This document shows, piece after piece, positions 1 to 20,000 of a DNA stretch of 20,000 nt. The notes beneath the pieces are model-generated. The model had not been told where the DNA came from and searched no databases. It saw only the letters and a list, made by a program, of their open reading frames with translations. This stretch comes from Pachysolen tannophilus NRRL Y-2460. Taxonomy: Eukaryota. The stretch's first letter is position 1. Every line of letters starts with the position of its first letter. Where the stretch lies: NCBI GenBank assembly GCA_001661245.1, contig KV454018.1, positions 356,582-376,581 on the forward strand, read 5' to 3'. The position numbers were made by a program, and so were the translations under genes.

Positions 1-1364
1 ACGCGATTTTTAGCTGGAGACGAAAGAGTATTATTGGCATTTACAATCCCAAGTGAGACTCTAGGAGGTTCAGCTAAAATTTCTTCTGGAGTAATAACGT
101 TACCTTTCTTAGGCGTTCTTGACGGAATTTGTTGCTGAGGATCATCTTTTAATCCATCTAAGGCAAAAGTAACTCTTCTTAATTTTGTCTTCAGCAATTT
201 AGCATCTGATAATTTTTTTTGTTTATTTTGTTCTTCTAGTAACTTATTTTCCAACTTTACTTGTGGAAGTGGGGATTTTAATGGAGACTGAGTACCTGAT
301 GATGCACCTGGAGCTCCCGAAGCAACTCCTAATCCTGTGTTCACGTTAGTTTGTGGTGCTTTTATAGGAGTTTGAGGTTTTGAAACACTCATTTTCCTTC
401 TTATGCCAAATAAACTTTTCTGTTCTGGTGATGAATTTTGAGGCGATAGATTTGATTGTGGTGTATGTTGCCCTCCTGTTTCAGGTACAAGTACAGCAGC
501 AGAATTTTTTGAAAATTTTGAAGAGATTGATGAAAATAATTTTTTTTTAGAATTTGAATTGGAACGTGATAACTCTGTTTGAACTTCACTATTAATTGTG
601 GGGAGTTTCCTAATTGAATTTTTTGCATGTGCAGCACCATTTGGAACTGGATCGCTTACTTTCCTATGAACTGGAGTTATCATTGATGAGGTTGATTCAG
701 AGGAAGACCGTTGTCTATTTGGTTGCAATATCTTACTTGTAGTTGGCAATTCATTCCCTGAAGATGATGCAGGTCTGGAATTTGAAGCAGGCGATGCAGT
801 ACCGCTATTGCTTCCAACAGTTCCAGCAGCACTCAGTGCTCCAAGACCACTTCCGTCACTGGAACTTGATTTTGTAACTGAAGCCAATGCTGATTTCAAT
901 GGCTGTGCCAGTGGCTGTTTTTCATCATGCAATTTTAAGTCCTCCAATTGTTCTGCTAGTGCAGACAGCGGTAGTGGCAGCAGTGACTGTGACTGTGACT
1001 GTGACTGTGGCAGTGGCGGCTGTTGTTGTGGTTGTTGTAGTTGTTGTTGCTGCTGCTGCCCCTGCTGCAATTTCTTTTTTTCGTCTTCATTACTATATAC
1101 GTGATGCTGCAGTTTTAATTGCGACTGCTGCTGTGACAAATCTTTTTTAGGTATTGGCTGCTTGGAAAAATTTAAAGTAACATCTTTATATTCTGGTTTT
1201 TTCTTTGCCAATTTCTTGCTAGCTTTACCTCTGAATAACCAATCAACATCACCATTGGAAACACCACTGTCAATGTCTATATCGCTAGGAGATGGAACAA
1301 TGCCCATACTATTTTTCAATTCATCGTCAATCTTAGAACCCATATCGTCCTTTCCCTCAGACAT
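1..1364 (-). CDS. GIP3: GIP3/HER1 (MHP1-related) Glc7/PP1-interacting protein, N-terminal part; continues beyond the left edge
   Basis: Manual translation from ATG at 1364 (MSEGKDDMGSK...) stays open to position 1. It contains DVDWLFRGK (cf. Gip3 VDWLYKGK), Q/S/P-rich low complexity, and LRRVTFALD...DDPQQQIPSRTPKKGNV (RVxF PP1-docking motif plus the family's conserved block). It is not in the ORF track because no stop falls in the window. Synteny with RPL5/COX11/RDS2 agrees. Confidence 0.85.
   Translation of the reverse strand, partial: MSEGKDDMGSKIDDELKNSMGIVPSPSDIDIDSGVSNGDVDWLFRGKASKKLAKKKPEYKDVTLNFSKQPIPKKDLSQQQSQLKLQHHVYSNEDEKKKLQQGQQQQQQLQQPQQQPPLPQSQSQSQSLLPLPLSALAEQLEDLKLHDEKQPLAQPLKSALASVTKSSSSDGSGLGALSAAGTVGSNSGTASPASNSRPASSSGNELPTTSKILQPNRQRSSSESTSSMITPVHRKVSDPVPNGAAHAKNSIRKLPTINSEVQTELSRSNSNSKKKLFSSISSKFSKNSAAVLVPETGGQHTPQSNLSPQNSSPEQKSLFGIRRKMSVSKPQTPIKAPQTNVNTGLGVASGAPGASSGTQSPLKSPLPQVKLENKLLEEQNKQKKLSDAKLLKTKLRRVTFALDGLKDDPQQQIPSRTPKKGNVITPEEILAEPPRVSLGIVNANNTLSSPAKNR
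961..1070 (-). repeat. Coding microsatellites (CAG/CAA, CAGTCA) encoding Q-rich and QS repeats in the GIP3-like gene
   Basis: Plus strand shows (gactgt)n and (tgt/tgc)n runs. Confidence 0.9.
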
Positions 1365-1701
1365 ATTATTCAAAATATAAGAAATCAGAAATAAAAAAAA
1401 ATTTAAAAAAAAAAAGTAAAAATTACTTGTTGAATTTTTACGGAATTAACGATCGACTGATATTATTATAGGTGATGAAGACGATAACGAAACCAAGTAA
1501 AACTTAAACCTGATATTTAGTACCGGTTTCTTATATCAGCAATCAATTAATAATCGTGAAATTAAGCGCCAATGAATGATAAAATTACTAAGATAAAAAA
1601 TAAACCACTTTGTTTGCTGTTTCCAATATGATAATTTGATGACTTGATAAAACAATAAAAACAATTAACAAATAACAAATAACAAATAACAAAAAAAAAA
1701 A

Positions 1702-2006
1702 NNNNNNNNNNNNNNNNNNNNNNNNNNNNNNNNNNNNNNNNNNNNNNNNNNNNNNNNNNNNNNNNNNNNNNNNNNNNNNNNNNNNNNNNNNNNNNNNNNN
1801 NNNNNNNNNNNNNNNNNNNNNNNNNNNNNNNNNNNNNNNNNNNNNNNNNNNNNNNNNNNNNNNNNNNNNNNNNNNNNNNNNNNNNNNNNNNNNNNNNNNN
1901 NNNNNNNNNNNNNNNNNNNNNNNNNNNNNNNNNNNNNNNNNNNNNNNNNNNNNNNNNNNNNNNNNNNNNNNNNNNNNNNNNNNNNNNNNNNNNNNNNNNN
2001 NNNNNN
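1702..2006. other. Assembly gap (305 N)
   Basis: N run flanked by (aacaaat)n and poly-A on the left, and by (ccaatt[c/a])n and a long poly-A on the right. Confidence 0.99.
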
Positions 2007-2056
2007 GGCCTGGTAAAACCATAAAAACCATTTCCCAATTCCCAATTACCAATTCC

Positions 2057-2095
<39 letters not shown>

Positions 2096-3074
2096 GGAAG
2101 AAAAAAGATAAATACTACCCTATCAATAAATTGACTGATAGAAATAAAGTCACTTTCTTTTTCTTTTTTTATTTTATTTTTTTTTATAAAAAAATATATA
2201 AAAAAAATTGAATGTAACTATCAAGATGTTTAGCTCCAATAAAAAAGATAGATTAATTATTTACTATACAACAAATTTTTTCTCTCTTTTTTTTTCTTCT
2301 TATTCTTCTTCTTCTTCTTCTTTTCCTTTGTTTCAATAAAAAAAGAAATGAGCTTTTCTTTGAGTTCTTTGCAGATTACATAATTGGATCGTCGAGGTTT
2401 CGGAGATAGTTCGAAATCCCAGTTGCACGGAGGTTCCCCTCTTTCCCTTTTTCACCTTTTTCACCTTTTTCACAATTTTTTCCCTTTTTCCTACATTCCA
2501 AATATTTGTCGTATTACAATATTTTAAAATGTAATTAGTAAAAGAGCCGGCGCGGGAGTGTCCCGTCAAATTCCCAATCGGCCCCTCTTTCTGGCCAAAA
2601 AAAAATTAAAAAAAAAAAAATATGATGCTTTTTTTTTTTTTTTTTTTTTCTTTTTCTTTTTCTTACCTCGTTTTGTGCATATTTATTTTTTACGAGGGTT
2701 TTTTTTATTCGGATCCTATATGGAATATGCTTTAAATTAATAATAATATTTTAATAATTAGGACCAAAAAAAAATTAAAAAAATAAAAAAAAAAAAAAAA
2801 AAATTTATAAGCCCTGTATCTATATCTATCTTTTAATAAAATAATTAATATGTAGATAGTAATTTTATAAATTCTATTATTATTTTAAATATATTTTTTT
2901 AATTCCGGATAAATTTTTGGGTGTTGTTCATTTTTATTACTTTGAAATCGGGAGGTTGTTTAGAAATCTCATTTCTATCGAGGATTTGCATGTTACGTTT
3001 GCATTCCATAGTGCTGCAAATTACGTAACAGGACTTTGGCCTACCCCACATCCCCTTTTGAAGTTCGCGACTCG

Positions 3075-3121
3075 CGGTTTACGGTTTACTGTTTACGGTT
3101 GACAGTTGGCAGTTGGCAGTT
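3075..3121. repeat. Degenerate 7-nt tandem repeat
   Basis: cggttta cggttta ctgttta cggttga cagttgg cagttgg cagtt. Confidence 0.85.
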
Positions 3122-3126
3122 CAAAG

Positions 3127-3180
3127 TTACCCCTAAAAAAGAAAAAACTGAACTCTTTGTTGCCAAATAGCCAGCCCTAA
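3127..3180. promoter_or_regulatory. Two Tbf1-like sites (the first overlaps a Reb1-like TTACCC)
   Basis: ttacccctaa at 3127-3136 and agccctaa at 3173-3180; the Tbf1 consensus is ARCCCTAA. Motif match only. Confidence 0.4.
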
Positions 3181-3391
3181 AATTATCGAGCGAAATAGAC
3201 ACTACTGTACGGTTTATTGGTTAGTAGACGCACGATCTTTATCAAATTTTTCTTCTTCTTTTCTTCTTCTTCTTTATATCATATACATATTATCTATCTA
3301 TAAATATATATATAATACTGTTAAAAAGATATTTGATACTATTAGTACTACTTATTAATAGTAGTAGTATTTAACAATATTATTATTAAAT

Positions 3392-4285
3392 TTAGTTTTC
3401 AGCTTTGAAAGCAGCAATTTTAGCAGCAACGCTAGCTCTTCTTTCTTCTTTAGTCAATTTAACTTGTCTGTATTTCTTTGATTCAGTAGCGTATTGTTCT
3501 TTTGTGAATTTCTTTTCAGTTGGTTTAAAAGAAGGATCTTCTCTAATGGCAGCATGAGCTTCTGTATAAATATCTTCAACACCATCAGCTTCAATATCAT
3601 CAGCCAAGTATCCTTTGAACAATTCTTTGAATTTTTCTTCATCATCATCAGCCAATTCTTCCATATATTCAGCAACGTGACCACCAAAGATGTATTTTCT
3701 TAACATTTCAGCATCTAATTCTTCAGATTCAACATCCCAACCTGGGAATCTGTTTGCAGAGTGAGGAACGTATAAACCACCATCAGAAGCACCTTTTAAA
3801 GCACCAAAGACTCTTGCACCGGTTGTAGTTCTTTGTAAACCAATATCTAAAAAGACTTTGAATGGTCTTGGACCATCTTCAACAGCTTCAGTTAATTCAA
3901 ATTCACCTTCAACTTCTTCAACACCTTTATAAGTTTCATCTAAACCTAATTTTTGTAAAGCTCTTCTAGCAACCAATAAACCAACAGCATAAGCTGCAGA
4001 CCAGTTGGTTAAACCATGAGTAATACCATATCTTGGTAATTCATGAGCATAAGCAGCAGTAAAGACAATATCACCGGTGATGGTAGAAGAAATAATTTGA
4101 GCAATGATATCCTTGTTGGTGAATCTAACAACTAATCTATATTTTGGAGTGTTGTATTTAGCCTTATGTTGAGCAACTAATCTCTTTCTTTGATAATAAT
4201 CAGTCTTACCTTCAGCTCTTCTTCTAAAAGGAGTCTGGTAACGGGAAAGGTAAGGAGAACTTTTCAAGACTTTTTGGAAAACCAT
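3392..4285 (-). CDS. RPL5: 60S ribosomal protein L5 (uL18), 297 aa
   Basis: MVFQK...[24 protein letters not shown]...[21 protein letters not shown]. The true ATG is at 4285; the ORF-track extension to 4318 starts at a non-ATG codon. Strong high-expression codon bias. Confidence 0.98.
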
Positions 4286-4399
4286 TTTTCTTTTTTTTTT
4301 TTGTATTGGATTTATCAATTATGATAATTTAGATATAATTATAAACAATGTTTTTTTAAAAAAAAAAATTAAAAAAATCAATAGTATATAGTATAAAAG

Positions 4400-4463
4400 T
4401 GAAAAATTTTGTTAAAAATTTGGAAAAAAAAATGTGAAAAAATTTTTTGTGCGTGAAAAAATT
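4400..4463. promoter_or_regulatory. RRPE-like elements in the RPL5 promoter
   Basis: TGAAAAATTTT at 4400-4410 plus variants at 4435 and 4454, 115-180 nt upstream of the RPL5 ATG. Confidence 0.6.
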
Positions 4464-5416
4464 CAAAAGAAGAAAAAACCAAACTTCAATGATGAAAATT
4501 ACCACACGTTTAGGACTGACAATTACACATTCAAAGTGCGTGCAAACAAATTGCAAAAAATCCACATTAGGATTATTAAACACTACATCCACTACCTAGG
4601 TTTTTTTTTACACAGAAACATACATAATAATATTTAGCTCGGCTATACAATACGCTATGACTTTTTGGGACTTAATATCATACATATATACATACATAAA
4701 TACATAAATAGTTTGTAAATTTAAAGAATTGCAGCTAGTTAACAAATAAAATAGATAGAAAGATAGATTAGATAGATGCCTTTGCCTTTTTAGCAAGATG
4801 GTAATTTTCTTTAATTTTTTCTTTTTTTGCTTTTCTTTTCATTCTTAGCCTCCAATTACTCCATGTCTTTAATGTAGTGACACCTAAATTAATTTGTTAT
4901 TTAGTTAGTTAGTTACCTCTCTCTTCTCAGCCGGGACTTCGCCTCTCACGATTCAGGGCTGCCTGCCGCGCCCTCACTCTTGGCATTTTCTTTTTTTTTT
5001 CCCGCCTATTTTTTCTGTGCCGGCCTGGGGAGAGTGAAAGGACACTAAAGAGGAAAAGATAAGATAAACCTATTTCCGCATTAATTAATACAGTACCGTT
5101 AATAAGCTGATAAATAGAAACCGCTTCGCATGCTTTGCTTATAATATATATATATATATATATATAAATGTATATCGAATGCTTATACTTATCTGAGTTA
5201 ACTTTGGGGTTTAACTGAATTTAACTTTGAGTTTATAAAGTTTATAAAGTTTACTAAGTTAACTTATTTACTGGTTTACAATTAACAATTTACAATTTTG
5301 TTTTCTATAATATAAAATACTTGTTTTTTATATTTTCTTTATACTAATTAATTAGTACCAATATTAATAATAATATTAATAATATATATATATATATATA
5401 TATTTATGTCCAAAAG

Positions 5417-6295
5417 ATGATGTCAATCTCATCGGATCCACAAAAAACAACAGTTATTATTTCGAATCTTGCCAAAAAAGATTTCCCATTGAAGGAATCG
5501 TCTAATTCGTCATTATCACTGCCGCTGCCGCTGCTGCTGCTGCTGCTGCTGCTGCTGAATCTTGTTACAACTACATCATCAAGTTTAAAGCTTGCAGAAT
5601 TTTTAAAACTTAAAGTGCTACAAAAATTGGATACATTAAGTTTAATGAATGATTTAATAAAATGGATTAATTTACCAACTTTATCAAGAATTATTATTAA
5701 ATTTTCTACAGAATCTACATCTAAAAGAATTTATGAATATTTATTACTGAATTTTAGTAAAGATTATCCAGCTTTAGAAATTGATTTAATTTCACCTTTA
5801 GTTAGAACTAGATCTACAACAGATTCAATGTTAATTGCAAAAGATGGAAAATTGGATGCTCCTGATTATTTACAATTTCAAGATTTAAATGTACATTGCA
5901 AATTGAAAAATTCAAATAATACTTGTTATCAAGAACCAAGACCACAAAAATCTCCTGCAAGTTCTGCAAGTAATACACCTTTAGCATCACCAATTGATAG
6001 TAGTATTCTTAACGTTAGTGGTAGTGCTAGTGGTAGTGAATATTTTTTCGATGAAAGTGATCATAGCCGTAGTCGTACTCCACAAGTGATATATTCTCCT
6101 ACTCAGTATCAAGGAAAAGAATCAGATGTATTCCGTTATGATATTAACACAGGTGATTGTGATTATGATCATGAAAAACCAAATTTAAGCATTAATACTA
6201 ATATCAACGCAAGTAAAATTTTTGAAGGAGTAAATAGCTCCGATAGTATTCAAGAAAGTCCGATAATTACACTTGATGAAACTTTTACGAAGTAG
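5417..6295 (+). CDS. RCN2: Regulator of calcineurin, Rcn2-like
   Basis: N-terminal RRM-like segment (TTVIISNL...LPTLSRIIIKF), then RTRSTTD, YQEPRP, KPNLSINT and C-terminal SPIITLDE (PxIxIT-like). These match recalled Rcn2 motifs (LPFLNRIIIIF, RSRSTDD, YQEPLP, SPSITVNE). Syntenic with STE13 and MCT1. Confidence 0.8.
   Translation: MMSISSDPQKTTVIISNLAKKDFPLKESSNSSLSLPLPLLLLLLLLLNLVTTTSSSLKLAEFLKLKVLQKLDTLSLMNDLIKWINLPTLSRIIIKFSTESTSKRIYEYLLLNFSKDYPALEIDLISPLVRTRSTTDSMLIAKDGKLDAPDYLQFQDLNVHCKLKNSNNTCYQEPRPQKSPASSASNTPLASPIDSSILNVSGSASGSEYFFDESDHSRSRTPQVIYSPTQYQGKESDVFRYDINTGDCDYDHEKPNLSINTNINASKIFEGVNSSDSIQESPIITLDETFTK
5519..5557 (+). repeat. In-frame CTG-CCG-CTG-CCG-(CTG)9 microsatellite in RCN2
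   Basis: Directly visible; in frame with the ATG at 5417. Confidence 0.95.
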
Positions 6296-6627
6296 TATTT
6301 TTTAATAATCTTATTTGCTTTTTTAGTTAAATTTTTTTTTTTTAATTTGTTTTCATTTTCCAATTTTTATTATTTATTTGGGTGGTTATTCTTTCTTTTT
6401 TTTTCACTTTATAAAGAGAGTTTCTAGGAATAGGTTTGATTAGGTCATTTTTTAATCCATTTTTATATTATATATTCTATTAGCAAAAGAAAGAAAAAAA
6501 AAAATAAAAAAGAGGTAAAAGAAATTTTTTATTTTTTATTTGTTTTTGAAAGTTTAATAAATAATTTATTTATATGATGTATATATACAAGATACTTTTA
6601 CTCTCCTCCTCTTCTCTTTTTTGTCTT

Positions 6628-7557
6628 TTATGTTGTTTTAACCTTAACTGGTTCCGCTGATTCATTGTCGATTGGTGTTATCTGTGTAGTGGTATTACCT
6701 GGTCCCCCAGTAACTGCTACTAATTGTTGACCATCTTTATAATTAGCTTTGAAAAACGTATAATGCAAGACGATATCATCAACATTTCTCATGGTTGGAT
6801 CATTAACAAATTCTGGATCTATAAAGAAAAACAAAGGCATATCTATTTCTTCACCAGCATTCAATTTTTGTTCTTCAAAACAAAAACATTGAATCTTGTT
6901 GAAATAAGGCGCAACATGATCTGGAGTAACCGAATATGTAGCCATTCCAATAATATCCTTATCACTGTTATTCTTGGCCTTATAAAAGGCTAACGCAGTT
7001 TCCCCTGGAACCAAATAAACTTCTCGTTGTTGTGGTACAAATTTCCAAGGAAGAATTCTTGAAGTCTCTGCTGTAAATTGTACTCTAATTTTCTTGTTTG
7101 TATCAACGGCTACAACCTTATCAGGTGTCATCTTTGATGAATCAGTCATTGGAGTACCACCCCAACCTGTTTTCTGACATAAAGCTCTATATAATGGAAC
7201 TGATCCAAAAGCTAATGATAAAAACATTAACGCGAGACTACACCCATAAAGAAAAATCGTCTGATTACCCTTACGAGCCTTGGTCTCCTTTTGCCTCCGT
7301 ACCAACTCTTGGAAATCTTCTTTAGAAAGCTTAGAAAGCATCTGCTGAACCTCAGATTTCGAAAGTTGAGGCTTGTCTTGCTCACGTAATTCTTGGAAAT
7401 TTTTATTCAAATAATGGAAATCACGTTTAGAAACCAATACTACTACTCTACCATTAATACCACCACTACCGTAACCAAAACTCCTATTTAAAAATTTTGA
7501 AAAATCACCACTCCTCATAAAACTCCTTCCAAATAAACTTTTAAGTCTCAAACTCAT
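6628..7557 (-). CDS. COX11: Cytochrome c oxidase copper chaperone Cox11
   Basis: Arg/Ser-rich mitochondrial presequence, one TM helix, VPLYRALCQKTGWGG, and YFNKIQCFCFEEQKL (Cu-binding CFCF motif). Confidence 0.97.
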   Translation of the reverse strand: MSLRLKSLFGRSFMRSGDFSKFLNRSFGYGSGGINGRVVVLVSKRDFHYLNKNFQELREQDKPQLSKSEVQQMLSKLSKEDFQELVRRQKETKARKGNQTIFLYGCSLALMFLSLAFGSVPLYRALCQKTGWGGTPMTDSSKMTPDKVVAVDTNKKIRVQFTAETSRILPWKFVPQQREVYLVPGETALAFYKAKNNSDKDIIGMATYSVTPDHVAPYFNKIQCFCFEEQKLNAGEEIDMPLFFFIDPEFVNDPTMRNVDDIVLHYTFFKANYKDGQQLVAVTGGPGNTTTQITPIDNESAEPVKVKTT

Positions 7558-8027
7558 TCTCCTTTCCTTATAATCAATCTTACTTCAACAATAACTTCAA
7601 TTTATAAATCATCCATATTGTTAAGTACTGTTTTTTGATGGTTTTTGCTGAAAAATTAATCTGACCCAAAACGAACGACCGTAACTTGTTGTTTTACTTT
7701 TAATTTTTTATTTTTTTTTAAAGAACTATTTGAATTTTAAATTCATTAGAATAACAAAAGTTAATCAGTTGACAACCTGTTGATAATAAGATATCCTGAT
7801 TCAACTGTTTCATTAAGGATAAATCTCAGATTATGGGAATTGAATTCTTGATAGAAAGTTGATATCATAATTTGGTCAGTAATTAAAGTATTTGTTCTTA
7901 CTAAGACGCACGACTTGAGTTTAAAATTTATAATAAAAAGAACAAAAGAACCACGATTGCGATTTAATTTAAAATTTGTTTGGTTGATTGGATTTGGTTT
8001 TATTGATCGGAAAAATTAACTTGAGAA

Positions 8028-10031
8028 ATGACATCGTTAAATGGTAATAAATTAGTTCCCATAGCGCCTGCTATGGGTATAAGTGATAGCAATAATGGTG
8101 GTAATAATCATATTGGAAATGATAGTACGGCGGGTACGCCATCTCAAAAAATGTCTATATCCCCTTCCCAACAACTCCAATCTCCACCAGAGAACCAGGA
8201 TACAACAACCTCATTAACATCGGGGACTCCAGTGTTTCAGCAGCATAATCAGCAGAATAATCAGCAACATCAACTGTTGGATCAAAGACTGCAGAGTGAA
8301 GAGGTACTGAAGGAGAAAAGTAAAAGGCGTAAAGTGGATATTGCTTGTGTTTATTGTCGGAGATCACATATGATTTGTGATGACTCAAGACCATGTCAGA
8401 GGTGTATAAAGAGAAACATTGGGCATCTTTGCCATGATGAGCCTGTAAGTACAAGGCAAAAGAAAAGATATGAGGCAAAACAAGCAAAACATGGTCATCA
8501 GGTGTCACCAGCTAATTTAGAAGGAGTATCTACAACTTCAGATTTTAATAATACGCAGAAAACAACAACAACCACAACAACTTTATTTTTGAATAATAAT
8601 CAAAGCACAATGTATAATAGAAATAATGACAATCATCGTAATGACAATAAGGAAAGCAATGGAAATGATAATGATTCGATAACACAAAAAAATGGATCTT
8701 CAGAAACAATTCAAAATAACGGTAATAATTACAATAATCCAGCAGTTCCCAATGATTCTAATCCACCTCCTCCTCTTCAACAACTTACTGGAAATCAGAC
8801 CCAAAATGGTAGTGGTAATAACTTATTTTTAAGTCAGCAACCAGTTTTCTTTTCAGAGCATGCTGGAAGTGAATTTAGTTCATTGAATGAGTTTTTGCAA
8901 ATGATTGATGATCCAGAGTTTTTAATTTCAATGAATAATGATCCCATCTTACAAAATATTGATAATTCCTTGTTAACACACAATAATTCTACGGCCAACC
9001 TTCAACAAATGGGTACTAACGGTAATGGTGTATCAAACTCGTTATTTGGAGCACCTACACCTGCACCTGTATCCGCACCCGTATCCGCACAACAACAACC
9101 TCATAATTCACAATTCAATGATAATGGCAATTTATCGTTTTCTCCACTTTTCCAATCATCCACTAATTTAAATCAGTTAAACTCTGGAGGTAATAATTAT
9201 CTGCAGTCGCCTCTGCAAACGCAACAACTTCATGATCAACTCCAGCAGCAATCGCAACAGAATCCAAGTCAACAGCTGTCGCATCCTTTAGGTGCATCAG
9301 CATCGTCGGGAAATCGGACAGCTCCAACTTCGTCACAGGGACCACAACAGCCACACGCAGTTCCATTTGTATCTGATAGTGCAAGAGATAAATTTTTCTT
9401 GACAGCGGCAGATCCAACTACAGATTTCTCAGCAGAGGAAAGATTAAAACAGGTTATTAATGCAAAATTAGAAGCAGGATTATTGAAACCTTATAATTAC
9501 GCAGAAGGGTATGCAAGATTACAAAGATATATGGATAGTCATATGAACCCATCTTCAAGACAACGAATTTTGAAACCGTTATCAGTTTTTAGGCCAGCTT
9601 TTAGGGCAATTGCTAAAACATTAAAAGATATTGATTTGATATTGGTAGAAGAAAGTTTTGAAAGAATGCTACTTGATTACGATAGAGTTTTCACTTCAAT
9701 GGCCATCCCTGCGTGTCTTTGGAGAAGAACTGGTGAGATTTACAGAGGAAATAAAGAATTTGCTTCTTTAGTTGAGGTTTCCATTGATGATTTAAAAAAT
9801 GGTAAATTAACTATTTATGAATTGATGAGCGAGGAAAGTAGTGTTAATTTTTGGGAGAAATATGGTTCAATTGCCTTTGATAAGACCCAAAAGGCAGTTT
9901 TAACCAGTTGTAAGTTGAAGACAAAAGATGGTAGAAAGAAGAAAAACTGTTGTTTCAGTTTTACTATCAGAAGAGATAGATACAACATTCCAAGTTGTAT
10001 TGTAGGTAACTTTATACCTATCTCTGAATAA
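8028..10031 (+). CDS. RDS2: Zn2Cys6 transcription factor with C-terminal PAS-like domain (Rds2/Cwt1/AcuM family)
   Basis: CVYCRRSHMICDDSRPCQRCIKRNIGHLC zinc cluster; C-terminal FLTAADP...AGLLKPYNY...PACLWRRTGEIY...CCFSFTIRRDRYNIPSCIVGNFIP. Divergent from COX11, as in S. cerevisiae. Confidence 0.92.
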   Translation: MTSLNGNKLVPIAPAMGISDSNNGGNNHIGNDSTAGTPSQKMSISPSQQLQSPPENQDTTTSLTSGTPVFQQHNQQNNQQHQLLDQRLQSEEVLKEKSKRRKVDIACVYCRRSHMICDDSRPCQRCIKRNIGHLCHDEPVSTRQKKRYEAKQAKHGHQVSPANLEGVSTTSDFNNTQKTTTTTTTLFLNNNQSTMYNRNNDNHRNDNKESNGNDNDSITQKNGSSETIQNNGNNYNNPAVPNDSNPPPPLQQLTGNQTQNGSGNNLFLSQQPVFFSEHAGSEFSSLNEFLQMIDDPEFLISMNNDPILQNIDNSLLTHNNSTANLQQMGTNGNGVSNSLFGAPTPAPVSAPVSAQQQPHNSQFNDNGNLSFSPLFQSSTNLNQLNSGGNNYLQSPLQTQQLHDQLQQQSQQNPSQQLSHPLGASASSGNRTAPTSSQGPQQPHAVPFVSDSARDKFFLTAADPTTDFSAEERLKQVINAKLEAGLLKPYNYAEGYARLQRYMDSHMNPSSRQRILKPLSVFRPAFRAIAKTLKDIDLILVEESFERMLLDYDRVFTSMAIPACLWRRTGEIYRGNKEFASLVEVSIDDLKNGKLTIYELMSEESSVNFWEKYGSIAFDKTQKAVLTSCKLKTKDGRKKKNCCFSFTIRRDRYNIPSCIVGNFIPISE

Positions 10032-10541
10032 ATGACAATTTTTCATTCAGAATTTTTTCTTTATATTTTTTTTTTTTTTTCTTTCCCTTTTATTTTTCTT
10101 TCATAACTCTTTTGTAATTTTATATAATTTCATGCTGGCATCGGTTTATTTGTAACGATATTGTGATAATCTGAGTTAATGTTTTTACTTTTAGTTTAAT
10201 TCAAAAAAAAAATTATAGTTCCAATTTGCTTCATGTTGTCGCTTGTTGTATCAAGGGGCGTGCGTGTAAAAAGTGAAATCTGAAATCTGGAGAAAAAACA
10301 TTGTTCGGACAGCCTTCGCCAGGACATCATCACCTCACCTCACTTCACGCCATTGAATAAGTTCGGTAGGTTTATGGCAGCTGCTCTTTTGTGTGTTTTT
10401 TTTTTCCGTCAATTGGTGGTGATTGAGAGCCATTGTTTATATTTTTTTTTTCTTATTTTTTTTTTTTTTAATTGGTGTTGTTGATTGGGATTTGTGAATT
10501 GAAACATTTCACTGGGAGAAATTGATCAATCGGGTGGATAA

Positions 10542-11801
10542 ATGTTTAAAACAATGAATAGGTTTGTGCCTAATGGGAATTGGGTTCGGATGCTTTCTAC
10601 AAAAGTTTCAACTTCAAGTAGAACGATTATAGTGACTCCTGGCCAAGGTATATTTAAAAAAGAATCAATTGAGTTTTTAACCAAATATTTGAAATCGACT
10701 GATGAAGATTCAATTATTAGTCCTACGTTACATGAGAATGTTAATAATTTAATGGAGACATCTAACAAGGTATGTGGTTTTAATATTTCCAAATATTTGA
10801 CAGATTTGGACAATTTAAGTGGATCTGATTTACAGAAAACTTCAATTCAACAACCTTTAATGATCTTAACCGATCTGATTATTAATCAAATTTTAAAAGA
10901 TCAATTTGAATTAGATATTTATGATGATGAAAAATATCAAGTTGATTATACTCTAGGTCATTCTTTAGGTGAAATTACAAATCTAGTTTTACAAGAAACC
11001 ATCTCATTTGAAGATGGTATTAAATTAGCTCATGAGAGAGGGATATTAATGGAAAAATTAATAGGTGATGTTTTATCTAAGAAAAATGAAGGTTATAAAA
11101 TGTATGTATTAATGGTAAGACCACAATTATTTGATGCAACTCTTTTTTTTTTAAAACAAAATAAAGATATAAATATTTCCAATATCAATTCTTCAGAACA
11201 GATTGTGATTTCTGGTTTAAATTCAGATGTCTTAAAAGCTATAAATGGTTTAAAATCATGTTTAAAAAATCATGATTCAAAATTTAAACTTAAACCTATT
11301 GATTTAAATGTTGAAATTCCTTTCCATAACGCTATTTTAAAGCCAATTGTTAAAGATTTAAACAATATGATAATTAATGATGATATTAAGAGTGTAGCCC
11401 CGTTAACTAGATGGTTACCAATCCCGCTGATTTCAAATCTCGATGGTTCAATAAATAAAAATTCATCTGATTATATTGCCAAAATACTTGCAGTTACATA
11501 TCAAACAATAGATTTTAAGAAATGCCTAGAGACAATTTTACTGAAAGCTGAAACTGAAGCCCTTGCAACCGATAATAACCATGAAAATTATGGTATTTCA
11601 ACTTTAAATTTTATTAATTTTGGACCTGGAAACGTTACCAAAAACTTAATAAGCAGATTTTTCAAAAATAATGATAACGAACTAAACAGATTGAAATTAA
11701 CAATTAATAATTACTCATTGGATAGCGATGATAATATCCATGAGTTTGTTTGTGCGTTTCGTAAATTAAAGAAACCAAAACAAAAACAAGAAATTTTTTG
11801 A
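10542..11801 (+). CDS. MCT1: Mitochondrial malonyl-CoA:ACP transacylase (FabD-like)
   Basis: PGQG, catalytic GHSLG, ERG.LM, PFHN, ISN and NFGPG motifs; presequence-like N-terminus. Confidence 0.88.
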   Translation: MFKTMNRFVPNGNWVRMLSTKVSTSSRTIIVTPGQGIFKKESIEFLTKYLKSTDEDSIISPTLHENVNNLMETSNKVCGFNISKYLTDLDNLSGSDLQKTSIQQPLMILTDLIINQILKDQFELDIYDDEKYQVDYTLGHSLGEITNLVLQETISFEDGIKLAHERGILMEKLIGDVLSKKNEGYKMYVLMVRPQLFDATLFFLKQNKDINISNINSSEQIVISGLNSDVLKAINGLKSCLKNHDSKFKLKPIDLNVEIPFHNAILKPIVKDLNNMIINDDIKSVAPLTRWLPIPLISNLDGSINKNSSDYIAKILAVTYQTIDFKKCLETILLKAETEALATDNNHENYGISTLNFINFGPGNVTKNLISRFFKNNDNELNRLKLTINNYSLDSDDNIHEFVCAFRKLKKPKQKQEIF

Positions 11802-12407
11802 CAATGATTACCATCAAATACAATTTTTTTTTACAACATAATATAGAAAATAATCATTTACTTATAATTCAATATTCACTTCAACAAACCATCATTCTTC
11901 AATCAAGATCTGTAGTCATACTATAAAAGAATATGAATAATACTCATCTGGAGTCCGAAAAGGAGAGGTAGTCAACCGTCTTTCTCTTTCTCTTTCTCTT
12001 GCTTGACCTTGAGATGCCTTCTTCTTTCTATCCGGTGAGCAAGAGCTTTTCTTTTTCTGACTGGACTGCAGACTGCAAGGGCCATCCATCCATCCTTCCA
12101 TCCCCTTTACAAACAGGGGCGGGACTTCTTTTCTCTAGGAAATAGTATTGTACTTCCAATGGTTTCCCCGGACCCTCTCCGAACCGGTTGCATAGTTGAG
12201 AAGAGCCATTAAACGGCGGGCGGCGGTGGCGGCAGTTTAATATAAAGCTGGAGGAGAAGATATTACAAGATACGTCTTATATATATATATATCTATATAT
12301 TTGACATTAAATTAGGAATTGTCATTTGTTCTTTCTCTTGTTTAATTTTTTTTTACGATCATATTCGCTTGTGTGAAATAATAATTAGTGATAGTTAGTC
12401 TGGGAAA

Positions 12408-13052
12408 ATGTCAGGTTCATCTGTAGAGGAAGAAACTAAGAAAGTTGCGGAATCAGTTTTGCCGTCATCTTCAGATGATACAACAGATTCATCATTGAGA
12501 TATGCTGCTTATGCCAATAGGTTCAGGACAATCTTGTTGGCCTCGCATAGGTACATTGCTTATTCTTCTGATATTGGTGAAAGTTTTAGACCTGTTGCCC
12601 ACCCTTATTTGGTTAAATCAGGTTATCTCATTTCTTGGACTTATGTATTAGGTGATGTTGCTTTTGAAGGTTGGAAGGCAAAATTAAGAAAAGAAGGTAA
12701 ATATATTCCAGGTTTGAGACCTTGGGATAAAGTACCTGAGGCCAGTCCATTGGCAATTGCAGCAGCCAAAGATGAACCAGATTATAAATTTACAATGATT
12801 AAAAGAGGTGTATTCCAAAGTATTGCATCTATGGGATTACCAGCATTTACAATCCATTCCTCGGTCAGATATTCTTCACTTTTATTTAAAAATTCCTCAA
12901 ATAAGTTTTTGAAAACTTGGGGACCAGTTGGTGTAGGTTTGGCAATTGTTCCATTATTACCAACTTTTTTCGATGAACCGGTAGAACATGCTGTTGACTA
13001 TATTTTTGACGAGGGAGCTAAATATTTCAATACAAAGGCAAAGGTTGAATAA
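12408..13052 (+). CDS. MTFP1: Mitochondrial fission process protein 1 / MTP18 family
   Basis: LRYAAYANR...RYIAYSSDIGESFRPVAHP, FQSIASMGLPAFTIH and PLLPTFFDEPVEHAV, typical of fungal MTP18-family proteins. Confidence 0.85.
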   Translation: MSGSSVEEETKKVAESVLPSSSDDTTDSSLRYAAYANRFRTILLASHRYIAYSSDIGESFRPVAHPYLVKSGYLISWTYVLGDVAFEGWKAKLRKEGKYIPGLRPWDKVPEASPLAIAAAKDEPDYKFTMIKRGVFQSIASMGLPAFTIHSSVRYSSLLFKNSSNKFLKTWGPVGVGLAIVPLLPTFFDEPVEHAVDYIFDEGAKYFNTKAKVE

Positions 13053-13223
13053 ATCACATTTTAAACCTTGATTCAAATTATTCACCTCTTTGGAAGCTTC
13101 TCTTGTAATAATGCCTATTTATAGCATACTTCCTTTCTTGTTGCTTTATCTCCCTATCTCACTATTACTCTTACTCTTACTCTCACACATTTATAAACAC
13201 TATGTGTGTGTATATGTGTCGGT

Positions 13224-13244
13224 CGGTAATCGGAGATTATTTCT
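13224..13244 (+). promoter_or_regulatory. CGG-N4-CGG element resembling the C. albicans Tac1 drug-responsive element
   Basis: CGGTAATCGGAGATTATTTCT versus the DRE CGGA(A/T)ATCGGATATTTTTTTT, about 190 nt upstream of the PDR16 ATG. Confidence 0.5.
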
Positions 13245-13423
13245 TTTTCTTTTTCCGCTTGTGTTTTGAAAAATTGAAATTTTTTTTTTTTTTTATTCTT
13301 TTTTTTTAGCTTTTTTAGCTTTTTTGGTTGATGTTGTTGATGTGTCTAAACAAGAGTTTATATATATTAAATACGAATTTATATATTCCCTCTTAAGATT
13401 TCGAGTTTGAATGAAGTGAGATA

Positions 13424-14458
13424 ATGTTTGGTTTTTTAAGTAAAGAGGAAATAAAACCTAGTGTGAAGAAAGATTTAGGTCCAAAAATTTATGAACCTTT
13501 TGAAAAACCACTTGATGGCTTAAAATCGACTCCACGCGACCCATTAACTCTAGATCAAGAGAAACAATATTTGGAAGTTTTGAATCATTTTTTAAATGAT
13601 GAATTATCATTACCAGTACGAGAAAAACCAGAAGATTCTTTGGAGTTAAGAAAATTAACCTATGATGAAAAATCATGGTTAACAAGAGATTGTATATTAA
13701 GATATATTAGAGCATGTAATTGGAAACTTTCAGATGCTATCAAGAGACTTGAAAATTCATTGATTTGGAGAAGAGATTTTGGTATATCAGGTGGAGAGTT
13801 TCAAACTTTAACTGAAGATGTTGTAGCGATAGAGAATGAAACAGGGAAACAATTAATTTTTGGTTATGATAATGGTTGTAGGCCATGTCTTTTTTTAAGA
13901 AATGGGAAACAAAATACAAAAGCTTCATTTAGACAAATTCAACATTTAATATTTATGTTAGAATCAGTAATTGATTTTATGCCACCAGGTGAAGATAATT
14001 TAGCTTTATGTGTTGATTTTAAAGCATACCCAGAAATTTCTATTAAAGGTGCAAATATGCCATCAGTAAGTGTTGGTAAACAAATTTTACATATTTTACA
14101 ATACCATTACCCAGAAAGATTAGGAAGAGCATTATTTGTTAATATTCCATGGTATGCTAGAATTTTCTTGGATATTTGTTACCCATTTGTTGATCCATAT
14201 ACAAAACAAAAAATTTCATTTGATAAACCATTTTCTGAATTCATTCCATTAGCACAATTAGGAGTTGAATATGATGGTGATGCTAATTTCGAATATGTTC
14301 ATGAGAAATATTGGCTGCTGCTTAATAGAATTAAAGATACAAAGAGAAAACATTATATGGATAGATTTGAAAAATTGGGTGCCACTATTGGTTTAAACGA
14401 ATTGGATTTAAGAAGTGATGCACCAATTGTGGATGGAAAAGTTATTTATAAACAATAG
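13424..14458 (+). CDS. PDR16: Sec14-like (CRAL-TRIO) phosphatidylinositol transfer protein, Pdr16/Pdr17 (Sfh3/4) family
   Basis: WLTRDCILRYIRACNW, ENETGKQLIFGYDNGCRP, LQYHYPERLGRA, PFVDPYTKQK, GATIGLNELDLR. PDR16 versus PDR17 is not resolved. Confidence 0.85.
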   Translation: MFGFLSKEEIKPSVKKDLGPKIYEPFEKPLDGLKSTPRDPLTLDQEKQYLEVLNHFLNDELSLPVREKPEDSLELRKLTYDEKSWLTRDCILRYIRACNWKLSDAIKRLENSLIWRRDFGISGGEFQTLTEDVVAIENETGKQLIFGYDNGCRPCLFLRNGKQNTKASFRQIQHLIFMLESVIDFMPPGEDNLALCVDFKAYPEISIKGANMPSVSVGKQILHILQYHYPERLGRALFVNIPWYARIFLDICYPFVDPYTKQKISFDKPFSEFIPLAQLGVEYDGDANFEYVHEKYWLLLNRIKDTKRKHYMDRFEKLGATIGLNELDLRSDAPIVDGKVIYKQ

Positions 14459-14589
14459 ATATAGTACATTTAACATAAAATGAAATGATAAATAAAAAAA
14501 AGTTATACATATAGACAAACGGATAACAACGAAATAGAAGTTTTTTTTTTTTTTTTTTTACTTAAGCAAAAAGAATGAAGAAAATTAAT

Positions 14590-15036
14590 CTAACCGCGGC
14601 GAATGAGAATATAAACATTTTCCTGTTTCAAACTTGACAAAGTTCTGTAGTCACCATCAATACACATCAACAAGCCTCCAAATGAGATATATACACTTAT
14701 ATTATCATTTGAACCTTCTTCAAATTTATAAACCGTCCCATGCATCACGTAATCGTACTCGTCAGCAAGCGATCTTTCGTCAGATTTTGGAGGTCTCCAA
14801 CTAGCAACATTCCCCGTCATCGGCTCATCTATATCCTCTTCATCAACAGAAAGAGACTTGGCCAAAGCAATTGTTAACGTGTCATTCTCACTAACTGGAA
14901 ACAATTCTGAATTTATATCTAATGTGATCGTTGTCTCTTTTGTAGTCGAAGTTGCCTCGATACGTGAAACTTTGTTATATCTCGCAGAATCCACACTCTT
15001 TACTTGAAGTGTATCGTCAAATAGCGTCGATGACAT
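14590..15036 (-). CDS. RPB8: RNA polymerase I/II/III shared subunit Rpb8 (ABC14.5), 148 aa
   Basis: MSSTLFDD...LDINSELFP...[17 protein letters not shown]...SFGGLLM. First ATG at 15036. Confidence 0.97.
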
Positions 15037-15157
15037 AGTCCCTAATAATTCCACAAAAAATATATCTCTCTAGTTCCTCCAAAAAGATCTCCTGCTCTTT
15101 GGCTTAACAACTTCTTTAATCTTCAATTACTACCGCTTATTTCTTAAAACTTCAATT

Positions 15158-15168
15158 TGAAAAATTTT
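15158..15168. promoter_or_regulatory. RRPE element upstream of RPB8
   Basis: TGAAAATTTTT about 125 nt upstream of a ribosome-biogenesis regulon gene. Confidence 0.5.
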
Positions 15169-15189
15169 ATACCTTGGGAAACAAATCAG

Positions 15190-15317
15190 TTTCCTAATTA
15201 GGAAGGTAGAGAAATAGGTAATTTAAAAAAAAAAAACCGACTTCCGGATCGGGAAACCAAAGGACAAAACAAACAAAAAAAGAACAAAATAAGCTTGCTT
15301 GCCTAATGAGGAAGGTA
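15190..15317. promoter_or_regulatory. Two Mcm1 (MADS-box) sites
   Basis: TTTCCTAATTAGGAAG (15190-15205) is one base from the palindromic P-box TTTCCTAATTAGGAAA; TTGCCTAATGAGGAAG at 15299-15314. Confidence 0.6.
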
Positions 15318-15876
15318 ATGTACTGATTTGGACAACTTAGTTTTTTAAATTAAAAAAACAATAAGTAAATACTCTTTAATCTTAACAAATAAATTCAATT
15401 ACTCAGTTACTCAATTACTCATTAGCACTGGTTTATTTTGTAATTCAATTCAATATAGGTACTTCTCCTCAGCTTGTGTAATATAGCGCCTTTATTTTCA
15501 AGTTCTTTTTTGTTTTTTGTTTTTTGTATTTGTTTAAATATTTTAATTGGCAGTTTCTTGTTCCTGTTCCTGAGGAAATTTAAGCGCTAAAAAGCAGAAA
15601 AAAACAAAAAAAATTATCAAAATTTTGTAAAGTTAGAAAAACAAAGGGCTTTTATAATGGTTATTTTTTATTATTTATTTAATTGAATTGAATTGAATTG
15701 AACCTTGATTTTTATATATATATATTTATGGCTAGAAAATAAGAGTTTGGGTGTGTGGAAGCTTTGATTGAAGGAATAAAGCAAAGTTTTTTTTTTCTTT
15801 CTTTTTTTTTTTTTTCTTTGTTTTTTGTTTTTTGTTTCTGGAAAAAAGAAAGAAGAAAAAAAAATACTTACTTAGG

Positions 15877-18729
15877 ATGTTTGCGAGGATTCAAGATCCG
15901 TTCTCAAATAATAATGATAATAATGACCGTTTGTTTGATCAGGATATAGAGTTGCAGCAGGCCTCTTCTTTTGTGAAAAGTAGTTCTGATTCTTCGTCAT
16001 CTTGTGCGTCGATAGTATTAGAGAATTTGAATCAATATTCTGAGCGTCAACAGCAACAACAAAGGCAACAACAACAACCGCCACCGCCACCGCCACTGTC
16101 ACTGTCACTGCCACCTCCGCCTATTGATCAAAGTTTTAACATAGATGATGAAGATTATTATAGAGGAGAAGAGAATAATGGCGGTTTGGTGCTTGATGAG
16201 TTGAATCTTTACGAGAAATTCAGGAGAAGATGGATGTGGAAACAAAAACAAATTTGTTTAGTGTTATTTGGAGTTTTCTTTATCGTTTGGTTAATACTGT
16301 TGATAAGTTATTCCAAAGGTGGGTCTGCGTTTAGAAACATTAATAAGTATACACCAGAGGTTGGAAGTAATAGAACTGATTTGCATACAAGTAGACCTTC
16401 ATCGATTGCAAGTAATTTAGAAAACCCAGTGGTAATTGATGGTATAGATAAAAAGAGAAAGATAACTCTTGATGAACTTAGAACTGGAAGATTCTACGTT
16501 CATGATGTAAATGTTAAATTACTTGATACCGATTATGATGATGAAGGTGTTTACCTTGAACAAATTGCTGGTCAATTTGTCTTGAGGAAAAATTCAAATC
16601 CTAATTTTAAACAAGTAATCTTGGAAGAACTGGAATTTCAATATGGTGATGAAATTCTTCAAGTTTCAGGATTTGAGTTGAATCATAAATTAGATAAGGC
16701 ATTAATAAGTACAGATGTTATTAAAGAATATAGATATTCATCATTTGCAAGATATTGGATTTATGATTTAAATACAAAGGAAATTGAACCATTATATGAA
16801 CAAATCCTTAAGGATAATGATAATGACAACGTTGGTGGAAATTTTAAAATTATTCCAGGGTTAAGTTTTGCTCAATGGTCTCCAATGGCTAATTATGTGA
16901 CATTTGTATTGGATAATAATGTATTTGTTAAAAAATTATCAAGTAATGAAGTTTTACAACTAACTACAGATGGATCATCAAATATTTTTAACGGAAAATC
17001 TGATTGGATTTATGAAGAAGAAGTTCTTGGTACAGATGTAGCAATTTGGTGGGCTCCAGATGAGTCGGGATTTGTTTTCCTTACTTTAAATGATACCAAC
17101 GTACCAACTTATGATTTGGAATTTTTTGTTCAACAATCTGATCTGAAATATCCAGTTATAGAAAGCTTAAAATACCCAAAACCGGGTTATAATAATCCAA
17201 TTCCTACATTGCATAGTTATAATGTAATTGAAAACAAATTAGAAATAATTAGTCATCTCGATTCAAAATTGGGAGATGATTTTATTGTTTATGATTGTGC
17301 ATATATTGATAATGAAAACGTTTTGATTAAAGAAACTGATAGAGAAAGTAATATATTAGATGTTAGAGTTTACAATCCTAAAAATTCAAATTCAAAAGTA
17401 GTTAGAACTGTTGATGCAGTTAAAGAATATAACGGCTGGCATGAACAGGTAAATGCTGTTACAATAATTCCACCAAGTGAAACATATAGTAGATCGAATT
17501 ATGGTTATGTCGATCAAGTTGTAATAGACGGTTATCCCCATTTAGCTTATTTTGCTAAAATTGATGATTCTTCTCCTTATACTATTTTAACTTCTGGTGA
17601 TTGGGAAGTTTTAAATGATGGTATAAAATTTAATCTGCAGACTAACAAGATATTTTTTTTGGCCAACAAAAAATCTTACCTTGATCATCATTTATATTCA
17701 GTTAATTTGGATGGACAAAATTTAACTTCATTGACAAATGATTCACAAAATGGGCATTATACGGTTAATTATTCTCCAAGTGGAAGATATTGTGTTTTAA
17801 ACTATAAAGGTCCAGATTTACCTATACAAAAAATTGTTGATTTGAATCATTTTTCAGAAAATTATTATGAAGATTCTATTCTGATAAATAATAATATCAA
17901 GGCTAAATTAGCTCAAGAAACTTTCCAAATTCCAAAAACTAAACAACATGAAGTTACTGTAATGGATGGAACAAAAGATAGCCTTGATTTAACTGTTATT
18001 GAAGTTCTTCCTGAAAATTTTGATCCTAACAAAAAATACCCATTATTAGTTAGTGTTTATGGAGGACCTGGTTCTCAAAAATTATCATTAGAATACGAAG
18101 TTAGATTAGAACAAGTTATATGTTCCTCTTTGGATGCAATTGTGATTTATATAGATCCAAGAGGCACTGGTGGCAGAGGATGGAAATTCAGATCATATGC
18201 AAACAAGAATCTTGGATATTGGGAACCAAGAGATATAACTGACGCCACTAAGTTATATATGGAATCTAAATCATATATCGATACATCTAAAGTGGCAATT
18301 TGGGGATGGAGCTATGGTGGATACACTACATTAAAGACATTAGAGTATGATACAGGAAATGTTTTCAAATACGGAATGGCTGTGGCACCTGTTACAGATT
18401 GGACATTTTATGATTCCGTATATACAGAAAGATATATGGATAAACCTTTAAATAATAAACAAGGTTACAAACAAAGTTCCATCAAAAACATTAAAAATTT
18501 TGCCAATGTTAAAAAATTTTTAATTATGCATGGGACTGCTGATGATAATGTACATTTCCAAAATACTTTATCCCTTTTAGATAAATTTGATACCAATAGT
18601 ATTGAAAATTATGATGTTCACATTTTTCCCGATAGTAATCATAGCATATATTATAATAATGCAAATACCATAGTTTTTGACAAATTATATAATTGGTTAA
18701 AAAATGCTTTCGAAGGAAAGTTCCAATGA
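15877..18729 (+). CDS. STE13: Dipeptidyl aminopeptidase A (S9B/DPP-IV family), type II membrane protein
   Basis: First ATG at 15877; long cytosolic tail, one TM helix, DWIYEEE, catalytic GWSYGG / HGTADDNVH / DSNHSI. The long tail, YWEPRD and synteny favour STE13 over DAP2. Confidence 0.9.
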   Translation: MFARIQDPFSNNNDNNDRLFDQDIELQQASSFVKSSSDSSSSCASIVLENLNQYSERQQQQQRQQQQPPPPPPLSLSLPPPPIDQSFNIDDEDYYRGEENNGGLVLDELNLYEKFRRRWMWKQKQICLVLFGVFFIVWLILLISYSKGGSAFRNINKYTPEVGSNRTDLHTSRPSSIASNLENPVVIDGIDKKRKITLDELRTGRFYVHDVNVKLLDTDYDDEGVYLEQIAGQFVLRKNSNPNFKQVILEELEFQYGDEILQVSGFELNHKLDKALISTDVIKEYRYSSFARYWIYDLNTKEIEPLYEQILKDNDNDNVGGNFKIIPGLSFAQWSPMANYVTFVLDNNVFVKKLSSNEVLQLTTDGSSNIFNGKSDWIYEEEVLGTDVAIWWAPDESGFVFLTLNDTNVPTYDLEFFVQQSDLKYPVIESLKYPKPGYNNPIPTLHSYNVIENKLEIISHLDSKLGDDFIVYDCAYIDNENVLIKETDRESNILDVRVYNPKNSNSKVVRTVDAVKEYNGWHEQVNAVTIIPPSETYSRSNYGYVDQVVIDGYPHLAYFAKIDDSSPYTILTSGDWEVLNDGIKFNLQTNKIFFLANKKSYLDHHLYSVNLDGQNLTSLTNDSQNGHYTVNYSPSGRYCVLNYKGPDLPIQKIVDLNHFSENYYEDSILINNNIKAKLAQETFQIPKTKQHEVTVMDGTKDSLDLTVIEVLPENFDPNKKYPLLVSVYGGPGSQKLSLEYEVRLEQVICSSLDAIVIYIDPRGTGGRGWKFRSYANKNLGYWEPRDITDATKLYMESKSYIDTSKVAIWGWSYGGYTTLKTLEYDTGNVFKYGMAVAPVTDWTFYDSVYTERYMDKPLNNKQGYKQSSIKNIKNFANVKKFLIMHGTADDNVHFQNTLSLLDKFDTNSIENYDVHIFPDSNHSIYYNNANTIVFDKLYNWLKNAFEGKFQ

Positions 18730-18974
18730 ACAATATTTTTGTATTTTTTTAATTTTAAAGAAAAGAAAGAAAAAAAAGAAAAAAAAAAAAAAACACACAC
18801 AAACTTATCATTCCATGCTTTTTTGTTGATATACATTCATGTGACAATTAAAATTAATAAATAATAATAAATTAAGTATAATAAACAGTTTCATTCCAAA
18901 AAAAAAAAAAAAAAGAAAAAAAAAGTACGTAAAAATGTGTATAGAGTAGAAGATGGAATCAATTTTAAATTATT

Positions 18975-19487
18975 CTACTGTGGTTTTGAATAATTTAAAG
19001 TTCCACATTTTATACAAGTTCTCTTCTCTAAATCACCATCAAAACTTAAAATTGCTTCTTTAACTTGAGTACCTAAATCATAACAATAGAATTCGATCTC
19101 ATGAACAATATCTTTACAATTAGAACAATACCATCTAATTTTATCATTAACATCTTTTGGTCTATCTTGTTCCAATACAATTCCAACTGTATCTTTAAAC
19201 CTAACTGGATTATGTGGGGTATTCCCAGGTAATAAGAAAGAATCACCTTGATTAATTATTACATCTTTGAAAACACCATCATCAACAACTTTCAAGCACA
19301 TTGTACCTTTGTATTGATAAAACCATTCTGGAGTTTGGTTAACATGATAATCAGTTCTTTCATTAGGTCCACCCACAATCATTACAGTAAAACCTCCTCT
19401 GTGTAAGCAATAATTATTTACAGGAGGTTGGAGTAACTGTTCATTTTCCTCTAGCCACTTATTGATATTGATTGGTTGAGGTAGCAT
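18975..19487 (-). CDS. BNA1: 3-hydroxyanthranilate 3,4-dioxygenase (kynurenine pathway, de novo NAD synthesis)
   Basis: [34 protein letters not shown], and the rubredoxin-like WYCSNC and CIKC pairs. Confidence 0.97.
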
Positions 19488-19944
19488 TTTTAGTTAGATA
19501 ATTAAATAGTTGTACTTGAATAGAAGTATTATTCAAATGTATAAAATTGATTTATAATTAAGATATACATCATCAGGAGATGCGTCATCTAGATAATTTT
19601 TATTATTTTTTAATTTTTTTTTTTTTTTTTTTTTTTCATTTACTTTACACTAAATATTAATTAAAAGATTTTCTACATTATTAATAGATGGATTGTAAAA
19701 GCTTGGAATAATCATTTTTATTTTATTTTTAATAAAAATGAAACTGCCATATCAAATATGTATTGATAAAATAGAAACATCTGCACTAAAACGTAAATAT
19801 ATATAATATCAGAAAGAAAGAAAAAAAAAATAGAATATGAGTAACAGGGGAAACCATCGCCATAAAAACAAGATACAACACAATATCACAATTAAATCCA
19901 GAATCCAATTGAATTGAAGTGACTGCTGAACATAGGGAAGACAA

Positions 19945-19975
<31 letters not shown>

Positions 19976-20000
19976 TTTTTATTTTTTTATTTTTTATTTT

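What the first reader, a model, noticed from the sequence alone, without database searches (positions are those of the whole stretch)
5519..14323. CTG usage pattern points to a reassigned CUG codon (Ala favoured, Ser possible)
Seen: by manual reading I found no in-frame CTG in RPL5, COX11, RPB8, BNA1, MTFP1 or the conserved domains of RDS2. CTG is frequent in disordered regions: RCN2 CTG-CCG-CTG-CCG-(CTG)9, GIP3 (GCA CTG AGT GCT GCT; CCA CTG GCA), the RDS2 Q/N-rich linkers and the STE13 Pro-rich tail (16096-16110). In PDR16, TGG CTG CTG CTT (14312-14323) aligns to the recalled family motif YWPAL, which reads better as YWAAL than YWLLL. Known: CUG is Ser in the Candida and Saccharomycopsis clades, Ala in the Pachysolen clade, and mixed Ser/Leu in Ascoidea asiatica. 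Inference: standard-code translations here are wrong at CTG, and low GC plus Ala-like contexts suggest a Pachysolen-like yeast. Counter-evidence: MCT1 P-CTG-ISN (11427) sits at a normally V/I column, and low GC alone depletes CTG.
Basis: partly seen in the sequence, partly recalled or inferred. Interest (0 to 1): 0.75.

Follow-up and report, generated by a model that had tools for sequence, protein, structure and literature searches.

The report
Yeast that reads CTG as alanine

Summary
Only 2 of 39 CTG codons lie in Pfam-matched stretches, against 160 of 368 other Leu codons.

Ten CTG codons could be aligned to homologues. Leu averages 4% at those columns, against 38-49% at TTA, TTG and CTT columns. 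Ala fits best, Ser trails by 0.64 nats and Leu by 5.21. None of 2000 resampled sets of true Leu columns scored as low.

Three stored public proteins from the same 947,628-base contig match the window's ORFs letter for letter only under NCBI table 26, where CTG is Ala. Tables 1 and 12 do not match.

In gene trees the window forms its own lineage outside the Ser1, Saccharomycetaceae and Pichiaceae groups.

This is the published CUG-Ala code of the Pachysolen clade (Alaninales). In P. tannophilus it was shown with a tRNA-Ala(CAG) and by proteomics (PMC4937558).

I could not check the tRNA: no genome is held and the window has no tRNA. From the window alone, Leu is rejected and Ala is only moderately preferred over Ser. 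Verdict: real and correctly read, but already known.

The parts
5519..5557 (+). CTG CCG CTG CCG (CTG)9 in the calcipressin-like ('RCN2') ORF 5417-6295. Under table 26 it reads A-P-A-P-A9.
   Evidence: The ORF stays open through the tract. It was not alignable to homologues because no search was made for this protein.
5747..5749 (+). Single CTG (codon 111) in the same ORF.
   Evidence: Not aligned.
14315..14320 (+). CTG CTG (codons 298-299) of PDR16 (ORF 13424-14458), after TGG and before CTT.
   Evidence: Homologue columns: P 70, D 21, K 16 of 119 at 298; A 69, D 18, T 11 of 119 at 299. Leu share is 0.00 at both.
10875..11543 (+). Three CTG codons of MCT1 (ORF 10542-11801): 10875-10877, 11427-11429 and 11541-11543.
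   Evidence: Columns of 119 homologues: V 55, T 31 at the first; V 91, I 20 at the second; N 43, S 25, A 23 at the third. Leu is 4, 1 and fewer than 3.
16096..16110 (+). CTG TCA CTG TCA CTG inside the Pro-rich N-terminal tail of STE13 (ORF 15877-18729).
   Evidence: The columns are mostly gaps in homologues and were dropped.
16297..17883 (+). Five single CTG codons of STE13: 16297-16299 (membrane anchor), 16630-16632, 17143-17145, 17635-17637 and 17881-17883.
   Evidence: Column 141 is G 49, A 17, L 13. Column 252 is S 27, R 16, T 15. Column 587 is L 17, K 14, P 14, A 14. Column 669 is N 17, T 16, I 14. Column 423 is gapped and was dropped.
8274..9278 (+). Six CTG codons of the RDS2/ERT1-like gene (ORF 8028-10031), at 8274, 8289, 8307, 9201, 9213 and 9276. 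All lie in Q/N-rich linkers.
   Evidence: All are outside Zn_clus 106-130 and PAS_13 561-636. Not aligned.
192..1112 (-). Eight CTG codons of the GIP3-like ORF (3-1364, runs off the window), at 192-194, 834-836, 909-911, 966-968, 978-983, 1011-1013 and 1110-1112.
   Evidence: Only codon 391 (192-194) lies beside the conserved RRVTF...DPQQQIPSR block. Its column in 48 representatives is S 11, K 7, D 6, N 5, A 2 and L 0.
3392..4285 (-). RPL5, with no CTG among 22 Leu codons. COX11 (6628-7557 -), MTFP1 (12408-13052 +), RPB8 (14590-15036 -) and BNA1 (18975-19487 -) also have none.
   Evidence: for the counts, for Pfam identities.

Best explanation
The window is nuclear DNA of a budding yeast of the CUG-Ala clade (order Alaninales: Pachysolen, Nakazawaea, Peterozyma). 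It is most likely Pachysolen tannophilus or a very close relative. In this clade CTG (CUG) is decoded as alanine (NCBI table 26).

The mechanism is taken from the literature and was not shown here. The ancestral tRNA-Leu(CAG) was lost. A tRNA of alanine type with anticodon CAG took over the codon. It carries the G3:U70 pair and A73, which alanyl-tRNA synthetase recognises, and it has no long variable arm.

What I infer from the window: old CUG-Leu codons were purged, so none remains at conserved Leu columns and housekeeping genes have none. New CTG codons then arose by single-base changes from CCG, CAG, GTG or TTG/CTN, at places where a small residue is tolerated. That puts them mainly in Pro/Gln-rich disordered linkers and at variable surface columns. 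The (CTG)9 tract then encodes a poly-Ala run.
For: (1) CTG avoids Leu columns. At the 10 alignable CTG columns, the mean Leu share in homologues is 0.043 and never exceeds 0.16. At TTA, TTG and CTT columns it is 0.49, 0.40 and 0.38. The summed log-likelihood puts Ala first, Ser at -0.64 and Leu at -5.21 nats. 0 of 2000 resampled sets of 10 true Leu columns scored as low. Among poorly conserved Leu columns the share was 0.0005.

(2) Ala against Ser. The observed A-S difference is +0.64. Conservation-matched true Ala sets give -0.51 +/- 1.21, and matched true Ser sets give -2.00 +/- 0.94. By my arithmetic that is about +0.95 sd under Ala and +2.8 sd under Ser.

(3) Stored public proteins P0001, P0121 and P0241, from a contig of 947,628 bases, equal the window's ORFs letter for letter under table 26 and not under tables 1 or 12. 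That is 13 of 13 CTG codons read as Ala.

(4) CTG is nearly absent from conserved domains: 2 of 39, against 160 of 368 for other Leu codons, 100 of 199 for Ala and 127 of 390 for Ser. Pro is 17% of CTG neighbours against 5% overall.

(5) Placement. The best named hits in all three searches are Pichiaceae or Phaffomycetaceae at only 35-62% identity. In the STE13 tree the window pairs with one unnamed protein (95*). It lies outside the Ser1 (100*), Saccharomycetaceae (100*), Pichiaceae (94) and Wickerhamomyces/Ascoidea (96*) groups. In the PDR16 tree it pairs with two unnamed proteins (93/88) beside Pichiaceae.

(6) No hit is named Pachysolen, although other yeasts are named. The tool hides names for the window's own proteins. 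That a named P. tannophilus proteome exists at NCBI is recalled.

(7) Literature. P. tannophilus tRNA(CAG) has G3:U70 and A73, and 97.2% of 907 fully supported CUG positions were Ala by LC-MS/MS (PMC4937558, passages). The Ala clade is Pachysolen, Nakazawaea and Peterozyma (PMC5951914, passages; PMC11182611, passages).
Against: Only 10 of 39 CTG codons could be tested, and the margin of Ala over Ser is small (0.64 nats).

Four columns fit Ser slightly better than Ala: STE13 252, STE13 669 and MCT1 334, and GIP3 391, where S is 11 and A is 2 of 48.

Two MCT1 columns (112 and 296) are hydrophobic V/I columns where Leu scores a little better than Ala. About 110 of the 119 MCT1 rows are bacterial-type FabD proteins.

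The table-26 match shows what annotators chose, not how the cell translates. The ESM Atlas holds the standard-code reading of the 5417-6292 ORF letter for letter, so public translations disagree.

No tRNA gene is in the window and no genome is held, so the defining tRNA was not seen.

No named Alaninales sequence was available for the trees, so membership of that order is inferred by exclusion.

The ~30% GC match to Pachysolen is recalled. I found no published figure.
Confidence: 0.92

Rival explanations
1. CUG is read as serine (table 12), as in Serinales (Candida and relatives) or the Saccharomycopsis/Ascoidea clade. CTG codons then mark Ser in disordered, Ser/Pro/Gln-rich regions.
For: Ser is second best, only 0.64 nats behind Ala. 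Columns STE13 252, STE13 669, MCT1 334 and GIP3 391 fit Ser a little better. The PDR16 tree does not separate the window from the two Ser2 rows, which sit in an open fork.
Against: The observed A-S of +0.64 lies about 2.8 sd above conservation-matched true Ser sets. PDR16 299 is Ala in 69 of 119 homologues and Ser in 3. The hydrophobic columns MCT1 296 and STE13 141 penalise Ser. The window lies outside the Ser1 group (100*) and outside the Ascoidea/Wickerhamomyces group (96*) in the STE13 tree. The stored proteins do not match table 12.
Confidence: 0.04
2. The code is standard (CUG = Leu). CTG is merely rare and unevenly spread because of low GC and codon bias in highly expressed genes.
For: GC is 27-36% along the window and GC3 is 0.14-0.35. 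The CTG-free genes include highly expressed ones such as RPL5. The ESM Atlas holds the standard-code reading of one ORF.
Against: Leu share at CTG columns is 0.043, against 0.38-0.49 at TTA, TTG and CTT columns. Leu trails by 5.21 nats. 0 of 2000 true Leu resamples scored as low, and 0.0005 of poorly conserved ones. CTG is more frequent than CTA or CTC, so it is not simply depleted. A run of 9 Leu, or L-S-L-S-L inside a poly-Pro tail, would be odd in disordered regions; that last point is my inference.
Confidence: 0.01
3. CUG is decoded ambiguously, as Ala mixed with Ser or Leu, like the stochastic Ser/Leu decoding of Ascoidea asiatica.
For: CTG is kept away from conserved domains more strongly than any of Leu, Ala or Ser codons, as expected if its meaning were unreliable. 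Ten columns cannot exclude a mixture.
Against: The same avoidance follows from recent re-emergence of the codon after reassignment. For P. tannophilus, 97.2% of fully supported CUG positions were Ala (PMC4937558). [quoted passage not shown]
Confidence: 0.03

Closest known systems
Pachysolen tannophilus nuclear code (NCBI table 26, CUG = Ala); CUG-Ala clade / order Alaninales (Pachysolen, Nakazawaea, Peterozyma)
   Same: CTG avoids Leu columns and fits Ala best. Stored proteins of the contig equal the table-26 translation. The genome is AT-rich. The lineage sits beside but outside Pichiaceae. These agree with PMC4937558, PMC5951914 and PMC11182611 (passages).
   Different: No difference was found. 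The tRNA-Ala(CAG) and peptide evidence were not seen for this record, and the species assignment is inferred.
CUG-Ser1 code (table 12) of Serinales (Candida albicans and relatives)
   Same: The same codon is reassigned. The same signature appears: CTG missing from conserved Leu columns and re-appearing at variable, polar positions.
   Different: The amino acid differs (Ser, through a tRNA-Ser(CAG) with a long variable arm). The window lies outside the Ser1 group in the STE13 tree. Its columns favour Ala over Ser.
CUG-Ser2 clade (Saccharomycopsis, Ascoidea), including stochastic Ser/Leu decoding in Ascoidea asiatica (PMC6041473, abstract in the listing)
   Same: It is a CUG reassignment in a budding yeast lineage.
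   Different: Those species keep or compete with a tRNA-Leu(CAG) and read Ser. Here the public translation and the columns point to Ala. The STE13 tree puts Ascoidea with Wickerhamomyces (96*), apart from the window.

Membership tests
CUG-Ala nuclear code (NCBI table 26, Alaninales) | In-frame CTG codons do not sit at conserved Leu columns | tested here: met
   Across 10 columns the mean Leu share is 0.043 and the maximum is 0.16. Leu trails by 5.21 nats. 0 of 2000 true Leu resamples scored as low.
CUG-Ala nuclear code (NCBI table 26, Alaninales) | CTG columns are best explained by Ala rather than Ser | tested here: met
   Ala ranks first and Ser is 0.64 nats behind. The observed A-S is +0.95 sd under conservation-matched Ala sets and +2.8 sd under matched Ser sets. 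This is modest support from only 10 columns.
CUG-Ala nuclear code (NCBI table 26, Alaninales) | A tRNA with anticodon CAG and alanine identity (G3:U70, A73, short variable arm) | not testable with these tools
   ARAGORN finds 0 tRNA genes in the window and no whole genome is held. The tRNA is published for P. tannophilus (PMC4937558).
CUG-Ala nuclear code (NCBI table 26, Alaninales) | No tRNA-Leu(CAG) or tRNA-Ser(CAG) in the genome | not testable with these tools
   No genome is held.
CUG-Ala nuclear code (NCBI table 26, Alaninales) | Peptides show Ala at CUG positions | not testable with these tools
   Only published data for P. tannophilus exist: 97.2% of 907 fully supported positions (PMC4937558).
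CUG-Ala nuclear code (NCBI table 26, Alaninales) | Phylogenetic position in Alaninales, sister to Pichiales | tested here: inconclusive
   The window is a separate lineage outside the Ser1, Saccharomycetaceae, Pichiaceae and Wickerhamomyces/Ascoidea groups, and beside Pichiaceae in the PDR16 tree. No named Alaninales row was available and the backbone is unresolved.
CUG-Ala nuclear code (NCBI table 26, Alaninales) | The public record is translated with table 26 | tested here: met
   P0001, P0121 and P0241 are identical to the table-26 translations and not to tables 1 or 12.
CUG-Ser code (table 12) | CTG columns are best explained by Ser, and the lineage lies inside Serinales or Ascoideales | tested here: not met
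   Ser ranks second. The window is outside the Ser1 group (100*) and the Ascoidea-containing group (96*) in the STE13 tree. The PDR16 tree leaves Ser2 unresolved.
Standard code (CUG = Leu) | CTG columns resemble those of other Leu codons | tested here: not met
   Leu share is 0.05 at CTG columns, against 0.49 for TTA, 0.40 for TTG and 0.38 for CTT. The LIVMF share is 0.27, against 0.70-0.75.

The most novel reading that the evidence does not exclude
CUG in this lineage may not be read purely as alanine. A minor Ser or Leu fraction, from a second tRNA(CAG) or from mischarging, could persist. That would explain why CTG is kept out of conserved domains more strongly than Ala, Ser or Leu codons are (2 of 39, against 33-50%). 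A second possibility is that the record comes from a still uncharacterised Alaninales lineage whose decoding has never been measured.
Probability: 0.04. Interest if true: 0.55.

Novelty: already known. Interest (0 to 1): 0.1.

Why it matters
The practical point is that any standard-code translation of this region is wrong at 39 codons. For example, it gives a false Leu9 run and a false YWLLL motif in PDR16. At least one such mistranslation sits in a public protein atlas.

Biologically, the window is a clean small-scale example of a known rarity, a sense-codon reassignment in a nuclear genome. It also shows that the change can be detected from 20 kb alone. It adds nothing new to what was published in 2016-2018.

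Tried and rejected
Steps that failed or gave nothing:
- Whole genome for a tRNA(CAG) search: not held. ARAGORN on the window found 0 genes.
- Earlier notes on this genome: none.
- The look-up of sequencing runs: five holders with 0.99 of the words, under coded names. No RNA holder is listed. It gave nothing on decoding or species.
I therefore made no check of the (CTG)9 tract length in other runs.
I wanted it to test which of the table 26, 1 and 12 readings of the 5417-6292 ORF is on record, and to get names for GIP3-like and PDR16-like hits.
The table-11 reading gave only a calcipressin lead at 0.91.
- Pfam gave no family for the 'GIP3' and 'RCN2' ORFs, so those names stay unverified.

Rejected readings:
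- The ORF full of X at 1588-2031 is an artefact of 305 N, not a CTG repeat.
- Low GC as the sole cause was rejected.

Not examined or not found:
- I found no published GC figure for P. tannophilus (search; passages).

Rows and columns dropped:
- The window's own proteins (P0001, P0121, P0241) were dropped before all column counts.
- Columns with more than 30% weighted gaps were dropped. That removed STE13 codons 74, 76, 78 and 423.
Full report
What is there. The window is AT-rich, with GC of 0.27-0.36 per 2 kb. It carries 11 intron-free ORFs.

Pfam confirms nine of them:
- RPL5 (Ribosomal_L5e)
- COX11 (CtaG_Cox11)
- an RDS2/ERT1-like regulator (Zn_clus 106-130, PAS_13 561-636)
- MCT1 (Acyl_transf_1, below the curated cut-off)
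- MTFP1 (MTP18)
- PDR16 (CRAL_TRIO)
- RPB8
- STE13 (DPPIV_N and Peptidase_S9)
- BNA1 (3-HAO)

The observation. The 11 ORFs hold 39 in-frame CTG codons among 4,274 codons. There are 8 in GIP3-like, 12 in 'RCN2', 6 in RDS2, 3 in MCT1, 2 in PDR16 and 8 in STE13. RPL5, COX11, MTFP1, RPB8 and BNA1 have none.

CTG is not simply depleted by low GC. With 39 codons it is commoner than CTA (16) or CTC (9). Its distribution, however, is skewed:
- Only 2 of 39 CTG codons lie in Pfam-matched stretches.
- The figures for comparison are 160 of 368 for the other Leu codons (Fisher p = 4.6e-7; 4.5e-5 if the RCN2 tract counts once), 100 of 199 for Ala codons and 127 of 390 for Ser codons.
- The five CTG-free genes hold 90 other Leu codons (p = 5.6e-5; 7.8e-4 with the tract counted once).
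- Pro makes up 17% of CTG neighbours, against 5% overall.

Column test. I searched homologues of STE13, MCT1 and PDR16 with CTG masked as X. I aligned the query with the 119 best hits of each, leaving out the window's own stored protein. A fourth search with the GIP3-like ORF gave 48 representatives that share the block RRVTF...DPQQQIPSR.

Of the 14 CTG codons inside aligned regions, 10 sit in columns with at most 30% gaps. The other 25 were not examined: 7 in GIP3-like, 12 in RCN2 and 6 in RDS2.

Leu is the commonest residue at only one column, STE13 587, with 17 of 119. The weighted mean Leu share at the nine CTG columns of the first three proteins is 0.05. At TTA, TTG and CTT columns it is 0.49, 0.40 and 0.38.

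I built an empirical substitution table from all non-CTG columns of the same alignments and scored the ten columns with it:
- Ala ranks first. Ser is 0.64 nats behind, Lys 1.03 and Leu 5.21.
- None of 2000 random sets of ten true Leu columns scored as low for Leu. Among poorly conserved Leu columns the share was 0.0005.
- For Ala against Ser, the observed difference is +0.64. Conservation-matched Ala sets give -0.51 +/- 1.21, and matched Ser sets give -2.00 +/- 0.94.

So Leu is rejected. Ala is preferred over Ser only moderately, by roughly 25 to 1 on a normal approximation (my arithmetic).

Results against Ala are these. STE13 252, STE13 669, MCT1 334 and GIP3 391 fit Ser slightly better. MCT1 112 and 296 are V/I columns where Leu scores a little better than Ala. 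The MCT1 alignment is dominated by bacterial-type FabD rows.

Public translation. The three searches each returned a protein from one contig of 947,628 bases, listed without source or name, as the tool does for the window's own proteins. These are P0001, P0121 and P0241. They equal the window's ORFs letter for letter under NCBI table 26 and not under tables 1 or 12, so 13 of 13 CTG codons are read as Ala. Whoever annotated the record therefore treated it as a CUG-Ala yeast. This is an annotators' choice, not a measurement. The ESM Atlas holds the standard-code reading of the 5417-6292 ORF letter for letter.

Placement. The best named hits are Pichiaceae (Kuraishia, Candida boidinii, Ogataea, C. 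arabinofermentans, Komagataella) and Wickerhamomyces, at only 35-62% identity.

In a STE13 tree of 30 rows the window pairs with one unnamed protein (SH-aLRT 95). It lies outside the Ser1 (100), Saccharomycetaceae (100), Pichiaceae (94) and Wickerhamomyces/Ascoidea (96) groups, and the backbone is unresolved. In a PDR16 tree of 20 rows it pairs with two unnamed proteins (93/88) next to Pichiaceae. The two Ser2 rows are unresolved there.

The clade labels come from passages of PMC5951914 and PMC11182611, and partly from recall for Babjeviella, Hyphopichia, Priceomyces, Spathaspora, Lodderomyces and C. arabinofermentans.

No hit is named Pachysolen, although many other yeasts are. Given that the window's own proteins are shown nameless, this fits Pachysolen tannophilus as the source. 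That step rests on my recollection that a named proteome of that species is public.

What is known. Muhlhausen et al. 2016 (PMC4937558; abstract and passages) showed that the P. tannophilus tRNA(CAG) has the alanine determinants G3:U70 and A73 and lacks an extended variable loop. They also found that 97.2% of 907 fully supported CUG positions were Ala by LC-MS/MS. They propose reassignment driven by tRNA loss (section title seen in the preprint).

Krassowski et al. 2018 (PMC5951914; passages) extend the Ala clade to Nakazawaea and Peterozyma. Groenewald et al. 2023 (PMC11182611; passages) name the order Alaninales, with CUG-Ala as a diagnostic character. Riley et al. 2016 is cited there, but I did not read it.

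How it most likely works. Shown here: CTG is not Leu, it fits Ala best, and the record is annotated with table 26. Taken from the literature: an Ala-type tRNA(CAG), charged by alanyl-tRNA synthetase through the acceptor stem, decodes CUG.

Inferred: old CUG codons were purged and new ones arose by single-base changes from CCG, CAG, GTG and Leu codons wherever Ala is tolerated. Three observations fit this:
- CTG clusters in Pro/Gln-rich linkers.
- PDR16 298 sits at a Pro column (P 70 of 119).
- MCT1 296 sits at a Val column (V 91 of 119).

Verdict. The phenomenon is already known.

Noticed in passing
window 1703-2007: A run of 305 N lies in the GIP3-RPL5 intergenic region, flanked by A-rich tracts. 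It creates a false 147-aa ORF full of X on the minus strand (1588-2031). It may be a scaffold gap or a withheld stretch; I cannot tell which.
   Followed up: partly
By language-model features its nearest named atlas clusters are calcipressin (PF04847) at 0.91, which is a lead only. In S. cerevisiae the calcipressin is RCN1 (recalled), so the name RCN2 may be wrong.
   Followed up: partly
window 5417-6292 (+): The ESM Atlas holds the standard-code reading of this ORF letter for letter, with a Leu run at the (CTG)9 tract. A probably mistranslated copy is therefore in a public protein collection.
   Followed up: no
window 3-200 (-), GIP3-like residues ~393-448: There is a strongly conserved block, RRVTF followed by DPQQQIPSRxPxxGNV. 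It is shared with 48 representative proteins, mostly 1,000-1,600 aa long. RVTF looks like a PP1-docking RVxF motif (recalled). The Leu just before the CTG codon is conserved, while the CTG column itself is variable.
   Followed up: partly
window 10542-10553 (+): The stored public MCT1 protein starts at the second in-frame Met, giving 415 aa against the 419-aa ORF.
   Followed up: no
window 1110-1115 (-), 8289-8294, 9201-9206, 17635-17640 (+): CTG is followed directly by CAG at four sites and by CAA at 9213-9218. This fits an origin of CTG codons within Gln-rich tracts by single-base change, but I did not test it against chance.
   Followed up: no
P0242, P0243 (PDR16 hits), P0006 (STE13 hit): These unnamed proteins from short assembled contigs are the window's closest relatives, at 65-67% and 46% identity. 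They group with the window in both trees. They may come from other Alaninales yeasts, probably translated with the standard code.
   Followed up: partly
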